DNA of 64,000 nucleotides from Oligoflexia bacterium. Its GTDB lineage: Bacteria; Bdellovibrionota; UBA1018. This document shows, piece after piece, positions 1 to 64,000 of the stretch. A model generated the notes under the pieces. That model was given only the letters and a program-made list of their open reading frames with translations, ran no database searches and was not told where the DNA came from. Positions within the stretch are counted from its first letter, which is position 1. Each line of letters opens with the position of its first letter. A program made the position numbers and the translations under genes. The stretch lies in NCBI GenBank assembly GCA_903881565.1, contig CAIRTR010000232.1, positions 31,796 through 95,795 of the forward strand, in the 5' to 3' direction.

Positions 1-379
1 GCGGGATCAAGTTTGTCGGCGCGAAACCGGTTTCGACATTTCTTGCAATCGACCAGGGGATCCACGAATCCTTCAACGTGTCCCGAAGCTTCCCACACAC
101 GAGGATGCATCAAGATCGCGGCATCAAGCCCCTCGACGTCATCACGATCGGTCATCGCGCGCCACCAGCGCTCCTTCACGTTTCGTTTTAATTCGATACC
201 GAGAGGACCGTAATCCCAGCAGGCATTGATTCCGCCGTAAATTTCACTTGAGGGAAATACAAAGCCGCGTCGCTTACACAACGACACGAGTTCAGCCATG
301 TCCTTGAGATCTTGTGGCGGTCCAGCTACGGGCTTGTCTTGTGCTTTTTGTTGTTCTTTTTCATCGAGTTTTTCAGTCA
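1..379 (-). CDS. glyQS: Glycine--tRNA ligase (class II GlyQS), N-terminal part; the gene continues beyond the window start
   Basis: The reverse strand from ATG (complement of 377-379) translates to [11 protein letters not shown]...[40 protein letters not shown], the canonical GlyRS N-terminus. The ORF is open to position 1, so it is absent from the ORF track because no stop lies inside the window. Confidence 0.8.
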
Positions 380-409
380 TTTCACCCTCTCGTTAACAAA
401 ACTATATGC

Positions 410-865
410 CTATGCCAAGCCTATACCCAGAAAGATTGCTTCGCCCGCCAATCTAAATGGCGTCCAAATAAGCCGTGTGGGCTGATGGAGATTAGAGGGT
501 AAATCAATCTGCGCGCCTTGGTAATTGAAAACTTGCGGAATGCCCGTCTGCGGCTGAATCCCTTTTCGTGCAAAATCCACTTTCGCCCGACTGAGAACGT
601 GCTCCCAGAGCCTCTGAGCGGCGCATCCTAGCGTTTTTTGACCCAGGGGCGAAAGAACGAGAGATACGATTCCGCGCTGCTCCCCAATCTCAACGCTCAC
701 GATCAAAACCTCGGTTGCGGAATCCAACGAGCCAGGCATTTCCCATTGGTTTTTGCGCGCCGGCAAACCTAATTCAGGTTTCGGCTCGGGGTGGCGTTCC
801 ACTAACTCATCAATCATGGCCGAATGAAGCGCTTGGAGCAGAGCCGTCCAAGGGTTGGGGGCCAT
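410..865 (-). CDS. Hypothetical protein (151 aa)
   Basis: Complete ORF tightly packed between the ABC exporter gene and glyQS on the same strand. I recognise no motifs. Confidence 0.45.
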   Translation of the reverse strand: MAPNPWTALLQALHSAMIDELVERHPEPKPELGLPARKNQWEMPGSLDSATEVLIVSVEIGEQRGIVSLVLSPLGQKTLGCAAQRLWEHVLSRAKVDFARKGIQPQTGIPQVFNYQGAQIDLPSNLHQPTRLIWTPFRLAGEAIFLGIGLA

Positions 866-866
866 T

Positions 867-2591
867 TTACTGAAGCCCCATTTGGTGGAACCGAGAATAC
901 TCGCCGTCCAGACTCAGTAGATCCTCATGACGCCCACGCTCGAGAATCTCGCCCTCTTTAAGGACTAAAATTTCGTCGGCATTCTTGATCGTCGAAAGCC
1001 TGTGCGCGATCACAAGAGTGGTGCGTCCATTCATGAGGTCATCCAAGGCACTCTGAACGATTTTCTCAGCTTGCGTGTCCAGGCTGGAGGTCGCCTCATC
1101 CAAAATCAGAAGCGGGGCTTGTCTCAAAAAGGCGCGCGCAATAGAAATCCGTTGTCGCTCTCCGCCTGAAAGTTTCTGCCCACGATCCCCAATAACGGAT
1201 TGCAATCCGTCAGGCATCGTTCGAATGAATTCCATCGCGTGAGCTCTTTCGGCGGCTTGCACAATCTCTTCGTGCGTGGCTGAGAGCCGGCCACACCGAA
1301 TATTTTCCTCAATCGTGTCGTTGAAGAGAAACACATCCTGGCTCACCACTGCGACCATTTTACGGAGCTGTGTGCGATCCAGTTGGCGCAAATCGACTCC
1401 GTCAAAAAGAATGCGGCCATTGGTCACATCAAAAATTCGGGTGAGTAAATTCACCATCGAACTCTTGCCAGAGCCACTGGCGCCGACGAGCGCGATGATT
1501 TTTCCGCGTGGGATGGCAAAATCCACATTTTTGAGGACCACCCTTTGAGGGGTATCCGGATACGAGAAACTGATGTTTTCAACCCGGATTTCCCGCTGAA
1601 AATCCTTCATGCGCACCGGTTGCGCCGCTTCGGGGAGTTGGGATTTCCAATCAAAAATTTCAAAAATCCGGTTACACGCCGTTGCCGCCTGATTGAGCTT
1701 AATGTTCACGTCGTTGAGTGAACGAATCGGATTCATCATGAGAGCGAACGCCGTGAAGAAGGCCAACAAATCTCCAGGGGTCATTCGCCCCATCAATACC
1801 TGCCGCCCCCCGAAATAGATAACCGCCGCAATCGCAAAGGCAGTGATTAACTCCACCATCGGATGGGACGCTTCTTCTAGTACTGCGGTTTTGAGAAGGA
1901 ACTTCGTGAAGCGCTGACTCTTATCTCGAAACTTTTTGCGCACGTATTTTTCAAGCGCAAACATTTTGACGACTCTGATGCCGGTGAATGATTCTTGAAG
2001 GGTGGAAAAGAGGCGCGCGTTCTCTTCATTCATGCGCGAGATGTAGCGCTTCAAATTGCGGCCCGTTGCCGAAAAAACATAACCCAAGGGAGGGAAAATC
2101 AATAAGGTCACCAACGTGAGCTTCCAGTTCAAAGTCCACGCCCGCCAGAACAAGAAGAAGAAGGTCAATGGCTCCCGAACTAAAGTATGAATACAGGCAA
2201 TCCCGCCATCAATATTCTGAGGATCCGCCCCCACGCGGGAAATCAAAGTGCCTGTGCTTTGCGCGGTAAAATGATCCGCGGATAATCCCAGCAGGTGTTC
2301 GAAGAGATCATTTTTAATTTTCTGATTCACGCGCGCCACGACGACGCGCAGGAGGTAATAATGGCCAAATCGAATCACAAAATTTGCGCCATACATCGCA
2401 ATTACGATCAAAGGAAAATAGAGGAGTTTTTCGGCGTCGCGACTCACAAGGAGATCATCCACCACGTACTTCACCAAGAGGACCGGCCCAAGACGAACCG
2501 CAGCAAGCGGAATCGCAAGCACGCTGCTCGCGATAATCATCCAGCGAAACGGGTATAAATACGGCTTAAGCCGAGCAAGTGAGGTTAACAT
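867..2591 (-). CDS. ABC transporter, fused permease/ATP-binding protein (MsbA-like lipid/multidrug exporter)
   Basis: 574 aa with an N-terminal 6-TM region, Walker A GASGSGKSS, ABC signature LSGGERQRISIARAF and Walker B ILDEATSSLD. Confidence 0.9.
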   Translation of the reverse strand: MLTSLARLKPYLYPFRWMIIASSVLAIPLAAVRLGPVLLVKYVVDDLLVSRDAEKLLYFPLIVIAMYGANFVIRFGHYYLLRVVVARVNQKIKNDLFEHLLGLSADHFTAQSTGTLISRVGADPQNIDGGIACIHTLVREPLTFFFLFWRAWTLNWKLTLVTLLIFPPLGYVFSATGRNLKRYISRMNEENARLFSTLQESFTGIRVVKMFALEKYVRKKFRDKSQRFTKFLLKTAVLEEASHPMVELITAFAIAAVIYFGGRQVLMGRMTPGDLLAFFTAFALMMNPIRSLNDVNIKLNQAATACNRIFEIFDWKSQLPEAAQPVRMKDFQREIRVENISFSYPDTPQRVVLKNVDFAIPRGKIIALVGASGSGKSSMVNLLTRIFDVTNGRILFDGVDLRQLDRTQLRKMVAVVSQDVFLFNDTIEENIRCGRLSATHEEIVQAAERAHAMEFIRTMPDGLQSVIGDRGQKLSGGERQRISIARAFLRQAPLLILDEATSSLDTQAEKIVQSALDDLMNGRTTLVIAHRLSTIKNADEILVLKEGEILERGRHEDLLSLDGEYSRFHQMGLQ

Positions 2592-2697
2592 ATTTGTCAG
2601 GTAATTCTCATTTCAAAACCTCTCATGAAGGTCGCCCGCAAGCAAGACTGTGTTTCAAGTTTGCGCTACTCGAGGCCTTCGATTAGAGTGCCAAGCT

Positions 2698-4287
2698 ATG
2701 GATCAAACTGGGACTCTTAAAAACCTCAAAATCTTGGTGGTCGGCGGGGCGGGGTACGTGGGAAGCGCCGCGTGTGCCTATCTCATCGATCAAGGCTGCA
2801 AAGTTTGGGTTTTAGACGATCTTTCCGAGGGCCACCGCGAACTACTGCTGGGCGAGGGATTTACCCACGCGCGCGCCGGTGATCGCTCAAAAGTATTACC
2901 CCTTCTCAAAGAAGGTAAGTTCGATTGCGTCATGCACTTTGCCGCCAAAGCGCTGGTCTCTGAGAGTGTTAAATACCCGGCGCGATATTTTGAAAACAAC
3001 GTCGATCAAACGCGCTCTCTTTTAGAGATGATGATCGAGACCGGAACGCGCAACTTCATTTTTTCGTCAACCTGTGCGACTTTTGGCGATCCAGGCGAGA
3101 CGCCCATGAATGAGGAGTGCCCACAAAACCCCATCAACCCGTATGGTCAGTCCAAACTTCAGGCCGAGGGGCTTTTGCGCGATTTTGCGGCCAGAAAAGG
3201 GCTGCGTGCGATTGCGCTTCGCTACTTCAATGCCGCAGGCGCCGAGCCGGGGTGTCGGGTCGGTGAATGGCATGATCCGGAGACGCATTTGATTCCGCGG
3301 ATTTTCAGAGCCGCTCATAAAAAGGGGGCGGTAGAAATTTTTGGGACGGACTACGCCACTCCTGATGGAACCTGCTTAAGGGATTATGTTCATATTTCGG
3401 ATTTAGCGGCGGCTCACACTGCAGCGATGTCACGAATTTTAGGCCGCGGACCTGAGTCACCGGGTTCCTTTGAAGCCTTTAATTTGGGTTCAGAGAACGG
3501 GTATTCAGTGAGAGACGTCATTCGAGCTTTTGAAGAAGTTTCAGGCCAAAAGATCGCAGTCATTGAGCGCCCACGTCGGGCGGGGGATCCTCCGAAGCTT
3601 GTTGCCCAATCGGCATTGGCTCGCCTGGAGTTGGGGTTTAAGATTACGGGAACTCAAACCGGTGACCCCACGGCGCCGTTGAAACACATTCTCTCCAGCG
3701 CTTGGGCATGGGAAACGAAGCGCCGAAGTACGATGAAGCGTGCGCTATTTATGGATCGTGACGGAACGGTTAACGTGGATCCTGGCTATTTGAATGATCC
3801 CAAACAAGTGGAACTCATCCCGGGTGTGCCTGCGGCGCTTGCGAAACTTCGGAAACTGGGTTTCGCGCTTGTCGTGATCTCCAATCAGTCCGGCGTCGGG
3901 CGCGGCTTAATCCGCGAAGAAGATGTTCCGGCGATTAACGCTCGTTTTGAGGCCCTTTTGGGTGGCCACGATGTTTCGATCGATCGCTACGCTTACTGCT
4001 ATCACATGCCTGCGGACGCGTGCGATTGCCGTAAACCCAATCCGACATTGATTTTAAAAAGTGCCCGCGAACTCGGAATCGACCTCACCCGCTCCTATAT
4101 GGTCGGCGACAAGCCGTGCGACTTGGAGGCCGGACGTGCGGCCGATTGTGGCGGCGTTGCTTTGGTGCGCACCGGTTACGGGCGCGAAACCGAAGCCGCA
4201 CTTAAACCCGGCGATACTGATTTTATCGGGGATTCTCTGCCTCAGGTGGTGGAATGGATTCTAGCCCGAGAAAACGCAAACTCTTGA
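2698..4287 (+). CDS. Bifunctional protein: N-terminal GalE-like UDP-sugar 4-epimerase (SDR) fused to C-terminal GmhB-like D,D-heptose 1,7-bisphosphate phosphatase (HAD)
   Basis: N-terminal domain has Rossmann motif VVGGAGYVGS, catalytic YGQSK, and LRYFNAAG, FGTDYATPDGTCLRDYVHISDLAAAH, PRRAGDPP as in GalE. C-terminal domain has HAD motif I FMDRDGTVN, ISNQSG, Zn-site CYHMPADACDCRKPNP and MVGDKPCD as in GmhB. The likely start is MDQTGTLKNLKILVVGG at 2698; the ORF-track start at 2650 is probably upstream read-through. Confidence 0.8.
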   Translation: MDQTGTLKNLKILVVGGAGYVGSAACAYLIDQGCKVWVLDDLSEGHRELLLGEGFTHARAGDRSKVLPLLKEGKFDCVMHFAAKALVSESVKYPARYFENNVDQTRSLLEMMIETGTRNFIFSSTCATFGDPGETPMNEECPQNPINPYGQSKLQAEGLLRDFAARKGLRAIALRYFNAAGAEPGCRVGEWHDPETHLIPRIFRAAHKKGAVEIFGTDYATPDGTCLRDYVHISDLAAAHTAAMSRILGRGPESPGSFEAFNLGSENGYSVRDVIRAFEEVSGQKIAVIERPRRAGDPPKLVAQSALARLELGFKITGTQTGDPTAPLKHILSSAWAWETKRRSTMKRALFMDRDGTVNVDPGYLNDPKQVELIPGVPAALAKLRKLGFALVVISNQSGVGRGLIREEDVPAINARFEALLGGHDVSIDRYAYCYHMPADACDCRKPNPTLILKSARELGIDLTRSYMVGDKPCDLEAGRAADCGGVALVRTGYGRETEAALKPGDTDFIGDSLPQVVEWILARENANS

Positions 4288-5059
4288 TCGGTTGTTGATC
4301 GAGGCGATCCATTCCGGGCAGATGGTAGGCCATAAGCCCGTACAAGAATCCGTAGAGTTGCTGATGATCCGCTTCTGAGGCGCGCATCGCTTGTGGCGCT
4401 TGGCGAATCGGCGTATTGAGTCCGATTAAAAAATCATGGATCGCCCAGAGGCTTAGGCTATTGGAATTTCCTGAGGCTTTATAGCCTTGTGTTCCACACT
4501 GCGGACAGAGCCACCCCGCCTGCGCAATTCGAAACAAGACTCGGTCCTCTTCTTTTAACTCGCTCAGCGCTTTGCCGCACTCCAAGCACGAATTCATGCG
4601 GGGCTGTGTGCCCCCCCAATGCAGCAATTTGATAAGAAATGCATTCAACACCCGCAGCCCCACTCCCTCACTCACGGCGTTTTCGTCTAAGAACGCGAGC
4701 GCATTGGAGAGGAGTTTGAAAAGATCCGTGCAGGGTTGATTCTTGGGAGCCGCGCGCAAGACCAATTCATTCATTGCGCTAGCAAAGGCCAGGCGCTCGA
4801 AGTCGGAACGGATTCCTTCAAAGGCGCGTCTCACGGTCGTATCCGTCAGGCGCAACAGTTCAGCGCCCGGTTTTTCGGTGAACACCCATTCGCTTGCAGT
4901 GAAAAGATCAAGCGAGCCCCCGAAGCGCCGCGACTGAATCGCATTTCTGGCAAGCGCTGAGACCACGCCGTGATGTTCGGTGAGGGCCGTAACGATTCGG
5001 TGCCGCTCTTCGAAAGCGACGGATCGTAGGACGAGGGCTAAGTCGCGCTGGGATTCCAT
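4223..5059 (-). CDS. recO: DNA repair protein RecO
   Basis: Starts MESQRDLALVLRSVAFEERHRIVTALTEHHG (OB-fold N-terminus) and carries the zinc motif CLECG...CPQCG. The ORF-track start at 5374 is upstream read-through; the internal ATG at 5059 fits RecO length (~279 aa). Its 3-prime end overlaps the convergent epimerase/phosphatase gene by about 65 nt. Confidence 0.75.
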   Translation of the reverse strand: MESQRDLALVLRSVAFEERHRIVTALTEHHGVVSALARNAIQSRRFGGSLDLFTASEWVFTEKPGAELLRLTDTTVRRAFEGIRSDFERLAFASAMNELVLRAAPKNQPCTDLFKLLSNALAFLDENAVSEGVGLRVLNAFLIKLLHWGGTQPRMNSCLECGKALSELKEEDRVLFRIAQAGWLCPQCGTQGYKASGNSNSLSLWAIHDFLIGLNTPIRQAPQAMRASEADHQQLYGFLYGLMAYHLPGMDRLDQQPIKSLRFLGLESIPPPEAENPR

Positions 5060-5226
5060 GAAAAGAGGTATAGCACAACCAAAAGGTGGTCCCCACCTTT
5101 TGGTTAAGATTTGCGTCAAATAGAGCCGAACAGCAACCTGTTCCACTCGCGATAAATGAGTGGAACTTGGCTCGATGTTTAGTTTATAGTTTTGCTGCTT
5201 ATGAGCCAAAAAGGGCGGCTGAAAAA

Positions 5227-5967
5227 ATGAAGAAACGCAAAATATTATTGAAGTTTGCTTTAATCCTTTGCGCTTTGACCCACGTTTCCATGCTGGAAAT
5301 TCATTTGAATGATATTTACGGAATCTTAGATCGCGAGGACTACCTGTTGATGGAGCAACAGAAACAGCCCGCACTCCATTCTGCTGCAGGAGAGAATTTG
5401 GCCTGGGAATCCTTTAACAGTTGGTCGTGCTTTCCGACAACGGAATTAGAAATTGATTGCCGTGATCAGGAGTCCGATCAAAGCTGGCACTCAATCAGTT
5501 CGGAAGAGCGTAATGGTAAAGGATACTATGCGGTCATTGACGTCAAACATGAAGGACATCAATATCGCTTTCAATCCCCTGGATGGATATTGGAAGAGAA
5601 TTGTCTGCAGCAAATTGAATCGACAATGAGACTGCTTGACGGACAAATTGGCTTTTGTATTTTTGCTGCCAAAATCCCCTCTGACGAAGAGTTGAACGGC
5701 ACTAACGACGAATCGGCTTCTTTGTGGGCGACTTATGGGATTAAGTCGCTGGCAGGACGCTTCAAACATCTAACGGAGCTCAAGCCTTGCTCTAGATGCA
5801 GGGTTGAGGTAGATTTTGGGCGTGGGGCTATAGCTCAGTTGGTAGAGCGTTGCATTCGCATTGCAAAGGCCGTCGGTTCGACCCCGATTAGCTCCACCAA
5901 ATCTAAGCCCGTTTCAAAGCTTTGGGCTGAATACGATCTTCTATTTCCCTGTCCACTATCTCAATAA
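5227..5967 (+). CDS. Hypothetical secreted protein; the open frame continues through the tRNA-Ala gene with no stop until 5967
   Basis: MKKRKILLKFALILCALTHVSM is signal-peptide-like and the body looks protein-like (GYYAVIDVKHEGHQYRFQSPGWILEEN). There is no in-frame stop before the tRNA at 5824, so the true 3-prime end is uncertain. Confidence 0.4.
   Translation: MKKRKILLKFALILCALTHVSMLEIHLNDIYGILDREDYLLMEQQKQPALHSAAGENLAWESFNSWSCFPTTELEIDCRDQESDQSWHSISSEERNGKGYYAVIDVKHEGHQYRFQSPGWILEENCLQQIESTMRLLDGQIGFCIFAAKIPSDEELNGTNDESASLWATYGIKSLAGRFKHLTELKPCSRCRVEVDFGRGAIAQLVERCIRIAKAVGSTPISSTKSKPVSKLWAEYDLLFPCPLSQ
5824..5896 (+). tRNA. tRNA-Ala (anticodon CGC)
   Basis: GGGGCTATAGCTCAGTTGGTAGAGCG...TTGCATTCGCATTGCAA...GGTTCGACCCCGATTAGCTCCA folds as a cloverleaf. 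The acceptor stem has the G3:U70 alanine identity pair, the anticodon loop is TT-CGC-AT, the T-loop is GGTTCGA, and an encoded CCA follows at 5897-5899. Confidence 0.85.
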
Positions 5968-6229
5968 ACGAAGGCCTTAATCGAATCTTCAAGAATTCAA
6001 GATCCTCATCACTAAATTGTTTTACTGTCCCAAGGCGCAGTCCATCTCGAAGTTTTTCTTTCATGAGAGTTTGGTATTCACCATGAGAAGTGAGTTTCGC
6101 CGCCTTCTTATATGCATCAAGAAGATCACCTTCAATCATAATCGAAATTCTAACTTTGACGTCCTTCGGGTCCGCCTCCGTCAAGGGAAGTACGTCAACC
6201 TTTCCAAACTTAACTTTCTTCTTTGCCAT
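5903..6229 (-). CDS. BrnA-like ribbon-helix-helix antitoxin-family protein
   Basis: MAKKKVKFGKVDVLPLTEADPKDVKVRISIMIEGDLLDAYKKAAKLTSHGEYQTLMKEKLRDGL resembles BrnA-type antitoxins (…RVSIRLDxDVLEyFK…GYQTRINxALR). It overlaps the upstream DUF4160 gene by about 20 nt. The ORF-track start at 6259 is the alternative. Confidence 0.5.
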   Translation of the reverse strand: MAKKKVKFGKVDVLPLTEADPKDVKVRISIMIEGDLLDAYKKAAKLTSHGEYQTLMKEKLRDGLRLGTVKQFSDEDLEFLKIRLRPSFIEIVDREIEDRIQPKALKRA

Positions 6230-6404
6230 GATACTCCTCCCACTTTGCCGCAAACTCACTGAATTCTGTGTCCCCCAGCATCTCCAAGCTCTTGAGACTA
6301 ACCTTCATTTTCTTTCCATGACCAGCAATGCGACAATGTGGCTCACCATGATCATCGCTGTTAATTTGAAATCGACAGCCTAACGCACGAACTACCGTAC
6401 CCAT
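6210..6404 (-). CDS. DUF4160-family small protein (possible toxin partner)
   Basis: MGTVVRALGCRFQINSDDHGEPHCRIAGHGKK matches the DUF4160 core (RFxxYxxDHxPPHxH). It is the first gene of a two-gene cassette next to tRNA-Ala. Confidence 0.55.
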   Translation of the reverse strand: MGTVVRALGCRFQINSDDHGEPHCRIAGHGKKMKVSLKSLEMLGDTEFSEFAAKWEEYHGKEES

Positions 6405-6412
6405 ATAGAACA

Positions 6413-6431
6413 TAATATATATACGGTATAT
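6413..6431. promoter_or_regulatory. AT-rich inverted repeat ATATATA-cgg-TATATAT directly upstream of the DUF4160/BrnA-like cassette; candidate operator
   Basis: Seen in sequence at 6413-6431, immediately 5-prime of the cassette start. TA cassettes are commonly autoregulated at promoter-overlapping palindromes. Confidence 0.3.
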
Positions 6432-6617
6432 ATGTCAACATTCACTTTATTGCTCAGATTCATTCTCGGTCGATAAGCAAGAACTACGCCGGCCTAGCAG
6501 GGGCTTTTGTGCGTCGATTGAGCCGATATCAGGTCTCTCTGCCCAGAAGTCGGACTATAAGTTCAGGCTGACCCCTCACCAAGGTTGTCTTGATCTGGCC
6601 AAACCATGAACTTCAAC

Positions 6618-7007
6618 TTATACACTAAATTTCTCAAACTCCTCAGCGCTCACTTTTGAAACCGAAAGCCTGGACTGCCGCACGAATTCCATCTTTACAA
6701 GCAGCGGGTCGGCTTTGATCTGCTTTAGAGTGATGGGTGCCTTAAGCTCCCGCAGGGGCGCAACTTTGAGCACCACGAAATTCTTATCCGCGGGGTCCTC
6801 CGCGGCCGGTGATTTGATTTCCATTACACCCACAACCTCTTTGTCAGCTCCAGAATGATAAAAAAGGACCTGATCCCCTACTGCCATGAGCTTCATATTG
6901 TTGCGCGCTTGGTAGTTTCGCACCCCATCCCAAAGTGTGGCGCGATCCCGTTTCAAATCTCCCCAGGAATATGTTCCTGGCTCACTCTTCATCAACCAAT
7001 AATTCAC
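6618..7007 (-). CDS. EVE (PUA-like) domain protein
   Basis: MNYWLMKSEPGTYSWGDL...LFYHSG...VVGVMEI is the classic EVE/DUF55 start and core. Confidence 0.8.
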   Translation of the reverse strand: MNYWLMKSEPGTYSWGDLKRDRATLWDGVRNYQARNNMKLMAVGDQVLFYHSGADKEVVGVMEIKSPAAEDPADKNFVVLKVAPLRELKAPITLKQIKADPLLVKMEFVRQSRLSVSKVSAEEFEKFSV

Positions 7008-7471
7008 AACAGAGTCTCAAGATCCTTAAGCACTCGATCAGCATGTCCAGCCGCTCGAACTTTGGGGTAGACCTTCAGGAGAATTCCTTTTGAGTCCGCA
7101 ATAAATGTGCTTCGAATGAGTCCTACAGAAACTTTACCGTAAAGCTTCTTCTCTCCCCAGGCCCCGAGAGCCTTGATCAGACCTAAATCGGGATCGCTAA
7201 GAAGTGAAATGGCAAGGTCGTATTTTTCAACGAAGTTTTGATGAGACTCCACCGAGTCTTTTGAAAGACCTACGACACTAAACCCAAGTTTCTTGAACTG
7301 GCCAGCGAGTCTGGAGAAGTCTTTGGCTTCAACCGTACAGCCGGGCGTATTGTCTTTGGGGTAAACGTAAAGAATGATGCCTTTTTTCCCAGTGAGAGAC
7401 GATATGGTTTGTTTGTCGCCGCTTTGGTCTGGGAGTTGAATCTTGGGTAACTTTTTTCCTTCTATGAGCAT
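7004..7471 (-). CDS. bcp: Peroxiredoxin Bcp (thiol peroxidase)
   Basis: LYVYPKDNTPGCTVEAKDF carries the peroxidatic Cys motif and length and composition fit Bcp. The start is set at MLIEGKK (7471); the ORF-track start at 7507 is probably upstream. Confidence 0.85.
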   Translation of the reverse strand: MLIEGKKLPKIQLPDQSGDKQTISSLTGKKGIILYVYPKDNTPGCTVEAKDFSRLAGQFKKLGFSVVGLSKDSVESHQNFVEKYDLAISLLSDPDLGLIKALGAWGEKKLYGKVSVGLIRSTFIADSKGILLKVYPKVRAAGHADRVLKDLETLL

Positions 7472-7547
7472 GGAGGGGTTGTAAAACGAACCCACGCGCA
7501 GAAGCAAGTATCACAAAGAGTATTGCCAAAAGTTCTCAATTCAGGAG

Positions 7548-9713
7548 TTATGGCGCGCCCTCTTTCCATTCGACCGCAGGATCAACCCTTCCGTCACGAA
7601 TCTTGATTCCACGCTTCTTGAGTTGCTCTAGGAACTCACCACTCGGTGGAGTCTGTCGAAACTCAAAGAGTTCAACGTCATCCAGGGTCACGGGGCCCCA
7701 ATACTGAAGCTCAACATATCCCCAGGTTGGCAGCGAGCGAAAATTCGCAAGTGATGTGCCATGGAAACCAAAGGAGGGATCCATCTCTTGGTTTGCTATC
7801 CCCCACCGGTAGAGGTCGTCCGACTTAAGTTTATCTATTTTCCTATTCCACGCCTTTTGCCTTTTCTTATGTGCGAGGTAAGGTTCAGAAGCTAAATAGA
7901 GCTTTTGCTTTGCTTTATAAGCAGCCACAAGAGAATTCCATTCTTTCTGCTTCTCTTCGAATTTTAAGTTATATTGTGCTTGTTTTATTTTGTATTCTTT
8001 CCAAGAGTCAGTTTGTTCTAACGCAGTTTGAAGCGCCATTTTTGCATCTTCAATTTTCTTAACATCCGCGACATAATTCAAATACTCGGGAGAGGCGAGG
8101 TAGGCAGTGTGCCTTCGCACATAATCTTCAAGAGCTGCTTGCGATTGACGCTGGTACTCGAGACAGGGCTCACTTTTCAGGAATTCATTTTGTTGCTCCT
8201 TATTAAGAGCGTCTATTCTCGCCGCCTCCACTTCGTAATCTTTTCGCTCTTTACTGTTCTTGTAGTTCAAGAGCGCCACATCAAAGCTCTCTCCGGTTTT
8301 GAGTACGGGCATGAGAGGTTGTTTCGGAAGAGGTAAAGGCGCTGGAGGGGTGGGCACGAAAATCCCCCCATTTACGGGTTCCGGAGGCTTTTTTGCGGGC
8401 GGCGGTAAACGACTCAAATCTATTGTAGGCTCAGTAAAATCCTTAACCAAATGAAAATAGGCAGGATAGGGTGGTGCAGGTGGAGCGATCGGCTCCTTAG
8501 GGACTTTCCCTGACAATCGAATGCGCTTTGTTCCAACCTCGAATCCCTCACGCGATGACTCTAGCGACTCAAGAAGATCGGGTGCAATCAGCAGCCGATT
8601 TTTCCAAGGAATAAAGAAGCCTTTCCAATTTGTTGGTTTTGCACCGGGCGATTCAGCAGCATACCCCTGCACCCCAAATGAGTCGCAAGGTGTCCAAGTG
8701 AGGCGATCTGTGACTCGATCGTTTTTGAAAACATAAGTATCTGGTCCATAACCATTAGCGGCATTAGCTTGTTTGATCCGGTTGCTCGGTTTGGGTTTTA
8801 GATAACCATAGACGGGCTTAAACTGGTCATCGCTTGCAGCATATTCCACACTATTTTGACCCGTGAGTTTCGCTTCGACTTGGTTTCGATATTCAGGCGA
8901 GAACATGCCCCTGGAGCTCCCCGTAGTTCTCTGATTCTGAAATCCAACTTTAGGAACCCACCAGCGCGCTCCCTCTGGGCGGTTCATCGCGAGCTCCACC
9001 TTTTCATTGGCTAAATTATCAGCAAGCTTTCCAGCTTGCGGACTATATTCATGCAGGGCTTTCCTGAGCGCTTCTGAATCCGAGAATCCAGAATCTGAAA
9101 AGAAGGGAACAAATCTTTCTTCTTGTTTCTTTAGCAACTCTTTAGCCTGTACGAGTAACCGCGGGAGTCTGCCGGACTTCGGTGGCATAATCCCCTTGAT
9201 TCGTAACCCTGGCGGGAGTTCGTGATTAAGTTCGGAGAGCAGAAGTTGATATTCCTGTTTAAGCTCGTATTCAGAAGGCAGGTAAGTCTTATGAGCGCCC
9301 TTCTCTTTTGGCATCTTAGCGACTTTTTGGAGTGCTTCTAACTCTGGAAACTCACTCAATGACTTTTGGATCGCGCGAAACGTCGCCCGCCACTCTTTGA
9401 TTTTGCCCGCATCGATCGCTGTTTTTTTCGACTCCTGAAGTGCCGTGATGATTCGCTCCAGGCGATCAAAATCATCCCATTTAGGTGTTCGTTCCCCACG
9501 AACAAGCTCAGGCTCGATCTCCTGCAAGCGATCAAAAGCGGGCGGGAGCTCTTCTGCGAGCGCTCGAAGTCGCTCTCGCAAAACACCAGCGCCGCAACCA
9601 TTTGCGAAGCTCGGTTGCGAGCTCAAGACAAAGCAAGCGCAGAGGCTGGCGAGGAGCCCGGCGGTGGCGAGCTTTGTTCTAAAGAGTGTCTGCAGACGCA
9701 TACCTAGACTCAT
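7548..9713 (-). CDS. Large secreted hypothetical protein (721 aa) with a proline-rich segment
   Basis: N-terminal signal peptide MSLGMRLQTLFRTKLATAGLLASLCACFVLSS. It has a Pro-rich linker PPAPPYPAYF...PPPAKKPPEPV...PPAPLPLPKQP and no catalytic motif that I recognise. Confidence 0.7.
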   Translation of the reverse strand: MSLGMRLQTLFRTKLATAGLLASLCACFVLSSQPSFANGCGAGVLRERLRALAEELPPAFDRLQEIEPELVRGERTPKWDDFDRLERIITALQESKKTAIDAGKIKEWRATFRAIQKSLSEFPELEALQKVAKMPKEKGAHKTYLPSEYELKQEYQLLLSELNHELPPGLRIKGIMPPKSGRLPRLLVQAKELLKKQEERFVPFFSDSGFSDSEALRKALHEYSPQAGKLADNLANEKVELAMNRPEGARWWVPKVGFQNQRTTGSSRGMFSPEYRNQVEAKLTGQNSVEYAASDDQFKPVYGYLKPKPSNRIKQANAANGYGPDTYVFKNDRVTDRLTWTPCDSFGVQGYAAESPGAKPTNWKGFFIPWKNRLLIAPDLLESLESSREGFEVGTKRIRLSGKVPKEPIAPPAPPYPAYFHLVKDFTEPTIDLSRLPPPAKKPPEPVNGGIFVPTPPAPLPLPKQPLMPVLKTGESFDVALLNYKNSKERKDYEVEAARIDALNKEQQNEFLKSEPCLEYQRQSQAALEDYVRRHTAYLASPEYLNYVADVKKIEDAKMALQTALEQTDSWKEYKIKQAQYNLKFEEKQKEWNSLVAAYKAKQKLYLASEPYLAHKKRQKAWNRKIDKLKSDDLYRWGIANQEMDPSFGFHGTSLANFRSLPTWGYVELQYWGPVTLDDVELFEFRQTPPSGEFLEQLKKRGIKIRDGRVDPAVEWKEGAP

Positions 9714-9769
9714 CGGTTATTATGGGGAATTTTTGAATTTTTGTGCTGTACCCAAAGCACCCCTCACGG

Positions 9770-9901
9770 TCACCTGAAGTAGTAGTCGACTAGATTCACT
9801 AGAAAAAACAGAACCCTAGATACGACGCAGAGAGTCCAGGGTTTCTGTTTAAGTTTTTCTAGTTCAATCCGACAAGAACAACAGCACTTGTTGTTTCTCA
9901 T
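9770..9901 (-). CDS. Candidate small Cys-rich ORF (43 aa), MRNNKCCCSCRIELEKLKQKPWTLCVVSRVLFFLVNLVDYYFR, in the leader of the 7548-9713 gene
   Basis: The reverse strand has a strong SD GAAAGGAGGTGATCC 6 nt upstream of ATG (complement of 9899-9901) and a TGA stop (complement of 9770-9772). It is below the 60-aa cutoff of the ORF track and could instead be part of a structured RNA leader. Confidence 0.3.
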   Translation of the reverse strand: MRNNKCCCSCRIELEKLKQKPWTLCVVSRVLFFLVNLVDYYFR

Positions 9902-10096
9902 AGGATCACCTCCTTTCTTTATTGGTAAGTCTAGTGCGACTAGATTTACCGTTGGAAGGAGGTAGTTCCTTCTACTCCGCTTGGTTTGGCGAGCACGACT
10001 TGAGCAAAAATGATGCCGAATGCGTGGCCTGTATCGATACAGGCGAATCGACCATTAGGTTACTTTAGTGCCTCCTTCTGATATAAGTTTTCCGCA

Positions 10097-11155
10097 ATGC
10101 TTCTCCCGCGAAAGCTTTTTCGACCCAGCTTTTTTCTTCTACTCAGTGGGATTTTAATTTTCCTATCAATCACCCTGCTTCATTCGCCCCATTTTTCGGA
10201 GGCACCGCAATCACTTGCCTTAGCGATAACGCTCGATCTCACTGCTACACTAACTGGCCTATTTTACTTTCTCCTCATCCGCCCCTATCGCTTGCATCCT
10301 AGTACGATGGCGCCTGTCTTTGCTTTTGGCATCCTCTCTGCTCACTTACTCATCCCTAAAGAATTTGGCGACGGGATGAAATCAATTCAGGCGCTTGCCG
10401 CGTGCTTTGAATTCGGAATAACCGGATTTATCCTTTATAATTTGAAAAATGTGATCAAGGACCATCGCCAGCTGGTGGCCTCTGGCTTTGAATTCTCACA
10501 AGCCCTACGCAAAGCCCTCGCGAGATTTGTTCCCAACGCTTGGATTGCGAGTCTGATTTCAACTGAGGTCTCGCTTTTACGATATGGACTTTTCACCTGG
10601 TCGAAGACTCTTCCCGAAACTGACAGCAAAGAAGCGTTTTCCCACTGGAAAAACAGTGGATGGTCGGGTGTTCTGATCGGCTTCATTCTTATGATTGTCT
10701 TCGAAGGTGTTGCGTTTCATTTTCTACTGGCCCACTGGGGCACGTGGTTAATCGTGATCCATCACCTACTTTCCGCTTACTCCATCCTCTGGTTACTAGG
10801 TGATTATCAAGCGATTCGCCACCATCCGATCCAGATTACTGCGCCTGAAATTCGCGTTCAAATTGGGTTTCGTTGGTCGATCATAATTCCCACGAAGGCG
10901 ATCACTAAGATCGAATTGCGGGGTTCGCCAGAGGTCCTCACGGAGGTGCGCCGCGACGGCTTTATCAAAGTGCAGAAGGTGCCCGGTTACAAATCTTTTA
11001 CAGTCTTTGGCGAGCCTGAATTGCAAATCACGCTTCGGCACCCCGTGGTCGCCCACGGATTGTTCGGAGTATCCCAACAAGTTACCATGATAGGCTTAGC
11101 TCCGGACGATTGCAGGATTTTTAAGGAGCGAGTGGAAACCTTGGCTCAACTTTAA
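10097..11155 (+). CDS. Polytopic inner-membrane protein, hypothetical
   Basis: 352 aa with several hydrophobic helices (LLLSGILIFLSITLL, GLFYFLLI, VFAFGILSAHLLI, VLIGFILMIVFEGVAFHFLLA). There is no SD before the first ATG. Confidence 0.65.
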   Translation: MLLPRKLFRPSFFLLLSGILIFLSITLLHSPHFSEAPQSLALAITLDLTATLTGLFYFLLIRPYRLHPSTMAPVFAFGILSAHLLIPKEFGDGMKSIQALAACFEFGITGFILYNLKNVIKDHRQLVASGFEFSQALRKALARFVPNAWIASLISTEVSLLRYGLFTWSKTLPETDSKEAFSHWKNSGWSGVLIGFILMIVFEGVAFHFLLAHWGTWLIVIHHLLSAYSILWLLGDYQAIRHHPIQITAPEIRVQIGFRWSIIIPTKAITKIELRGSPEVLTEVRRDGFIKVQKVPGYKSFTVFGEPELQITLRHPVVAHGLFGVSQQVTMIGLAPDDCRIFKERVETLAQL

Positions 11156-11181
11156 TTCGTGCTGTTTCCCCAATCCGGAAA

Positions 11182-11216
11182 CTCGAGGCCTCAAGGGGTG
11201 GGGGTTGAGGCCCTCA
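11182..11216. terminator. GC-rich hairpin (GAGGCCTCAA-G-rich loop-TTGAGGCC) downstream of the membrane-protein gene; a repeated REP-like element with a second copy at 18356-18392
   Basis: Inverted repeat seen in sequence, followed by a T-containing tract, between convergent genes. Confidence 0.45.
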
Positions 11217-11392
11217 GCTTCCCTTTTGGGGAAGTTCGGACCCGCGCCGGAATCAAAACACGCAGAAACCTGCCACCCCCGAGAACTCGTCACGCTCCAG
11301 ACCCCACAAACAACTCGAGGGGAGCTTCTCTTCCGGAAAAGAGCCGCATCCCCTCGAATTTAAGAACTAGAATTTTCTAAGTCGAAAATCGC

Positions 11393-11740
11393 TTAGTAAC
11401 GACCGCGTCCACCGCCGCCGCCGAAGCCGCCGCGTCCACCGCCGCCGCCGAAGCCGCCACGTCCACCGCCGCCGCCGCCGCCTTCACGAGGAACCATAGG
11501 CTTCGCTTCGTTCACGGTCATAGCGCGACCGTCGAAGTCCTGGCCGTTAAATTTGTTGATCGCATTAGCAGCTTCAGCGTCGGTCGACATTTCGACGAAC
11601 CCGAAACCTTTGCTGCGGCCGCTGTCGCGGTCCATGATGATCTTTGCGGATTCAACCGTCCCGCATTGCGAGAAAGTATCCATCAAAGTTTGATCGTTTG
11701 CGGAGAATGGCAGATTGCCGACATATAACTTCTTACCCAT
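11393..11740 (-). CDS. RRM-type RNA-binding protein with C-terminal glycine-rich (RGG/GGF) tail
   Basis: MGKKLYVGNLPFSAND (RNP2) and KGFGFVEM (RNP1), followed by the tail GGGGGGGRGGFGGGGGRGGFGGGGGRGRY. Confidence 0.9.
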   Translation of the reverse strand: MGKKLYVGNLPFSANDQTLMDTFSQCGTVESAKIIMDRDSGRSKGFGFVEMSTDAEAANAINKFNGQDFDGRAMTVNEAKPMVPREGGGGGGGRGGFGGGGGRGGFGGGGGRGRY

Positions 11741-11859
11741 AAAACCTCCTAAGGCTGGGAGCCGCTAAAGAGGATATAGGCACTATGCCCGCAGACCCTT
11801 GTAGAAGCAAAATTGACTAACCCGTATTAACTAACACACTGCTATGTAAAAGGCTAGCA

Positions 11860-12756
11860 CTACTCGCGAGATATTACGGCTTTCAAAATATGGGCGGCAA
11901 TTTCGGGGTTTTCTTTGAGCCGGCGCATCGAATAGCCGTACCAATCCTCACCATAAGGCACGTAGACCCGAACCTTGTGCCCGTCCTTGACGAGTTCGTC
12001 GCGCTTGTTATCGCGGACCCCCAGGAGCATCTGGAATTCGTAACGATCTTTGGCAACGCTCCTTTTGGCAATCGTCTCCCTCGCAAAATCCAGCAACACG
12101 TCGTCATGGGTTGCAATCGCCGCGTGGAAGTCGTTATCGAACATATATGTCAAAAGTTTTTTGTAATTCGCCTGAACCTCTTCGCGACCCTTAAACGCAA
12201 TCGCGGCGTCCTCTCGATAAATCCCTTTGCACAATCGGACATCGGGTTTCAGCGCAAGGAGAGACTTCAAATCCTCTTCACTTCTTCGCATATACGCCTG
12301 AAGCACGATCCCCGTGTTCTCAAAACCTTCCGCACGCAACTTGCGATACTGATTCAGCGTGCGCGTGGTATAAGGCGAGTTTTCCATGTCAATTCGCACA
12401 AAACGATCTACGGCTTTTGCTTTTTCAACGAGCTTTTTGAGGTTCCCGTAACAATAATCGTCGTCGATATCCAAACCCTGTGAGGTAAGCTTGGTTGAAA
12501 TTCCTGAGCGCAAATTCTTTTTATGAATTGCCTCCAAATTATCCATCGCCGCTTGAGTGGCTTGCTCCGCCCGCTTGCGGTCGCTCACAAATTCCCCGAG
12601 CAGATCCATGGTCGCCCAAATATTTTTGGAGTTGAGGTCCTCAACGACCTTCAAGCCGTCTTCGAGCGTTTCGCCCGCGACGTACTTCTGCGCGAATGCG
12701 TGAACAAGGTTCTTCGGAATAAACGGCAACGCCTTGGAGATGAGTGATTTGAGCAT
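11860..12756 (-). CDS. Proline dehydrogenase (monofunctional PutA-like ProDH)
   Basis: 298 aa with conserved ProDH blocks LLGEFV, VRIDMENS, LQAYMRRS, CKGIY and EFQMLLGV. Confidence 0.8.
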   Translation of the reverse strand: MLKSLISKALPFIPKNLVHAFAQKYVAGETLEDGLKVVEDLNSKNIWATMDLLGEFVSDRKRAEQATQAAMDNLEAIHKKNLRSGISTKLTSQGLDIDDDYCYGNLKKLVEKAKAVDRFVRIDMENSPYTTRTLNQYRKLRAEGFENTGIVLQAYMRRSEEDLKSLLALKPDVRLCKGIYREDAAIAFKGREEVQANYKKLLTYMFDNDFHAAIATHDDVLLDFARETIAKRSVAKDRYEFQMLLGVRDNKRDELVKDGHKVRVYVPYGEDWYGYSMRRLKENPEIAAHILKAVISRE

Positions 12757-12948
12757 AGGGATGTTTTAGCGGATTGGGGGCGCGGTGGCAACCGGGTAGA
12801 CAGGTGGATAGACCTTGACCCCTAACCGCCTCTACTTAAGTTGTAAGTCTATGAAATTGCGCATAAAAATAGACAAAGGGTTGGCTCGGCGCTTGCTTCA
12901 CAAAGCCGCAACGAGTTCTTGGGTCGTCTATCAGAAAGAAGAGTGATT

Positions 12949-13797
12949 ATGAAACGAGTAATTTTGGTCATGGCAAGTAGTCTCATGTTTTTGGGTAACC
13001 TGGGTTACGCGCAGGACTCCCGAGACGAAAAATCACATCTCCTCTCCCTGGGCGGCGTCGCAGGCTCTGAGGGCTTTGGCGGCGAGCTCAAATATGAATA
13101 TAAGCAAAATGATTTTGGCGATTACGGTGTCGTCTTAGCAGCTGGAAATTCTGGAACGCACCCCATGGGGAGTGTTCGCTTTGATCAAACTAAACTTAAT
13201 GTAAAAAAAGGAGAGCTCTACTATCAGACCGTCGGCGAAGTGATGCGAATGACTCCTGAAGCCTATGAGTTTAACCTGGGCGCACTCGCAGGTGCCGCTG
13301 CTTTTAGTACAGGTAGCCGGGAGAGTTTGGACCAGCCCGCTGTTGGACACTACTCCATTGTTCCCCATTTGGGAGCTGTTTTCCCTATTGGATTAAAAGG
13401 GCAACATGACATGAGCCATCTCGCGGCCGGCGTCGGCATTGAAGTGCGGCAGCCACTCCTTAAGGGCCTTGATCTCGAAGTGGATGCCAAAGCTTTGCTC
13501 CTTCTTACCGGAGTAAACGCAGATCACACGGACACCTATAACGAAACAGACACGACAAATGAGCGCAATGTCAAAAACGTTACTCGCAAACAGCAAGACG
13601 GCGTTGGGTCGTTACTTTATGCCCGCGCCGCTTTAACTCAGAAACTGGGCGAAAGAGCATTTGTCAGTGCGGAGGCGATTGCGGACCGATACAATTCCTC
13701 CTTCACTTCGTTTGATGCAGCTGGCGCTCAGGATGGGCAAGGCACAGACAACCGCACGGGTTTTGTGGGCAAACTTTCAGCAGGATTTGCGTTCTAA
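12949..13797 (+). CDS. Putative outer-membrane beta-barrel protein, hypothetical
   Basis: Signal peptide MKRVILVMASSLMFLGNLGYAQD, alternating amphipathic strands and a C-terminal ...GKLSAGFAF ending in Phe. The ORF-track start at 12919 is probably upstream read-through. Confidence 0.6.
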   Translation: MKRVILVMASSLMFLGNLGYAQDSRDEKSHLLSLGGVAGSEGFGGELKYEYKQNDFGDYGVVLAAGNSGTHPMGSVRFDQTKLNVKKGELYYQTVGEVMRMTPEAYEFNLGALAGAAAFSTGSRESLDQPAVGHYSIVPHLGAVFPIGLKGQHDMSHLAAGVGIEVRQPLLKGLDLEVDAKALLLLTGVNADHTDTYNETDTTNERNVKNVTRKQQDGVGSLLYARAALTQKLGERAFVSAEAIADRYNSSFTSFDAAGAQDGQGTDNRTGFVGKLSAGFAF

Positions 13798-13819
13798 ACA
13801 TCAAATTCTAAGGTAATAA

Positions 13820-14002
13820 AATCAAAGGGCTCGCGATCAGGAAAGTATCGTTATTACTAAGCGAGGTAAACCCATCGCAGAAGTTATCCCGATTGCGGCC
13901 CCAAAAACGAAGCCGCAACCCGGCCTACTCGTCGACGCCCTTTTGTCAGAAGAAGATATCGTATCCCCGCTAGGTTCCCGCCTTTGGAAAGCTGCAGAAT
14001 GA
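13820..14002 (+). pseudogene. Truncated Phd/YefM-family antitoxin (C-terminal two-thirds only, no start codon)
   Basis: The frame reads ...QESIVITKRGKPIAEVIPIAAPKTKPQPGLLVDALLSEEDIVSPLGSRLWKAAE*, with a stop TGA overlapping the next ATG (ATGA). No in-frame Met exists upstream, and a stop lies 20 nt after the preceding gene. Confidence 0.5.
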
Positions 14003-14323
14003 AGTTTCTCCTCGATACCCATGTCTGGATCTGGTGGAACTCAAAGCCCAGCGCCCTTTCCGCTCGCGTTCTCAAACTCATTCAAGAGGCTCACTTTTGC
14101 TTGCGACGGCAGAGACTGGATTCAGGCTGCGCTCAACATCCCTTCGCTAAGAGTGGTTGAACTAACGCCTGAGATTTCCTGGCAATCGACCCAACTCCCA
14201 CAACCCTTTCATGATGATCCTGCTGATCAAATCATTGTCGCCACCGCGCGAGTGGAAAAGGCCGTGCTACTTACTGCGGACCCATTGATCCGTAAATATC
14301 CGCATGTCCGCTCAGATTGGTGA
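13999..14323 (+). pseudogene. Frameshifted/disrupted VapC-like PIN-domain toxin
   Basis: Frame 1 from 13999 gives the PIN N-terminus MKFLLDTHVWIWWNSKPSALSARVLKLIQEAH and then stops at about 14156. Frame 2 (ORF 14021-14323) carries the PIN C-terminus ...VVELTPEISWQSTQLPQPFHDDPADQIIVATARVEKAVLLTADPLIRKY. The middle segment is also shorter than in typical VapC. Confidence 0.55.
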
Positions 14324-14827
14324 CAGCTATCACGCATGAACCTTGTCACTCTTCTCCGCCGCCAAGGGCTGCCGCACAGGCCAGGTGATACTACCTGAAA
14401 AAATATAACCGAGGATTCAAAAGGAATTTATTGACGAAGGCTTTGGATTCCGCGTGATCCTTAGGAATGTCCCAATGGTGAAAGTTCGTGGAGTTTGGAC
14501 GCCCAAGCTTAACTATAAGCAGCTTGCAGAAACGGTTTTGAGTGCGCTGGCTTTTAATCCTTCCCGTTTGACTGGAGCCGAAGTCAAAGGGTCATCCAAC
14601 TGTCATGGGTTGGGCTACTGAAAAGGATATCAGGATGTTCATTCTTTCAAAGCTTAACGTAAAGGCAGTTTTGATTGCACAACTGTACACAGAGCTGGAA
14701 TCAGTCGCCTCCGAAAAACAGAAGCCTCTTGATTTGGATTTAGAGAAGTTGGCGGCTTAAGACCCTCATGCTGCGTCGTCAAGTTTCTTGGTGCGGTCTT
14801 TGGCGACGGCATCACCAGGTCGATACC

Positions 14828-15889
14828 CTATTTATGCTTTTTCTTGGTCTTAGAACCAACTTGGCCACCGGATTTTCGAGGCTTCAATTGTTTAAGGCGC
14901 GAAACGGCCGCTTCAAAGTCTTCTTCCACAAAACTTTTTTCATCGATTGCGACTGATCGATATTTTTCGAATTCTTGTTCAGCTTTTGCAAGAGCGAATT
15001 CATGACTAATCTTGCCGGTGTGAGAAAGGATTTCGCGATCACTTAATCGTAAGAACTCGTCAAGCCTGATAATCCAATCCTTCATGTACATCGGGCGACG
15101 CCCCTTCGCCTGAAGCTCCGCTAATTCGAGATAGGCACTGACAATACGATTGAGAGCATCCAGCTCCTCTTTTTCAAGGAAATTCTTCGCAACTGCAACA
15201 TCCGACTTCTTGGGCTTGTGACCTGTCCATGATGTGAGACCAATATTTGGCTTTGTTGCATCTACGCGCTTAACGATAACTTCCGCAGCGGTATTTCCAT
15301 GTGCTGCCCAATGCATTTTGTTTTGAAGGGTCGCAAAGAAACGTTGAGACAAGTCAGCACTTGGGTCGTAATCCACGCTTGTGGCGTAAATATCCAATAC
15401 CTTCCGCCAAAACATTTTTTCAGAAGATCTAATGTCTCGGATACGGGCTAGCAGTTCGTCAAAATAGTCAGCCCCAAGAGGTGACCCGCTTTTCAGGCGT
15501 TCATCATCGATGACAAAGCCTTTAACGAGAAGTTCCTTGAGTTGCGCAGATGCCCAGTTTCTGAACTGAGCCCCACGATTGGAGCGGACCCGGTAGCCAA
15601 CGGCTAGAATTGTATCAAGATTGTAATGATCTACTAGCCGTTCCACAGCCCTTGACGCCTCTTGTTGAACTATCCGGAATTTCCGGATAGTTGCCTCAGG
15701 ACTTAGTTCCTCTTCACGATAGATGTTTTGAATGTGCTCATTGATTGTTTTAACAGAGACTTGAAATAGATCTGCCATGAGTCGCTGAGTTAGCCATACC
15801 GTATGGTCTTCAAAGCGCACCTGGATTTTGGTTTGACCCTCATCGCTTTGAAATAATATGATTTCGCCGTGGAGTTTAACGGTTGTCAT
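14828..15889 (-). CDS. RhuM-family protein (virulence-associated, Fic/Doc-related)
   Basis: KIQVRFEDHTVWLTQRLMADLFQVSVKTINEHIQNIYREEEL...YNLDTILAVGYRVRSNRGAQFRNWAS matches the conserved RhuM N-terminal block. Confidence 0.75.
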   Translation of the reverse strand: MTTVKLHGEIILFQSDEGQTKIQVRFEDHTVWLTQRLMADLFQVSVKTINEHIQNIYREEELSPEATIRKFRIVQQEASRAVERLVDHYNLDTILAVGYRVRSNRGAQFRNWASAQLKELLVKGFVIDDERLKSGSPLGADYFDELLARIRDIRSSEKMFWRKVLDIYATSVDYDPSADLSQRFFATLQNKMHWAAHGNTAAEVIVKRVDATKPNIGLTSWTGHKPKKSDVAVAKNFLEKEELDALNRIVSAYLELAELQAKGRRPMYMKDWIIRLDEFLRLSDREILSHTGKISHEFALAKAEQEFEKYRSVAIDEKSFVEEDFEAAVSRLKQLKPRKSGGQVGSKTKKKHK

Positions 15890-16290
15890 GGTTTTCTCCG
15901 AATCCCCGCAAATAGAGTAGGAGTGACGATGGAGTTTGGGTTAAATGGGTTTGCGCTCTCAGCCATAATCTATTCTCTTTGTAATCCCAGAAGTTACACT
16001 ACTTATAGTTGGAGGTCAAAATCTTGTAGTTGGCTTATAGCTGGATCAAATGGCCCTGAGTCCACGGGCACAACAAGTTGGGGGCCAAATGAAAGGGGAA
16101 TGATTATGTGATTATGCCTCTCCTCCTGCCCCGCCATGTCTCCGCCGACACATGTTACCTTTCCCACAAAGTGATGCCTCTTGGACATCTCCTCACTCCT
16201 AGAGGCCCCAATTCAAATTTCAAATCGCCGTTTCCAAAGGCTATTTCCAGCGCAACTCACGGCACCCTTTTAGCAATATCCAACGTATCT

Positions 16291-18324
16291 ATGGCAAAAA
16301 TGAACCCTTCTCCGCTCCTCGGACTTATCATCGTATCGATGGCGGTATCAATGACCGCGTCTCTCACCGGGTCTAATGCCATAGCGGGAAATCGCCTCAC
16401 GGCAACCGATCAATTACAAAGAATTGCTAAGCCCGTAAGAGTTGGGAGCTGTTGGAAAGTCGGCGAAACACTCACTTGCGATGATCAACCGAAAACCATC
16501 GCACGCTTTGCTCACGAAAACGCCGCCGGAAAAGCACTTTCAGCGAAGTCGACAAAGAAGGTGTTGGTTTTGGTTGATCCCGCTCTTTTGAATGACGACA
16601 GTCACTGGTATTATTTTGAGAAGTTTGTCTGCCAGCTCCAAGACCGAGATGATTGCTCCGACCTTAAGAAACAATTGCGAACCCAAATTGATCAATACGT
16701 CACGGATCTGAGCAACGAAGGGATTCAGGCCTATAGACTTGATGTGGTGGCCTCAGATCCTGCTTACAAAGATCCTCAAGCGTTGAGAAACCTAATTCAC
16801 GCCTATTATAACGCTTATTCAATCGAAGGGGTCGTCCTCATCGGCAAGTTTCCCTATACGGTCGTTGTTGAGAGTTTTTGCAAAAAGGTTACCGCCTCCT
16901 CCGGCCGAACCCGATGTGTTAAGTTAGGCGATCCGATGATCTATTATACTGATACTATCTTAGGGGACATGGACGGAAACTGGGACAAGGTGTTTCACTC
17001 CGGTTCAACTGATTTTATGAGCGGGTATCAAAAAGTTTCTTTATCAAACTATTACGAAGTAAATGATGCTGAAAAATTTGGTAAAGAGTTAGCCGAGCAA
17101 GACCCGTATTTCGCCTCACCCGAAATCTGGGTCTCTCGAATCGACGCCGAAAGAGCAATCGGAGGATCATCGTTCTCGCAGAAAACAGGCGCTATTGCTG
17201 ACGAAACCTTTGTGACCGTTTATCTTGAAAAAGGAGTAGCGTATCGGCTGTTTGTTTCGAATGCGGAAAATATGGCGAGCCAAGCTTTAACCGAGGAACA
17301 ACTCCCCCTGATTCAATCACTCCACGACGCGGAGACGAACGTTCAAGTTGGCACTCTTCCCCATTTTGGAACCTCCGTTTTAACGGTGGTCAATAAGAGC
17401 GGACCTTATCAAGTGATGTTGGATGTTTCGGAGGCTCGGGGGCGTTTTGTTAAATTTGGTTCGGTACAAAAAAAGCCCTCTCTTAAAATCCAAAAGATCA
17501 CTCCTAAAAACATGAATCTTGATACGATTGTGCCTGATCAAATCATACCTATCACCACCAAAGTCAATGTGTCGGCGCCTTCATCCCCTTCAAAGGAGTT
17601 GACCCTGTATTCGAGATACTTCACCCGCAATCACGCGTTTCGGACCGGCAAGTGGAATCCGATTTCTAATATGATTCGGTTCTTTGATGGCGAATTTTTT
17701 GATTTACATCCAGATCAATTGGAGACGATTGCGAGCGCTGGGGTCACGCAGATGCCGACTGCGGCTTCGTTTAATCAGGATGTTTTCTTAAGCCAGCTCT
17801 TTGGCTTAAAAGGATATGACAAAGCGGGGATTCCGGTTTTTGGTAAAACTTATAAATATGGATCTCTCATGATTCACTCGTGGGAGGGAGGGCATGCTTT
17901 CCACGATAAACCAGAGGGAAGTGAAAACCAAACGGTTAGCATGAGCACGCTGATTCAACTGAGCGAGGAAAACACGCCTGCGAATATTCTATTTTTCATC
18001 AATCACGGTTGTATTAATTCGAACATTGACCCGTTTTTCGGATACCCCGATACCGGTTCGGTCTATCTTTTTCGATTCGGCGGATTGGTTCACTTTGGCT
18101 TAGCCTCGCTGGGTGGGAACGGTTTTTATCAAAAAGTTCCCGAGACCTTTTCCAAGGGTGGAGACGCGGGCACGGGATATCTCAATTCGGTACGCATGCA
18201 GGAGGCTTTCATTACAGAGAGCATTAAGAAGAATGGCGACAATGACCAACTCTTTAAGAAACGCTCATATTTCACGGTTCTGCTTGGCGATGGGACACTC
18301 TTGAGCGACTACGGGAGCAAGTGA
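16291..18324 (+). CDS. Large secreted hypothetical protein (about 678 aa)
   Basis: The likely start is MAKMNPSPLLGLIIVSMAVSMTASL (signal peptide) at 16291; the ORF-track start (GTG at 16108) lacks signal-peptide character. It contains HSWEGGHAFHD and FFINHGCINSN segments that might be a His/Cys dyad, which is speculative. Confidence 0.65.
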   Translation: MAKMNPSPLLGLIIVSMAVSMTASLTGSNAIAGNRLTATDQLQRIAKPVRVGSCWKVGETLTCDDQPKTIARFAHENAAGKALSAKSTKKVLVLVDPALLNDDSHWYYFEKFVCQLQDRDDCSDLKKQLRTQIDQYVTDLSNEGIQAYRLDVVASDPAYKDPQALRNLIHAYYNAYSIEGVVLIGKFPYTVVVESFCKKVTASSGRTRCVKLGDPMIYYTDTILGDMDGNWDKVFHSGSTDFMSGYQKVSLSNYYEVNDAEKFGKELAEQDPYFASPEIWVSRIDAERAIGGSSFSQKTGAIADETFVTVYLEKGVAYRLFVSNAENMASQALTEEQLPLIQSLHDAETNVQVGTLPHFGTSVLTVVNKSGPYQVMLDVSEARGRFVKFGSVQKKPSLKIQKITPKNMNLDTIVPDQIIPITTKVNVSAPSSPSKELTLYSRYFTRNHAFRTGKWNPISNMIRFFDGEFFDLHPDQLETIASAGVTQMPTAASFNQDVFLSQLFGLKGYDKAGIPVFGKTYKYGSLMIHSWEGGHAFHDKPEGSENQTVSMSTLIQLSEENTPANILFFINHGCINSNIDPFFGYPDTGSVYLFRFGGLVHFGLASLGGNGFYQKVPETFSKGGDAGTGYLNSVRMQEAFITESIKKNGDNDQLFKKRSYFTVLLGDGTLLSDYGSK

Positions 18325-18355
18325 GATTGAGCTGTTTCCTTAAATAGGAAGCTCG

Positions 18356-18392
18356 TGCCTTCAACCCCCCACCCTTGAGGCCTCAAGCTTCC
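18356..18392. repeat. Second copy (inverted orientation) of the GAGGCCTCAAG / G-run hairpin element, including the perfect palindrome CTTGAGGCCTCAAG
   Basis: caaccccccacccttgaggcctcaagcttcc is the near-exact reverse complement of 11189-11216, again about 30 nt after a gene stop. Confidence 0.5.
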
Positions 18393-18662
18393 TCATTGCG
18401 GAAATTCGAAGAATCCGCGTTACCGATTATCCCTCTTCCCAACGCTCCACTACACCCCTCCCCCCCGCTCACCTGCTCTGCGTCTGTAAACTCCTTGGAC
18501 ACCTCGATCAATATTCCTGTAAAAAGCCCGCAAAAAACCCTCGCTAACCTACCGTAACCGTTGGGGTCGATTTAGCGCATGCACAAAAACCCCTCGAAAA
18601 CTCGATGGCACGAGACTTGGATAAGCACGATGCGGTCGCAGTAGTATCGACCAGAGGAACTT

Positions 18663-19232
18663 ATGGCAAATGTAGTTACAAAAGAAACAGTCGTTAGAAA
18701 AGTGAAACACCTGGCAACGATTCTGGGGCTCGCCACCTTGGCGCTTTCGCTCACAAGTTGTGGACCTGTCGCACCGAGTGTGGACAAGTCCCAGTTCCTG
18801 GCTTCGCAAAGCGCGACTTCAGGTCCTCAAGTCAACAGTGACCTGTTCTCGATTCAAGTGCTACCGGTCAAGACTCAGGTTCTCAACATGGAAAACACCG
18901 CAGGCGCCCTTAAAGACACGACTGACATTATCAAAGTCGTAAACTTCTCCAAGAACGCCACTTCAGGCGGCTTAAGTGATTTTTCAAACTCCGGAAAAAT
19001 GAGCTTCGAACTCTCCTTTGATGGACTCCCTGCAAAGCAGGTCGTGGCAATCATCAAGACCAACAAAAGTTCCAGTGAAATTTCGTCGTTAGGCTTCGAC
19101 GCTGCTCGCCTCTCCCTTAAACAAACCGGCGAAACAAAGTGGAGCTTGTCGCTCGCCGCAGGCACTGCAGCAGAACTTGCAACAGCTATCCAAACAGAAG
19201 CCGTTGAGATCACCTTAGCGTTCACTCGTTAA
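18663..19232 (+). CDS. Lipoprotein, hypothetical
   Basis: Signal peptide with lipobox ...LALSLTSC-G. SD GAGGA lies 6 nt before ATG. Confidence 0.7.
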   Translation: MANVVTKETVVRKVKHLATILGLATLALSLTSCGPVAPSVDKSQFLASQSATSGPQVNSDLFSIQVLPVKTQVLNMENTAGALKDTTDIIKVVNFSKNATSGGLSDFSNSGKMSFELSFDGLPAKQVVAIIKTNKSSSEISSLGFDAARLSLKQTGETKWSLSLAAGTAAELATAIQTEAVEITLAFTR

Positions 19233-20147
19233 TTAAAGGCTTCGCCCCCTCAAGAGATCCTTGACCACGCCATACATGACTTCAGGTAAGGACTCCAGAT
19301 GCGGAACTTCCCGCATTACGCCTTTGCCTTTTTGCGCAAGCTCTCGACACAGCTCATAGCTTGAGCGCTCTTTACCCATTTTTAAGACTACAAGGTGCGG
19401 AAACCGGTGTGCAAGATACGCAGGATCTCTCCCTGCGGTGTATTTGCCATCAGACAAAAGGACGGTAGAGGGTGGCTTCCGCGCCGCCCCTCGAATGCGA
19501 CGTCCCTTACCGCCTGATTGAATCAATCCAAGCGCGCACTTCATCCCCTCTTCAAGATGTGTGTAGCCTTGCGCCGGAACATCCAAGAATCTCTCAACCA
19601 ACTGCTGAATCGTGATTCGCTCATCAGGGCGCTTCAAAACTTGCGCTTCGTTTTCAAAGGCCACGACTCCGATGGGATCCTCTGGGAACTGTAACAAGAC
19701 CACCGCAACCGCCACCGCGGTCAGCGCCAGTTTCTCACCCGTCATCGAAAGACTTGTATCCACGCACAAAATCACAGACTGCGGCCGGTGCTCTGGATAG
19801 GTCATCCAGATTTTATCGGCCGAAGCTATGCCTTTGCCCGCAATATCGGGTGAATCCTCAAGGGTCATTTCGAGTTCGATCTCGGCTCGGTCTGCATGGG
19901 CGCCTAAGTCACTCAGCAGTTCCGTTTTCTGCTCCTCCGGATGAACCACCGAACCCAGGATCTCTCTCGCGCGCGCGAGAATCGCATTCGCTGAAATCCG
20001 CCTCAAGCCCTTCGCGAGATTTTGAAGCGATGGCGTGTTCTTAAACTCATGGTAACGAGTGGCAATATCCCAGGCGCTCATCGCCTCAAGCGTTGGGTCA
20101 AGATCTGCAGGCGAAAAATCAGCTCCGGCCAACATCTCAGGCGACAA
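19233..20147 (-). CDS. von Willebrand factor A (VWA) domain protein
   Basis: The MIDAS motif ILCVDTSLSMTG (DxSxS) is present. It lies immediately downstream of a MoxR-type ATPase gene, the classic MoxR-VWA pairing. Confidence 0.8.
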   Translation of the reverse strand: MSPEMLAGADFSPADLDPTLEAMSAWDIATRYHEFKNTPSLQNLAKGLRRISANAILARAREILGSVVHPEEQKTELLSDLGAHADRAEIELEMTLEDSPDIAGKGIASADKIWMTYPEHRPQSVILCVDTSLSMTGEKLALTAVAVAVVLLQFPEDPIGVVAFENEAQVLKRPDERITIQQLVERFLDVPAQGYTHLEEGMKCALGLIQSGGKGRRIRGAARKPPSTVLLSDGKYTAGRDPAYLAHRFPHLVVLKMGKERSSYELCRELAQKGKGVMREVPHLESLPEVMYGVVKDLLRGRSL

Positions 20148-20218
20148 AAAGCGCGGTTCTTCGGGAGAACCGGTCGCCGCTTTATCCCAGAAAATGGATC
20201 TAAATTTACTGGAATCCG

Positions 20219-21142
20219 TTAGCGCTTTTTTTTTTGATTGCTCGGCTCAGCACTCATTGGCCCCGAAAGCACCTTTTGAATCGCTTCGCGCAAGAAATCC
20301 TCAAACTCATTTTTTGAATTTTCGGCTGCTTCGGCATTAGGCTCAAATTCAATTCGATTTGGGAGAGCTAAAAGAGCGGCCTCAAAAAAGGATTCCTCAA
20401 AAGCACCTGCTTTTTGGAGCAGGACCACCCATAACTCCGCCACCGCCAAGGCCGCCCTTACCGAGCCTCCTCGACGAACCAGGGGATGCCCTCGAGTCAA
20501 ACGTACTAAATCCACCGCGTGACCAATGATCTTTTCTTTGATCTGAGCCGCGACCTTCTTTGCGCCGGGTTGCCTTGCGAGGTTTGCGCGCACAATCTCA
20601 CGCTCGTCATCTGAGGTCTGGTAGTCGAGCACCACCAACTCAAAACGATCCATGATCGCTTCGCTCAGATGCGAGGTAGCCACAAACTCTTTTGGATTTT
20701 GGGTTGCGACCACCAAAAAACCTGGCTTCGCCCGCACTTCGCCAAAACGAGGAACCACCACAAGTCGCTCATCCACGGCGGGCAGAAGAATGTTCTGCAC
20801 CCCTTCAGGGAGGCGATTGAGTTCATTAATAAAGAGCACGCCGCCCGCCTTCATCGCTTCGACAAGAGGGCCCGGGATAAAGGCCTCTTTTGAAAACCCC
20901 TTCTTCACGACCAGTGGAGGATCGAACCAACCCGAAAGCTTATGCTCCGAATAGCGCGCGTCCCCATCAATCCGAAAAACAGGAACTCCCAGCTCGTGAC
21001 AGACTGCAAGCGCCAGATGCGTTTTACCTACGCCTACAGGTCCTTCAATAAGGACGTTGCGACCCGCCTCAAGACACGCGCGAACGCGTCTGAGTTCTGC
21101 TTCGCGTCCAATGAGCTCTGGGATTGCCCGAGTGGGTTTCAT
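20219..21142 (-). CDS. MoxR-family AAA+ ATPase
   Basis: Walker A GPVGVGKTH, Walker B VLFINELNR, and the typical MoxR length of 307 aa. Its start overlaps the kamE stop (ATGA). Confidence 0.9.
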   Translation of the reverse strand: MKPTRAIPELIGREAELRRVRACLEAGRNVLIEGPVGVGKTHLALAVCHELGVPVFRIDGDARYSEHKLSGWFDPPLVVKKGFSKEAFIPGPLVEAMKAGGVLFINELNRLPEGVQNILLPAVDERLVVVPRFGEVRAKPGFLVVATQNPKEFVATSHLSEAIMDRFELVVLDYQTSDDEREIVRANLARQPGAKKVAAQIKEKIIGHAVDLVRLTRGHPLVRRGGSVRAALAVAELWVVLLQKAGAFEESFFEAALLALPNRIEFEPNAEAAENSKNEFEDFLREAIQKVLSGPMSAEPSNQKKKR

Positions 21143-21960
21143 TTAGTTTTGCCCTTTTTCTTGGCGGCGGGCTTCTTCGCCTTGGCCTTCACGGGTTTTT
21201 CCTTACGCCTTAACAGCTCATCCAAAATATAGCCCGCAACTTCAGAGGGCTTCGTGCCGACCCCAAAACCTGCGTCGAAGCCACACTCCAGCGCCATGGG
21301 ATGCGTGAGTCGTGGCCCCCCCGAGACAAATATCATCTTATCGCGCAAGCCCGCCTTCTCCGCGCGCTTAATAAGATCCTTCAAATCACGAATGTGAATA
21401 TTATGTTGGGTTACAACTTTAGAAACCAAAATCGCGTCGGCCCCTTCGCGCTCCGCGATTTTGAGAAGCTCCTCATTGGGAACTTGCGCTCCTAGGTTCT
21501 TGGCATCAATCCATTGATAGCGCTCAAGGCCGTAATCGCCTGCAAAACCCTTCATGTTAATAATAGCGTCAATGCCCACGGTGTGGGCATCATAACCGGT
21601 ACAGGCGCCAAAGACTTTGAGCTTGCGGCCAATTTTGGTGCGAATCTCTTCATCGATTTCGTCGCGTCCCCGTTTTTTGGAGTCAACTTTAAGAACCTTG
21701 ATCTGCGTAAAATCGATGGTGTGCTTGAGGTTTCCGTAAACCACAAAGAACGCAAAACCCTCGCCCGCCTTTTCCATCGTGGCGACCTTGATTTGTTCAT
21801 AGCCCATTTTCTGAACGAGCAGGACCGCAGCTTCGCGCGCTTCGGGAGAAGGCTCCACGGGGAGTGTGAAGGCTAGTTGGACGGTTCCATCCCCTTGGAT
21901 ATCGCCGTAGGGCTTTAGTTTCTTGAGGTCAGGTTTCGCAGTTTTGGATAATGTTGCCAT
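21139..21960 (-). CDS. kamE: Lysine 5,6-aminomutase beta subunit (cobalamin-binding)
   Basis: B12-binding DxHxxG motif GYDAHTVGID in a Rossmann-like domain. It is about 270 aa, as in KamE, and adjacent to the alpha subunit. Confidence 0.75.
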   Translation of the reverse strand: MATLSKTAKPDLKKLKPYGDIQGDGTVQLAFTLPVEPSPEAREAAVLLVQKMGYEQIKVATMEKAGEGFAFFVVYGNLKHTIDFTQIKVLKVDSKKRGRDEIDEEIRTKIGRKLKVFGACTGYDAHTVGIDAIINMKGFAGDYGLERYQWIDAKNLGAQVPNEELLKIAEREGADAILVSKVVTQHNIHIRDLKDLIKRAEKAGLRDKMIFVSGGPRLTHPMALECGFDAGFGVGTKPSEVAGYILDELLRRKEKPVKAKAKKPAAKKKGKTK

Positions 21961-21976
21961 TTCTATTTCCTATTTC

Positions 21977-23545
21977 CTAAAGCAGCTCAAAAAACGGATT
22001 AAGGTAACCCTTGTCCCGCTCGATCACTCCGTCATAGCCTTTTCCACCCGTTTCAGTCCGACTCACTTCGGCAAAAGCCCGCTCTTCAATTGCTTTGAGA
22101 AGGCCTTTAGCTTGAATCATTTCGAGGTGCGCCAAGGTGTCTGTGAGAACTTTTTGCGCCCACTCTGAAATCACCCCGTGAGGTTTGTACTCAATTTCTC
22201 GGCCCAGGTCTTTTGCACCATTGAAAATGTATTTGGCGTTCTTGATGCTCATCCAACGATCCTGCAGAAGGGGCGTGTGCATCGCCTCAGTCGGCATTCC
22301 TAAGAGTTGAATCGTTTGTCCGGTCAAGACCCCGACAAAATTGAACATGGCATCCATCAAGTGACTGTAAAAAATATCACCGCACTTAAATCGCGTCGGC
22401 GGCATGAACTTGATCGGGGCTTCAGGGAAAATGTCGCGAGTCATTTGCGCGCGCGCGATCTCCTTTAGAAATACGTTAGGATGCTCTGGATCCATCTCCT
22501 GCGCATGGCCTAAACCCATGAGATGAGGCTGCATGAGGGCATTGAGCGCGAAACGCTCATTGATAAATTGAGAGGCCAAAACCTGATGCCCATTTTCAAT
22601 CGCGTCCGCGGTGGTGAGGTAGTTGTCCTCGCCTGTGTGAATCACAATCTGGGAGAGCGCGATGATTCTTCTCGAAAAATGCTGGTCCACCAGCGTGCGC
22701 TTGGGATTGATATCCCGAAAGAGAATTCCGTACATGGCGTCGTTAAGCAGGAAATCCAGGCGCTCCAGCGCGCCCGCTGCCGCAATCTCCGGCATGCAAA
22801 GGCCTGAGCAATAGTTCGTGAGTCTCAGATAGCGACCCAGCTTCTGGCCTTCGTCATCTAAAGCCTCGCGCATGATTCTAAAATTGGCCTGCGTGGCATA
22901 GGTTCCGCCAAAACCCTCAGTTGTCGCTCCATGCGGTACATAATCCAATAGCGATTGAGCCGTGCTTCTGATGACCGCTATGGCATCGGCACCTGCTTGA
23001 GCTGCGGCCCGGGCTTGGACCACATCTTCATAAATGTTTCCGGTCGCAACGATGACATAAATCAAGGGACCATTTTTTCCGGTCGGATCAAAAGGGTCGT
23101 GAAGTTTTTTGCGAAGCGCATCTCGCTGTTCGCGGCGGGCAATTAAAGTTTCAACGCTCTTTTGCGCGAGCTCAATTGCTTTTGCGGCAACTTCTTTATC
23201 ACTCGCACGAGGCAGCGTGAGAAGATTGATCTTGCGATTCGCAACCACTGTCGCGAGCTCCGGGGCAGTCATCTTCTTTTGGATCATGCCGTTTACAAAC
23301 CAAGAGAGCACGCCTTTGCCCAAAGCCTTCTCTTTATGTAGATCTTCGACGATGACATTCACCTCGGGGAAAAACTGCCCCTGCGATTCACGAACAGCGC
23401 CCTCAACACCCAAAAGCCGCAACACTGCGCGCTCAATAGCGACTGTGGTGTTTTTTGCGATCATCCCAGAGATCGGAACCGCAATTCGCTCCGCCAGCTC
23501 TCGGCAGCGATCAATGAGTCCCGTATCAAGTTGAAGATGTGCCAT
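21977..23545 (-). CDS. kamD: Lysine 5,6-aminomutase alpha subunit (PLP-binding TIM barrel)
   Basis: 522 aa. Length, overall composition and position next to the B12-binding beta subunit and kdd fit KamD. Confidence 0.75.
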   Translation of the reverse strand: MAHLQLDTGLIDRCRELAERIAVPISGMIAKNTTVAIERAVLRLLGVEGAVRESQGQFFPEVNVIVEDLHKEKALGKGVLSWFVNGMIQKKMTAPELATVVANRKINLLTLPRASDKEVAAKAIELAQKSVETLIARREQRDALRKKLHDPFDPTGKNGPLIYVIVATGNIYEDVVQARAAAQAGADAIAVIRSTAQSLLDYVPHGATTEGFGGTYATQANFRIMREALDDEGQKLGRYLRLTNYCSGLCMPEIAAAGALERLDFLLNDAMYGILFRDINPKRTLVDQHFSRRIIALSQIVIHTGEDNYLTTADAIENGHQVLASQFINERFALNALMQPHLMGLGHAQEMDPEHPNVFLKEIARAQMTRDIFPEAPIKFMPPTRFKCGDIFYSHLMDAMFNFVGVLTGQTIQLLGMPTEAMHTPLLQDRWMSIKNAKYIFNGAKDLGREIEYKPHGVISEWAQKVLTDTLAHLEMIQAKGLLKAIEERAFAEVSRTETGGKGYDGVIERDKGYLNPFFELL

Positions 23546-23568
23546 AACAATTACCTTCCCAAAAAAGT

Positions 23569-24624
23569 CTAAGTGTACTGCTGCGTGAAGATTGCCTTAA
23601 GCTCTCGGTTTTCACGAACAAGATTTAAAGCCAGATCCGCGTGTCCCTCTGTGTAGCCATTGCCGATTCGCAGATCGACATCCGCGCCTACTCCTTCAGC
23701 GCCCAATGCTGCGCGCGTGAAGCTTGTGGCCATGCTAAAATAGTAGACGATCCCTTTTGGGCGACAGGAGAGCACGCACGACATCTCGGTTTCTGGAATG
23801 TTAGCGACGTTAATCACCACATCTCCCATATGCCCCCGAGTCGCGGACCAGACTTTTTCCATGACCTCTACTGCATTGCGAGCATCGGCTTGAATCACAT
23901 CGTCAACAAAGGAGAGTTCCTTGAGCCTGGCAATGGCCGCATCCGAATAGTCCACGGCAATTGTTCGCACGCCTGGTTTTCGCTTCGCTTCAGCCAGACA
24001 CAGAATTCCCGATTTTCCGCCGCCTCCGATCACGACCACGGTTTGATTCGCCTTCACCAACTGACGCGTTTGAGCAGGCGCACCGGCCACGTCCAAAATA
24101 GCGAGTGCAACCGTCTCCGGAAGATCGTCGGGAAGCTTTGCGAAAATCCCTGAGGCAAACAAAATGGCGTGTCCTTCGATATCGACACGATCAATCTTGG
24201 TGTGAATCTTTTTAATTTTTCGAATTTGAAGCGGCGTCAGCGATAGCGAAACGAGGGTGGCGATTCGATCGCCCACAGAGACGGGTTTTTCTTTAAGTGG
24301 AAAAGAGGGCCCGATTTGGGTCACGCGCCCGATGAGCATTCCTCCGGATCCCGTAACGGGATTGTGGTGCTTGCCTCTTTTGGCGACAAGTTCGAGAATA
24401 TGTTTTTCGATTTTGCCGGGATCGCCGCCGCAGGCTTCCGAAATTTGATGAAAACTTGCGGAATCAATGTTCAGGCTCTCCACCTCAATCAACAACTCGT
24501 CTTCAGCGATCGGGAGAGAGGGGTCTAGGGCATCGGCCTGCTGGGGCAAGAGGCTACGCTTTAGCCCTGGAGTCTGTATAACCCTTTGAATTCCTAATGG
24601 ATCTGCCTGTCTTAACTTTGTCAT
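23569..24624 (-). CDS. kdd: L-erythro-3,5-diaminohexanoate dehydrogenase-like NAD(P) oxidoreductase
   Basis: 351 aa with Rossmann motif VVVIGGGGKSGI. It is the first gene of the kamDE operon, as in lysine-fermentation clusters. Confidence 0.65.
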   Translation of the reverse strand: MTKLRQADPLGIQRVIQTPGLKRSLLPQQADALDPSLPIAEDELLIEVESLNIDSASFHQISEACGGDPGKIEKHILELVAKRGKHHNPVTGSGGMLIGRVTQIGPSFPLKEKPVSVGDRIATLVSLSLTPLQIRKIKKIHTKIDRVDIEGHAILFASGIFAKLPDDLPETVALAILDVAGAPAQTRQLVKANQTVVVIGGGGKSGILCLAEAKRKPGVRTIAVDYSDAAIARLKELSFVDDVIQADARNAVEVMEKVWSATRGHMGDVVINVANIPETEMSCVLSCRPKGIVYYFSMATSFTRAALGAEGVGADVDLRIGNGYTEGHADLALNLVRENRELKAIFTQQYT

Positions 24625-24950
24625 TTTCGGTCACCCGTCCCTTCGCGCGCTCGGTATTTTCACCTATATTATTGAGTATTATTGAGGACTTCCACTCTTC
24701 TTTTTGATTTCGCAGCTTGGCTCGGGTTTTTGCCCCGCGTAAATGCCTAATTTATTGACAGCTAATTGGAGGAATGACACCCCTTGCAGGTTTTTGAGAA
24801 ACCGGTATTAATTCAAGTGCTCGTAATTAAAGTGGTTTACACGTTACAGTGCGGTGCATTAAATTGGCCCACACCTTGCTCTTAATCCCATTGAGACCGG
24901 AACCTTGGAAGGTATCCCGGCTCATTTGAACCTCAGCCAAGAGGCTGAAG

Positions 24951-26696
24951 TTGAGGAGTAGATTTATGAGTATTGCGAAAAAATGTCACACCTTTGGTAA
25001 GTCACTAATCATCGCGGTGGTGCTGGTTAACTTGGTTCCATTCTCAGCACTGGCAAAACCCTTAACCAAGGCACAGAAGATCGCTGCAGCCAAAAAGGCG
25101 AAGGCGCTGGCGGCACAGAAGCTAACAGCACCTCAACCTGCCGCAATTGCCGCACCTGACGCCGTGACCAAGGCCGAGCTTCAAAAAGCATTGGATGAAA
25201 AAGCGACGCAAATTGTAAGCGCAGTTGAAGCAACTTTAAAAAGAGAGCGTGAAGCAGCGGTTGCCGCCGCTGCCGCAGAAGCCGCAAAACGCGCTCCTGC
25301 CGTTGCAGCCAAGTCTGAGTCCCCTGCTCTCCCAGCTGCTGGCCCTCAGTCAGCAGCTTTACCTGCTGCCGCCGCCAAGGTCGAGCCCGCAGCAAAAGCC
25401 CCAAAGTTTGATGAACTCACAATGGCCGAAATCCCTGGCGCGTTTCTTAATTTTCAACTCGTAGAGGAGAACGCTTCAACCGCCGGTTCCAAAGCCACCT
25501 TTTTCGGAATGGTTTTCGATGATTGCCAAGGCTTCTTCGATATTCAAAACACCTCTCTGAATAGAGATATCTCTACCGACAGCTCTGCCCCGAACGGCTC
25601 TTCGATTGGATTTTCGATCCGTGACGAAGACGGCAAGGGACGAGCCTGCATGAGAAAACATAAATTAGCGGGCGATGTTTGCGGCAAGACCGCGCCTTTG
25701 ACTTGCTCTCGTCTTTCCAGAGTCTATCCCGGTGCTACTTTCGATATGACTGCCGAAAAAGACGGTACCCCTCGTCTGTGTCACCTTGATCCAAACAACG
25801 ATCTCACCCCGCTGATTTGTGAAGACTTCAGCCCCGCTCTCCCTAAGCACCTCACGCTCAAGACGAGACGGGATCTCAAATTGCGGGCAGCAATCGCGAA
25901 TAACACGAGAATCACGGAGACTTGCCGAGGCAATTTAGACGAACTCGCCCAGGCTCGTGAGGCGGCTGACAAACTTCTCGACCTCAAAGTTACTCAGGAT
26001 GTCGTGGACAGAATCAAAAAAGAACTCGACGCTGCTGAAAAGGCGCTGAACGCGAAGAAAACTTCCGATGATCTCGCGTCCCTCACCTCTCGCGTGAAAA
26101 AAGCAACGATTGATGACCTCGAGTCCCTCCGTGAAGAACTTGGCGCATACGCTAAAGCTAACCCAGAATCTGGAGAGAAACTTGCGCCCCTGTATCACGA
26201 TATCGCACTCAAGTACGTCAACCGCAAGAATGCCGACGGCCCTTCTTTCCAAGCTGCTTCTGACACTTTAGCCGAAGCCGGTGAGCTCTCGGGTCTGAAA
26301 CCTCAGACTCAATTACGACTTGAAAACTACCAACTCGACCTTGCAGTCGGCAACGTTCAGACACTGGGACAGTACGGAGTGCAGAACAACTACATGTTCT
26401 ACCCTGCTTACTACTCGCTGATGAACGACCTTCAAACTAAAGCGATGTCCTCTTGCAGCGGCCCTTACGCAAGCCAAGAAGCCTGCGCAAGTGTGATGAC
26501 GGCGTCACGAGCGGCTTCACAGATTCCAGTAAAGGCGCAGCAAATTGACCAACAACGCATGCAAGTCCAGCAACAAATGCAACAAGCCATGGGCGCAGGC
26601 GGAATGACGATGCCGATGAATGGCGGAATGGCCGGCCCTTCAGGCGGAATGGGCGCAGGACTTGGCTTCGGATTCGGCGCACAAGGACGGATCTAG
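24951..26696 (+). CDS. Secreted hypothetical protein, Ala-rich N-terminal region and Gly/Met-rich C-terminus
   Basis: The signal peptide (…SLIIAVVLVNLVPFSALA) has an alternative start at MSIAKK (24966). It has low-complexity AAAKKAKALAAQK / AAVAAAAAEAAKRAPAVAAK repeats and a C-terminal GAGGMTMPMNGGMAGPSGGMGAGLGFGFGA. Confidence 0.65.
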   Translation: MRSRFMSIAKKCHTFGKSLIIAVVLVNLVPFSALAKPLTKAQKIAAAKKAKALAAQKLTAPQPAAIAAPDAVTKAELQKALDEKATQIVSAVEATLKREREAAVAAAAAEAAKRAPAVAAKSESPALPAAGPQSAALPAAAAKVEPAAKAPKFDELTMAEIPGAFLNFQLVEENASTAGSKATFFGMVFDDCQGFFDIQNTSLNRDISTDSSAPNGSSIGFSIRDEDGKGRACMRKHKLAGDVCGKTAPLTCSRLSRVYPGATFDMTAEKDGTPRLCHLDPNNDLTPLICEDFSPALPKHLTLKTRRDLKLRAAIANNTRITETCRGNLDELAQAREAADKLLDLKVTQDVVDRIKKELDAAEKALNAKKTSDDLASLTSRVKKATIDDLESLREELGAYAKANPESGEKLAPLYHDIALKYVNRKNADGPSFQAASDTLAEAGELSGLKPQTQLRLENYQLDLAVGNVQTLGQYGVQNNYMFYPAYYSLMNDLQTKAMSSCSGPYASQEACASVMTASRAASQIPVKAQQIDQQRMQVQQQMQQAMGAGGMTMPMNGGMAGPSGGMGAGLGFGFGAQGRI

Positions 26697-26740
26697 AATC
26701 TAACAAGCACAATCGCATCGCGTTAAAAACCGAACCCTCA

Positions 26741-26783
26741 AAAGCCCTCAGCTGATAAAGTTGAGGGCTTTTGTTTTTTTTAT
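26741..26783 (+). terminator. Rho-independent terminator
   Basis: Stem AGCCCTCA...TGAGGGCT followed by TTTTGTTTTTTTT. Confidence 0.8.
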
Positions 26784-26855
26784 TTGACGTTCGCTTTGAT
26801 CCGAGTTTACTTCTAGGGAGTTGATTTTGTTTTATCTTTTTAAGGGGGTACTCAG

Positions 26856-27062
26856 ATGGCATCCGGTTCAGTAAAATGGTTCAACGATAGCAAAGGTTAC
26901 GGTTTCATTCAGGCAGATGGCGTGGAACGAGAAGTTTTTGTCCACTATACGGCTATTACGGGCGAAGGTTTCAAAACTCTCGCTGAAGGCCAAGTAGTGA
27001 ATTTCGAACTCATCGATGGCCCTAAAGGCCCCCAAGCTTCGAACGTCTTGAAGGCGAACTAA
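26856..27062 (+). CDS. csp: Cold-shock protein (CspA family)
   Basis: [19 protein letters not shown]...VFVHYTAI carries the RNP1/RNP2 cold-shock motifs. It is 68 aa. Confidence 0.95.
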
Positions 27063-27087
27063 AGCCCATTAGAAATTTGAAATTCTC

Positions 27088-27122
27088 AAAGCAGGGTACT
27101 TCGGTACCCTGCTTTTTTTTTG
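27088..27122. terminator. Bidirectional rho-independent terminator between csp and the convergent aldehyde dehydrogenase gene
   Basis: GCAGGGTAC-ttcg-GTACCCTGC followed by a T9 run, with an A-rich tract on the other side. Confidence 0.8.
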
Positions 27123-27147
27123 CTCTTTATCTGCGGGCTTTGGGGGC

Positions 27148-28677
27148 CTAATCCAGTCCTGGGTACTTTTTAAGCGTCGCCGGCGGCTCCGGGATTTCAA
27201 TCGACGTGACCGGAATCATGCAATACATCGCTGAAAAAAGCGCCGTCGCATAGTGGTTTCCGCTCTTTTTAAGCCCGCCAAAAGGCAACTTCGAAGAGCC
27301 TCCCACGGTCGAGCGATTCCAGTTGATCAAACCCGTTTCGAGTTCAGAGACGCATTTTTCAAACACGCTCCGGCTCCTCGTAAACACGCTTGAAACCAGA
27401 CCGTATTGAGTGGCGTTTGCAAGCGCAAGCGCGTGATCAAGATTGTCGGTGGTCAAAATCGCGGCATTAGGACCAAAAATTTCGGTCTGCTGATAAACGC
27501 TTTTCAAGGCTGCTTCGACCGAGTTTTCGGAAACCATGCAAATCGAGGGGGTCACATAATTGGCCCCGGAACCCTTTACGCCTTCAACTTCTATGGATTT
27601 TCCGCGCATAATCACTTCGCACTTTTCGCGAGTCGCGATCCCAATGAACTTCATGTAGCGATCAACCGCTCCCTGATCAATCATGGGGCCCATAAAGGGC
27701 TGATTCAGGGGATGTCCAATCGTGAAGGTCTTCGCACGCTGGTGAAACCGAGACAAAAACTGATCCAGCAGGTTTTTATGAACGATAATCCGACTGGTCG
27801 CCGTGCAGCGCTGGCCAGCGGTGATAAACGCGCCCACTAAAGTTTCTTGAATGGCATATTCGAGATCGGCGTCTTCCCACACAATCGCCGAATTTTTTCC
27901 ACCCAATTGAAGCACCAGGAGCTTCCAGTGCTGCTGAAGCGTTTCCTGCTTAATACGGGTCCCGACTTCAAAGGAGCCCGAAAATAAAACCCCCGCGACA
28001 TCGGGATGCGCACAAAGCCTTCGCCCCACTTCACGCTCGCCTTGCACCAGATTGAAAACGCCGGGTGGAAATCCCGCCTCCTCAAAGCACTCCGCTATCA
28101 CTTGACCCACAAAGGGAGTCTTTTCGGAGGGCTTCAGAACAACCGTGTTGCCCGAAGTGATGGCGGGAACAATATGTCCCAAGGCGACGCTTCCTGGAAA
28201 ATTAAACGGGGTGATGACTGCTAAAACCCCCAACGGTCGATAACGGGTGACTCCAGCGATGTCTCCATCGGAAACTGAAAGCGCGATCTCTTTGGGCGCA
28301 CGATTCGCGTCATCAAGGGCAAATTTAACTTTTCCCAACATCGATTCAAATTCGGTCTCAGACTCCCATAGCGGCTTGCCTGTCTCACGAGAGATAACCT
28401 GAACAAGAGCCTCGTGCCGCGCCTCAAGCGCCGTCTTAAGCTTGGAGAGATAATTCCCTCGTGTGGCCGAATCCGTTTTCTTCCAGGTCTGGGACGCCTC
28501 GCGGGCACTCGCAACGGCATTTTCAATCTGGCGGTAGGAATAGGTGATTTTTGCAATCTCGTCCAAGGGGTCCGCGGGGCTACGTGCTACCCACTCGCCA
28601 CTCGGATCCGTGGTGACCTCGAAAATGTTCCGCACAAAACTTCCGCGATAATACAATTTATTCCAGGCTTGTGTCAT
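27148..28677 (-). CDS. Aldehyde dehydrogenase, succinylglutamate-semialdehyde dehydrogenase (AstD)-like
   Basis: 509 aa with ALDH catalytic blocks GGKNS, TAGQRCT, EIFGP, and the AstD-like C-terminus LPFGGLKKSGNH...LKKYPGLD. Confidence 0.7.
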   Translation of the reverse strand: MTQAWNKLYYRGSFVRNIFEVTTDPSGEWVARSPADPLDEIAKITYSYRQIENAVASAREASQTWKKTDSATRGNYLSKLKTALEARHEALVQVISRETGKPLWESETEFESMLGKVKFALDDANRAPKEIALSVSDGDIAGVTRYRPLGVLAVITPFNFPGSVALGHIVPAITSGNTVVLKPSEKTPFVGQVIAECFEEAGFPPGVFNLVQGEREVGRRLCAHPDVAGVLFSGSFEVGTRIKQETLQQHWKLLVLQLGGKNSAIVWEDADLEYAIQETLVGAFITAGQRCTATSRIIVHKNLLDQFLSRFHQRAKTFTIGHPLNQPFMGPMIDQGAVDRYMKFIGIATREKCEVIMRGKSIEVEGVKGSGANYVTPSICMVSENSVEAALKSVYQQTEIFGPNAAILTTDNLDHALALANATQYGLVSSVFTRSRSVFEKCVSELETGLINWNRSTVGGSSKLPFGGLKKSGNHYATALFSAMYCMIPVTSIEIPEPPATLKKYPGLD

Positions 28678-30173
28678 ATACAGGTTTTCTCGATGAGTTT
28701 TTCGTAGAATAGAACGGCTTTTTCCAACTCTTCTATCAATACATGTTCATTAGGACCATGAGCGTTGCCGCCCGAAAGCCCAGGACCAAATCCAATAGCT
28801 TCATAACCCGCCTGAAAGAACTGTGCCGCTTCACTTGAGGAGGACTGTTTATCGAAGTGCGGCTCCATTCCTGCGGCGGCCATCGCTTCGCGACATTTCA
28901 AAATCAAGGGTTGCTCGGCATTCATTTGGAGACCTGAGTTCAACTTAACCCGCCCAAAATTAATATTGAGACTGGGATAGCTTGCCGCAATTTTTTGGAC
29001 ACCTTGTTGTACGGTCTTTTCCATTTCCTCTGCGAAGGTTCCGGGCAAGAACCGGGCGTCAAACTGGAGCTCCAGGCGCCCTGGCTTTTGAATCAGACGG
29101 CCAAAATTGAGCGAAGAATAGGGAGGCCGATAAGCATCGTCACGGGACTTCGTGAGCTCCTCCGCCGAGATCGTGAAAAACCGAAGGACCTCGAGAAAAC
29201 AGGGGAAAAGCGTATCGGGTAAAAAACGAATCCCCGTATCGCCTGCTCCTCCAAATTCAACCCGAAAAGAACTGCGCGGCAGGGTGGGGTCCACAGCGGC
29301 GTCCGGCTTCGCGACTTCTCGAAAAAACCGTTTGAAGTCTTCAAATTGATGTGAAGTGAGATAGAACTGAATCAAGGAATGATCAGGAACTTTCGAAACG
29401 GTATCGCCGCCTTCAAAGTAGGTAAAACGAAGATCAAACCCGCTTTCGATCGTACGATCCACGAAGTTAACGCCTTCATGAATAGCGTTCACGCCTTTTT
29501 CTGGAAAGGCCCCGTGCGCAGAGCGCCCAAACGTATGCAGATCAATACGGCGATTAAAGCCGCGCGCATCTCGTTCGATTTGCTGGTAATCAATTGTGAG
29601 TTTAAAGGTATTTACGGCTTTGTGCTCAAAAACAACCTTGAGCTCTGACGGCTCTCCCACTGCCACATAGGAAGGATTCAGAATATTTGATTTGATGAGA
29701 TATTTAATTCCAAAATTCCCCAACTCTTCGCCACAGCTCCCTACGAGATACAGCGGCATTCGAAGCTTCTTCTCGCGAAACTTGGTCACTGCCCTTAGCT
29801 TGCAAAGAAAATCAAGCTTGCCATCGGCGGAACCCAATCCAAAAATTTTTCCGTCTCGAACCACAGCCTGAAAAGGATCGCCTCCGGTTTCCGTCCATCC
29901 GGTAAGAAGACCGGGCGTCACGGTATCAAGGTGAGTTGAAAGCAAGAGGCCTTTGCGTATTTTTCTATCAACAAGGGGATCGCCGAGGACACCCACCACA
30001 TTAAACTGCCGCTTGGAGACCCCCTCAAAAGAATGGGTCACCTGCTGAAGGGTCGACCGCAAACCTCGGTCCGTCATCATGGTAGAGACAAAATTGGCGA
30101 TTTCTTCGTTACCATCGCCGCTGACGGAGCGAATCTTAATGAGTTGCTTAGCGTCTTCTAGAAGTCTTTTCAT
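28674..30173 (-). CDS. M20-family metallopeptidase/deacylase (ArgE/DapE-like)
   Basis: HLDTV metal-binding motif, GSADGKLD, and GPG..GG.AHGPNEHV near the C-terminus. It overlaps the astD-like start by 4 nt. The start is set at MKRLLEDAKQLI (30173). Confidence 0.75.
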   Translation of the reverse strand: MKRLLEDAKQLIKIRSVSGDGNEEIANFVSTMMTDRGLRSTLQQVTHSFEGVSKRQFNVVGVLGDPLVDRKIRKGLLLSTHLDTVTPGLLTGWTETGGDPFQAVVRDGKIFGLGSADGKLDFLCKLRAVTKFREKKLRMPLYLVGSCGEELGNFGIKYLIKSNILNPSYVAVGEPSELKVVFEHKAVNTFKLTIDYQQIERDARGFNRRIDLHTFGRSAHGAFPEKGVNAIHEGVNFVDRTIESGFDLRFTYFEGGDTVSKVPDHSLIQFYLTSHQFEDFKRFFREVAKPDAAVDPTLPRSSFRVEFGGAGDTGIRFLPDTLFPCFLEVLRFFTISAEELTKSRDDAYRPPYSSLNFGRLIQKPGRLELQFDARFLPGTFAEEMEKTVQQGVQKIAASYPSLNINFGRVKLNSGLQMNAEQPLILKCREAMAAAGMEPHFDKQSSSSEAAQFFQAGYEAIGFGPGLSGGNAHGPNEHVLIEELEKAVLFYEKLIEKTCI

Positions 30174-30246
30174 TTTTCTATGAGATATCACGCGCTTATT
30201 TTTGTTGCAAGGAAACCACACCCTTCGCTAACCTAGATAAACAGCG

Positions 30247-31047
30247 ATGAACAAATTCCTTTCTTCAACTTTTTTGGCGCTCTCTTTTCTCGGCCCTTGT
30301 CTTTGTTCTCTTCCGGCCACTACAGGCTTTGCCGCCGACCCTTGGCAAGTGATGAAAGAACAGTATTCCGCGGGAAAATACGAGAGCGCAATCTCCCTTC
30401 TCCAGGAACACCCTGAAGAAACGAGTAACTATTATTATAACCTTGGAACGCTTTTTCTCCGAACTGAAAAAATGGGAAAAGCGATGGCCTATCTCGAAAA
30501 AGCCAACCGTTTAAAGCCATACGACCCCGCGATTCAACAAAACCTTTATGTGGCGCGAGAGCATCTGAGTCGAACTCAGGGGGCAGAAACAATTGACGCC
30601 GCCTCTAACGCGATCGAGAAGGTAGCCGACCGCATCTCTCTCAATGAACTCCGGGGGATTCTGGGCATGGTAGGACTGTGCCTTGTCCTGATGTGGCTTA
30701 GAGGTTATCTGAAGACACGCAGCATTCAACGCACCTTTTTGACTCTCTCAGGATTTGTCGCCAGCTTAGGCATGCTCATCACCTTGAGTCTGTATGGGGC
30801 GCAGCGCATCACAGAGAGCCATCCTGCTGCTGTCTGCTTAGACCCTACGGCTATACGAAGCGGCCCGGCTGATACATTTTTGGAGCTTTCGAAAATCGAT
30901 GCCGGAACGAAGGTTCGAGCGCTAGGACCCACTGCGACAGCACCGAATTCGACAAACCCCTCCGCTCCCGAAGAACTCTGGAGGCAAATCAAGTTTTCAG
31001 AGGACGGAATTGGGTGGGTACGGGCCTCGAACATATTGCTCTTATGA
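30247..31047 (+). CDS. TPR-repeat protein with predicted TM segment and C-terminal SH3-like region (BatE-like)
   Basis: Signal/TM N-terminus, a TPR-like YYYNLGTLFLRTEKMGKAMAYLEKA, an internal hydrophobic helix, and the C-terminus GWVRASNILLL. Confidence 0.55.
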   Translation: MNKFLSSTFLALSFLGPCLCSLPATTGFAADPWQVMKEQYSAGKYESAISLLQEHPEETSNYYYNLGTLFLRTEKMGKAMAYLEKANRLKPYDPAIQQNLYVAREHLSRTQGAETIDAASNAIEKVADRISLNELRGILGMVGLCLVLMWLRGYLKTRSIQRTFLTLSGFVASLGMLITLSLYGAQRITESHPAAVCLDPTAIRSGPADTFLELSKIDAGTKVRALGPTATAPNSTNPSAPEELWRQIKFSEDGIGWVRASNILLL

Positions 31048-31070
31048 AGAGCTTGTTTTAGTGTCGACCT

Positions 31071-31724
31071 ATGGTTTTTCAGAAGCTTAAATTTATCCTC
31101 CCCGTCGTGCTATTTTCTCTCGCCCTTGGCCTGTTTGGTTGCTCCGGAAAGCAAATCGACGAAAACGACCCAGGCGCACTCTTTAGAGAAGCGGAAGAAG
31201 AAATCAAAGGCGACCATTATCAGATCGCGATTGAGAAACTTCGCGTGGTCAAAAACAAATTTCCCTACTCTAAGTTTTCGATCGATTCCGAACTCCGCAT
31301 CGCCGATATTTATTTCCTTCAGGAATCTTGGGGCGAATCCGCGGTCTCTTATGAGTCCTTCAGGGATCTTCACCCTAAACACGAAAAAGCTGCCTATGCG
31401 ATGTTCCGGGTTGGGAAATCCTACTTCAACGATGTTCCGGGTAATGTCGCACGAGACCTGACGTCTGCTCAAAAAGGGGTCGAAGCCTACGGTGATTTTG
31501 TGAGGCGCTTTCCTGCCGACCCACAAGCAAAAGAAGCTCAAACTGATATCGCCACCCTTCGCAAAACCCTAGCCGACAAAGAACTCTATATTGCAAATTT
31601 CTATCTGCGGCGCGACCTCCTGGACTCCGCCCGTCCCCGCTTCAAGAAAATTGTCGATCTTTATCCTGAAACACCTGCAGCCACCGAAGCAAAAGAGAAA
31701 ATTGCGAAAATCGACTCCAAATAG
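31071..31724 (+). CDS. bamD: Outer-membrane protein assembly factor BamD (TPR lipoprotein)
   Basis: Lipobox LGLFGC-SG, with ALFREAEEEIKGDHYQIAIEKL, RIADIYF and ELYIANFYLRR typical of BamD/YfiO. Confidence 0.75.
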   Translation: MVFQKLKFILPVVLFSLALGLFGCSGKQIDENDPGALFREAEEEIKGDHYQIAIEKLRVVKNKFPYSKFSIDSELRIADIYFLQESWGESAVSYESFRDLHPKHEKAAYAMFRVGKSYFNDVPGNVARDLTSAQKGVEAYGDFVRRFPADPQAKEAQTDIATLRKTLADKELYIANFYLRRDLLDSARPRFKKIVDLYPETPAATEAKEKIAKIDSK

Positions 31725-31737
31725 GGGGACGCTTAAA

Positions 31738-32460
31738 ATGCCTCGCGCAGGACTCGATCAGGAAATTCAAGAGCTACTCAATCAGCGTCATTTTGACAAA
31801 GCGAAGACTCTTATTGACGGCTGGATTGAGCAGGAGCCGGACAGCGCCGACGCCTTCTATTTTTTGGGCGTCGCTTTTTATTTTCAAGGTCAATTAGGGC
31901 AAACGGTTGAGCATCTTAAAAAGGCACTTTCCCTTGATCCCCACCACACGGATGCCAGCATCTGTCTTTCCGTTCTCTATAATGACATCGGAAAATACGA
32001 CGACGCAGGAAAAGTCTTTGAGCAGGCCAACCAGTCTGTCTCCCAAAAAGAAAAATCAGGAACCGACGAAGTCGATAAAAAATTTGCGGTTAAGCATCTC
32101 GAAATTGCCGACCTCTATTATCGCTACCGTCGCTTCGATGAAGCCATTGAAGAATACAGTAAAGCGATCCTACTGGACCCCTCGACGCTCGACATTCGGA
32201 TTCGTCGCGCGAAGGCTTATGCAAAAAAGGGGTTTTCGACTCGCTCCCTTCAAGAACTCCAGCAACTCAAACGTGAACATCCGGATTTTTTGCCCGGAAA
32301 ACTTCAACTGGGACTTCTCCATTATAGCCAAGCTAACATTCTGGATGCAGAGCTTGAATGGGAGGGCGTGCTTGAGCAGGAGCCCATGAATCGTGAGGCT
32401 CTTGCTTACCTTGAAATGGCTAGAAAAAATCGCGTGAAATCCGCGCCGACCAAAAACTAA
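31738..32460 (+). CDS. TPR-repeat protein
   Basis: Several TPR units (AFYFLGVAFYFQGQLGQTVEHLKKALSLDP; IADLYYRYRRFDEAIEEYSKAILLDP). The start is chosen at MPRAGLD with SD AGGGGGA; the ORF-track start at 31591 overlaps bamD. Confidence 0.7.
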   Translation: MPRAGLDQEIQELLNQRHFDKAKTLIDGWIEQEPDSADAFYFLGVAFYFQGQLGQTVEHLKKALSLDPHHTDASICLSVLYNDIGKYDDAGKVFEQANQSVSQKEKSGTDEVDKKFAVKHLEIADLYYRYRRFDEAIEEYSKAILLDPSTLDIRIRRAKAYAKKGFSTRSLQELQQLKREHPDFLPGKLQLGLLHYSQANILDAELEWEGVLEQEPMNREALAYLEMARKNRVKSAPTKN

Positions 32461-33023
32461 TTCTGCAGTGCTCGCACGGTAAGCGAAGGCGGAATGTCCC
32501 GAATCGCTACCGGACTCGTAACCGGAGCCAGCTCTTCTTTTTCACTCTGAGCATCTGCCGGACGCTTTTGAGAATTAATCGTGATCAAATGCGCGCGAAG
32601 CTCTTTGAACATCGGTTGCTTGATTGAATATTCGTTTTCCTGCAGCACCACTTGTTTTGCGATCTGCTCTTTTAAGTTCACAACAATGGGTGCTTTGATG
32701 TTCGCCGTCATCTGCGTGATATCTTCTGGGATCGTCAGGATGCTAAACACTGCCGACTGATTCACGTTATCTAATTTCAATTCACGCAGCTCCGCCGCGG
32801 ATAGGCGCACTGAATAGTCCGTCCTGAAAAGCTTGGGTTCGAGGACAGGAAAAGCAATCTCGGGATTCTCTAGCGACTGGAGCCATAGAATCAGCGTTTC
32901 ATCGCCCGGATCAACCAGGGCAAAGCGCGTATACTCAGGAAAGCCAAAGATCCCCTGAGGAATTACAATTTTCTCGTCGTCACCGATGGTGAGCTGTCCA
33001 AAACGTCCTGTTTTAATGATCAC
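32457..33023 (-). CDS. fliW: Flagellar assembly factor FliW (with C-terminal extension)
   Basis: MIIKTGRFGQLTIGDDEKIVIPQGIFGFPEYTRFALVD...ILWLQSLENPEIAFPVLEP is the FliW core. It is 188 aa against about 150 typically, and sits adjacent to csrA. Confidence 0.85.
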   Translation of the reverse strand: MIIKTGRFGQLTIGDDEKIVIPQGIFGFPEYTRFALVDPGDETLILWLQSLENPEIAFPVLEPKLFRTDYSVRLSAAELRELKLDNVNQSAVFSILTIPEDITQMTANIKAPIVVNLKEQIAKQVVLQENEYSIKQPMFKELRAHLITINSQKRPADAQSEKEELAPVTSPVAIRDIPPSLTVRALQN

Positions 33024-33050
33024 GCTCGTGTCCCCTTTGTTATAGCTTCT

Positions 33051-33272
33051 TCACGCCTTCAGAGCCTTCGAAACTTGCACCATGCTTACGGCCTTCACTG
33101 CTTCCTTGTTTTGATCTTGGATAGCAGCATAGACCTCTTCACGATGAATTTTCGTCTCTTTGGGCGCTTGAATGCCAAGCCTCACCTGTTTACCTTTGAT
33201 CTGCACCACCACAATTTTAATGTGGTCGTCGATCGCAATGCTTTCCCCGAGCTTTCGGGTTAGTACTAACAT
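33051..33272 (-). CDS. csrA: Carbon storage regulator CsrA
   Basis: MLVLTRKLGESIAIDDHIKIVVVQIKGKQVRLGIQAPKETKIHREEVY is near-canonical CsrA. Confidence 0.95.
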   Translation of the reverse strand: MLVLTRKLGESIAIDDHIKIVVVQIKGKQVRLGIQAPKETKIHREEVYAAIQDQNKEAVKAVSMVQVSKALKA

Positions 33273-33349
33273 AAGATCTCCATATCTGCCTAAAGCAAGT
33301 ATTCCCTCACGGTTGAACGTTTATTCTAACGCCCCGCCACTTGCAACTG

Positions 33350-34348
33350 CTACTTTAAAAAATCCATTAAGGTCGGCTGAATCAGCTTATGTGAACTTGC
33401 TAACGCGTTTCTCAAAACAGCCTCCTCTCTCGACGAATCACTCACCACCTTTGCCATGTCTGCATCCTCAATTGCTGAACTCAGGCTTGCATTTGTAATA
33501 TTATGACGCTCCAAAGCGTTGCCCGTACTTTCAATTCCCTGGAGCCGAGAACCGAGCCGAGCGCGCATCGTAATTACGCGGCCCTGAATCTGATCCAAAC
33601 GCTCTAAAGTTGTGCGAACGCCTTCGGTATCTCCGGTCAAAAGAGAGATTCGAAGATTCTGTATCTCATCAAAAACATTAACATTTTGTGATTGCTCCGG
33701 CCCAGGAGCCCCAGCAGATTCAAGTGCGGAGGCCGGGGTGCGCGCCGGGGGTGCGTCATAGCCACTATTCCCGTTATTTCTAAAATCAGATGAGCTCTTG
33801 GGCTGCGTATTAAATGCTTCAACTCCAGAGACGTTGGTCGCCACAAAAACGTCTTTTGCGATCTCCACCATCATCTGACCTGCGTCACCTTGGAAGCGCC
33901 CTTCTCCATCGATGGGAGGCTTTTGCGTCTTGAATCCTCCGAACAAATATCGATCACCGATCCGTCGGTTTGCCGTCGCCACAGCTTGTTGAAAAAGTTG
34001 CTGAACTTCTTCCGCGACACCCAATCTTGTGTCTTCACTCGTATTGGCGTCGCTGGATTGGCTCAAGGCAATTTCTTTTGCACGAACAAGAATATCCGTG
34101 ATCTCCCCAAGCGCGTGCTCGGTGTTTCCCAAGAATGTTTGCGCGAGTTTTGAATTCATTTGAAACTGATCGTTATTCACTTTGTCCGTCCTAATCTCCA
34201 GGAGCTTTGAGACTCCCACGGGGTCATCTGAAGGCGCATTGATCTTCTTCATCGTTGCCGATTGGGTCTGAAGACCTTCCATCCGCTCACGACTCCTTCG
34301 GATCGAATCCTTCACTGTTTCAAAATTTGTATTCTCCGTGACTCTCAT
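33350..34348 (-). CDS. flgL: Flagellar hook-associated protein 3 (FlgL)
   Basis: Flagellin-like N-terminus MRVTENTNFETVKDSIRRSRERMEGLQTQ and C-terminal helical region. It is positioned after flgK. Confidence 0.8.
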   Translation of the reverse strand: MRVTENTNFETVKDSIRRSRERMEGLQTQSATMKKINAPSDDPVGVSKLLEIRTDKVNNDQFQMNSKLAQTFLGNTEHALGEITDILVRAKEIALSQSSDANTSEDTRLGVAEEVQQLFQQAVATANRRIGDRYLFGGFKTQKPPIDGEGRFQGDAGQMMVEIAKDVFVATNVSGVEAFNTQPKSSSDFRNNGNSGYDAPPARTPASALESAGAPGPEQSQNVNVFDEIQNLRISLLTGDTEGVRTTLERLDQIQGRVITMRARLGSRLQGIESTGNALERHNITNASLSSAIEDADMAKVVSDSSREEAVLRNALASSHKLIQPTLMDFLK

Positions 34349-34351
34349 TTA

Positions 34352-35773
34352 TTACCGTTTCAACTCTAATACTGTTTTTAACATTTCGTCTGCCACTTGA
34401 ATCACTTTTGCAGACGCATCAAATGTGTGCTGAAACTGCATCAAATTCGCAGTTTCTTCATCTACCGACACCCCCGAAATTCTCTCCCGCATTTTTCCCA
34501 ACTGCGTATTGATGTCCCGCTGCTGATTAAGGCCCGAACGATTGTGCGCCGAAACCACACCCACATCACTGACAATTGAATTGAACCATTCGTCCAGCGT
34601 CGACTTCCCTTCGTGCATCACCTTCATGTGCTGCAAACCGGAGATAGCCAAGGCAATCCGATTATCACCGGGAGCATCGGGCACTGCAGCCGTCGCGATA
34701 TGATCCACGTTTGACTTTACCTCTTCAGATAAATCAAAAAACTCTGCCGCTCGCTCACGGGCCATCGGGGCTGCGAAGAAGTCAACTCCTTGCAGTCCGC
34801 TTCGAGTAAACCCCTGATTATGGACTTCGTTTACCGATTGAGACAGGTTGTACGCGAGATCATCGAGTTTTGATAAAACAGCGGTTAGCGTTTTATCCCG
34901 AGTCTCAAGCAAGGCACCGATTTTTCCACCCTTGAGTTGATGGGTAATATCTCCGCCTGCACGGGCAGTGGTGCGTAACGAATAAGCTCCCTCGCCTTTT
35001 CCCTGATCATCCGCAGGAGAGCGCTCGACCATCAGTTTTTCGGCTTGGGATCCCGTCACCAAAGGCCCCACTCCTTTGATATCGACCGAAAAATCACCCC
35101 GATGATCTTTGTGAACGCCAAGATCCATCAAGGACCCTAGTTTCTTTAAGACCTGATCCCGCTGATCTCGTAAATCATTGGCCGGAGTCTTGTTCAACTC
35201 CATTTGCGTGATATTTAAATTAAGCTTCTTCAAATCTTCGGCTAGAGAACTCGCTTCACCCGCATAAGCCTCCACCCGGGAATCAAGGTGATCCCGAACT
35301 TCCATCACTTCGTTTCTCATGCGGTGAAAATCGTTCACCAAGGCCATCGAAGACTCGCGAACGGCTTCACGAATCGATTCATTTTCAGGCTCATTTGCCA
35401 GTTTTCTAAAATCATTAAAAAATCTGGAAATCACACGATTCAACCCTTCGCCGTTGACCTCATTAAAAATGTCCTCGAGTTGTTTGAGGCCCATATCCTT
35501 TTCTTCCATCCCCGCCATGTCACGCGCGCTGTTTCTCAGTTGGCGCTCCAGGTATTCATCATTAATCCGATCAACCCCAGCAACCTCAACCCCGTTTCCT
35601 ACAGAGCCTTTTGGAAGAACACTTCCCTGAGCAGCCGCGGTTTCCATCGTTACTCTCTGTCGAGAATAGCCTTCGGTGTTCGCATTTGCGATGTTATGAC
35701 CGGCGGTCGCGATCGCGGTCTTGGCGGCTGCCATTCCCGATCGACCTGTATTAAGAATGCCGGATACACCCAT
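34352..35773 (-). CDS. flgK: Flagellar hook-associated protein 1 (FlgK)
   Basis: N-terminus SGILNTGRSGMAAAKTAIATAGHNIANANTEGYSRQ and C-terminus ...DEETANLMQFQHTFDASAKVIQVADEMLKTVLEL. Confidence 0.85.
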   Translation of the reverse strand: MGVSGILNTGRSGMAAAKTAIATAGHNIANANTEGYSRQRVTMETAAAQGSVLPKGSVGNGVEVAGVDRINDEYLERQLRNSARDMAGMEEKDMGLKQLEDIFNEVNGEGLNRVISRFFNDFRKLANEPENESIREAVRESSMALVNDFHRMRNEVMEVRDHLDSRVEAYAGEASSLAEDLKKLNLNITQMELNKTPANDLRDQRDQVLKKLGSLMDLGVHKDHRGDFSVDIKGVGPLVTGSQAEKLMVERSPADDQGKGEGAYSLRTTARAGGDITHQLKGGKIGALLETRDKTLTAVLSKLDDLAYNLSQSVNEVHNQGFTRSGLQGVDFFAAPMARERAAEFFDLSEEVKSNVDHIATAAVPDAPGDNRIALAISGLQHMKVMHEGKSTLDEWFNSIVSDVGVVSAHNRSGLNQQRDINTQLGKMRERISGVSVDEETANLMQFQHTFDASAKVIQVADEMLKTVLELKR

Positions 35774-35780
35774 CTAGATT

Positions 35781-36293
35781 TTAAACCTCTTTCGAAATAA
35801 ATCTTCCACCAGGAGGTGGAAGTACTTTTTTTCCATGCTGGCCATACACCTGTGACTTTTTAGAGCCCGACCCAACTGCATTTCCCCTCATCGCGCGAAC
35901 ATGCTCAAGGGAGTGTTGCAAGAACTGCCGATTGTCTTCATTTTGATCCGTGATTCTTTGAATCATGATCACGAGAGTATTTTGAAGGCTTCGAAAATGT
36001 TCTGCCTTCTTGATATCATCTCCCTGCACACGGATAGCAACTTCACTCAGCGTGAGAGTTCCGACAGGTGTTTTAAAGTCCAACGCGACCTCTGCTAACG
36101 TTCGCTGCCGAACGCCCTCTGCCTGTCGAATGGCTTCAATCAACGCTTGTTTTGCGTGAGTGGTTTCATCAATAGTCTTCAAATCAACTTGCACAAGAGC
36201 TTCACGTTCCATACGAACCGTGTCCAGAAGCTGCTTATGCAACCCGACAAGAGTCTGCAAATTTTGAAAAAGATTTTCTAACGATTTATGCAC
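35781..36293 (-). CDS. flgN: FlgN-family flagellar export chaperone (putative)
   Basis: 170-aa helical protein between flgM and flgK, with an N-terminal LENLFQNLQTLVGLHKQLLDTVRMEREAL. Confidence 0.55.
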   Translation of the reverse strand: MHKSLENLFQNLQTLVGLHKQLLDTVRMEREALVQVDLKTIDETTHAKQALIEAIRQAEGVRQRTLAEVALDFKTPVGTLTLSEVAIRVQGDDIKKAEHFRSLQNTLVIMIQRITDQNEDNRQFLQHSLEHVRAMRGNAVGSGSKKSQVYGQHGKKVLPPPGGRFISKEV

Positions 36294-36321
36294 GTCGCAA
36301 TCCTCCTGATCGCGCGTACGT

Positions 36322-36651
36322 TCAGCCGATGTCTACTGTTTTCAGATGATCATCCACCATCTTGTCGGCTATTGCGTCCGCGTTTACTTCATATTTCCCC
36401 GCCGCAATACGGCGCTTGAGTTCCGCAATCTTATCCTCTCGGACATCTGAAGTGTCGGCTGCAACGGACTTTGCTTTCGCAAACTCCTTGCCCTTCGCAG
36501 ACAGATCCGCCTTCACGCTATCGTTCGGCGCGGATTCTCCAGATTTTCCGGATTTTTTAGAATCCTGAGCGGCAGCTGCTTTCCCGGTTTGTCGGGCTCC
36601 GGCTACATCGGCGCCTTGTACTGAATTATTCCCTGATTGATTGACCCTCAT
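36322..36651 (-). CDS. flgM: Anti-sigma-28 factor FlgM
   Basis: The C-terminus KIAELKRRIAAGKYEVNADAIADKMVDDHL is the FlgM signature. The start is chosen at MRVNQSG with SD GGAGGT 5 nt upstream; the ORF-track start at 36783 is upstream read-through. Confidence 0.75.
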   Translation of the reverse strand: MRVNQSGNNSVQGADVAGARQTGKAAAAQDSKKSGKSGESAPNDSVKADLSAKGKEFAKAKSVAADTSDVREDKIAELKRRIAAGKYEVNADAIADKMVDDHLKTVDIG

Positions 36652-37105
36652 CGGTACCTCCTTGCACGTCTTGGGCTCTGACTTCGGCTCGAGTTTCGGT
36701 TCGAGCTTTTCCGACGACTTCTTGCCGCCGGGGGGCTGTTGACCCTCTCTCTTGAGTGTACCTTTGTGCCTCAAGATAAGCAATAATCTGATCAGCCAAT
36801 CCTACTCCACCCACCTGAACCGCCTTTTGAGCATACTCAGAATCTAACATTCCGCGATAGATATTTGTCGCCGGGGACTCAAGGTCCATATCATTTTTAG
36901 GAATCGTTTGCCTCATGGCACTCATCATATGGTCCAAAAACATCGTTTCCATGCCTTCGGCTGCCTTAATTACGCCAGGATCGACTTTAGAGCGATCTAA
37001 ATGATAGACGCGCTGCCCAGGGGTGGACGTCTCCGTCAATTTTCTGGCACCCCCTAAGGGGGAAGGGGGAGGGAGTGGCCTACCCAGGGCGCTGGGTATG
37101 GTCAT
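36626..37105 (-). CDS. flgJ: Flagellar rod-binding protein (FlgJ N-terminal-domain-like, no muramidase domain)
   Basis: IKAAEGMETMFLDHMMSAMRQT matches the FlgJ rod-binding motif and there is no glucosaminidase domain. The 3-prime end overlaps the flgM start. Confidence 0.6.
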   Translation of the reverse strand: MTIPSALGRPLPPPSPLGGARKLTETSTPGQRVYHLDRSKVDPGVIKAAEGMETMFLDHMMSAMRQTIPKNDMDLESPATNIYRGMLDSEYAQKAVQVGGVGLADQIIAYLEAQRYTQERGSTAPRRQEVVGKARTETRAEVRAQDVQGGTDEGQSIRE

Positions 37106-37302
37106 CCTTCCCCCTTCAGCCGCAAAGACAAAGCTCGGTCGCCATCACTCGCATCCTTGCGAGCCTGGCTTGATTCAGAACGAAAGAGACCTACCATCCT
37201 AGCGGGCCGTTTTTCCTGTCCTGTTTCCTGGATATTGCCAACCCCATCTTCCATGATGATTGGGCGTCCGAGCCGCGTCTTGCGGCAACTTGTTTGACTC
37301 AC
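37102..37302 (-). CDS. Small hypothetical ORF (66 aa) between flgI and the flgJ-like gene
   Basis: It fills the gap exactly, with 4-nt overlaps at both ends, which suggests translational coupling. I recognise no similarity. Confidence 0.25.
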   Translation of the reverse strand: MSQTSCRKTRLGRPIIMEDGVGNIQETGQEKRPARMVGLFRSESSQARKDASDGDRALSLRLKGEG

Positions 37303-38339
37303 ATGATCTCCAAATCTGCTTGTAATGCGCCTTCTTGCTTCAAGGACTGAAAAATCGCGGTCAAGTCTTTGGGTTGAACGCCCAAAGCATTCAGCGCCTT
37401 CACAAGATCGGAAACGCTGGAGCCGCCTTTGAATTCGAACACTCGCTCGGGTCGCGTCCCTTTCGGTGCGCCCTTGATCTCGATTGCCAGATCTCCATGC
37501 GCCAATGCTACTGCGGAAATTGGGATATTGCTTCCCATTGTGATCGTTCCTGTTCGCTCATTTAGAACGACTTTCGCACGCGTATCCACGTTCACATTGA
37601 TATTTTCAAGCGTCGCAATAAGATCAACAGAAGTTCCTGTGTAATTGAAAGGGACAACGACATCAATGGTTCCACTGTCGCGAGCGGTTGCGAATTTCCC
37701 GGACAATTCGCCATTAATTAAAGCCGCCACACGAGCTGCGGTGGTGAAGTCCGAACTATGGAGAGAGAGTCTGAAATTCTTCTTTGCTGCAAAATTGGTT
37801 TCGACATCCTTTTCAATCGTTGCGCCACTCACCACTCGCCCTACAGTTGGAAAATTCTTAGTCGTTCCATCCGCGACACTCCCTATACTCACTTGGCCCT
37901 GGGCAACTGCGTAGACCGCCTGATCCCCAGCTCGAAGAGGGGTTACAAGGAGCGTTCCCCCTTCAAGGCTTGCCGAGTCGCCAATGGAGCTCACGGTCAC
38001 ATCAATGAGGTTTCCCACTCGCGCAAATGCAGGTAGTTTTGCCGTAATAATCACAGCTGCCGCATTTTTTGATTTTATTTGCGCATTTCCCTGAATATCT
38101 AGCCCGAGTTTGCCGAAGAGACGAGAGAGGGACTGATTTGTCACTTCTGAACTTGAATCGCCCGTTCCTTTTAGTCCCACGACGATTCCATAGCCAATCA
38201 AGATATTATCACGAACACCCTTCACCGAAGCGATATCCTTGAGTCTCGCAGTGAGCCCCTCTCTGGGAAACGCCAGAGTCAGAAGAGCAAATACAATGAT
38301 GACAATCCGACTAGCGAACTGCTTCAAGCCGATATTCAT
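37299..38339 (-). CDS. flgI: Flagellar P-ring protein FlgI
   Basis: Signal peptide then ARLKDIASVKGVRDNILIGYGIVVGLKGTGD, with canonical FlgI throughout. Confidence 0.9.
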   Translation of the reverse strand: MNIGLKQFASRIVIIVFALLTLAFPREGLTARLKDIASVKGVRDNILIGYGIVVGLKGTGDSSSEVTNQSLSRLFGKLGLDIQGNAQIKSKNAAAVIITAKLPAFARVGNLIDVTVSSIGDSASLEGGTLLVTPLRAGDQAVYAVAQGQVSIGSVADGTTKNFPTVGRVVSGATIEKDVETNFAAKKNFRLSLHSSDFTTAARVAALINGELSGKFATARDSGTIDVVVPFNYTGTSVDLIATLENINVNVDTRAKVVLNERTGTITMGSNIPISAVALAHGDLAIEIKGAPKGTRPERVFEFKGGSSVSDLVKALNALGVQPKDLTAIFQSLKQEGALQADLEIM

Positions 38340-39384
38340 ATAGTTTTCCCGATGTAATTACATCTTCTTCACTGATGTCCGCCCCTTTTACAATCCCCAC
38401 CAACGAAACAAGCCTTGTCCCGCCCCCTTTATAAGGTACCTTACGGATCGCCCGAACTTTATAGTTTCCGTTTGGAAAACGCTCAGTGATTTCGCCCATC
38501 ATGGTATCATCCGCTTTGAGTTCGACGGATCTTGAAAGATCGATATCTGAAACCGTGGCCCGAGGCATCTCTAGCACCATCTTTTTGGAGTCGCCGCCTT
38601 CGGCCTGCATTTCAGCAGGGGCTCGTGCAGGCGCTGCCGCTGATGAAGCAATGGCGTCCTTTTTCTTATCTTTACTGTCTTTATCTTTTTCACTTGGATC
38701 GTCTAGTCCTAGAAGTTTTGCTTTAATGCGATCCTGAGCCCGCGCCAATTCCAGCTGTTTCTCAAGTGGGGTGAGGGTTTTCTTGATTTCATTGAACACT
38801 TCTTTTACAACTTCGGCTTCGACTTTAACTGTAACAATATCGCCCACTGACCGAACTCGGTTCTTCAAAAAATAGTAATTCGTCTGACCACTCGACGCCC
38901 AAAGCGAGCCCTCATTATCTGACTCATCAACAAAGTCAGAACGCGTGGCGCGCGCGGGAGATTTATAAAGCCGTTTTGTCGCGGGTTCTAAGACTGGAGT
39001 TGAACCTGAGCTCACTGCAGACTCTCCCTCTTGCCCCGCGATACCGCCCCGGGAACCTCCGGATTGGCGCATTCCATCCCGACGATTAGCTTCTTGGCGT
39101 GTGGAGCTCACCCAAGAACTGCGGCCTCCACCTTGACTTGCTCCAGGTCCAACGCTCGCAATTCCACGACCGCGTGAATAGTAAGGCTCTTCATCATTAT
39201 TTGCCGCCCCTGATTCTGACATGAGGCCGCGCTCATCCCATGATCCGCCATAAGTTCCTGAATCGGAGCCGTCTCCGTAGTCATCACTTCGACCGCGCAA
39301 GGAGGCGAGGTTCGCACAGGCTCCTAAAAAGAGCGCGCAGACGACCGCAAAAAGAGTCACTATTCTAAGCAGAGAGAGCTTCAT
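38311..39384 (-). CDS. flgH: Flagellar L-ring lipoprotein FlgH (with long low-complexity insertion)
   Basis: Lipobox LFLGAC, FlgH blocks GSLWASSGQTNYYFLKNRVRSVGDIVTVKVEAE and FPNGNYKVRAIRKVPYKGG...LVGIVKGADISEEDVITS, and a Gly/Ser/Arg-rich insert of roughly 120 aa after the signal peptide. Confidence 0.8.
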   Translation of the reverse strand: MKLSLLRIVTLFAVVCALFLGACANLASLRGRSDDYGDGSDSGTYGGSWDERGLMSESGAANNDEEPYYSRGRGIASVGPGASQGGGRSSWVSSTRQEANRRDGMRQSGGSRGGIAGQEGESAVSSGSTPVLEPATKRLYKSPARATRSDFVDESDNEGSLWASSGQTNYYFLKNRVRSVGDIVTVKVEAEVVKEVFNEIKKTLTPLEKQLELARAQDRIKAKLLGLDDPSEKDKDSKDKKKDAIASSAAAPARAPAEMQAEGGDSKKMVLEMPRATVSDIDLSRSVELKADDTMMGEITERFPNGNYKVRAIRKVPYKGGGTRLVSLVGIVKGADISEEDVITSGKLYEYRLEAVR

Positions 39385-40058
39385 AGCTTCACCTCCACTA
39401 CACCGCTCGATTTAAGCTCACCTAAAAGCGCTTTTTTCGTTCGAACCACCATGACACGAACTGGTTGATTGAAGTAGGCGGGCTCTTCAGCGACTCCCGC
39501 AGAGGTGACGACCAAACCCGCGCTTACAAGGTGAATCTGAATCGCATCGCCTCTTCTGATATCCGGGATTCTTTGTGTTGCCGACGAAACAAGCGGCTGA
39601 CCCTCCAAGATGGTTTGGCGGGCTTCGAGCCTTGTAATCTCCTCTTGAGGCGAGAGAATGAGGCCGCGAAACTCATGCGCCTGTCCTACGGCGACATTGA
39701 TTCGTTGAGAAGAGAACTGATTCGGAGTGAGAGCTGCGCCGGGCAGGACTCTCTTATTAGCAACTCTTGCATTGATAAAAGCTGAAAATCCAATTCGACC
39801 TTGAGCGCGCGCGGATCCAGGCTCACCTACCGCGGTAAAATAGGCCTCGCCGCGGCCATTCTCTTCAACACTGGTAACCGAGATATTCTGTTCAGGCACG
39901 CGGCCCGAGAGCCACTCGACATTTGAGGTTAAGGAAATATCAGCTCCAATAAACTGATTGGAGAGTTCATTTTTGATGAGATCTCGCAAATTTATTTCTG
40001 CTGACAGGACGGCCCCAGACCATGTCCCAATCAGTAGAATCGCCCAAATTTTAAACAC
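39381..40058 (-). CDS. flgA: Flagellar basal-body P-ring formation chaperone FlgA
   Basis: Signal peptide, the C-terminal SAF-like ...GDAIQIHLVSAGLVVTSAGVAEE...VRVMVV, and position between flgG and flgH. Confidence 0.7.
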   Translation of the reverse strand: MFKIWAILLIGTWSGAVLSAEINLRDLIKNELSNQFIGADISLTSNVEWLSGRVPEQNISVTSVEENGRGEAYFTAVGEPGSARAQGRIGFSAFINARVANKRVLPGAALTPNQFSSQRINVAVGQAHEFRGLILSPQEEITRLEARQTILEGQPLVSSATQRIPDIRRGDAIQIHLVSAGLVVTSAGVAEEPAYFNQPVRVMVVRTKKALLGELKSSGVVEVKL

Positions 40059-40089
40059 TGCTCGCCCCCTTAGTGTTCTTACCTACTTA

Positions 40090-40872
40090 CTACTTGATGT
40101 TCGCAGTCGCTCCCCACATTTGATCGGCCACTCCCATCACTTTTGTTCCCATCTCATACGCACGCTGCGTGGCAATCATCTCCACCATACTGTTTGCCAC
40201 GTTCACGTTCGAACCTTCTAAAGCCCCTTGCTGAATCAATCCGACACCATTTTCCCCTGGCATTGTTTGATTCGGCGCCCCGGTTGCGGCACTGGGTTTA
40301 TAAAGGCTATCCCCCATTGCATTGAGCCCTTGTTCATTTTGAAAAGTAACGATCTGGATTTGCCCAAGAATGGCCTCGCTCCCATTAGGAAGCTGGGCCT
40401 TCACTTCGCCCGTGTTGTTGATAATGACGTTCAAAGCGTTATTCGGAACCGTAATCTGTGGCACCAGCTGCGCACCGCTCGAAAGCATCATCCGGCCTTG
40501 GGCATCGGTATGAAAAGCTCCGCTCCGTGTATAGGCAATCTCCCCATTTGGAGTTTGGACCGGAAAGAAGCCTTTACCTTCGATCATGAGATCAAAAGGA
40601 TGATACGTCATTTTCGCCGGCCCCTGTTCAAACAGTTTGTGAGACGCTCCCACCTTTACGCCGAGCCCGGTTTGAATTCCTACTGGGCTTTGGGACGAAG
40701 CCCCGAGAGAGCCCCCGGGTTCCTTGATCGTTTCATACATCAAATCTTGGAATTCATTGCGGCTGCGCTTGTAACCATCCGTATTCACGTTGGCCAAGTC
40801 ATTGGAGATGCGCTCGATGTTTGCCGCCTGTGCTTCAAGGCCTGTTGCTGCGGTAGTCAGCGCGCGGATCAT
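40090..40872 (-). CDS. flgG: Flagellar distal rod protein FlgG
   Basis: MIRALTTAATGLEAQAANIERISNDLANVNTDGYKRSR...C-terminal ANSMVEMIATQRAYE. Confidence 0.9.
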   Translation of the reverse strand: MIRALTTAATGLEAQAANIERISNDLANVNTDGYKRSRNEFQDLMYETIKEPGGSLGASSQSPVGIQTGLGVKVGASHKLFEQGPAKMTYHPFDLMIEGKGFFPVQTPNGEIAYTRSGAFHTDAQGRMMLSSGAQLVPQITVPNNALNVIINNTGEVKAQLPNGSEAILGQIQIVTFQNEQGLNAMGDSLYKPSAATGAPNQTMPGENGVGLIQQGALEGSNVNVANSMVEMIATQRAYEMGTKVMGVADQMWGATANIK

Positions 40873-40894
40873 TTATGGCTCTCTTTCAAAAATA

Positions 40895-41788
40895 TCATAA
40901 TTTTCCCAGCTCGTTTACTTCTTTACTCAGAAGTTCGCCGTACGTTTTCATCGCTTTCAAGTCGTGTTCAAAGAGTCGGTTGGCCTGTAAAAGGCGTGTC
41001 ATCTCTTCAACCGGATTCACATTCGATGTTTCAATCAAACCCTGCCGAACTTGCGTGCGTGCGGGTGCAGTGGAAAGGTTTGTGAGATCCGCATTTCCAA
41101 AAAGCACTCCCCCCTGCTTTACGAGTTTTCTGGAGTCATTGAACTCCACCACACTGAGTTTTGCGATGAGATCTTCGCCCGAATAAATCTCACCGCTAGG
41201 GCCAATGGTCAAAACCCCGGGACGATCCCGGAGATTGATAAAACGCGCTGCTGCGGGATTATTCTGATCAACCGCGACTCCTCCTTGAGTCGCAGGCCTT
41301 CCTTGGCCCGGTTGAACAGTGGAAGACGGCTGCGCGGCGGCCAATCCTCCGGCTTGTGAAGCAAGTACTGGATACCCGTCGGAGGTCACTAAGCGGCCAT
41401 CCATGGCCATCTTGAGGCTTCCTTGCCTCGTATAGCGAATCCCCGACGGTGTACTGACTTCCAAGAATCCTGGTCCATCCATCGCCACATCTAATGGCGA
41501 CTGAGTCACTCTCAAATTGCCTTGCTTAAAATTTGTATAGGTTCCGTCCGTGATAACAAAAGCCTGATCTTTACCATCGAGGGGGTAAAGTTCTTTGTCC
41601 TTGATCGGACCACGCGGGACTTCGACACCGTCGTGATTGCGTTCGACAGTGGCAAGATATTCTTTGAAGGTCGGTGCGTCTTTCTTGAATCCCAAGGTAT
41701 CTGCATTAGCAAGATTGTTCGCAACAACATCCACATTCTGTTGCTGAGCAACCGCGCCCGACACTGCTGTCCACATCCCTGTGGCCAT
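40895..41788 (-). CDS. flgF: Flagellar proximal rod protein FlgF
   Basis: MWTAVSGAVAQQQNVDVVANNLANADTLGFKKD...NVNPVEEMTRLLQANRLFE. Confidence 0.8.
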   Translation of the reverse strand: MATGMWTAVSGAVAQQQNVDVVANNLANADTLGFKKDAPTFKEYLATVERNHDGVEVPRGPIKDKELYPLDGKDQAFVITDGTYTNFKQGNLRVTQSPLDVAMDGPGFLEVSTPSGIRYTRQGSLKMAMDGRLVTSDGYPVLASQAGGLAAAQPSSTVQPGQGRPATQGGVAVDQNNPAAARFINLRDRPGVLTIGPSGEIYSGEDLIAKLSVVEFNDSRKLVKQGGVLFGNADLTNLSTAPARTQVRQGLIETSNVNPVEEMTRLLQANRLFEHDLKAMKTYGELLSKEVNELGKL

Positions 41789-42124
41789 TTTTTGTATCCC
41801 CCCTGAGAGTTGCCAAAAGGTTTTGGTTCCTCTCGGGGTTAACTAGAGCAATCGTCATGCCGAAGCAAAAACTTGAGAAATATTTTTTATTTTTTTCTAC
41901 CCTCCCTCGACCGCTGTCGGTGATCTCAAAATATCCATTCGAATTGATAAAGGAATTTCATTGACCGCCAAGGCTTTGGCGCGCCTATTTTCAGCCACTT
42001 TTGTGCGTTTCGAAGGTTTACTACCTGAGCAAAGTTTTCTGGACCGGCAAAATTCTCCACAAGAGAAGGCAAAACTTACCCATATTCACTGGTGAAGCGT
42101 GCCTACCTGTGAGAAAAATGAGGC

Positions 42125-42991
42125 ATGAACCTCCTCATTGCGAAACCCGTTGTCGAAGCGATTCAAGATAAAGTGCACACCCGAGTTGCGGCCTTCACCA
42201 AGAAGTATGGGTTGGCTCCGAAACTTTCCGTGATTCTCGTTGGCGAGGATCCTGCGAGCCAGATCTATACTCGGAAAAAGGGCGAAACCGCGACGAAACT
42301 GGGGATGGCTCATGAAACCCTCGTACTCCCTGCCTCATCAACACCGGAGGACGTTCGGAAAGTGGTGGAGGGCCTGAATCGGGATCCCCAAGTTGCAGGT
42401 ATTCTCATTCAGCGACCCCTCCCAAAAACATTCAAAGAAGAAGAAGTTGTCTATTGGATCGCGCCCGCAAAAGATGTCGATGCTTTTCATCCTGAGAACA
42501 CGGGTCGAATGATCTTGGGCCTTTCGGCTCTCCCTCCCTGTACGCCCGCAGGAATTATGGAGCTCCTCACCTATTATAAAATTCCTGTGGCTGGAAAGAC
42601 TGCCTGCGTTTTAGGTCGAAGTGCCATTGTGGGAAAACCCGTCGCCTCGATGCTCCTCCAGGCGGATGCCACGATCCTGCATTGCCACAGTAAAACCCCG
42701 GATCTTCGGGGTATTTGTAGGCAAGCCGATATTCTTGTGGTCGCAATAGGAAAACCTGAGTTTGTAGACGCCTCTTTTGTGCGGGATGGCGCAGTCGTCA
42801 TCGACGTCGGCGTGAGTCGAAAAGCTGATGGAAAGGTTGTTGGCGATGTGCTCTTCCCTGAGGTCTCAAAAAAGGTTTCCGCCATCACTCCCGTCCCCGG
42901 AGGAGTAGGCCCTATGACGATCGCGGTCCTAATGCAGAATACCATTTCTGCCGCAGAAAATCAGAGGCTTTCCCTGGCCGCAGCCCAATAA
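42125..42991 (+). CDS. folD: Bifunctional methylenetetrahydrofolate dehydrogenase/cyclohydrolase FolD
   Basis: VILVGEDPASQIYTRKK, PCTPAGIMELL and VLGRSAIVGKPVA are conserved FolD blocks. Confidence 0.9.
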   Translation: MNLLIAKPVVEAIQDKVHTRVAAFTKKYGLAPKLSVILVGEDPASQIYTRKKGETATKLGMAHETLVLPASSTPEDVRKVVEGLNRDPQVAGILIQRPLPKTFKEEEVVYWIAPAKDVDAFHPENTGRMILGLSALPPCTPAGIMELLTYYKIPVAGKTACVLGRSAIVGKPVASMLLQADATILHCHSKTPDLRGICRQADILVVAIGKPEFVDASFVRDGAVVIDVGVSRKADGKVVGDVLFPEVSKKVSAITPVPGGVGPMTIAVLMQNTISAAENQRLSLAAAQ

Positions 42992-43009
42992 ATGGTGTAG
43001 ATAGTCTCT

Positions 43010-44125
43010 ATGCCAAAACAAACTGCGTTGATTGAGGAACATCGTCGCCTTGGAGGGCGGATCATTGATTTCGGGGGCTGGGAACTTCCAGTTCAATACA
43101 CCGGAGTGATGGATGAGCATCTCACCTGTCGTGCCAAATGCGGAATTTTTGACGTCAGCCACATGGGCGAAGTTCACGTTGAAGGCAAAGACTCAGAGGC
43201 GTTTCTCAATTATCTCGTGAGCAATGACGTTTCGAAATTAGCTGATGGTCAGGCTCTTTATTCTGAAATGTGTAACGACAACGGCGGCGTCGTCGATGAC
43301 CTTCTGGTTTACAAGAAAAACCGTGATAAATTCTTGGTCGTTATCAATGCAGGCAACTCAGATAAAGATTATGCGCACATGCTGAAGATTCAGGAGCGCA
43401 TGTCCACTCGTTTAAAAAACTACACGCTTACGAATGAGAGCCCAAACTACACGCAAATCGCAGTGCAGGGCCGACATGCAGAAAAAATTGTTCAAACCCT
43501 GACAAAATCAAACCTCTCTGCTGTTAAGACTTACTGGTTCACCGAAGGCACCGCCCTCGGAAAGATTCCCGCTGTTTTTGCTCGCACGGGCTACACCGGC
43601 GAAGATGGATTTGAAGTTTATATTCCTTGGAGCACAGGCCCCGAAGTTTGGCGCGCGCTTGAAGACGCCGGGCAGGCCTACGGCATGAAGCCTTGTGGCT
43701 TGGGCGCTCGCGATACTTTACGTCTAGAGATGAAATATCCTCTGTATGGCCACGAACTCAGTGACGAGGGAAATCCTCTGGAAGCTGGCCTGGGCTGGGT
43801 CATTAAATTTGATAAAGGCGACTTCGTAGGCCGCGCACCGATGCTTGCCGCCAAGGAAAAGGGCCTTACCCGCTCTCTCGTGGGCTTGAAAATGCTCGAG
43901 CGCGGGATCCCTCGCCAAGGCTATTCTATCCTGGATCCCGGCACTAAGGAGAAGATCGGAGCGGTCACCAGCGGAACGCAATCCCCCTCTCTTAATCAGG
44001 CCATAGCGCTTGCTTACGTTCCAAAATCAATGTCCGCCATCGGTACTCGTCTCGCGGTCGATATTCGAGGCGCTGCTTTGGCCGCTGAAGTGATTCCAAC
44101 TCCATTTTATAAACGACCTTACTAA
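43010..44125 (+). CDS. gcvT: Glycine cleavage system T protein (aminomethyltransferase)
   Basis: TALIEEHRRLGGRIIDFGGWELPVQY...GIFDVSHMGEV is canonical GcvT. Confidence 0.95.
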   Translation: MPKQTALIEEHRRLGGRIIDFGGWELPVQYTGVMDEHLTCRAKCGIFDVSHMGEVHVEGKDSEAFLNYLVSNDVSKLADGQALYSEMCNDNGGVVDDLLVYKKNRDKFLVVINAGNSDKDYAHMLKIQERMSTRLKNYTLTNESPNYTQIAVQGRHAEKIVQTLTKSNLSAVKTYWFTEGTALGKIPAVFARTGYTGEDGFEVYIPWSTGPEVWRALEDAGQAYGMKPCGLGARDTLRLEMKYPLYGHELSDEGNPLEAGLGWVIKFDKGDFVGRAPMLAAKEKGLTRSLVGLKMLERGIPRQGYSILDPGTKEKIGAVTSGTQSPSLNQAIALAYVPKSMSAIGTRLAVDIRGAALAAEVIPTPFYKRPY

Positions 44126-44159
44126 CCCCTTATTCATACACATACATAAAGGAGCGACT

Positions 44160-44555
44160 ATGAGTTTTCCAAACAATCTTAAATACACCAAAGACCACGA
44201 ATGGGCCCGCATCGAAGGCGCTGGTAGCAAAATCATCACGGTGGGTGTCACTGACCACGCGCAAAGTGCCTTAGGCGATATCGTTTTTATTGAACTTCCT
44301 GCTGCAGGCCGAGTGCTGAAAAAGGGTGAAACCTTCGGCGTAGTGGAGAGCATTAAAGCCGTTTCAGATCTTTACGCCCCCGTGTCTGGGAAGGTTCTCG
44401 AAATCAACACCGCTCTCCCAAATGATCCTGCACTCATTAACAAGGATCCCCATGCCGGCGCTTGGATGCTCAAGATCGAAATGACCGACGCCAACGCACT
44501 CAGTGAGCTCATGGACGCTGATGCCTACACGAAGTACGTCGAGTCATTACACTAA
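44160..44555 (+). CDS. gcvH: Glycine cleavage system H protein
   Basis: YTKDHEWARIEG...GVVESIKAVSDLYAPVSGKV carries the lipoyl-lysine motif. Confidence 0.95.
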   Translation: MSFPNNLKYTKDHEWARIEGAGSKIITVGVTDHAQSALGDIVFIELPAAGRVLKKGETFGVVESIKAVSDLYAPVSGKVLEINTALPNDPALINKDPHAGAWMLKIEMTDANALSELMDADAYTKYVESLH

Positions 44556-44571
44556 AGGGCACTAGGCCGCA

Positions 44572-45339
44572 CTAGAGTTTCCAGATACAAAGTTTGCTAG
44601 ATCTCCAGTCATGCATCTCGATGATCGTATCGGGTGGATGCCCTGGAACTGTGAACGTATTACTGATAAGTACTGATCCCTTGAGCATCTCGCTCTTTGC
44701 CTTGTTCCAAATTTTGGGCATCGGTTCAGGCGAGAGAAAACAATACACATAGTTGTATTGGGCTAAATTGACCTTCCACAGACTTTGGTATCTGATTTTG
44801 CAATTCGCTCGAAACAAGCATCGAAACCATGACAAAAGAAAAACAATGGGGGCGGTTTCGACCCCTTCAAATTTCGCGCTTGGAAATTCACTCGCCAAAA
44901 AGCAAAGAGTGCTCGCGAGCCCACTGCCTAGGTCTACAAACGTGAAATTCGCTTGATCGGCAGATAAGAACTCAACAAGTTTCCGATTGGTCTCTTTGCC
45001 TGTGAGATACAGGGGGACCCGCTCTTTAAAGCTGTTCCAGTTTAAGAGAAGAAGCAGGATAAAGCCGATGAGAAATCCTGAGCGTGGGAGTGTCGCCGTA
45101 TTAAGTCCCGCGAGAAGTGGAAAAAATGAAAAATTGATCAGGAGCCACCAACGCGGCAGGTGAAAGAATTGCCCCACGCCAGCTGCGATCGTACCTTGCA
45201 GAAATGCGGACTGAAATAGACCTAATTGAATCGAAAAGAGCTCGCTCGCGAAGTAGCGAAGAACAAAAACCACAGGCACTGCCAGGATCTGGGACAAAAG
45301 CGCAACAAGCGCGGGTGATTTTAATCGACTTGGTTTCAT
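44572..45339 (-). CDS. Membrane protein with C-terminal SAM-methyltransferase-like motif, hypothetical
   Basis: N-terminal TM helices, then FVDLGSGLASTLCFLASEFP, a methyltransferase motif-I-like DLGSG. Confidence 0.5.
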   Translation of the reverse strand: MKPSRLKSPALVALLSQILAVPVVFVLRYFASELFSIQLGLFQSAFLQGTIAAGVGQFFHLPRWWLLINFSFFPLLAGLNTATLPRSGFLIGFILLLLLNWNSFKERVPLYLTGKETNRKLVEFLSADQANFTFVDLGSGLASTLCFLASEFPSAKFEGVETAPIVFLLSWFRCLFRANCKIRYQSLWKVNLAQYNYVYCFLSPEPMPKIWNKAKSEMLKGSVLISNTFTVPGHPPDTIIEMHDWRSSKLCIWKL

Positions 45340-45522
45340 AGGCTGCTTTGAAAGTGTAGAAGCTGCCGCCCTAAAAATCTAGTTTTGCGTCAATATTTTG
45401 TTTTTGACCAATTTAGTCCGGTTGATTTACAACCATTTTCAGACTCTTTTTTGATCGCTGATCATTTGCTGCTCAATCTTTTTTTGCATCCGACGATGAG
45501 TAACACAGGAGACACTCATCTC

Positions 45523-46383
45523 ATGGGCTTTATAGGAATTGTCATCGTCATCGTTTCTGTTATTGGTGGCTACATCCTAGAGGGTGGCCACATGGCCATT
45601 CTCTTCCAACCCGTCGAGTTACTGATCATCGCTGGCGCGGGTTTCGGCTCCTTGCTGATCTCGGCTCCACTCAGTGTTCTCAAGAGTATTATGAAACAGG
45701 CTCTTGAGTCCTTTAAAGGGGGCGAGACCTCCAAAGAGGAGTTTACAGAACTTCTTCTTTTGCTTTATGAGCTTTGCAAGACCGCAAAAGCCAACCCCAT
45801 GTCCATTGAAGCTCACGTAGAAACTCCTGAAACCAGTGATATTTTTAAGCGTTATCCTCGCCTCTTGAAGGATCATCATTTAATCGCCTTTATTTGCGAC
45901 ACCCTTAAAGTTCAAGTCAGCTCCCCCATGAGTCCGTATGACCTCGAAGAGCTTATGGAATTGGATATGGCTGCTGGACATGCCGCTGAATCCAATGGTC
46001 CTAATACCATTTCTCGCCTTGGAGACGCGATGCCCGCTCTCGGGATCGTCGCCGCCGTCTTGGGGGTTGTGATCACCATGGGTAAGTTGACCATGGGTAA
46101 AGAAGTCATTGGTCATAGTATTGCTGCCGCACTTATTGGAACGTTTTTAGGGATTTTAATGTCATACGGTTTCTTTGCCCCGCTTTCGGCGAAGATGGAA
46201 AGCGTTATTAACGAGGCTCACAAATTGTTGGACGTCTCAAAAGTGGCGATTCTCGCCTATGCGAAGAACTGCTCCCCCAAGGTGTGTGTCGAGTTTGCTC
46301 GACGTACAATTCCCCCTCAGTCGCGACCCACTTTTGCGGATATCGACAAGGCTACGTCTAGTATCGGAAAGGCTGCTGCTTAA
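45523..46383 (+). CDS. motA: Flagellar motor stator protein MotA
   Basis: MGFIGIVIVIVSVIGGYILEGGHMAILFQPVELLIIAGAGFGS...LGIVAAVLGVV...GTFLGILMSYGF aligns along its whole length with MotA. SD AGGAG lies upstream of ATG 45523. Confidence 0.85.
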   Translation: MGFIGIVIVIVSVIGGYILEGGHMAILFQPVELLIIAGAGFGSLLISAPLSVLKSIMKQALESFKGGETSKEEFTELLLLLYELCKTAKANPMSIEAHVETPETSDIFKRYPRLLKDHHLIAFICDTLKVQVSSPMSPYDLEELMELDMAAGHAAESNGPNTISRLGDAMPALGIVAAVLGVVITMGKLTMGKEVIGHSIAAALIGTFLGILMSYGFFAPLSAKMESVINEAHKLLDVSKVAILAYAKNCSPKVCVEFARRTIPPQSRPTFADIDKATSSIGKAAA

Positions 46384-47213
46384 TGGCAAAAGAAGCCACC
46401 ATCATCATCATTAAGAAAAAGAAAAAGGGCGGACACGGTGGCGGCCACCACGGTGGAGCATGGAAGGTGGCCTACGCCGATTTCGTGACGGCGATGATGG
46501 CATTCTTCCTCGTCATGTGGGCGATGGGTTTTGACGAGCAGACAAAAGCGTCTATTGTGAATTACTTTAATAATCCTTCTAGTCCTTGGACCCCTCAACT
46601 CGCCGAAAAAGATAGTCTGCCCATGGGAGATCGAACCGCAGCCGGCGAGAGCATCCTTCATGGTTTAGAGGGGGGCGTACCTGAGAACCAACTCCTGATT
46701 CCGGCCCGACCTATCAACGAAAACCCTAATGCCGGCGACAGCAATCGCAATACGGGTTTTGCCGCAGACGCCCTCGAAGTGCTCAGTAAAACGACCGAAA
46801 TGAATTTTGAATCCATCCGCTTCTCGATCCCCATTAAGACTCTCTTTGTCGCGGGGGCAGCTGCATTCAAACCTGAGGCGAAAAAATATCTCGCACAGCT
46901 CGCGTCGGCGGCCAGAGGAAACAAGGGAATTCTCAACATTCAAACCGATCTCGACCTAAAGAATGTGCCAACCACAGAAAAAGATCCGGATAAGGCACAA
47001 GATCCTTATCAACTTTCGCTCGCGCGCTCCGTTGCTCTGCTTCAACATCTTGTGGATAACAAGATCATGAACGAGGATAAAATAAAGGCCGGCGCCATCG
47101 AGAAGACAAAACCTGCCCGTGCGCCTGCACAAGCCTATTCGTTTGAGCCCATTGATATGCCTGAACCTAAAGTCCTATTCACCCTAGGAAAGACCGCCCC
47201 TGCGGCTGAATAG
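46383..47213 (+). CDS. motB: Flagellar motor protein MotB (OmpA-like C-terminus)
   Basis: TM-plug region WKVAYADFVTAMMAFFLVMWAMG and C-terminal OmpA-like YQLSLARSVALLQHL. TAATG overlaps motA. Confidence 0.8.
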   Translation: MAKEATIIIIKKKKKGGHGGGHHGGAWKVAYADFVTAMMAFFLVMWAMGFDEQTKASIVNYFNNPSSPWTPQLAEKDSLPMGDRTAAGESILHGLEGGVPENQLLIPARPINENPNAGDSNRNTGFAADALEVLSKTTEMNFESIRFSIPIKTLFVAGAAAFKPEAKKYLAQLASAARGNKGILNIQTDLDLKNVPTTEKDPDKAQDPYQLSLARSVALLQHLVDNKIMNEDKIKAGAIEKTKPARAPAQAYSFEPIDMPEPKVLFTLGKTAPAAE

Positions 47214-47228
47214 CCTCACCAAATGGCC

Positions 47229-50096
47229 TCAAGCATACGCTTCGGGCGGCGGACACGCACAAACCAAGTTACGATCACCCAAGACGTTATTGATTCGTCC
47301 AACCGCAGGCCAGAATTTATTTTCCTTGGTCCAGGTCGTCGGAAAAACCGCCTTCTCACGAGAGTACGGATGTGCCCAAGTCTCCGAAGCGATTTGAAGC
47401 GCCGTGTGGGGCGCATTCTTAAGGACGTTATCGGTTCGATCCGCTTTTCCAGCCGCAATCTCTTCAATTTCGCCACGGATCTTGATCATCGCTTCGCAAA
47501 AACGATCTAATTCGGCTTTGCTTTCGCTTTCCGTAGGCTCAATCATCAATGTGCCTGGCACCGGGAACGACATCGTGGGCGCGTGGAAGCCATAATCCAT
47601 CAAACGCTTTGCGATATCCTCAACTTCAATCCCGGTACTTTCTTTAAATTGTCGGCAATCGACAATGCATTCGTGCGCTACAAGGCCATTCTTCCCTTTG
47701 TAAAGGAGCGGAAAATGGGCCTGGAGTTTGTGGGCAATGTAGTTCGCATTCAAAATGGCAACTTGCGTAGCCAATTTTAAACCCTCTCCGCCCATGAGCG
47801 AAATATACGCCCACGAAATAGGAAGGATACTTGCACTTCCCCAAGGCGCCGCCGAAACAGCACCCACCCCGTCAGGACCGCCCGTTTTTACGAGAGGATG
47901 AGAAGGGAGAAAGCGTGACAAATGCGACTTAACAGCGATCGGACCCACACCAGGGCCGCCGCCGCCATGAGGGATGGCAAAGGTCTTGTGGAGATTTAAA
48001 TGACAAACATCCGGCCCAAAATCGCCCGGACGGCAAAGCCCGATCTGCGCATTCATATTTGCGCCATCCATATAAACCTGCCCACCGCTATCGTGAACTG
48101 TTTTACAGACTTCAATGATCGCCTCTTCAAACACCCCGTGAGTCGATGGATAGGTGACCATCAAGGCCGAGAGATTTTTTGAGTGCTCAAGCGCTTTCGC
48201 CCGCAAATCTTCCAAATCAATATTGCCTTGTGAATCACAATCCACAACAATCACGCGCATTCCGGCTAAAGCCGCGCTGGCGGGATTTGTCCCGTGCGCT
48301 GATTTTGGAATCAAACAGACATCACGATGGGTGTCACCCCGATTTTCATGAAATTTCTTAATGACCAAAAGCCCGGCGTATTCGCCTTGCGAGCCGGCAT
48401 TTGGCTGGAGAGACACACCATCAAACCCAGTCGCTTCAGCCAGCATCAGGCTCAAGCTCTTGAAAAGTTCCTGGTATCCTTCAGCTTGGTTCAGGGGCAC
48501 AAAAGGATGAAGTTGGGCAAACTCTGGCCAACTCACAGGAATCATTTCTGTCGTGGCATTGAGTTTCATCGTACAAGAACCCAACGGAATCATCGAGACA
48601 CCCAACGAGAGATCCTTCGATTGAAGCCTGGTGATATAGCGAAGCATTTCTGTTTCGGAGTGGTAAGAATTGAAAACACGATGCTCAAGATAGGCAGTCT
48701 TTCGCTCAAAGCCTGCGAACGTAGAGCCCGTGGATTTTACCAAACCTGCGGGTTTGGATTTTCCACAACCTTCGGCAAACGCCGCTAAAATATCGAGCAC
48801 GTCTGCTTCAGAAACTGTTTCATCCAAAGAAATCCCAAGGTAATCCTTGTTATCAAGTCGGAAATTCATTTTTCGATCAAGCCCCGCTTGAACAACTTTA
48901 GCGCGCTTCGGCTCCGTTAATTGCACATTAATCGTGTCAAAAAATGCCTTTTGCCCCACCTCAAAACCAAGATCAATCAACCCCTGCTTGAGAGAGTTCG
49001 TCAGATCATGAACACGCTCCGCAATTTTCTTCAAGCCTTTGGGACCGTGATAAACGGCATACATCGAAGACATAATCGCTAAAAGGACTTGGGCCGTACA
49101 AATATTGCTGGTGGCCTTCTCGCGACGAATGTGTTGCTCACGTGTTTGCAAAGCTAAGCGAATCGCGGGTCTGCCATCCACATCTTTTGAAACGCCCACA
49201 ATTCGTCCGGGTAACTGGCGCTTCAAGGCGTCTTTTGTCGCCATGAAGGCCGCATGAGGTCCGCCGTAGCCGAGTGGAACCCCAAATCGCTGAGCCGATC
49301 CAATGACGATATCCGCTCCAAAATCGTTGGGTGCACGGAGAACCGTCAAACTCAGAAGATCTGCCGCAAAAACACTGAGCGCTCCCACGCTATGAACACG
49401 CTGAACAAAGTTCTGATAATCGTAAATTGCGCCATCGCTTGCTGGATATTGAACAAGCGCCCCGAAAATCGGGGTGCTAAAATCAAAGCGCTGGGGATCT
49501 CCCACTACAACCGAAATTCCTAACGGTTTTGCCCGCGTCTTTAGAAGTTCTATCGTTTGGGGGTTGCAGTTTTCGGCCGCAAAAAAGGACTTGGAGCCGT
49601 CTCGGTCTTTCGCAGAAAAACAAAGATTCATCGCCTCGGCGGCTGCCGTGGCTTCATCAAGCAGGGAGGCGTTGGCTACATCCATTCCGGTAAGGTCGCG
49701 AATAAGTGTTTGAAAATTTAGGAGCGCCTCAAGACGTCCTTGCGAAATCTCTGCTTGGTAGGGCGTATACTGCGTATACCATCCTGGATTCTCAAGAATG
49801 TTTCTTTGAATGACGCCTGGAACATAATTATTGTAATAACCCACCCCAATGTAAGAACGAAAAACTTGATTGCGCGAGGCTAACTTCTTAAGTTTCTCCA
49901 ATACTTGCGGTTCACTTTCCCCTGAGGGACTCTCGAGTGGGTTTTTTAGCCGGATTTTTTCAGGGACAGCTGCAGAGGTCATTTGATCCAGACTGACGAA
50001 ATCCAAGGCCTTAAGCATGGCATGAATTTCTTCCTGCTGGGGACCGATGTGACGAAACAGAAAACTATTATTTGGGGTTTCTTCTTTGATAGTCAT
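47229..50096 (-). CDS. gcvP: Glycine dehydrogenase (decarboxylating), P protein
   Basis: 955-aa single-chain GcvP, conserved throughout (e.g. ...[21 protein letters not shown]..., CTAQVLLA). Confidence 0.95.
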
Positions 50097-50263
50097 AACT
50101 TCTCCGTACTATCTCTTTATCATCACTTTTTACCGGCTTAAATTTTTTTTATTGCATCGTTTTTTCTTGACGCAAATAGGTGAGTAAACCTCTTGTTGAA
50201 GTTCCCTACATTGCGCTATGGTCCCCCTCTCTCGGTTACGAGAAAAGAGGCTTGAATTTAAAA

Positions 50264-50644
50264 ATGCTGAATTCCCCCGTTACATCCGTCACTGCCACCT
50301 CCGCCCATGACGCACGTACTGAAGCGCGGCAAAATGACTCGCGCGCAAATCACACTGCCCGCGCCTTTAATACTGCTCTGTTGGGCAGTCAGGTACTTGT
50401 GCATGGGGCGCAAAGTCGCGATCTCAGCACAGAGATCCTTCAATTGACAAGGTCTCCCGCGTTCCAAATAATATTGCAGTGTATCCAAAGCTACGCGTCT
50501 AGTTCTGGTCTTTCAGAAACTGATGCTGCAAGCTCTTTGATTGATACTTTTAAGAAAATTGATTCTCTTTGGTCAGGCTTGGCTCACCAAGAGGGGGTTG
50601 CTCAACTTCGCGCACTGATGAGTGAGCCCAACTCACAGGAATAG
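50264..50644 (+). CDS. Hypothetical small protein
   Basis: ORF between divergent gcvP and the tonB-like gene. The start is chosen at the internal MLNSPVTS; composition is low-complexity and coding is uncertain. Confidence 0.3.
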   Translation: MLNSPVTSVTATSAHDARTEARQNDSRANHTARAFNTALLGSQVLVHGAQSRDLSTEILQLTRSPAFQIILQCIQSYASSSGLSETDAASSLIDTFKKIDSLWSGLAHQEGVAQLRALMSEPNSQE

Positions 50645-50657
50645 TTAGGTTCGGTAG

Positions 50658-51563
50658 TTAGGTTCGAAGGATAAATTCCCAAGGAATTTCTATTTCACCT
50701 TTTTGGTCAATAATCCCCTTTGGGGGATTTGGGAAGGGTCCGGCCTGATTAAAGGCCCGAGTTGCTGCCTCATCAAGTTCATGATTTCCGGATTCACTTA
50801 AAACCTGAACCTTAACAACTTCGCCATGCTCATTGAGAACGACTCGGACCCGGGTCACATGATCCATATCCGAGGCCAGTTGGCGGCCCGAGCGATAGAA
50901 TTTGACCAATTTGTCGCGTAATATCGGAACCCATGCCAGGTCGAGACGCGTTCTAATTCTTTGAAAATACCCAAAAAAGACATACTCTCGGGTATTGAGG
51001 GCGGTCTTATCTCCCTGCTTGAATCCTTTGATATAGTCCTCCGCATTTTGAGGTACGGCCTCATTACCAAAGGTTGCCCATCTAGTTGTATCCCTCCGGG
51101 CAGTTTCAATTTCCTTGATCTCCTTTAGAGTAGGAAGAACGGGGAGACCTAGAGTTGCCAACGGTTTATCCATGGGTTCAGATCGAGGCAAAGTCTGCCG
51201 TGCCTTCTGTGGACTAGCGGCTTCAGCTCCACCCGCCAGGATGTTTTTTTGGTTCGAGACTTTTTCTTCAACAACTTTTTGATTCCGCTCTCCTAAGAAG
51301 GCATCTGGAAGCGCCTTTTCAATTGCCTCGCCAGGGGTCGTTTGAACAATTTGGCGTCGAATGTTTGACGCTTCTTTGGGCTTCTCTTGCGCGGCTTGTT
51401 TGTCTTGGGGGCGAGGGGGCGTAATGTCCAACTCAACCCAGCGAAAATCGCTGGAAGGTTGCTGAGTTGCCCGCTTTTGAACCAGAGTCGCACACATCAT
51501 TATAAAGAACATGTGCACAACAAAGGACAGGCCTATTGAACTTCGCAGTTTTGTAACTCCCAT
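50658..51563 (-). CDS. TonB-family energy transducer (C-terminal TonB domain)
   Basis: N-terminal TM helix, Pro/Lys/Glu-rich spacer, and C-terminus VRVVLNEHGEVVKVQVLSESGNHELDEAATRAFNQAGPFPNPPKG. Confidence 0.7.
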   Translation of the reverse strand: MGVTKLRSSIGLSFVVHMFFIMMCATLVQKRATQQPSSDFRWVELDITPPRPQDKQAAQEKPKEASNIRRQIVQTTPGEAIEKALPDAFLGERNQKVVEEKVSNQKNILAGGAEAASPQKARQTLPRSEPMDKPLATLGLPVLPTLKEIKEIETARRDTTRWATFGNEAVPQNAEDYIKGFKQGDKTALNTREYVFFGYFQRIRTRLDLAWVPILRDKLVKFYRSGRQLASDMDHVTRVRVVLNEHGEVVKVQVLSESGNHELDEAATRAFNQAGPFPNPPKGIIDQKGEIEIPWEFILRT

Positions 51564-51605
51564 TGGATGATATACCACTCTCCAATAGGTCTTTCGGAAA
51601 GAAAC

Positions 51606-54191
51606 TTAGTCTTCTTTAAATATTTCGTTCGAAGGGGCCGGCGCATTGTTGCTGCCGGGTTCAGCATGGGTCGTCGGCTGCGTGCCCTCAATGAATGCCT
51701 CTTTGATCGCTCCTGACCAATTTGAGGGCGCTAGCTTGCCCGTGGCTGGATCGATGTTCTCAAAGACGACTCCCGCAGGCACAATAAAATCTGTTTCAGG
51801 ATAACCCTTTACCGCTTCTTTCATGAAGCTCAGCCAAATAGGCAGCGCGGCGCGTGCGCCAGTTTCCAGTGGGCCAATGGGCTTATGACTATCAAAGCCA
51901 ACCCAGGCGCCCGTTACGACATGCGGAGTGAAGCCCATAAACCAGGCATCAATGTAATCATTTGTCGTCCCTGTTTTTCCCGCGGTCGCTCGCCCCAAAA
52001 TCTTGGCGTCATGGCCGGTTCCATACGCCACAACTTCTTTCATCAAATGAGTCATGACAAAGGCAACACGTGGATCAAGAAGTTGTTCAGATTCTGAACT
52101 TGTTGTCGGCATTCCAGAAGTGTTTGGTGACGAGGTCGGAGTCGGCTCTTTTCCATCTCGAGTCGATTTTTCTGCGAACGCGAGAGACTTTTCTAGCGCC
52201 TCTTGTGGCGGTTGAAGTTTGTGTTCCTCGAGGACTTTTCCATCACGATCAATGACCTTAAGAATAAAAACGGGTTCAATTCTTCGTCCCAGACGGGGAT
52301 AGAGCGCATAAACCTTTGTCAAATCCATGAGCGAGACCGATAAACTTCCGAGAGAGATCGAAAGATCTTTCGGATACTCAGAGGTAAGCCCTAGATGTTT
52401 TGAATACTCGATCAAATAGGGAATCTGAACATCTTGAACAATCTTGATCGTGGGAACATTCCTCGACTTGATGAGGGCTTGCCGAAAGGTTGTGTCGCCG
52501 TAAAACTTGGATTCAAAGTTTGCGGGTTTCCATTTCCCGCTTTCGGCGTCGTCATAAACCAGCGGCGCGTCTACAATAATCGTGGCTGGCGTGTATCCTT
52601 TTTCTAGCGCGGCAGTATAGATGATAGGCTTGTAAGAGGATCCGGGTTGTCGCTGCGCTTGAATGGCGCGATTGAATTCAGAACCCGCGTAATCATACCC
52701 GCCTTCCATCGCCAAGACAGCTCCCGTTGCAACATCCATTGAGAAAAGCGCCGCCTGGACGAGTGGAATTTGCTCGAGCGCTACTTGAACGCCCTTTTCC
52801 GAGGCACTTATTACCTTTACTAGAATCACGTCACCCCGAGACAGGACCTTCGAGGGGACTGAAGGTTCGCTCCGAGAGGCCGTGGGATTTTTTTCGTCGC
52901 GCGCCGGCCGTGCCCATTTCATTTTGTCCAAGGGAAGTTCCGCTTTGATTACCCCGAGCAGAACCGTGACCATTTTTCGTTTATCGTCGATAGTTGAAAC
53001 GACCGCCTCGTAATTGTCACCGGGGATTAAGAGATTCGGTTCTCCCTTGATTCCACTCTTCTGAAACGCTTCGATCGAATCCAATCTCCCATCAGGAAGC
53101 AGGAGTTGGTAAGGGAGTTTTTTTTGAATGATCTCGAGGCGCTGTTGTCTTAGGCTTTCCTCAATCTCCTCATTCGTCTTCAAATGCTTAATGGGGCCCC
53201 GATAACCATCCCTTTTATCCACCGCCGCTAGACCATCGCGAACGCTCTTTGAAGCCGCTTGCGCGAGCGTTTTCTTGAGGGGAACAAAAACCGTCAAGCC
53301 GTCCTCATATACCGCTTTTTCACCATACTTTTCCAACAAGTGTCTCCGAATGTGCTCAACGTAGTAAGAGGCGAACTTCGCGTTAACATCCTCATTATGA
53401 TAGATCTTCACCGGATAGGCCGCTGCCTCGGTGAGTTGAGCCTGAGTAATAAAATTATTCTCAAACATTCTGCGCAGGACATAAAGTTGGCGTTCTTTTG
53501 CTTTTTTGGGATTATGAACCGGGCTGTATTTACCCGGCGCCTGCGGAAGTCCCGCGAGAATGGCCGCTTCGGCCAAGGTCAGTTCTGAGACATCTTTTCT
53601 AAAATAGATTCGAGAGGCCGCTTGAACTCCATAAGCGCTGTGCCCGAGATAGATCTGGTTGAGATAGAGATAGAGGATCTGCTGCTTGGTGAGATGTTTC
53701 TCCATCCTTTCAGCAATGAAAACCTCTTTTATCTTTCGAATAATGCTCTTCTCGGACGTCAAAACCAGGGACTTTGCAACTTGCTGGGTTATGGTGCTGC
53801 CGCCCTGGGCGAACCGCCCTGCCTTGAAGTTGGCAATGCTCGCGCGAAGCATACTTACAAAATTAACGCCTGTGTGTTGAAAAAATTGGTCATCTTCGGC
53901 AGAGATAAAAGCCCGCACAAGTACTTCGGGGATTTTATCAAAGGGCACTACGTAGCGAATTTTATCAACGTAGAACTCACCGATGAGAAGCTCCTCCTGG
54001 GTCGCCTTAGGCGATTCCGGGGCGGCTAAAACCTTGGTGACGATCGGGGGGCGGTAATCCGCGACGGTGATGAGTTTCGGAAGTGATTTTGAAAAGTGCC
54101 AAAAGAGAATCGCCACTGCCGCACAAGCAAGAACGGACCCCGTTGCCAGAATAATCAACGTTGCCCGAAATATTCCTGACGCTTGCTTCAT
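51606..54191 (-). CDS. mrcA: Penicillin-binding protein 1A (bifunctional glycosyltransferase/transpeptidase)
   Basis: GT51 motifs ISAEDDQFFQHTGVN, QGGSTITQQVAK and RKIKEVFIAERME, and the transpeptidase motifs in the C-terminal half. Confidence 0.9.
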   Translation of the reverse strand: MKQASGIFRATLIILATGSVLACAAVAILFWHFSKSLPKLITVADYRPPIVTKVLAAPESPKATQEELLIGEFYVDKIRYVVPFDKIPEVLVRAFISAEDDQFFQHTGVNFVSMLRASIANFKAGRFAQGGSTITQQVAKSLVLTSEKSIIRKIKEVFIAERMEKHLTKQQILYLYLNQIYLGHSAYGVQAASRIYFRKDVSELTLAEAAILAGLPQAPGKYSPVHNPKKAKERQLYVLRRMFENNFITQAQLTEAAAYPVKIYHNEDVNAKFASYYVEHIRRHLLEKYGEKAVYEDGLTVFVPLKKTLAQAASKSVRDGLAAVDKRDGYRGPIKHLKTNEEIEESLRQQRLEIIQKKLPYQLLLPDGRLDSIEAFQKSGIKGEPNLLIPGDNYEAVVSTIDDKRKMVTVLLGVIKAELPLDKMKWARPARDEKNPTASRSEPSVPSKVLSRGDVILVKVISASEKGVQVALEQIPLVQAALFSMDVATGAVLAMEGGYDYAGSEFNRAIQAQRQPGSSYKPIIYTAALEKGYTPATIIVDAPLVYDDAESGKWKPANFESKFYGDTTFRQALIKSRNVPTIKIVQDVQIPYLIEYSKHLGLTSEYPKDLSISLGSLSVSLMDLTKVYALYPRLGRRIEPVFILKVIDRDGKVLEEHKLQPPQEALEKSLAFAEKSTRDGKEPTPTSSPNTSGMPTTSSESEQLLDPRVAFVMTHLMKEVVAYGTGHDAKILGRATAGKTGTTNDYIDAWFMGFTPHVVTGAWVGFDSHKPIGPLETGARAALPIWLSFMKEAVKGYPETDFIVPAGVVFENIDPATGKLAPSNWSGAIKEAFIEGTQPTTHAEPGSNNAPAPSNEIFKED

Positions 54192-55147
54192 TTTGATCCC
54201 TCTTGATTTTCTGCGGGCAGCCCCACCAACGAGCGCAAGGTTTCGATATTCTTCTGAACGACCTTTTTTCCGCCAAAAACAGCTTCATTTCTTTTTTCGA
54301 AGTCATCTTTCCCAATCCCTGTAAGTTCGGGCTTTAGGACGAGATCGGTCGGCGAAGTCACGCTGTCCTCGTTCATGCTCACATAGACAATGGGGCCCTC
54401 CGCGCGCTCTCGAACCATCTGAAGAACAGCCTCAAGATCGACAGAAGTGCATTTCGACTTACTAAGGGATCCCATTGCACAAATAAGATTCGTCACGGCT
54501 GCTCCCTGATCAATCAGTGTGCCTTTTGAATCTGTGGCAGGGTGCAGGGCTAATTTCATCGGAATTTTGAACTGCGAGATATCCTTTGCGCCAAAAACTG
54601 AAAGCAATTCGCGCTCAACGCGCTTCGCTTTGGAGGTGGTTTCAAACAGACTCGAAACTAAGCCCTCTTGCTTGCGAAACATATCAGCCTTGAACTTCAA
54701 GAGGGCCCATTCAAAATGATTGATATTGCCATCGACCGCATAAAGCGCTCCGATGAGGGCCCCGACTTCCAATCCCACGATCATGCCAATCGGAATTTTT
54801 TCTTCTTGCAGGGCTTTAAGTACCCCGGCCGAAGCAAATCCTCTGGCCGCACCAGACCCCAACACCAAGACAATCGGTCTGACACTCGGAAGTTGAGGAC
54901 CATAAGCATTTACCGAAACAGGAGAAGGTGAAGGTATGGGCGCAGGTTCAGGGGGGCCAAAAGGTTCGGGAGGGCCAAAAGCCTGACCTCCGGTCGCTGT
55001 CGAAGAAGGTTCAGCCTTCTTATCGCCTTCTCCTGCTGCCCCACCCGCATTGCGATGAGGCGCTGTCGCGCAACCTGCGGCTGAAATACAGGCTACAGCT
55101 ACTACGAGTTTTCGGAGGGTAGATAGGGGGCGAGCGACGTGTTTCAT
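54188..55147 (-). CDS. Patatin-like phospholipase-family lipoprotein; the nucleophile serine appears replaced (G-L-E-V-G instead of G-x-S-x-G)
   Basis: Lipobox ISAAGC, an oxyanion-hole-like LVLGSGAARGFASAGVLKAL, then ...IGMIVGLEVGALIGALYA, and a downstream DQGA (DGA/G-like). Confidence 0.6.
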   Translation of the reverse strand: MKHVARPLSTLRKLVVAVACISAAGCATAPHRNAGGAAGEGDKKAEPSSTATGGQAFGPPEPFGPPEPAPIPSPSPVSVNAYGPQLPSVRPIVLVLGSGAARGFASAGVLKALQEEKIPIGMIVGLEVGALIGALYAVDGNINHFEWALLKFKADMFRKQEGLVSSLFETTSKAKRVERELLSVFGAKDISQFKIPMKLALHPATDSKGTLIDQGAAVTNLICAMGSLSKSKCTSVDLEAVLQMVRERAEGPIVYVSMNEDSVTSPTDLVLKPELTGIGKDDFEKRNEAVFGGKKVVQKNIETLRSLVGLPAENQEGSK

Positions 55148-55878
55148 TCAATCATTTTCCAGTACGCCAAAAATTCACAGTTGCCGTTTGTTCCTGTAAT
55201 TGGAGATTCTATCAAGCCCTTTCGAATGAAGCCAAGGGATTCGGCGATTTTCGTTATTCTATCGACCGCGTCAAGTCGATCACTTTCGTTGCGAACAATT
55301 CCGCCCTTTCCGACCTTTTCTTTACCCACTTCAAATTGTGGCTTTATCAGAGTGATCCAATCGGTTTCAGGCGTTGAAAAAACTCGAAGCGGGCCCAGGA
55401 TTTTATCGAGCGAGATGAATGAGACGTCAATGACGATGAGATCGACTTTCTCACCAATCCAGTCAAACTCAGCGTATCGAGCATTTTTGCCTTCATAGAC
55501 TTTGACGCGAGGATCTTTACGGATGGACCAATCCAATTGACTATGACCCACGTCAAGCGCATGAACCTTCTTGGCGCCCCTCATGAGCAATACTTGTGTA
55601 AAGCCGCCTGTTGAAGCTCCAACATCCAGGCCTGTGCGGCCTTCGACGGAGCATCCAAACTGCTCAATCGCCGCCATAAGTTTTATGCCGCCGCGTGAGA
55701 CATAAGGAGATTTCTCGCCGCGAACTCGAATCGATAAATTCTCATCGACCGGTGTACCCGCTTTTGTCATTGGGACATCGGAGACCAGAACGTCCCCACT
55801 AAGAATGAGCGCCTGAGCCTTCTGCCGACTGGCGGCCAAGCCCAGCTCTACTAGAAGCAAATCGAGACGTTTTTTCAT
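55144..55878 (-). CDS. tlyA: TlyA-family rRNA 2'-O-methyltransferase/hemolysin
   Basis: S4 domain (RLDLLLVELGLAASRQKAQALILSG) plus an FtsJ-like MTase with GLDVGASTGGFTQVLL. Confidence 0.85.
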   Translation of the reverse strand: MKKRLDLLLVELGLAASRQKAQALILSGDVLVSDVPMTKAGTPVDENLSIRVRGEKSPYVSRGGIKLMAAIEQFGCSVEGRTGLDVGASTGGFTQVLLMRGAKKVHALDVGHSQLDWSIRKDPRVKVYEGKNARYAEFDWIGEKVDLIVIDVSFISLDKILGPLRVFSTPETDWITLIKPQFEVGKEKVGKGGIVRNESDRLDAVDRITKIAESLGFIRKGLIESPITGTNGNCEFLAYWKMIE

Positions 55879-55881
55879 CGA

Positions 55882-56142
55882 TTAGGTTCTATTGTTCGTA
55901 GGAAACGGCTTAAGCTCTGGGTTTCCGGACGCATCCTTAGTTAAAACTTCGACCCTTTTTTCAGCGGCGGACAGATAGTTCTCGCAGGCACGGGTGAGCT
56001 TGACTCCGTCTTCGAAGTTCTTGAGCGCGTCTTCCAGACTCAACTCGCCGCTTTCAAGCTTTTTCACGGTTTCCTGTAAAAGCGAAAGCGACTGTTCAAA
56101 GCTCATCGTGGTTTCTGGATTTTCGACGTTATCTTTATTCAT
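55882..56142 (-). CDS. xseB: Exodeoxyribonuclease VII small subunit
   Basis: FEQSLSLLQETVKKLESGELSLEDALKNFEDGVKLTRACENYL is canonical XseB. Confidence 0.8.
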   Translation of the reverse strand: MNKDNVENPETTMSFEQSLSLLQETVKKLESGELSLEDALKNFEDGVKLTRACENYLSAAEKRVEVLTKDASGNPELKPFPTNNRT

Positions 56143-56168
56143 AGGTAATGAGAGCTTTAGCACAGCGC

Positions 56169-58220
56169 TTATTGGGGGCCAATTACGTTTACGACCCCTG
56201 GAGAGACAAAAAAGAGTTCCGAATAGCGCGTTTTCTCCTCCCGATCTTCTATTTTGATAATTCCTAGCCCTTCGGGCAACTGCACTGAAACGACGCGCGA
56301 TGACTCTGTTCGCATTGGTTCCCGCGACATGAGCTGCCCGGTAGCTGAGAGCAGATACGTCTCGGGTGCGAATGCAGGCGCTTCTGCTAAGGACTTGACG
56401 GTCGGAAACAATTCTCCGTCTCCGCGATTTTCGACCAGCTGGGGGAAGGCTCCAACCAGAAGACCGCTTAGTTCGCTGACTCCACCTTCAAGGCTATGAA
56501 TCCAAGATGAGATTTGTTCAGTCCCGAATTGATAAAGAAAAATTCGCTCCTCCGCATGAATGATCATCTGGCTCCGATGAACAAATCCGCCTTCGCTCTC
56601 CGTTTCAAAAACCAGAGGATATTTTTCTGAAACCTTTATGTGCGAAAACTGAAAGTTGCCTTCGCGATCCGTGCGCGTTGCAGCAGCCGAGAAGCCTGGA
56701 AGTGTCACTTGGGCCCGCGCAATTGGGGAAGCACCCGACTCTTGAGCAAGAATCAGGTTTCCCCTGATGGTCTTCTCGGTGAGTCCATCAAAGTTTACAT
56801 AGGTTGCAGATCCCACGAAAACCGGAACCCCCACCGCAAACTCACTGGCTCCTTTTACGTTTATCATTCGGACAATATTTGCGCCGGGCTGTGCATTCAG
56901 AAGGACAAAGGTTCGGACGCCACGCCGCTCAGAAGGTGCCACCACATTATAGTTTGAATCAAAGAGAATCGGCTTTTCAGAACGGCCGGAGTACTCGACA
57001 CCCATTCCATCTGGGAGCACGCCATAGACGATTCCTGATGAGGCCTGATAGATCGCCCCAGCGGATAGCTCCAAAATTCGCCGAGAGTTCTCGGAAAGCA
57101 AAGGAACCCTGTCCTCCAAGGTGGACGCGATCGTGGGAATGTGATTAGAGGCCTTTAAAGTCACCCAATTTCCTAAACGTGACTTCTCATCAACAACCAC
57201 CTGAGTATCCACACTGAAAGCTTCTACGTAGTTCTTGATTACTCGTCCGCGCGAATCCAGAAGCGCTTGAGTATTCAAAGAAGCTTTAGGTGAGGTCTTG
57301 GTTGGTGAAAATGCGGTCCCTTGCTGCGCCTTCTGAATAGTCAGCTTTGCGCCAGTCGAGGCGGTTAACAGAACCGAATCTCCTGTTGCTGATGTCTGTG
57401 CTTTCCCAAGATCTGTCTTGCCCTGGGGCGAAAAATAGGATGCAAACAGCTTTTGCACCCGGCTTGCTAACTCTGGGTCCTGGATGGGTTCCGGTTGAGA
57501 TATTAAATTTGACCTCGGTTGTGAAACGCCTACCGGCTGTTCATCATTATATGGTGATACATAAGGTGATACCCGGTTCGAAACTTTCGGTGCAGAAACT
57601 TCGACGGGTTTGGTTATTCGAGCATGAGTACTCACGCTCTTCGCTGGAGACGCTACCGGTAACACCATGGTGTTGGCTACAGCCTTCATCGCCGGCTTTG
57701 GTAAATCACCTTGAGTATTCAAATTTATTTTTGGAGTAGTCACTTCAGCTCGCTTAGCAACAAGGATGGGCTTAGCTTCGCGGTCCCCACTCGTTGCCAC
57801 ATACTCAAACTGAGAAATCAATGCCTCGTGAACCGCCTGCAACCTCTTTAACTCCGATACTTCACGGACAATCTTTACCGGGCGTGGCTTCGGCGCTGCT
57901 CGCGATGTCACAATGCGATCTGCGGTCAACGGGTCTGTTGGGACACTTACAGCCTGCACTTCGACCCTCGCGACAATAGGCGCAGCTGGCGCAGATTGGA
58001 CCGCAGTAGCTATAAGTGTAGGAGGCTTCGCCATCCAGCCCCATTGATCAGTCCGAACTATAATCTTATTTTCTTGATGATGATGTACAACTCTTTGTGA
58101 AGCCAGGAGTGCAGTTCCAACGAAAACGAGGGCAAAACTAGCCATAAACGCTTGCGCGCGCGATTGCCCAAATCTCCAAAATCCATAATGGGAACTGACT
58201 CCGTCCTTGGAAAAGCTCAC
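56169..58220 (-). CDS. Large membrane-anchored/secreted hypothetical protein (683 aa)
   Basis: An N-terminal hydrophobic anchor, Pro/Ala/Val-rich low-complexity N-terminal third, and a globular C-terminal two-thirds. Confidence 0.65.
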   Translation of the reverse strand: MSFSKDGVSSHYGFWRFGQSRAQAFMASFALVFVGTALLASQRVVHHHQENKIIVRTDQWGWMAKPPTLIATAVQSAPAAPIVARVEVQAVSVPTDPLTADRIVTSRAAPKPRPVKIVREVSELKRLQAVHEALISQFEYVATSGDREAKPILVAKRAEVTTPKINLNTQGDLPKPAMKAVANTMVLPVASPAKSVSTHARITKPVEVSAPKVSNRVSPYVSPYNDEQPVGVSQPRSNLISQPEPIQDPELASRVQKLFASYFSPQGKTDLGKAQTSATGDSVLLTASTGAKLTIQKAQQGTAFSPTKTSPKASLNTQALLDSRGRVIKNYVEAFSVDTQVVVDEKSRLGNWVTLKASNHIPTIASTLEDRVPLLSENSRRILELSAGAIYQASSGIVYGVLPDGMGVEYSGRSEKPILFDSNYNVVAPSERRGVRTFVLLNAQPGANIVRMINVKGASEFAVGVPVFVGSATYVNFDGLTEKTIRGNLILAQESGASPIARAQVTLPGFSAAATRTDREGNFQFSHIKVSEKYPLVFETESEGGFVHRSQMIIHAEERIFLYQFGTEQISSWIHSLEGGVSELSGLLVGAFPQLVENRGDGELFPTVKSLAEAPAFAPETYLLSATGQLMSREPMRTESSRVVSVQLPEGLGIIKIEDREEKTRYSELFFVSPGVVNVIGPQ

Positions 58221-58258
58221 TGTAAGTAAGTTTATCCTACGAACGGAGCTAATGACAA

Positions 58259-58683
58259 CTAAGTTTTATCTCCAGAAGAAGATCCCACCTGCTGTCTCAC
58301 CAACGCGCGCTGAAGCTTGAGTTGGTATTTCCGGAACCTGTGCTCCTCGAGGTCAGCATCACGCAGAGTGTCCTCCGCAAGCTTCTGAGCCTTCTTCGCG
58401 CGATCCACATCAATCTCACTATGGAGCTCAAGCGTTTCCGCCATGACCGTCACATGATTGTCGCTGACATGGAAAAAGCCGCTGGAGATGACCCCAAAGG
58501 AGTTTTCGCCTGTATCCAGGCGATAGCGAAAAATACCTGTTTCAAGGTTACCGACGATCGGCGCATGTCCCTCGAGAATCTGAAGCTCGCCCTCGCTCCC
58601 GGTCAACGTAAGCTCTTGAATCGCAATCGCGCTCAATAGCCTACGCTCGGGAGTAAGAACTGTGAGTTTCAATGGCGTAGACA

Positions 58684-58684
<1 letters not shown>
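58259..58684 (-). CDS. atpC: ATP synthase epsilon subunit
   Basis: LKLTVLTPERRLL...ELTLTGSEGELQILEGHAP, positioned after atpD. Confidence 0.9.
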
Positions 58685-61064
<2,380 letters not shown>

Positions 61065-61067
61065 GGA

Positions 61068-62576
61068 TTACGCCGTGAAAATTTGGTCAAACTCCTTAAG
61101 GGCCGCATCAAGCTTGGGGGTCAATTCCTCATCAAGCTTGCCCTTCTTCACAATGCCCACCAAAATATCTGAATGCTTCTTTTCAAGAAACTCGAGAAGC
61201 TGAGTTTCATAGTCCTTTAACTTATCAAGTGGGAACCGATCCACAAATCCCTTCGTTCCCGCATAAATCACGATAACCTGGTTCTCAATCGGCATTGGCA
61301 CGTATTGCCCCTGTTTAAGAAGTTCGGTGAGTCGTGATCCGCGCGCAAGCTGTCTTTGGGTCGCAGCATCCAAATCACTCCCAAACTGCGAGAAGGCCGC
61401 TTTTTCCCGATACTGAGCCAAATCCAACCGCAACGTCCCTGAAATCTGGCGCATCGCCTTGATCTGAGCAGAACCGCCGACTCGAGAAACCGAGATCCCG
61501 ACATTCACCGCAGGACGAACCCCAGAGTAAAAAAGGTCGGTTTCGAGATAAATCTGACCATCCGTAATCGAAATCACGTTCGTAGGAATATACGCCGAAA
61601 CGTCGCCTGCCTGGGTTTCAATAATTGGAAGCGCAGTCAAAGAACCGCCGCCCAATTTATCAGAAAGTTTTGCGGCGCGCTCAAGCAAACGCGAGTGCAG
61701 ATAGAAAACGTCGCCAGGATAGGCTTCGCGGCCTGGAGGACGTCTCAAAAGAAGAGACAACTGCCGATAAGCCTGCGCTTGCTTCGTCAAATCATCATAA
61801 ACGATCAGCGCATGTTTTCCGCTATCGCGGAAAAATTCGCCCATCGTGACGCCGGTGTAAGGAGCCAAGAACTGAAGCGGTGCTTGATCCGAAGCAGAAG
61901 CCGAAACCACAATCGTGTGCTCCATCGCACCGTGGGCGCGAAGCTTATCCACCACCTGGGCAACGGTAGATTGTTTTTGGCCGATGGCAACGTAAATACA
62001 AAACACGCCTTTGCCTTTTTGATTGATGATCGTATCAATCGCGACAGCGGTTTTCCCCGTTTGGCGGTCACCAATGATTAATTCTCGCTGTCCACGACCA
62101 ATTGGGATCATAGCGTCGATCGCTTTGATCCCAGTTTGGAGCGGTTCTTTCACGCTTTGGCGCTCAACGATCCCGGGAGCTTTTACTTCGACTTTGCGAA
62201 AACTTTTTGATTTAAGCTCGCCCTTGCCATCGATCGGGACGCCCAAGGCGTTAACGACGCGACCCAAGAGCTCCTCACCCACAGGAACCTGCACAATCTT
62301 ATTCGTACGGCGAACAGAGGTGCCTTCTTTCAAGAGGGTGTCGTCACCAAGAATCGCGATACCCACACTCTCTTCTTCAAGATTAAGAACCATGCCGTAA
62401 ACGTTTGAACCGAAGTCCACCAATTCGCCGGCCATCGCTTTTTCCAGGCCATAAACCTTCGCGACGCCATCCCCAACCGAAACCACAGTTCCTGTCTCGG
62501 AAACATCAAGCTGCTTCTCGAAGCTCGCGAGTTGTGTTTTTAAAATTTGAGTAATTTCTTCTGCCTTAATCTGCAT
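61068..62576 (-). CDS. atpA: ATP synthase alpha subunit
   Basis: [18 protein letters not shown] Walker A, conserved throughout. Confidence 0.95.
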
Positions 62577-62618
62577 ACGACCCTCTTTTCACGTTCAATA
62601 AAAAACTAAGCGCTTCGT

Positions 62619-63176
62619 TCAACTCGCGACAATACCGGCGACGGCTTTGTCGCGCAGTCGTTGCAAACGAGATCGCAACGTTCCATCATAAGAAACACCA
62701 TTCACGGTCACTTTAATCCCAGCAAGCATGCTCGGATCCGTCGAAACACGGAAAGCGACCTTTTTGCCAAGCTTTCGCTGGAATGCTTTCGCGAGTCCAT
62801 CAATCTCCCCAGCGCTCATGGGATCCGCAGAAACGGCCACTGCAGAAACTCCACCTTCGGCCGCCAAACGAACCTCTGTTACCGCCAGACGAATATCATT
62901 CAAAGCGGGCATGCGCCTTTTTTTCGCAACTAATTCAATAAAACGCGCCAGCAGCGGGTTCATATTAATCTTCTTTGCAACTTCACGAACAACTTGCGCC
63001 TTTTCGGCTGTTGTCACCAACGGCCCTGACAAAGCGGTTCTCACTTCTTTAGAGCCTTCAATTGCCCGAACGATAAGTTCGAATTGAAGCTCGATGTCAT
63101 CAAGCACTTCGGGCTTCGCGCCCGACTCGATTGCGGCTTCATACAAAGCTTTTGCATAGGATCGTGCGAGACTCAT
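62619..63176 (-). CDS. atpH: ATP synthase delta subunit (OSCP)
   Basis: MSLARSYAKALYEAA..., 185 aa, between atpF and atpA. Confidence 0.85.
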   Translation of the reverse strand: MSLARSYAKALYEAAIESGAKPEVLDDIELQFELIVRAIEGSKEVRTALSGPLVTTAEKAQVVREVAKKINMNPLLARFIELVAKKRRMPALNDIRLAVTEVRLAAEGGVSAVAVSADPMSAGEIDGLAKAFQRKLGKKVAFRVSTDPSMLAGIKVTVNGVSYDGTLRSRLQRLRDKAVAGIVAS

Positions 63177-63646
63177 TGAGTCGCCTCCACTTGCTTAGAG
63201 AAATCGTCGCGGATCTTCGTGCGGTCCGCTTGGGTGAGTCGCTCTTTAACCATAATCTCAACCCGCGCAAAAACTCGCTGCGTAAGATCAACATAAAGAG
63301 AACCCTTCAACTCCTGATAAAGGCCCTCAGAGGCTGCGCGCGCGTCTGCTACGACAGCAGAAGAAGCCTTTTGTGCATCAGAGAGAACTCGGAGTCTGGC
63401 TGACTGTGAGTCCTGCTGCGCCTGCTGCCGAAGGATAGCGGTTTGGGAATCGATTGACTTCAGTTTTGAGCTGAACTCTTCATATTTAGCTTGAGCGCCA
63501 ATTAAGTTTTCTCGAACCTCAAGAAGTTCTTTGCGAATAGAGTTGTGGCGATTAAAAACAAAATCCACAAGGGGCTGTCGCAGATAATAAACCATTATCC
63601 CAAGTAGAATCGATAAATTGATGAGTGGAGAAATCAGGGTTTCCAT
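63173..63646 (-). CDS. atpF: ATP synthase subunit b
   Basis: N-terminal TM helix ISPLINLSILLGIMVYYL and a long coiled-coil tail. Confidence 0.8.
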   Translation of the reverse strand: METLISPLINLSILLGIMVYYLRQPLVDFVFNRHNSIRKELLEVRENLIGAQAKYEEFSSKLKSIDSQTAILRQQAQQDSQSARLRVLSDAQKASSAVVADARAASEGLYQELKGSLYVDLTQRVFARVEIMVKERLTQADRTKIRDDFSKQVEATQ

Positions 63647-63669
63647 TTGATTATCTTATCCTCGCCCTT

Positions 63670-64000
63670 TCATCCATTCCTTGAAAGCAGTTTTTCCGAG
63701 ATTTCTTGGGCTAGCTTCTCAACGTCCTTATTGAGGGCTTCTTTGAGTTGATCTCGTTGCTTCAAAATAGAATCATTTGCTTCTTGTGTAATCTTCTTTG
63801 CGTCTTCTCGCGCATGCGCAAGCAGGCTAGCTTCTTCTTTTTTCGCCTCTGCTAGAGCCTTTTCGAACTCCTGGCGAATCGCTAGGCGCTCTTCAGAGAG
63901 CCGGCGCGTGTACTCGGTCAGTTTTTGTTCGGCCTGTTTTACGAGTTTTTCGGCAGACTCACGGTCCTCGACCGTTTTCTGATGTCTGAGCTCAAACAAA
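63670..64000 (-). CDS. ATP synthase subunit b' (second b-type subunit), 3-prime part; gene start lies beyond the window end
   Basis: Charged coiled coil (…AEKLVKQAEQKLTEYTRRLSEERLAIRQEFEKAL…) directly upstream of atpF. The frame is open to the window edge. Confidence 0.6.
   Translation of the reverse strand, partial: LFELRHQKTVEDRESAEKLVKQAEQKLTEYTRRLSEERLAIRQEFEKALAEAKKEEASLLAHAREDAKKITQEANDSILKQRDQLKEALNKDVEKLAQEISEKLLSRNG

Follow-up and report, generated by a model that had tools for sequence, protein, structure and literature searches.

The two-gene cassette described here is probably one copy of a conserved, toxin-first operon of the type II toxin–antitoxin (TA) type, in which a DUF4160 toxin is combined with a BrnA-like ribbon-helix-helix (RHH) antitoxin, and its toxin gene appears to have been disabled in this genome. 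The cassette lies in the window, that is, the whole stretch of 64,000 nucleotides from an Oligoflexia bacterium that was analysed. An earlier note, made from the sequence alone, had proposed it as a possible new TA pairing. The non-canonical combination of DUF4160 with a BrnA-like protein was right at the level of families, and it recurs in at least 12 contexts. As an intact TA module the window pair did not hold up, its toxin allele being damaged by a 16-aa deletion and an H25R substitution.

The features of the cassette are given below in window positions.

5824–5899, plus strand: tRNA-Ala gene, anticodon CGC (ARAGORN), convergent with the cassette; a neighbour that is not conserved along with the module
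5903..6229, minus strand: intact gene of a putative BrnA-like (DUF4415/PF14384-related) antitoxin/repressor (ORF B), 108 aa, starting MAKKK
6210..6404, minus strand: apparently degenerate gene of a DUF4160 (DhiT-type) toxin (ORF A), 64 aa against 80–81 aa (alignments, Pfam)
6234..6241, minus strand: Shine-Dalgarno (SD) sequence GGGAGGAG of ORF B, within the toxin codons W-E-E, read from the sequence
6255..6259, minus strand: junction of a 48-nt in-frame deletion in the toxin gene, from the DNA alignment with sister strain L015
6330..6332, minus strand: toxin codon 25, here CGC (Arg), against CAC for the second His of PHxH in L015
6409..6438, minus strand: σ70-type promoter TTGACA-N18-TATGTT, the only promoter-like site in 5700–6700
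6417..6433: perfect 17-bp palindrome ATATATAC-G-GTATATAT within the spacer of the promoter; presumably the operator to which the RHH antitoxin binds
6385–6395 and 6477–6487: direct repeat pair, endpoints of a 92-nt deletion in L015

ORFs A and B share 20 nt (6210–6229) on the minus strand, as the earlier note had described for its 64-aa and 108-aa proteins. The longest frame of ORF A (6413..6210, minus strand) gives 67 aa from MFYM, but translation likely begins with MGTV, at 6404 (64 aa), in agreement with the homologues, which begin with MGTV or MSTV. The MFYM start was rejected since positions 6411–6413 lie inside the −10 hexamer, and a GTG start for ORF B (6259, 118 aa) was rejected since its homologues begin at MAKKK. 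The SD of ORF B is located 4 nt upstream of its ATG at 6229. Its product is composed of a basic N-terminus, an RHH-like segment at approximately residues 25–64 (KVRISIMIEGDLLDAYKKAAKLTSHGEYQTLMKEKLRDGL), and a C-terminal helix. The flanking genes in the window are of housekeeping type (RecO, EVE, peroxiredoxin).

The closeness of the cassette to a tRNA 3′ end was observed as expected, the stop codon of ORF B starting 3 nt past the CCA end of tRNA-Ala, and no intrinsic terminator was predicted between the two convergent genes. As a trait of the module, this location was not borne out. Only the window (tRNA-Ala CGC), L006 (tRNA-Ala GGC, 83 nt downstream), and L032 (convergent tRNA-Asp, 61 nt away) are tRNA-adjacent, each beside a different tRNA. 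No att-like repeat of the tRNA 3′ end and no second cassette copy were found in the window, and no compositional break was seen at the cassette, where GC is like that of the neighbours. tRNA-targeted insertion was therefore rejected as a defining property, and tRNA adjacency is an occasional feature of the module.

Against the Pfam DUF4160 profile the window toxin scored 15.3 bits (E = 0.024), below the gathering cut-off of 23, and only profile positions 1–42 of 65 were aligned. At gathering score over the full profile it falls outside the family, and its close relatives reach 43.4 bits. The full-length relatives of ORF A are 78–84 aa long and carry PF13711. We read the window protein as a degenerate derivative of a true DUF4160 member. 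For the upstream gene no BrnT match was obtained at E ≤ 1, and likewise none in the related loci. NCBIfam and PADLOC scans of both window proteins returned no match.

In the toxin, H23, W71, and H75 are invariant and P22 and H25 near-invariant, with His25 present in at least 90% of 42 aligned relatives. The window toxin retains H23 and has Arg in place of H25, leaving the PHxH signature broken. One may speculate that these histidines form a catalytic or metal-binding cluster. The C-terminal motif KWEEYHGK is kept across the subfamily, and its W-E-E codons hold the SD of ORF B. For a full-length relative, AF2 gave a confident model (pLDDT 92.2, pTM 0.81) with four β-strands followed by helices at 50–62 and 64–75; no confident fold relative of the DUF4160 toxin was found. 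PDB sequence searches with profiles of both families gave chance-level hits only (E > 0.3).

The antitoxin-side protein scored 19.5 bits (E = 0.0013) with the Pfam BrnA_antitoxin profile, again below the gathering cut-off (26.1). The two family names given in the earlier note were thus confirmed through homologues, and the window proteins themselves stay under the Pfam gathering scores. Each of the 22 close relatives of ORF B gives a BrnA_antitoxin hit with E ≤ 0.01, the best of them with 5.7e-8. A profile search of 1.84 billion proteins yielded 729 cluster representatives at E ≤ 1e-3; among the best 66 wider relatives, 53 match BrnA_antitoxin at E ≤ 0.001 (best 7.6e-11), 34 match CopG_antitoxin, and 3 match RHH_1. 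A DUF2442 identity, named beforehand as part of what would speak against the idea, did not appear: no Pfam DUF2442 match was obtained for ORF B even at E ≤ 1. We place ORF B in a divergent subfamily of BrnA_antitoxin (PF14384/DUF4415/COG3514), outside the core of that family.

The pattern of the ORF B sequence, an alternating β-strand (KVRISIMI), a helix, and a G-x-YQTL helix, is compatible with the RHH fold. By hhalign, the RHH-like segment aligned with the canonical BrnA of L006 over 40 columns (33% identity, E = 0.0045), including YQTL. The fold itself was not reproduced in the AF2 monomer (pLDDT 57.9), where residues 21–44 were modelled as helical; this monomer-only model was too poor for a fold search. 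RHH domains are obligate dimers, so a poor monomer model is expected. The family part of the earlier BrnA-type RHH call therefore stood, and its fold part was not seen in the model.

The pairing is not confined to the window. An 81-aa DUF4160 protein followed by a BrnA-like protein of 83–137 aa, with an overlap of 8–23 nt, occurs in at least 12 unrelated contexts, drawn from Bdellovibrionota MAGs and three IMG/VR viral contigs. In the Bdellovibrionota MAG loci L001, L003, and L006, an 81-aa PF13711 gene overlaps a 109-aa ORF B homologue by 23 nt. The neighbours are GST and chalcone-synthase genes in L001 and 23S_rRNA_IVP and NTP-transferase genes in L003, and in L006 the module adjoins a canonical BrnT/BrnA pair. 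The same arrangement was found in L009, L012, L017, L024, L025, L033, and the IMG/VR contig L035, with a shorter (88–89 aa) or a 137-aa ORF B; the short forms are bona fide PF14384 members. In L033, the 47-aa ‘truncated toxin’ (P0065) was traced to the start choice of the gene caller; its 79-aa ORF is intact, and it was not counted as a lesion. Two distant IMG/VR loci, L036 and L037, have a DUF4160 gene and then a BrnA-like gene with a 17-nt overlap. DUF4160 scored 52.9 bits in L036; in L037, DUF4160 (42.4 bits) and BrnA_antitoxin (37.7 bits) are both over the Pfam cut-offs. The module thus bears a generic mark of type II TA systems: its two small genes overlap, have the same orientation, and stay paired across unrelated contexts. 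Searches of plasmid and phage collections by tblastn with relatives of toxin and antitoxin gave no match, and no description of a DUF4160/DUF4415 pair was found in the literature searched.

Both halves of the cassette have relatives in known systems. DhiT/DhiA (DUF4160/DUF2442) of Dickeya dadantii 3937 is a toxin-first pair whose toxin is toxic in E. coli and Dickeya, whose second gene neutralises it, and which is autorepressed with the toxin as co-repressor (PMC8198452). A DUF4160/DUF2442 ‘persistence enhancing module’ on a Thermus thermophilus plasmid stabilises plasmids, and deletion of its second ORF is not tolerated (PMC12724237). Growth inhibition that the downstream gene relieves is shown in the literature for DUF4160/DUF2442 pairs only. 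According to a comparative study, DUF2442 lies downstream of most DUF4160 proteins, and their fold is without a confident structural homologue (PMC12065111). For DUF4415/BrnA, the reported partners are DUF497/BrnT, in T-AT order, or toxins that were not identified (PMC4226512, PMC4963859).

Like DhiT/DhiA and the Thermus module, the present cassette has a PF13711 toxin and bicistronic, overlapping genes in toxin-first order, presumably autoregulated. Unlike DhiT/DhiA, its downstream gene is BrnA-like (PF14384-related) and not DUF2442, and the window toxin is truncated and mutated. With BrnT/BrnA (DUF497/COG2929 and DUF4415/COG3514) it shares the antitoxin family, the YQTL-containing RHH-like segment, and the toxin-first order, whereas its upstream gene is DUF4160 and not BrnT/DUF497. 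Two features also set ORF B apart from BrnA: its N-terminus is distinctively basic (MAKKK..GK.D.LP), and its long form has an additional C-terminal helix of approximately 40 aa. Menshen NsnC has a DUF4160 domain too, with an effector or toxin role inferred by its authors (PMC12065111), but in a multi-domain defence protein; here, DUF4160 is a stand-alone small protein of a two-gene module.

The toxin-first order had been presented as a peculiarity of the cassette, and it is the usual order in DhiTA (PMC8198452) and in BrnTA-type T-AT pairs (PMC4963859). Since DUF4160 is a proven toxin with a DUF2442 partner, the cassette is best classed with the DhiTA and BrnTA kinds, as a variant whose partner has been swapped; of the proposed new TA pairing, the pairing survives and the new kind does not. 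Within this toxin subfamily, the member that has diverged furthest, P0084 (L034), keeps the AKWEEYHGK tail and is partnered with a DUF2442 protein, so one toxin clade uses two unrelated partner families.

The promoter of the cassette is formed by TTGACA at 6438–6433, an 18-nt spacer, and TATGTT at 6414–6409, and it agrees with the consensus at 10 of 12 positions. The inverted repeat reported upstream of the genes is present and longer than had been noted, forming the 17-bp perfect palindrome. In the window alone it is marginal, being reached by 58 of 1000 dinucleotide-preserving shuffles (p ~0.06), because the sequence is (AT)n. The arrangement TTGACA-N18-TAnnAT with a palindrome directly after the −35 box is kept in 13 of 14 homologous loci, and changes in the inner arms are compensatory among loci (C..G, GA..TC, T..A), giving the variants ...AC-C-GT..., ...ATGA-T-TCAT..., and ...ATC-CAATA-GAT.... 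Divergent clades carry other dyads, such as ATGCCT...AGGCAT in L024 and L025. Because its position is fixed and its arm changes are compensatory, the palindrome goes beyond chance. These observations support it as a candidate operator for a dimeric RHH repressor, and the operator-like character ascribed to it earlier is upheld as a conserved element inside the promoter.

Between the −10 box and the toxin ATG lie 4 nt, and the toxin has no SD ahead of it, in contrast to the antitoxin with its strong embedded SD. This distance is shorter than that typical between a −10 box and a transcription start site. Because the −10 box lies so close to the ATG and an SD is absent, the toxin message may be leaderless or near-leaderless, which is suggested with some uncertainty. 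A leaderless BrnT/BrnA-type operon is listed for Synechocystis (PMC4963859).

In an intact module, the σ70 promoter (TTGACA-N18-TAnnAT) would drive both genes. The toxin would be translated from a leaderless or very short-leader mRNA, and the antitoxin would be translated efficiently from the strong SD GGGAGGAG, which lies inside the final codons of the overlapping toxin ORF. The antitoxin would bind and neutralise the toxin, and its dimer would bind the operator in the spacer, possibly with the toxin as co-repressor, resulting in autorepression. In the window copy, the 48-nt deletion (helix α1) and H25R (PHxH) would disable the toxin.

Lesions of the toxin gene are found in several loci. In L015 a 92-nt deletion between direct repeats removes the promoter, the palindrome, and the toxin start codon. 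The toxin is frameshifted in mid-gene in L018 and at codon 3 in L022; in L032, codons 1–34 are precisely lost and the promoter is fused to M35; in L010/L011 approximately 20 terminal toxin codons are left. The antitoxin is intact in L015, L018, L022, L032, and L010/L011. L026 has frameshifts in both genes, and L019, L020, and L027–L029 are antitoxin remnants without a toxin. Altogether, six independent toxin lesions beside an intact antitoxin (the window and five other loci) stand against zero in the reverse direction; no intact toxin beside a broken antitoxin was seen among the loci examined, most of them found via the antitoxin. The chance that six of six lesions fall in the toxin, given the two gene sizes, is ~0.006, with the same ascertainment through the antitoxin in most loci. 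Every toxin relic keeps the toxin 3′ end, that is, the antitoxin SD (GGGAGGAG) and start codon. This asymmetric decay, biased as it is by antitoxin ascertainment, is the pattern predicted by a toxin–antitoxin relationship.

The decay pattern bears on a reading of the pair as something other than a TA system, namely a small regulatory or phage-associated module in which an RHH transcription factor is accompanied by a DUF4160 protein with an accessory, non-toxic role. Such a module would fit the lack of confident fold relatives for DUF4160 (PMC12065111), the empty PADLOC and NCBIfam scans, and the three loci on predicted viral contigs, as well as L012, which adjoins a Phage_ABA_S gene. We nevertheless regard it as unlikely. 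In two distant bacteria, DUF4160 proteins proved toxic in experiments, with the downstream gene neutralising them (PMC8198452, PMC12724237), and the architecture is that of type II TA systems: gene overlap, promoter palindrome, scattered contexts, the BrnT/BrnA neighbour in L006, and damage restricted to the first gene.

The damage to the window toxin was defined by comparison with L015, a 675-nt contig from a different sample that is ~99% identical over the cassette and the tRNA flank. Relative to L015, 48 nt are missing in frame, corresponding to residues 51–66 (RDAKRLIKIVEQYQDE), and the deletion is bounded by TGAG microhomology in the undeleted relative. In the AF2 model of the full-length relative, these residues make up all of helix α1 and the start of α2. 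No other member of the 42 aligned relatives has the deletion. When the 16 residues and H25 were restored, the DUF4160 score rose from 15.3 to 48.1 bits. ORF B is 100% identical in the two strains, and against this unchanged antitoxin the toxin ORF carries three substitutions (Fisher p ~0.05). Gene calls from at least three assemblies (sources ENA, NCBI, and Logan) give one and the same 67-aa product. The deletion being in frame and its allele kept in several assemblies, a residual or altered function would be compatible with what is seen.

The window toxin gene is probably disabled, leaving an orphan antitoxin/repressor with its own promoter beside a toxin relic. Against this may be set a fully functional cassette, in which the 64-aa protein is a naturally short or attenuated toxin, or a co-repressor, and has kept its binding to the antitoxin. 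The in-frame nature of the deletion, the untouched SD, antitoxin start, and promoter/operator, and the recurrence of the deleted allele in at least three assemblies are in its favour. We hold it to be quite improbable, as the window toxin has lost an entire helix from a compact fold of 81 aa and has Arg at a near-invariant His, with a deletion shared by none of the other relatives and a Pfam score reduced from 48.1 to 15.3 bits. Moreover, in the sister strain L015 this gene is without its promoter and start through an independent loss, which would fit a dispensable gene. That the deletion arose in assembly or sequencing, with an intact toxin in the genome itself, is hardly credible: the source is a metagenome-assembled scaffold, but the identical product on contigs from several assemblies and sources argues against an error, the H25R point change is separate, and the 4-nt junction microhomology is far under assembler k-mer sizes.

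With the window toxin taken as disabled, a toxicity assay of the window ORF would probably be negative and would then be a false refutation of the family idea. The window ORF is the wrong choice for such an assay, and a restored or full-length relative fits better. For annotation, the locus would be recorded as a toxin pseudogene or relic with an orphan antitoxin, not as a live TA pair.

A broader proposition is that DUF4160 and BrnA-like RHH proteins make up a genuine, widespread, undescribed type II TA family, also on phage-like contigs, which would have originated through an exchange of antitoxins with DhiT/DhiA and in which a leaderless toxin message and an embedded SD would set the ratio of the two products; we consider the case for it evenly balanced. 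If it is true, natural toxin-null alleles mark essential elements of the toxin (the PHxH motif and helix α1), and the natural lesions point to the parts that matter, H25 being replaced by Arg in one case and helix α1 or the His-rich N-terminal half being missing in others. The pairing would be a further example of TA modules exchanging partners and an extra handle on DUF4160. The family would show that two antitoxin families unrelated to each other, DUF2442 and BrnA-type RHH, can neutralise DhiT-type toxins.

The additional features considered here are as follows.
L034, 2501-3498: divergent DUF4160-subfamily gene, DUF2442 gene and a 97-aa ORF
L006, 4778-6003 (likewise at L007 and L008): DUF4160/BrnA-like pair together with a BrnT/BrnA pair
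Window, 6216-6245 (minus strand), and all relatives: toxin C-terminal KWEEYHGK stretch
Window, 5086-5967 (plus strand): ORF upstream of tRNA-Ala, overlapping the tRNA gene (5824-5899)
L017, 3267-3491: 74-aa ORF, in an Oligoflexia MAG
L012, 3411-3773: Phage_ABA_S-domain gene following the module

At L034, the locus of a relative, the DUF4160-subfamily gene is followed, with a 14 nt overlap, by the gene of a 151-aa DUF2442 protein, and then by the 97-aa ORF, which has no assigned family. This gene arrangement is direct evidence for exchange of the predicted antitoxin inside one toxin clade. At L006, in a Bdellovibrionota MAG, and also at L007 and L008, a canonical BrnT/BrnA pair, with proteins of 94 and 71 aa, lies tail-to-tail with the DUF4160/BrnA-like pair; at L006 a tRNA-Ala(GGC) is placed between the two pairs. 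By its gene content, this arrangement is a small putative TA cluster with two different toxins, whose antitoxins are related to each other.

The KWEEYHGK stretch is the most conserved part of the toxin subfamily. The antitoxin Shine-Dalgarno sequence and start codon coincide with it in a different frame. Its conservation probably results from dual coding and translational coupling, and not from toxin function alone.

In the window, the convergent antitoxin and tRNA-Ala genes are separated by 3 nt (5899-5905), and no intrinsic terminator was predicted between them, so the cassette transcripts would run antisense into the tRNA-Ala gene. On the plus strand, the source's gene caller gave the ORF an extent of 246 aa (5227-5967), with a signal-peptide-like N-terminus. 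Its frame has no stop codon before tRNA-Ala, crosses this same-strand gene without a break and ends (5967) 65 nt within the 3' end of the opposite-strand antitoxin gene. Either the true C-terminus of this ORF overlaps tRNA-Ala, or the ORF lost its stop codon upon arrival of the cassette.

At L017, the antitoxin stop codon lies in a 4-nt overlap with the 74-aa ORF, which may be a third operon gene in the lineage of this Oligoflexia MAG; no counterpart was seen at the other loci. The L012 module likewise overlaps the Phage_ABA_S-domain gene by 4 nt, and three modules (L035, L036, and L037) are carried by IMG/VR predicted viral contigs. Phages of Bdellovibrionota and other hosts may serve as vehicles of the module.

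Follow-up and report, generated by a model that had tools for sequence, protein, structure and literature searches.

A conserved, possibly type-I-toxin-like small-peptide module with a covarying RNA structure, found as a 3′-shortened copy in an Oligoflexia bacterium

The window analysed here is a 64,000-nucleotide stretch of DNA from an Oligoflexia bacterium. On its minus strand, a 43-codon open reading frame (ORF; positions 9770–9901) lies between the gene for a secreted protein of 721, or probably 717, amino acids and a divergent gene for a 352-aa protein, itself an orphan with one distant match. The short ORF encodes the peptide MRNNKCCCSCRIELEKLKQKPWTLCVVSRVLFFLVNLVDYYFR, predicted to form a single helix with a hydrophobic C-terminal half, and ends 56 nt before the 721-aa ORF, one nucleotide fewer than the 57 nt given in the initial annotation, or 68 nt before the ATG at 9701. 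It is preceded by an extended Shine–Dalgarno (SD) sequence, GAAAGGAGGTGATCC (9917–9903), whose plus-strand reading is the exact 16S 3′-tail sequence GGATCACCTCCTTTC. This SD occurs only once in the window and is the longest among its approximately 56 ORFs, where 4-mer cores are typical and the runner-up match spans 8 nt. Its distance from the ATG at 9901, previously stated as 6 nt, is correct when counted from GGAGGT and becomes 7 nt from the GGAGG core. An anti-SD, CTACCTCCTTCC, occupies positions 9965–9954. By comparison with related loci, the interval 9741–10017 (minus strand) is a 3′-shortened copy of a conserved, previously undescribed autonomous module of 260–310 nt.

All of the motifs listed in the initial annotation are present where it placed them. 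They include the perfect palindrome TAGTCGACTA (9783–9792), the interrupted palindrome TCTAGT-gcg-ACTAGA (9930–9944), and an imperfect hairpin whose arms begin at 9809 and 9836; the latter is the inner part of a longer hairpin (9798–9863) with perfectly pairing outer arms, ACTAGAAAAA and TTTTTCTAGT. The element GACTAGATT at 9788 and 9938 constitutes a 13-nt direct repeat with one mismatch, its copies 150 bp apart. The tetranucleotide CTAG is 3.4-fold rarer in the window than expected (74 occurrences against 249), and the seven CTAGs within 9704–9940 form its densest cluster. Additionally, an 18-bp perfect palindrome that had been missed earlier, GCCTGTATCGATACAGGC, lies at 10027–10044, its centre 18 nt before the −24 GG of the candidate sense promoter; it is absent upstream of the other family copies and might bind a regulator of the divergent promoters. 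Rfam covariance models applied to the window at gathering and E-value thresholds return only a tRNA (5824–5896), the best sub-threshold match in the region having an E-value of 0.52, and the family loci L015–L018 give no Rfam match. A sigma70 and terminator consensus scan over 9300–10500 yields no promoter and one irrelevant terminator, the loop limit of the scan being such that it misses the hairpin within the ORF.

Homologues and 12 DNA copies with intact ORFs establish the 43-codon frame as a genuine conserved small-peptide gene, a peptide gene being one of the options raised in the initial annotation. Relatives were recovered by an exhaustive phmmer search, which gives six peptide homologues (E 1e-9 to 3e-4), and by a metagenome pattern scan with an HMM filter, yielding 12 related copies in 11 loci; a word-indexed protein search with the 43-aa peptide matched only the peptide itself. 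Half of the copies (6/12) came from a pattern that forced GGAGGTGAT and GAAAAACTT, and the conservation of these two elements rests on the protein-search copies, namely the window, L015, L016a, L017 and L018, together with L016b, which lies beside L016a. Eight pattern matches in viral contigs were rejected as family members. The family peptides are 41–47 aa long and share 49–67% amino-acid identity. Indels fall exclusively in frame, the start and stop positions are conserved, and a 10-nt SD core, AGGAGGTGAT, is invariant in 12/12 copies. In the hydrophobic half, T at the second codon position is conserved while positions 1 and 3 vary, producing an NTN periodicity across the 12 copies.

For the window peptide, AF2 predicts one helix over residues 3–42 (pLDDT 79), and hydropathy reaches its maximum of 1.69 over residues 24–42, consistent with a predicted single-helix membrane peptide carrying a transmembrane helix. 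The KCCCSC motif that had led to the description "Cys-rich" is no family trait: the Cys positions may instead carry Tyr, His or Phe, and CCCSC is confined to the window copy, with YYIH, CYS, YFKY and YLTY as counterparts elsewhere. Both the peptide and its RNA fall outside any Pfam, NCBIfam or Rfam family. Specifically, seven members searched against Pfam and NCBIfam at E-values up to 1 give no consistent match, only isolated chance-level ones, and none matches the Pfam/NCBIfam profiles of known type I toxin families (Hok/Gef, Ldr, TisB, Ibs, ShoB, Fst, TxpA/Bsr and others). Gene callers mostly overlook or over-extend the module; the 67-aa call P0020, for example, includes a translation of the 5′ untranslated region.

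Folding in silico, which the initial annotation had proposed, finds the minus-strand region far more stable than shuffled sequence. The 363-nt RNA reaches −116.8 kcal/mol, compared with −89.9 ± 5.9 kcal/mol for shuffles (z −4.56), and 0/100 shuffles are as stable. At the family level, the RNAalifold consensus comprises 42 pairs with 93.7% of cells paired, and compensatory changes occur at 10 pairs, against 4.9 in shuffles (1/500) and 2–4 with slid partners. Independent single-sequence folds of L016b and L046 adopt the same architecture (z −4.4 and −6.1). Conservation of the ORF, a coding signature and covarying RNA helices are all evident in the alignment of the copies.

The predicted start of the sense RNA (~9992–9990), placed by its spacing from the −12 GC, leads directly into the 5′ strand of a closing stem, P1 (GCCAAACCAAGC, 9990–9979), the two together spanning 9979–9992. 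Where the copy is full-length, P1 has its partner in the 3′ end GCTTGGTTTGGT, with compensatory changes at 4/10 pairs and 98.9% of cells paired. Its non-Watson–Crick cells are all G-U, which argues for a constraint on the sense RNA rather than for DNA inverted repeats. A small 5′ hairpin, GTAG-AAGGAA-CTAC (9954–9975), overlaps the anti-SD, of which ACCTCC is invariant in the family, and its stem arms covary by eye (GTAT/ATAC, GGTG/CACC). The SD/anti-SD hairpin, one of the main proposals of the initial annotation, is borne out by its conservation in every family member and by a compensatory change, CCUCCA:UGGAGG, in L018; the helix comprises 8 pairs with 96% of cells paired in the family alignment. 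In the window copy, 8–10 nt of the SD (9903–9917) pair with the anti-SD in a hairpin of −26.5 kcal/mol (z −4.5 against shuffles). The apical extension of this hairpin (9924–9950) contains TCTAGT-gcg-ACTAGA; it differs in sequence in L016a, is similar in L016b, and is reduced to a short loop in L046, L102, L083, L068 and L015. The suggestion that the two palindromes act as paired operators consequently finds no footing, since TCTAGT-gcg-ACTAGA forms the tip of the SD hairpin, a part that varies between copies or is missing altogether, while the palindrome at 9783–9792 lies inside the codons L-V-D-Y, is not conserved in any other copy and is lineage-specific.

Downstream of the SD, a start-codon hairpin (9872–9901) is predicted in which the AUG and N-terminal codons pair with the UGC UGU UGU UCU UGU (CCCSC) codons (window z −2.0). 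A hairpin enclosing the AUG is predicted in 10/12 copies despite their differing sequences; in L046 and L083 it begins just past the AUG. The codon preceding an invariant Arg is N[A/G]U, complementary to AUG, in 11/12 copies and CUU in L015. In this folding model the apparent Cys motif is a side effect of the hairpin, with UGY codons forming the 3′ arm that buries the AUG. The long hairpin internal to the ORF (9798–9863, minus strand) has the outer stem ACUAGAAAAA/UUUUUCUAGU and an inner stem followed by a U-run; its predicted energy is −26.6 kcal/mol (z −5.6 against shuffles in the window copy), it is conserved with compensatory changes at 4 pairs, and the region encodes LEKLKQK...VLFFLV.

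The 3′ part of the module is incomplete in the window. The family profile was an nhmmer model, used in place of a covariance model (~260–300 positions), and the window copy covers model positions 1–227 of 264. Homology to the family stops at 9741, and the interval 9741–9769 preserves a 3′ untranslated remnant consisting of GTGAGGGG (9767–9760) and GGGTACAGCA (9753–9744). Two parts are missing from the window copy but retained at the sister-species locus L002, namely the 3′ arm of the 3′ untranslated hairpin and the 3′ strand of P1; a second mini-ORF starting at an ATG in the 3′ hairpin loop was considered and rejected, this ATG not being conserved. In the window, the lost parts are directly replaced by the FliA-like promoter of the 717-aa gene, while the predicted promoters, the SD lock, the ORF and the putative antisense promoter are kept. 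The copy may be decaying, and because it has no 3′ end of its own, read-through into the 717-aa gene is conceivable in this genome.

Sigma54 promoters follow the consensus TGGCAC-N5-TTGCW, with GG at −24 and GC at −12 in exact spacing. A candidate of this type for the sense RNA, predicted from sequence conservation, is located at 10003–10017 (minus strand) and reads GGCAT (−24) catttT TGCT (−12), that is, GG-N10-GC. GG and TTGC are the sole conserved columns upstream of the module, with exact GG-N10-GC spacing and invariant TTGC in 10 of the 11 copies for which upstream sequence is available, and AG in the one other. In every copy the predicted sense start follows the −12 GC at a distance of 12–13 nt, 1–2 nt before P1. 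No activator-binding site or repeat upstream of the −24 element is shared among the family copies; the L018 copy has a gene for a sigma54 activator 3 kb away.

On the opposite strand, a putative FliA (sigma28)-type promoter, TTAAG-N15-CCGACA, lies inside the ORF (9849–9874, plus strand). The form TTAAG-N15-CCGANN is found in 12/12 copies (TCAAG in L016), with a perfect CCGATA in L018, L046 and L102. The motif is like the FliA attack-phase promoters of Bdellovibrio bacteriovorus in following TTAAG-N15/16-CCGATA, although its spacer is 15 nt whereas the published consensus, TTAAG-N16-CCGATA, has 16 nt (PMC3627812). B. bacteriovorus encodes both FliA and RpoN (PMC3464611). The predicted antisense RNA would start near 9882 and cross the start codon, the SD and the anti-SD toward ~9990; no terminator for it was found. 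Conservation of the antisense motif is not independent evidence, because the same nucleotides are also bound by coding and by RNA hairpins. Moreover, a loose FliA motif scan gives 55 matches over the 64 kb, so that any single match carries little weight. Both promoters and the antisense RNA are treated as putative throughout.

The relation of the module to the adjacent secreted-protein gene bears directly on its interpretation. The start of the 721-aa ORF is probably the ATG at 9701 (717 aa), which is favoured by gene callers and by conserved promoter geometry. Judged by the geometry in homologues, the predicted FliA-like promoter of this gene, TTCAA (9737–9733)-N16-CCGATG (9716–9711), ends 9 nt from the ATG at 9701 (feature span 9699–9737, minus strand). 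In the six closest homologues and in L010, [CT]CGA[TA] stands 8–10 nt before the start codon with no SD, the upstream genes differing each time, and the FliA-like element is present wherever the 717-aa family occurs, with or without the module. Since the gene lacks an SD, its mRNA probably has little or no leader. Synteny is not shared among homologues of the 721-aa protein, except in one sister species, where 157 nt of upstream sequence is available to that comparison and a complete module stands upstream of a 61%-identical orthologue.

Elsewhere, the module occupies different surroundings. In seven loci the next gene downstream is convergent, and in L015 and L083, where the downstream gene on the same strand was compared, that gene is no relative of the 721-aa protein; these two genes, like the gene upstream of the L016 copies, were considered as members of the 721-aa family and rejected. 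Such unrelated contexts, often facing a convergent gene, argue for an autonomous unit and not a leader. A dnaJ–element–SMC-like context is common to L017 and, by flanking sequence, to L024 and partly to L022. L016 contains tandem duplicates and correlates with the window in tetranucleotide profile (r 0.94); the two probably belong to one genome, in which case it would contain at least three copies. By blastn, no further copy of the region was found in the window or the homologue loci, leaving a single copy in 64 kb. The hosts of the module are probably Bdellovibrionota.

Several explanations of these features compete. The one favoured by the initial annotation, a cis-regulatory leader of the 721/717-aa gene that carries two palindromic operators and acts as a uORF or Cys attenuator, as a riboregulator or as a thermosensor, draws on the location of the ORF on the same strand 56–68 nt upstream of that gene, on the complete element before the orthologue in the sister species, on conceivable sigma54-driven read-through from a copy without its 3′ end, and on an attenuator-like U-run after the inner ORF hairpin. 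Against it stand ten other copies in unrelated contexts, seven with a convergent downstream gene, together with the module's own predicted promoter and own 3′ end and the promoter-like element that the 717-aa family carries 8–10 nt from its ATG. A leader-peptide attenuator is contradicted by the lack of a fixed place upstream of one gene and by a Cys codon run that, like the palindromes, is not conserved. Thermosensing is improbable as well: RNA thermometers such as ROSE or fourU keep the SD in a weak helix with mismatches that melts at physiological temperatures, or match a known motif, whereas the SD here sits in a perfectly paired, G+C-rich stem of 8–10 bp, too stable for a thermometer, and the entire hairpin of the window copy folds at −26.5 kcal/mol; no Rfam cis-regulatory family matches. 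A leader role is therefore judged very improbable, while the underlying suspicion that the region is more than a plain promoter is upheld by the conserved peptide gene on a structured RNA. Comparably slight, if marginally less so, are the prospects of a sigma54-dependent structured small RNA or dual-function RNA in which the ORF is untranslated or marginally translated and the RNA is the effector. The extensive covarying structure, the burial of both SD and AUG, and synonymous sites frozen at GAA AAA CTT and CGG would fit such an effector, and sigma54-dependent regulatory RNAs are well known in other bacteria (Qrr, GlmY, CrcZ, Pxr). Qrr, GlmY/GlmZ, CrcZ and Myxococcus Pxr indeed resemble the module as short, structured, stand-alone units behind a −24/−12 promoter; they are, however, non-coding and have conserved activator sites, whereas the module conserves an ORF behind a strong SD, and its copies share no upstream site. 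Indels that are only in frame, an NTN periodicity persisting where nucleotides vary freely, and the retention of start, stop and the invariant 10-nt SD core across 49–67% amino-acid identity likewise speak against an RNA effector.

A purely DNA-level feature devoid of RNA or peptide function, be it a mobile miniature inverted-repeat element or palindromes arrayed as protein-binding sites, is suggested by the inverted-repeat ends GCCAAACC...GGTTTGG, by several copies in varied contexts including one tandem pair, and by the clustered CTAG-rich palindromes of the window copy. It is extremely unlikely, given that the terminal-repeat mismatches are all G-U on the sense strand, pointing to RNA-level selection, that a coding signature is present, that the window palindromes are not conserved, and that the element occurs once in 64 kb and not in viral contigs, with a stable location across related contigs. 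A more serious contender, though still one to be doubted, is that the conserved gene makes a small membrane protein that is not toxic, such as a peptide with a role in stress or regulation, under sigma54 control. The mRNA structure would then serve stability or translational control, and the antisense motif would be a by-product of coding and structural constraints without a functional RNA. This reading shares the ORF, the SD lock and the sigma54-type promoter with the preferred reading; each nucleotide of the antisense motif can be explained by the LEKLK and Arg codons and the hairpins, no antisense terminator was found, and vertical conservation at the dnaJ-adjacent site is what a housekeeping function would predict. 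On the other hand, a 9-nt match, correctly spaced, to the dominant alternative promoter of the lineage would arise by chance in only ~0.5% of 300-bp elements (our own estimate), the position and orientation of the motif are exactly those of a type I antitoxin start, and tandem or multiple divergent copies per genome with a doubly locked start would be unusual for an ordinary small protein.

The explanation we prefer, in which confidence and doubt are about evenly matched, is a type-I-toxin-like sense/antisense module for a small membrane peptide. According to this model, the sigma54-type promoter would start the sense RNA at ~9991, and the full-length RNA of 260–310 nt, closed by the 5′–3′ stem, would encode a single-helix membrane peptide of 41–47 aa that may be toxic. 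The very long SD would be locked by the upstream anti-SD and the AUG buried in the second hairpin, and the primary transcript is therefore predicted to be translationally inert. The FliA (sigma28)-type promoter in codons 11–21 would generate an RNA with perfect complementarity to the sense RNA across the start codon, the SD and the 5′ end. Such an RNA may block translation of the sense RNA or trigger its decay, and antisense transcription as such could in addition disturb the sigma54 promoter. The two partners of the module would thereby be assigned to two alternative sigma factors. Among the criteria for type I systems, a hydrophobic peptide of <60 aa with a predicted helix and a transcript inert by predicted structure are both found here.

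Hallmarks of type I systems in aapA/IsoA and hok are an inert primary transcript, anti-SD hairpins and a 5′–3′ long-distance interaction (PMC6733600). Like aapA/IsoA of Helicobacter pylori (PMC6733600), the module combines a small hydrophobic peptide with anti-SD hairpins, a 5′–3′ interaction, compensatory changes and several chromosomal copies. The IsoA-type antisense RNA covers the translation start, as is predicted for the module, and aapA/IsoA has a 3′-shortened form without the long-distance lock, which the window copy parallels at the genomic level. Unlike aapA/IsoA, with which it shares no sequence similarity, the module holds its SD by a local upstream anti-SD while its 5′–3′ stem excludes the SD, its putative promoters are sigma54-type (sense) and sigma28-type (antisense), and its antisense RNA and toxicity are predictions. 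The hok/sok system of plasmid R1 and E. coli chromosomes is similar in its structured mRNA of ~300–400 nt, in the pairing of its 5′ end (tac) with its 3′ end (fbi) and, as predicted for the module, in a translational block that lasts until RNA processing and an antisense promoter inside the 5′ part of the toxin transcript; hok, however, uses a coupled frame (mok) and sigma70 promoters, and the module peptide has no Pfam Hok_Gef match. With par (fst/RNA II) of Enterococcus faecalis pAD1 the module shares a small membrane peptide, a translation-limiting 5′ hairpin, and a hairpin set between A- and U-runs, potentially functional in both directions, but the par RNAs converge and share a terminator, whereas the A/U-flanked hairpin of the module lies inside the ORF, upstream of the antisense promoter.

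In Bdellovibrio bacteriovorus, three attack-phase small RNAs are reported to have FliA promoters and many secreted or surface proteins are FliA-controlled (PMC3627812), the latter being what is proposed for the 717-aa gene. Within the literature library searched, no paper ties type I toxin–antitoxin systems to Bdellovibrio. It is possible, though the proposal is tentative, that the module represents the first type I toxin–antitoxin-like family of predatory Bdellovibrionota, with sigma54 and an activator serving the peptide mRNA and attack-phase sigma28 (FliA) the antisense RNA. For annotation, the module provides a recognisable unit. Its 43-codon gene is predicted to operate under overlapping constraints, the same nucleotides specifying the peptide, the hairpins that hide the SD and AUG, and the antisense promoter motif. 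If the putative promoters are real, sense/antisense control split between sigma54 and sigma28 would offer a compact and testable arrangement in a host group whose attack-to-growth switch is still poorly understood. Under such control, production of the peptide could be limited to cells leaving the attack phase or to times when a sigma54 signal takes precedence, and the module would function as a life-cycle or stress switch rather than as an addiction module.

The 43-codon micro-ORF on the minus strand of the window (ATG at 9901, end at 9770) is a conserved gene, as the initial annotation had allowed, and the evidence consists of homologues, in-frame indels, retained NTN codons and a fixed start and stop. 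A word-indexed protein search with the 43-aa peptide returns the self-match only, and exhaustive phmmer comparison with 1.84 billion representatives identifies six homologues of 41–67 aa (49–67% identical, E 1e-9 to 3e-4). Scanning metagenomes with a family-derived pattern, followed by a peptide-HMM filter, brings the family to 12 DNA copies at 11 loci, with the consensus M-(K/R)-N-x3-(C/Y)-x2-x-R-I-x-LEKLKQKTW-x-L-x-VLARVLxFLxxLV-x-(Y/C)-L-R. Codon analysis reveals that every indel among the copies is a multiple of three, that the peptide start and stop positions are conserved, and that the hydrophobic half keeps T at codon position 2 while positions 1 and 3 vary, preserving the NTN form. AlphaFold2 predicts a single continuous helix spanning residues 3–42 (pLDDT 79 overall, 87–93 in the hydrophobic half), with a hydropathy maximum of 1.69 over residues 24–42; no Pfam or NCBIfam family matches the peptide. 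The 67-aa homologue P0020 owes 24 residues to a gene call that reads the 5′ UTR as coding sequence, the anti-SD and Shine-Dalgarno (SD) sequences included; this extension is an annotation artefact, and it could recur in the family.

All sequence features originally listed for 9714–10096 (minus strand) are present at the coordinates given: the SD GAAAGGAGGTGATCC (9917–9903) and the anti-SD CTACCTCCTTCC (9965–9954), both on the minus strand, two short palindromes (9783–9792 and 9930–9944), and an imperfect hairpin with arms beginning at 9809 and 9836. A repeat search extends the latter to a longer hairpin (9798–9863) with perfectly paired outer arms, ACTAGAAAAA/TTTTTCTAGT. The SD is the longest among about 56 ORFs of the window and, read on the plus strand, is the exact 16S 3′-tail sequence. 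An Rfam search and a consensus promoter/terminator scan give no match in the region; the sole Rfam match in the window is a tRNA gene at 5824–5896 (plus strand).

The RNA structure exceeds chance expectation, with z scores of −4.56 for the 363-nt RNA, −4.5 for the SD hairpin and −5.6 for the ORF hairpin. A common architecture is shared by the copy alignment, RNAalifold and two independent single-sequence folds (z −4.4 and −6.1). A stem of at least 10 bp, P1, pairs the 5′ end (GCCAAAC...) with the 3′ end (...GGTTTGGT), and is accompanied by a small hairpin whose 3′ arm extends into the anti-SD, an anti-SD:SD helix of 8–10 bp with a variable tip, a hairpin burying the AUG, a long ORF-internal hairpin, and a 3′ UTR hairpin around GGGTACAGC. 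In the RNAalifold structure, 93.7% of cells are paired; compensatory changes occur at 10 pairs, against 4.9 in shuffles (1/500) and 2–4 with partners slid, and the covariation score, 0.239, exceeds that of shuffles (0.146; 0/500). All 12 copies, though different in sequence, are predicted to form the start-codon hairpin, which contains the AUG itself in 10; in 11 of the 12, the codon ahead of the invariant Arg reads N[A/G]U, complementary to AUG. In the window copy, the codons UGC UGU UGU UCU UGU form the 3′ arm that pairs with AGAAACAACA, which accounts for the Cys-rich look of its peptide; the KCCCSC motif is not a family trait, as Tyr, His and Phe alternate with Cys. A non-coding small RNA would fit such extensive folding, and is made very improbable by the coding constraints on the peptide. 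In P1, four of ten pairs covary and all exceptions are G-U, which suggests that selection acts on the sense RNA rather than on inverted repeats in the DNA; a DNA element, which the palindromes might recall, has correspondingly little probability.

The proposed pairing of the two palindromes as operators fails, since TCTAGT-gcg-ACTAGA is the variable SD-hairpin tip, different or absent in other copies, and TAGTCGACTA falls in non-conserved codons; GACTAGATT occurs twice at a spacing of 150 bp. The window contains 74 CTAG sites where 249 are expected, a 3.4-fold depletion, and the seven within 9704–9940 form its only dense cluster. Family members retain two of these, CTAGAAAAA and TTTTTCTAG, the others being private to the window copy. 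A 13-nt direct repeat, CGACTAGATT(C/T)AC (9787–9799 and 9937–9949), joins the SD-hairpin tip and codons near the 3′ end of the ORF; it is absent from other copies, has a chance expectation of about 0.04, and could permit alternative RNA pairing.

Conservation upstream of the 5′ strand of P1 is confined to the GG and TTGC columns, spaced GG-N10-GC, which is the −24/−12 geometry of a putative sigma54 promoter. This spacing is found in 10 of the 11 copies with upstream sequence (AG in one), with 12–13 nt from GC to the first P1 nucleotide. The window elements are GGCAT (10017–10013) and TTGCT (10007–10003) on the minus strand, with a predicted start near 9991. A search for an activator site shared by the copies upstream of this promoter found none; a sigma54 activator gene lies near the copy at locus L018. 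Between the divergent genes, a perfect 18-bp palindrome, GCCTGTATCGATACAGGC (10027–10044), has its centre 18 nt before the −24 GG and may be a regulator site; it was not found at other family loci and is one of about ten perfect window palindromes whose arms reach 8 nt or more. The divergent gene, for a 352-aa membrane protein, is an orphan. Longer perfect palindromes with 12–13-nt arms at 5077–5105, 15668–15692 and 27088–27115, for example AACCAAAAGGTGG-TCC-CCACCTTTTGGTT, are probably intergenic bidirectional terminators.

The antisense strand carries TTAAG-N15-CCGANN in all 12 copies (TCAAG in L016), with perfect CCGATA in three; in the window this motif lies at 9849–9874 (plus strand) and corresponds to the FliA consensus with a spacer 1 nt shorter. 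B. bacteriovorus encodes both FliA and RpoN (PMC3464611). An antisense RNA from this motif is predicted to begin near 9882 and would be complementary to the start codon, the SD, the anti-SD and the 5′ end of the sense transcript. The 16S-tail sequence lies within it, and its predicted fold is stable, at −39.9 kcal/mol. Both the LEKLK and Arg codons and the hairpins impose further constraints on the nucleotides of this motif, six copies were selected by a pattern that fixed GAAAAACTT, and a search for an antisense terminator found none.

The module is autonomous, and the initial view of it as a leader of the downstream 721-aa gene is not sustained: the downstream neighbour is convergent in seven loci, and the same-strand genes downstream of the L015 and L083 copies are unrelated to the 721-aa protein. 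In the window, the 721-aa ORF does follow on the same strand (gene callers start at ATG 9701, giving 717 aa), and a sister species carries a complete element upstream of its orthologue (61% identical); a second metagenome contig is identical across the region. The L017 copy lies between dnaJ and an SMC-like gene, with similar flanks at L024 and on the upstream side of L022, suggesting vertical inheritance. L016 holds two tandem copies (3909–4205 and 4527–4825, about 620 bp apart) whose peptides differ at two residues, whose SD-hairpin tips are unlike, and whose upstream promoter region is also duplicated. Its tetranucleotide profile correlates with the window at r 0.94 (0.91–0.95 among the window's own 8-kb pieces), and G+C content and samples are the same, so the window organism may hold at least three copies, one of them in the window. 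No copies were found in viral contigs. At a distance of 1.4 kb from the module (11393–11740, minus strand) is a gene with a strong SD, AGGAGGT, whose product is a 115-aa RNA-binding protein with an RRM domain. A DUF4423 gene is near the tandem modules in L016 (1441–2337) and adjoins a 721-family array in L006 (2954–3760), which may be coincidence or a recurrent neighbourhood.

The 721-aa protein lacks any Pfam domain, and its homologues are confined to Bdellovibrionota MAGs (Oligoflexia, Bdellovibrionales, Halobacteriovoraceae, Bacteriovoracaceae) and one bin labelled Verrucomicrobia. On this distribution, the window probably comes from an uncultured Bdellovibrionota bacterium. This secreted-protein family (window 7548–9713, minus strand; L002, L003, L004, L006, L010) has a Pro-rich linker and often occurs as three paralogues in tandem (L004, L006). 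Comparison of seven homologues (the window gene, L002, L003, three L004 tandem paralogues and L010) reveals [CT]CGA[TA] 8–10 nt upstream of every start codon, no SD in any, and different upstream genes in every case; in the six closest (all except L010), a TTcAa-like pentamer, read by eye, lies 16 nt further upstream. The window motif, TTCAA (9737–9733), N16, CCGATG (9716–9711), then 9 nt to ATG 9701, all on the minus strand, matches the attack-phase FliA consensus mapped in B. bacteriovorus, TTAAG-N16-CCGATA (PMC3627812; see also PMC12622784). Because a loose scan gives 55 hits per 64 kb and is non-specific alone, the argument rests on the conserved geometry, from which we infer that the 717-aa gene is transcribed from a promoter of its own into an mRNA with little or no leader; the comparison suggests leaderless attack-phase mRNAs for its closest relatives. 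A leader or uORF function for the module is improbable.

The window copy aligns to positions 1–227 of the 264-position nhmmer model, ending at 9741; homology stops after GGGTACAGCA and the putative promoter of the 717-aa gene follows, so that the copy lacks the P1 3′ strand as well as the second (3′) arm of the 3′ UTR hairpin. In aapA/IsoA and hok, an inert transcript becomes active once its 3′ end is lost (PMC6733600). The window copy may be an unlocked variant or a decaying copy, or may feed read-through transcription into the 717-aa gene.

Four properties match hallmarks of type I toxin–antitoxin loci (PMC6733600): a small hydrophobic peptide predicted to form a single helix, a primary transcript with a predicted doubly locked translation start and 5′–3′ closing stem, a predicted antisense promoter within the module that points across the translation start, and several diverged copies at varied sites. 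On these grounds, which are all comparative sequence evidence, we give roughly even chances to the module being a type I toxin–antitoxin-like locus. The main competing explanation, a non-toxic, sigma54-controlled small membrane protein with an incidental antisense motif, draws on the same ORF, SD lock and promoter geometry and on the overlapping constraints at that motif; it is possible, at a clearly lower probability. The literature searched contained no paper linking type I systems with Bdellovibrio, and nothing relevant on sigma54 with type I toxins or on Bdellovibrio with RpoN and antisense. As a candidate type I-like locus, the module comprises a peptide and an RNA that both lie outside all curated families searched.

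Follow-up and report, generated by a model that had tools for sequence, protein, structure and literature searches.

The window analysed here is a stretch of 64,000 nucleotides from an Oligoflexia bacterium (Bdellovibrionota), in which the five genes kdd, kamD, kamE, moxR and vwa follow each other on the minus strand from position 24624 to position 19233 (ORF coordinates). The features of this locus are:

24625..24950, no strand: divergent intergenic region of 326 nt between kdd and an unknown gene of 581 aa (ORF layout), the presumed promoter region of the operon
23569..24624, minus strand: kdd, 3,5-diaminohexanoate dehydrogenase family, 351 aa, first gene of the operon (NF052381)
21977..23545, minus strand: kamD, 522 aa (NF052384, Pfam PF09043)
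21139..21960, minus strand: kamE, 273 aa (NF052385)
21142..21204, minus strand: polybasic C-terminal tail of KamE, residues 253-273, of the RRKEKPVKAKAKKPAAKKKGKTK type, beyond the NF052385 core and ending in the ATGA overlap
20219..21142, minus strand: moxR, CbbQ/NorQ-like MoxR AAA+ ATPase, 307 aa (Pfam AAA_5/AAA_3, motifs, AF2 model)
20154..20172, minus strand: terminator-like hairpin between moxR and vwa (terminator scan)
19233..20135 (ATG start) or to 20147 (TTG start), minus strand: vwa, VWA/MIDAS protein (Pfam VWA_2)

A preliminary description of this DNA had named the genes kdd-kamD-kamE-moxR-vwa, and both these identities and the coordinates given for them proved correct in NCBIfam and Pfam matches. 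The kdd product scores 248 bits against NF052381 (L-erythro-3,5-diaminohexanoate dehydrogenase; cut-off 200), whilst KamD reaches 751 bits against NF052384 (cut-off 600), 749 bits against PF09043 (Lys-AminoMut_A) and 569 bits against the solved lysine 5,6-aminomutase (1xrs/8t0v/9q1a). KamE, in which OAM_dimer and B12-binding domains were found, scores 338 bits against NF052385 (cut-off 280), with both aminomutase subunits exceeding the curated equivalog cut-offs. The VWA protein comprises 300 aa when read from the ATG at 20135, the start taken by public gene calls, or 304 aa from the TTG at 20147. A RhuM-family gene lies 3 kb from the MoxR-VWA pair.

The junctions, read from the sequence, are tight: 23 nt separate kdd from kamD and 16 nt kamD from kamE, and the stop codon of kamE runs into the start of moxR within a 4-nt ATGA (21142..21139), as had been noted before; an overlap of this kind is associated with translational coupling. 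From the moxR stop it is 83 nt to the ATG start of vwa and 71 nt to the TTG start, the latter agreeing with the same-strand spacing of about 70 nt given in the preliminary description. From these overlaps and short gaps we infer that the five genes are co-transcribed, presumably from the divergent region upstream of kdd. A consensus scan of that region (24625..24950) returned no convincing sigma-70 match, and the promoter and terminator scan as a whole performed no better than on shuffled sequence, with 10 terminator-like sites found against 9.5 expected. The hairpin between moxR and vwa is poorly kept (weak, 12 of 78 relatives), is missing in the closest relative (L001) and is probably fortuitous. 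In 39 of 69 related loci kamE and moxR can likewise be read with a 4-nt overlap, and most of the others have a gap of at most 30 nt; the deep lineage L080 overlaps by 4 nt as well. No other neighbour of moxR-vwa in these loci shows a stop/start overlap of this type.

Comparison of gene neighbourhoods across genomes, which had been put forward as a check on the linkage, reveals that the arrangement recurs: kamD-kamE lies directly upstream of moxR-vwa in 62 of the 77 species-level Bdellovibrionota loci with readable context, in genomes that are 47-79% identical in MoxR and with flanks that vary. This linkage far exceeds chance. The adjacency of moxR and vwa is found in every locus with enough downstream sequence, and kdd stands upstream of kamD in most related loci; it is missing in deep lineages, and L076, L080, L083, L085, L086, L091 and L092 keep kamD-kamE-moxR-vwa without it. 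In one locus (L088) the moxR-vwa pair is placed between kamE and kce. The core of the locus is kamD-kamE-moxR-vwa, and the operon sits in a syntenic chromosomal position and is passed on vertically. The kamDE-moxR-vwa locus is a real, undescribed, phylum-wide module, present also in cultivable Bacteriovorax. As a side observation, kamA was not found near any locus, which bears on the first step of the lysine pathway that these predatory bacteria, which probably live on scavenged corrinoids, appear to run.

The other 15 of the 77 genomes carry a full-length moxR-vwa pair with all motifs and have no kdd, kamD or kamE, nor relics of them, within 10 kb. These unlinked loci are spread over the MoxR tree, indicating at least eight separate events, and one small clade (L067 with L071, L072 and L074, loci read to 10 kb) is wholly without kamDE. 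A strictly dedicated factor should vanish together with its client, and the unlinked pairs therefore count against a dedicated role, unless kamDE has moved elsewhere in these genomes. At the level of sequence the unlinked MoxR proteins drift: lineages that have long been without adjacent kamDE show 5-10 changes at positions at least 95% conserved in linked MoxRs, and the deepest linked lineages show at most 4.

The aminomutase itself retains its cofactor-binding residues. The motif DAHTVGIDAIINMK starts at residue 124 of the window KamE and occupies residues 131-144 of canonical KamE; DxHxxG together with a Lys at +11 from the His (DAHTVG...K) is present in 60 of 62 relatives as well as in the canonical enzyme. 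On the basis of the 1xrs structure, we take the His of this motif to be the base-off/His-on B12 ligand and the Lys at +11 to be the PLP lysine, and the retention of both motifs indicates that the presumed client is a working enzyme. MoxR-linked KamE proteins end in variable Lys-rich tails, whilst KamBC-linked KamE stop about 3 aa past the core.

The MoxR protein scores 73 bits against Pfam AAA_5 (cut-off 22) and 48 bits against AAA_3, and its Walker A, sensor 1, arginine finger and sensor 2 motifs (GPVGVGKT, ATQNP, DRF and RRGxSxRAA) do not vary, either in a set of 14 sequences or in one of 80. Walker B reads [ILV]NE in all 80: the Glu is retained and the Asp replaced by Asn, which departs from the canonical hhhhDE, and with this exchange in all members ATPase competence cannot be taken for granted. 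In the PDB, the 21 highest-ranked matches to the AF2 model (pLDDT 85.4) are NorQ and CbbQ, the best being NorQ (E 3e-17, TM 0.67/0.80, 22% identity), and RavA is not among the 50 best-ranked; judged by this model, MoxR is a single AAA+ module closest to the solved MoxR members NorQ and CbbQ. The VWA protein (42 bits against Pfam VWA_2) consists of an N-terminal helical/beta region of about 115 aa and a C-terminal VWA domain with a complete MIDAS (DTSLS, T192 and D229), whose DxSxS...T...D pattern recurs in 72 of 72 relatives. Its AF2 model (pLDDT 85) has the NorD VWA domain as best match (E 6e-9), with the Rea1 MIDAS domain also among the top matches; ahead of the minimal VWA fold it displays two additional strands (residues 67-73 and 110-116), and its alignment to NorD VWA constructs spans about 280 columns. 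Given ATPase motifs kept in 80 of 80 sequences except for the Walker B Asp, a MIDAS kept in 72 of 72 and the structural matches to NorQ/NorD and CbbQ, the MoxR-VWA pair looks functional and of the client-remodelling kind.

Lysine 5,6-aminomutase has a classical E2/ATP requirement. In Firmicutes-type clusters KamB and KamC adjoin kamD directly upstream, with kamC overlapping kamD; NCBIfam names KamB (NF052386) a 'reactivase subunit' and KamC (NF052383), which has a MutS_V domain, a 'reactivase ATPase'. We found no open-access paper describing KamBC, and their role is taken here from these curated names and the E2/ATP requirement; for KamB, neither the precomputed Pfam annotation of the locus nor the PDB gives a match. 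Searching the 64-kb window by tblastn with KamA, KamB, KamC, Kce and a 4HBT-type Kal candidate from two canonical clusters gave no match at E<=1e-3, and Pfam scans of its ORFs of at least 150 aa revealed no MutS_V, GlmL/MutL, EutA or DdrA-type protein; the preliminary description, which had noted the absence of kamA, kce, kal and a canonical reactivase from the window, is borne out on each. The MoxR and VWA proteins of the window match neither NF052386 nor NF052383. KamB and KamC were also not found by tblastn in 88 Bdellovibrionota loci, where coverage was +/-10 kb per locus in addition to the 64-kb window, so that KamBC could lie elsewhere in these genomes. At kamDE loci, KamBC and MoxR-VWA are mutually exclusive: among 80 metagenomic kamD loci, 51 have KamBC, 7 have MoxR-VWA and none has both, and the deepest split of the KamD tree parts the KamBC-linked from the MoxR-VWA-linked groups. 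Some kamDE loci of the KamBC clade carry no adjacent accessory gene, and adjacency is hence not obligatory. The two systems are alike in their presumed client and in being two-gene, ATPase-containing pairs that adjoin kamDE; however, they exhibit no sequence or fold relationship, KamC being a MutS domain-V ABC-type ATPase, and KamBC are placed upstream of kamD whereas MoxR-VWA lie downstream of kamE.

We propose that moxR-vwa encodes a client-specific remodelling machine for KamDE that fills the role of KamB/KamC in Bdellovibrionota, as a chaperone or reactivase of KamDE, and we give this reading about even chances. The earlier suggestion of a substitute reactivase or chaperone stands in part: it gains from the conserved linkage and from the exclusivity with KamBC, and loses from the 15 of 77 genomes with unlinked pairs and from an ETF cluster that is equally syntenic (see below). 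We infer a physical interaction with KamDE as the client, in which the task would be either reactivation or maturation. By analogy to NorQ/NorD and CbbQ/CbbO, a MoxR hexamer would bear one VWA adaptor, the MIDAS metal site of which would dock on an acidic residue of KamDE; ATP-driven motion, transmitted via the adaptor, could then open the B12-binding beta subunit. Lysine 5,6-aminomutase undergoes suicide inactivation, and the damaged cobalamin resulting from it would leave the opened subunit and fresh adenosylcobalamin bind; alternatively, the task may be cofactor loading during first assembly. In a bolder form, which we put forward tentatively, MoxR-VWA would join the Hsp70-like DdrAB/EutA, the MeaB-type G-proteins and the MutS-like KamBC as a fourth class of B12-enzyme reactivase, unrelated to these in structure, and would have replaced KamBC at the base of the KamDE lineage in Bdellovibrionota: with the MIDAS docked, AAA+ twisting would force the cobalamin-binding subunit apart and expel inactive cobalamin, the lineage-specific polybasic KamE tail serving as a handle for recognition or engagement.

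The template for this model of KamDE is the published mechanism of NorQ/NorD, which allow cytochrome-c nitric oxide reductase to receive its non-haem iron FeB and in which a VWA finger sits in the ring pore and the MIDAS binds client carboxylates (PMC9976466, PMC13036017). Both systems combine a single-module AAA+ ATPase with an intact-MIDAS partner encoded beside the client enzyme; however, the NorQ/NorD client is a membrane enzyme undergoing metal insertion whereas KamDE is a soluble B12/PLP enzyme for which organic-cofactor exchange is proposed, the VWA protein here (300 aa) is without the large N-terminal domain and linker of NorD, and Walker B reads NE here and DE in NorQ, at an identity of about 22%. 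The MoxR fold is shared by CbbQ as well (6l1q, E 3e-16; 5c3c), and CbbQ/CbbO have the job conceptually closest to the proposed reactivation of KamDE: ATP-powered remodelling of an inhibited enzyme, upon which a tightly bound inhibitory ligand leaves. Here too there are differences, CbbO having about 770 aa compared to the 300 aa of the VWA partner, and the clients not being the same. DdrAB/PduGH, GdrAB and EutA (Hsp70/ASKHA-like) and the G-proteins MeaB/CblA are ATP- or GTP-dependent, are encoded beside their B12 enzyme and release damaged cobalamin or gate the loading of cofactor. This is the function proposed for MoxR-VWA, but their folds are unrelated, none being an AAA+/VWA pair, and no protein of these types was detected in the window by Pfam scans of ORFs of at least 150 aa. 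RavA/ViaA, CobS/CobT and BchI/BchD likewise pair a MoxR-type or related AAA+ ATPase with a VWA partner; in E. coli, RavA forms a cage with LdcI, a lysine decarboxylase that depends on PLP, and CobST acts in B12 biosynthesis. RavA, however, has extra domains compared to MoxR here, and the chelatases need CobN/ChlH, none of which was detected among the ORFs scanned.

Among the alternatives, the one that survives best places the client, or several clients, elsewhere in a conserved amino-acid catabolism island, with the candidates being either an EtfD/ETF-QO-like Fe-S oxidoreductase with ETF or an ELFV-type amino-acid dehydrogenase, and treats the position behind kamE as operon packing; we consider this unlikely. 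In 33 of 40 linked loci and in 8 of 11 unlinked ones, a convergent cluster for the ETF-QO/EtfD-like protein and ETF alpha/beta follows vwa at a distance of 0.03-3 kb, which makes the cluster about as syntenic as kamDE, but it lies on the opposite strand at a variable distance and with variable intervening genes, and is missing from the 64-kb window, from the deep lineages L076, L080, L083 and L088 and from L067, L071 and L072. ETF genes also adjoin a canonical Clostridium kam cluster (L090), which fits synteny at the level of the pathway, as the products of lysine breakdown pass on to acyl-CoA dehydrogenase and ETF. In L021, L025 and L060 it is the ELFV dehydrogenase that adjoins moxR directly, but no more than about 28 loci have this gene. 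Correlating distance matrices gives KamDE no advantage over other neighbours of MoxR, with MoxR distances following EtfQO (r 0.74) slightly better than KamD/KamE (r 0.65). Another client would also account for the intact pairs persisting without kamDE in 15 genomes and would accord with metal-centre maturation, for which MoxR-VWA pairs are best known (PMC9976466); it leaves the KamBC exclusivity unexplained, and no alternative neighbour has the stop/start overlap seen with kamE.

That MoxR-VWA regulates or scaffolds KamDE (through oligomeric state, sequestration or inhibition) rather than repairing it appears improbable, although the same linkage evidence applies, the RavA-LdcI cage (PMC6987120) shows that a MoxR ATPase can bind a PLP enzyme of lysine metabolism and docking could take place through the variable polybasic tail of KamE: in structure the ATPase comes closest to NorQ and CbbQ, with RavA outside the 50 best-ranked PDB matches, its 307 aa do not include the LARA domain of RavA, and the positional replacement of an annotated reactivase, KamBC, favours repair or maturation. 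An anti-phage conflict module or a cobalt/magnesium chelatase-type motor merely neighbouring the aminomutase is highly improbable, since the weak likeness of both proteins to NCBIfam TIGR02442 (putative cobaltochelatase; E 1.7e-9 and 4e-5), and to CobS and BchD/BchI, the JGI auto-annotation of the VWA protein as 'Mg-chelatase subunit ChlD' and the RhuM-family gene nearby are set against TIGR02442 scores of 37 and 22 bits (cut-off 779), with all chelatase scores far under their cut-offs, against the lack of a CobN/ChlH-like large subunit among the scanned ORFs of the window or the scanned related loci, against PADLOC matches that are P-loop-local for MoxR (at most 24 bits) and nil for VWA, and against the vertical inheritance of a syntenic chromosomal operon.

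MoxR-VWA pairs are abundant and, to our knowledge, few clients are known: Rubisco, nitric oxide reductase, CO dehydrogenase, and LdcI or fumarate reductase. If MoxR-VWA does act on KamDE, these pairs would gain a new type of client, a B12/PLP radical enzyme, and their job would extend from metal insertion and inhibitor release to exchanging a large organic cofactor. With 307 and 300 aa plus KamDE the system is small and soluble, and it occurs in cultivable Bacteriovorax, which makes it directly testable, and KamBC and MoxR-VWA acting on orthologous enzymes would form a natural experiment on reactivase mechanics. For B12 enzymology, MoxR-VWA would be an independent answer to the long-standing problem of how lysine 5,6-aminomutase copes with suicide inactivation.

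Five closely packed genes occupy the minus strand of the window between 24624 and 19233, as judged from the ORF layout, with the following assignments:

kdd, minus strand, first gene: 3,5-diaminohexanoate dehydrogenase family (NF052381, 248 bits, equivalog cut-off 200), with matching Pfam domains
kamD, minus strand, second gene: subunit of lysine 5,6-aminomutase, NF052384, 751 bits, equivalog cut-off 600, with matching Pfam domains
kamE, minus strand, third gene: the other subunit of lysine 5,6-aminomutase, NF052385, 338 bits, equivalog cut-off 280, with matching Pfam domains
moxR, minus strand, fourth gene: single-module AAA+ ATPase of 307 aa (Pfam AAA_5, AAA_3)
vwa, minus strand, fifth gene: VWA protein of 300 aa (Pfam)

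Compared with the solved enzyme, the window KamD reaches 569 bits, and KamE retains the DxHxxG cobalamin motif together with the lysine 11 residues further on. kdd/kamD and kamD/kamE are separated by 23 nt and 16 nt. The two junctions given in the preliminary description were borne out: kamE and moxR share an ATGA overlap (21142..21139), and vwa begins 71–83 nt past moxR. A hairpin between moxR and vwa (20172..20154) was considered as a terminator setting stoichiometry and rejected: it lacks conservation, with weak counterparts in 12 of 78 loci and none in the closest relative (locus L001), and shuffled sequence yielded as many such sites in the scan.

The window, part of a 173.6-kb Bdellovibrionota metagenome scaffold, has the content of an ordinary chromosome, with flagellar genes, the glycine cleavage system, ATP synthase, PBP1 and proline dehydrogenase. 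Around the operon we observed the following:

27148..30221, minus strand: peptidase M20 and aldehyde dehydrogenase genes with a 4-nt overlap
24951..26696, plus strand: divergent gene for a 581-aa protein without family match
18663..19232, plus strand: 189-aa ORF without family match, convergent with vwa, the stops abutting
16108..18324, plus strand: 738-aa protein, weakly matching peptidase C25 (gingipain-like), just downstream of the operon
14828..15889, minus strand: RhuM-family protein (372 bits), just downstream of the operon

In many relatives, the M20, aldehyde dehydrogenase and 581-aa genes show conserved synteny on the upstream side of the operon, and the AstA-type arginine N-succinyltransferase gene interposed among them in some suggests an amino-acid catabolism island. 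A homologue of the 189-aa ORF (66% identity) lies at the same position in L001. Most relatives carry a cluster of electron transfer flavoprotein (ETF) genes where the window has the RhuM and 738-aa genes, a segment that resembles the product of a rearrangement or insertion at this site.

Comparison of related genomes showed the linkage of moxR-vwa with kamDE to be conserved. More than 120 database clusters match the window MoxR at 60–79% identity; those named by taxon are all Bdellovibrionota, Bdellovibrionales/Bdellovibrionia or Oligoflexia, with two exceptions (one entry also tagged Methylotenera sp., one tagged just "bacterium"), and all three sampled homologues (62–79% identity) lie in kdd-kamD-kamE-moxR-vwa cassettes with differing flanks. 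A scan of GTDB with one genome per species, using a MoxR alignment as query, returned 142 relatives, the best 80 of which (47–79% identity) are nearly all labelled Bdellovibrionota, four having other or broader labels. Mapping these loci by tblastn placed kamD-kamE directly upstream of moxR-vwa in 62 loci, with 15 lacking kamDE within 10 kb and five too short to class. A 4-nt start/stop overlap of kamE and moxR is possible in 39/69 loci, and gaps of at most 30 nt are found in most others; the deep lineage L080 has a 4-nt overlap as well. Deep-branching lineages, in which identity to the window falls to 51–59% for KamD, 49–53% for MoxR and ~30% for VWA, keep kamD-kamE-moxR-vwa even without kdd, and thus these four genes constitute the conserved core. 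In locus L088, moxR-vwa separates kamE from kce, whose product acts two genes further along the pathway.

Both accessory proteins carry the hallmarks of the MoxR/VWA kind, with the exception of one non-canonical motif. Walker A (GPVGVGKT), the catalytic glutamate, sensor 1 (ATQNP), the arginine finger (DRF) and sensor 2 are present in 80/80 MoxR sequences, and the exception is Walker B: its Mg-binding aspartate is replaced by asparagine ([ILV]NE) in all 80 relatives, with the catalytic glutamate intact. In the window this residue is encoded as follows:

20825..20827, minus strand: Walker B asparagine N106 of MoxR

The MoxR C-terminus reads KKK(K)R. By sequence, the nearest solved proteins to MoxR are the midasin AAA modules, NorQ and CbbQ, and structural comparison of its AF2 model (pLDDT 85) ranked NorQ, as solved with NorD, and CbbQ as the nearest matches (~22% identity, TM 0.67/0.80, E as low as 3e-17). 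The VWA protein gave no useful PDB match by sequence alone; its AF2 model (pLDDT 85) comprises a helical/beta N-terminal region of ~115 aa and a minimal VWA fold, with the NorD VWA and the Rea1 MIDAS domain among the best structural matches, and the MIDAS motif is invariant in 72/72 sequences. None of the curated NCBIfam families covers either protein, the best match, GvpN, reaching 79 bits where the cut-off is 267. In NorQD, one VWA adaptor is bound per MoxR hexamer and extends a finger into the pore, its MIDAS site binds client carboxylates and the client is remodelled by ATP-driven twisting (PMC9976466, PMC13036017).

A second accessory system emerged from Firmicutes homologues reached with the sequence of the solved enzyme as query. 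Two canonical clusters there have the order 4HBT protein-kce-(CoA transferase)-kdd-kamA-341-aa protein-MutS_V protein (~500 aa)-kamD-kamE; the 341-aa protein is NF052386, "lysine 5,6-aminomutase reactivase subunit KamB", and the MutS_V protein is NF052383, "reactivase ATPase KamC", with matches of 398–618 bits. We found no solved structure for KamB or KamC. KamA, KamB and KamC were undetectable in the window and in 88/88 Bdellovibrionota loci, which upholds the earlier remark that no canonical reactivase gene is visible in the window. When metagenomes were searched with an alignment of KamD, 80 kamD loci were obtained: KamB and/or KamC lie upstream of kamD in 51, MoxR-VWA lies downstream of kamE in seven, the two systems occur together in none, four have neither despite full flanks, and 18 could not be classed. 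In a neighbour-joining tree of KamD, all MoxR-linked sequences fall in one clade, sister to the rest, which argues for a single switch of the accessory pair where the Bdellovibrionota KamDE lineage begins, followed by inheritance together with the enzyme.

Within the KamBC clade of the tree there is also a third kind of kamDE locus, in which an ORF of ~180 aa without Pfam match stands between kamD and kamE (L104, 6976..7515; L118, 9754..10305; L149, 10804..11343; L170, 9557..10090); KamBC and MoxR-VWA are both missing nearby in these four loci, and L149 additionally has a DUF362/4Fe-4S protein between kamD and kamE. In many Bdellovibrionota loci, a gene for a Glu/Leu/Phe/Val-type (ELFV-type) amino-acid dehydrogenase of ~350 aa stands immediately before kdd; the gene was located in L006 (3477..4538), L088 (5494..6546), L021 (8895..9950) and ~25 other loci. 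As kamA is also missing from the surroundings of all ~70 Bdellovibrionota kamDE loci, the lysine route may be different from that of classical fermentation.

Lysine 5,6-aminomutase is prone to suicide inactivation that depends on substrate, and its classical preparation required E2, a second protein, along with ATP and a thiol. We put the chance that KamDE is the client of the moxR-vwa pair at about even; in this, our preferred explanation, the pair would be a KamDE-specific remodelling chaperone and the successor to KamBC in its role. By analogy with the systems described, the MIDAS site would dock on KamDE, ATP-driven motion would open the cobalamin-binding subunit, and inactive cobalamin would be swapped for adenosylcobalamin or, alternatively, the cofactor would be loaded at assembly.

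The most serious competitor to KamDE as client is a set of redox proteins encoded downstream of vwa, namely an EtfD/ETF-QO-like Fer4+CCG protein of ~657 aa and the alpha and beta proteins of ETF, in a convergent cluster 0.03–3 kb away (L003, 9912..13688; L006, 10763..14590; ~40 other loci). This is a legitimate alternative: the cluster is as syntenic with moxR-vwa as kamDE is, being present in 33/40 linked and 8/11 unlinked loci, and thus in most loci regardless of the presence of kamDE. It is missing from the window and from the deep lineages, and ETF genes likewise neighbour a canonical Clostridium kam cluster; we read the linkage as pathway-level synteny. Mirror-tree analysis was rejected as a partner test: the distance matrices of MoxR and VWA correlate with r 0.83, and for KamD, KamE, Kdd and EtfQO the values range over 0.63–0.74, leaving the candidate partners undistinguished.

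Loci without kamDE weigh against a role tied to this enzyme. Fifteen species-level genomes have full-length moxR-vwa with every motif intact but lack both kdd and kamDE within 10 kb (L021, L025, L060, L063, L066, L067, L071, L072, L074, L077, L079, L081, L082, L084, L087). They are dispersed over the MoxR tree, and one small clade (L067, L071, L072, L074) is wholly without kamDE. Several show a clean absence of exactly kdd-kamD-kamE between syntenic neighbours: the ELFV-type dehydrogenase gene, elsewhere before kdd, directly abuts moxR in L021, L025 and L060, as does the divergent 581-aa-type gene in L077. A search for kamDE relics in the 3 kb upstream of moxR (tblastn, E<=10) gave only noise. 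On a measure confounded by divergence, six of the 15 MoxRs show essentially no change at the positions that linked MoxRs conserve, and nine have 5–10 changes vs at most four in the deepest linked lineages; some may thus have been unlinked recently, and others may be under altered constraint. In L071 (7451..9989), L074 and their sister L072, a high-GC clade labelled Deltaproteobacteria, genes for a B12-binding radical SAM protein and a NUDIX protein lie directly upstream of moxR, the NUDIX stop overlapping the moxR start. This arrangement places the MoxR family in a second, different cobalamin-protein context, perhaps by coincidence; another B12 client was rejected as a general account of the unlinked loci, as the radical SAM gene is confined to these three and the remainder share no neighbour. 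A chelatase was dismissed (no CobN/ChlH among the scanned ORFs of window and loci, scores far below family cut-offs), as was an anti-phage system (nothing meaningful from PADLOC).

A further feature of the linked loci is found in KamE itself:

21142..21204, minus strand: Lys/Arg/Pro/Ala-rich, low-complexity C-terminal tail of KamE, 21 aa in the window

Such a tail is mostly present in MoxR-linked KamE (L003, L010, L012, L034, L058, L062, L069 and others), with a very variable length of 3 to >100 aa (>100 aa in L062), vs KamBC-linked KamE, which ends ~3 aa past the conserved core. Among the 46 window ORFs of at least 200 aa, KamE alone has at least seven K/R within the last 15 residues. The ATPase could use the tail as a handle, or the two could be unrelated.

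The function proposed for the pair is already known for unrelated families (KamBC, DdrAB/GdrAB/EutA, MeaB); a B12 enzyme as client, with the remodelling task proposed here, would be new for the MoxR/VWA kind. In the literature searched, no paper joins "6-aminomutase" with MoxR and none presents KamB/KamC as a reactivase, and PMC3149608 covers the kam genes, not accessory factors. The module is phylum-wide, and the hypothesis that it would serve KamDE is a specific one.
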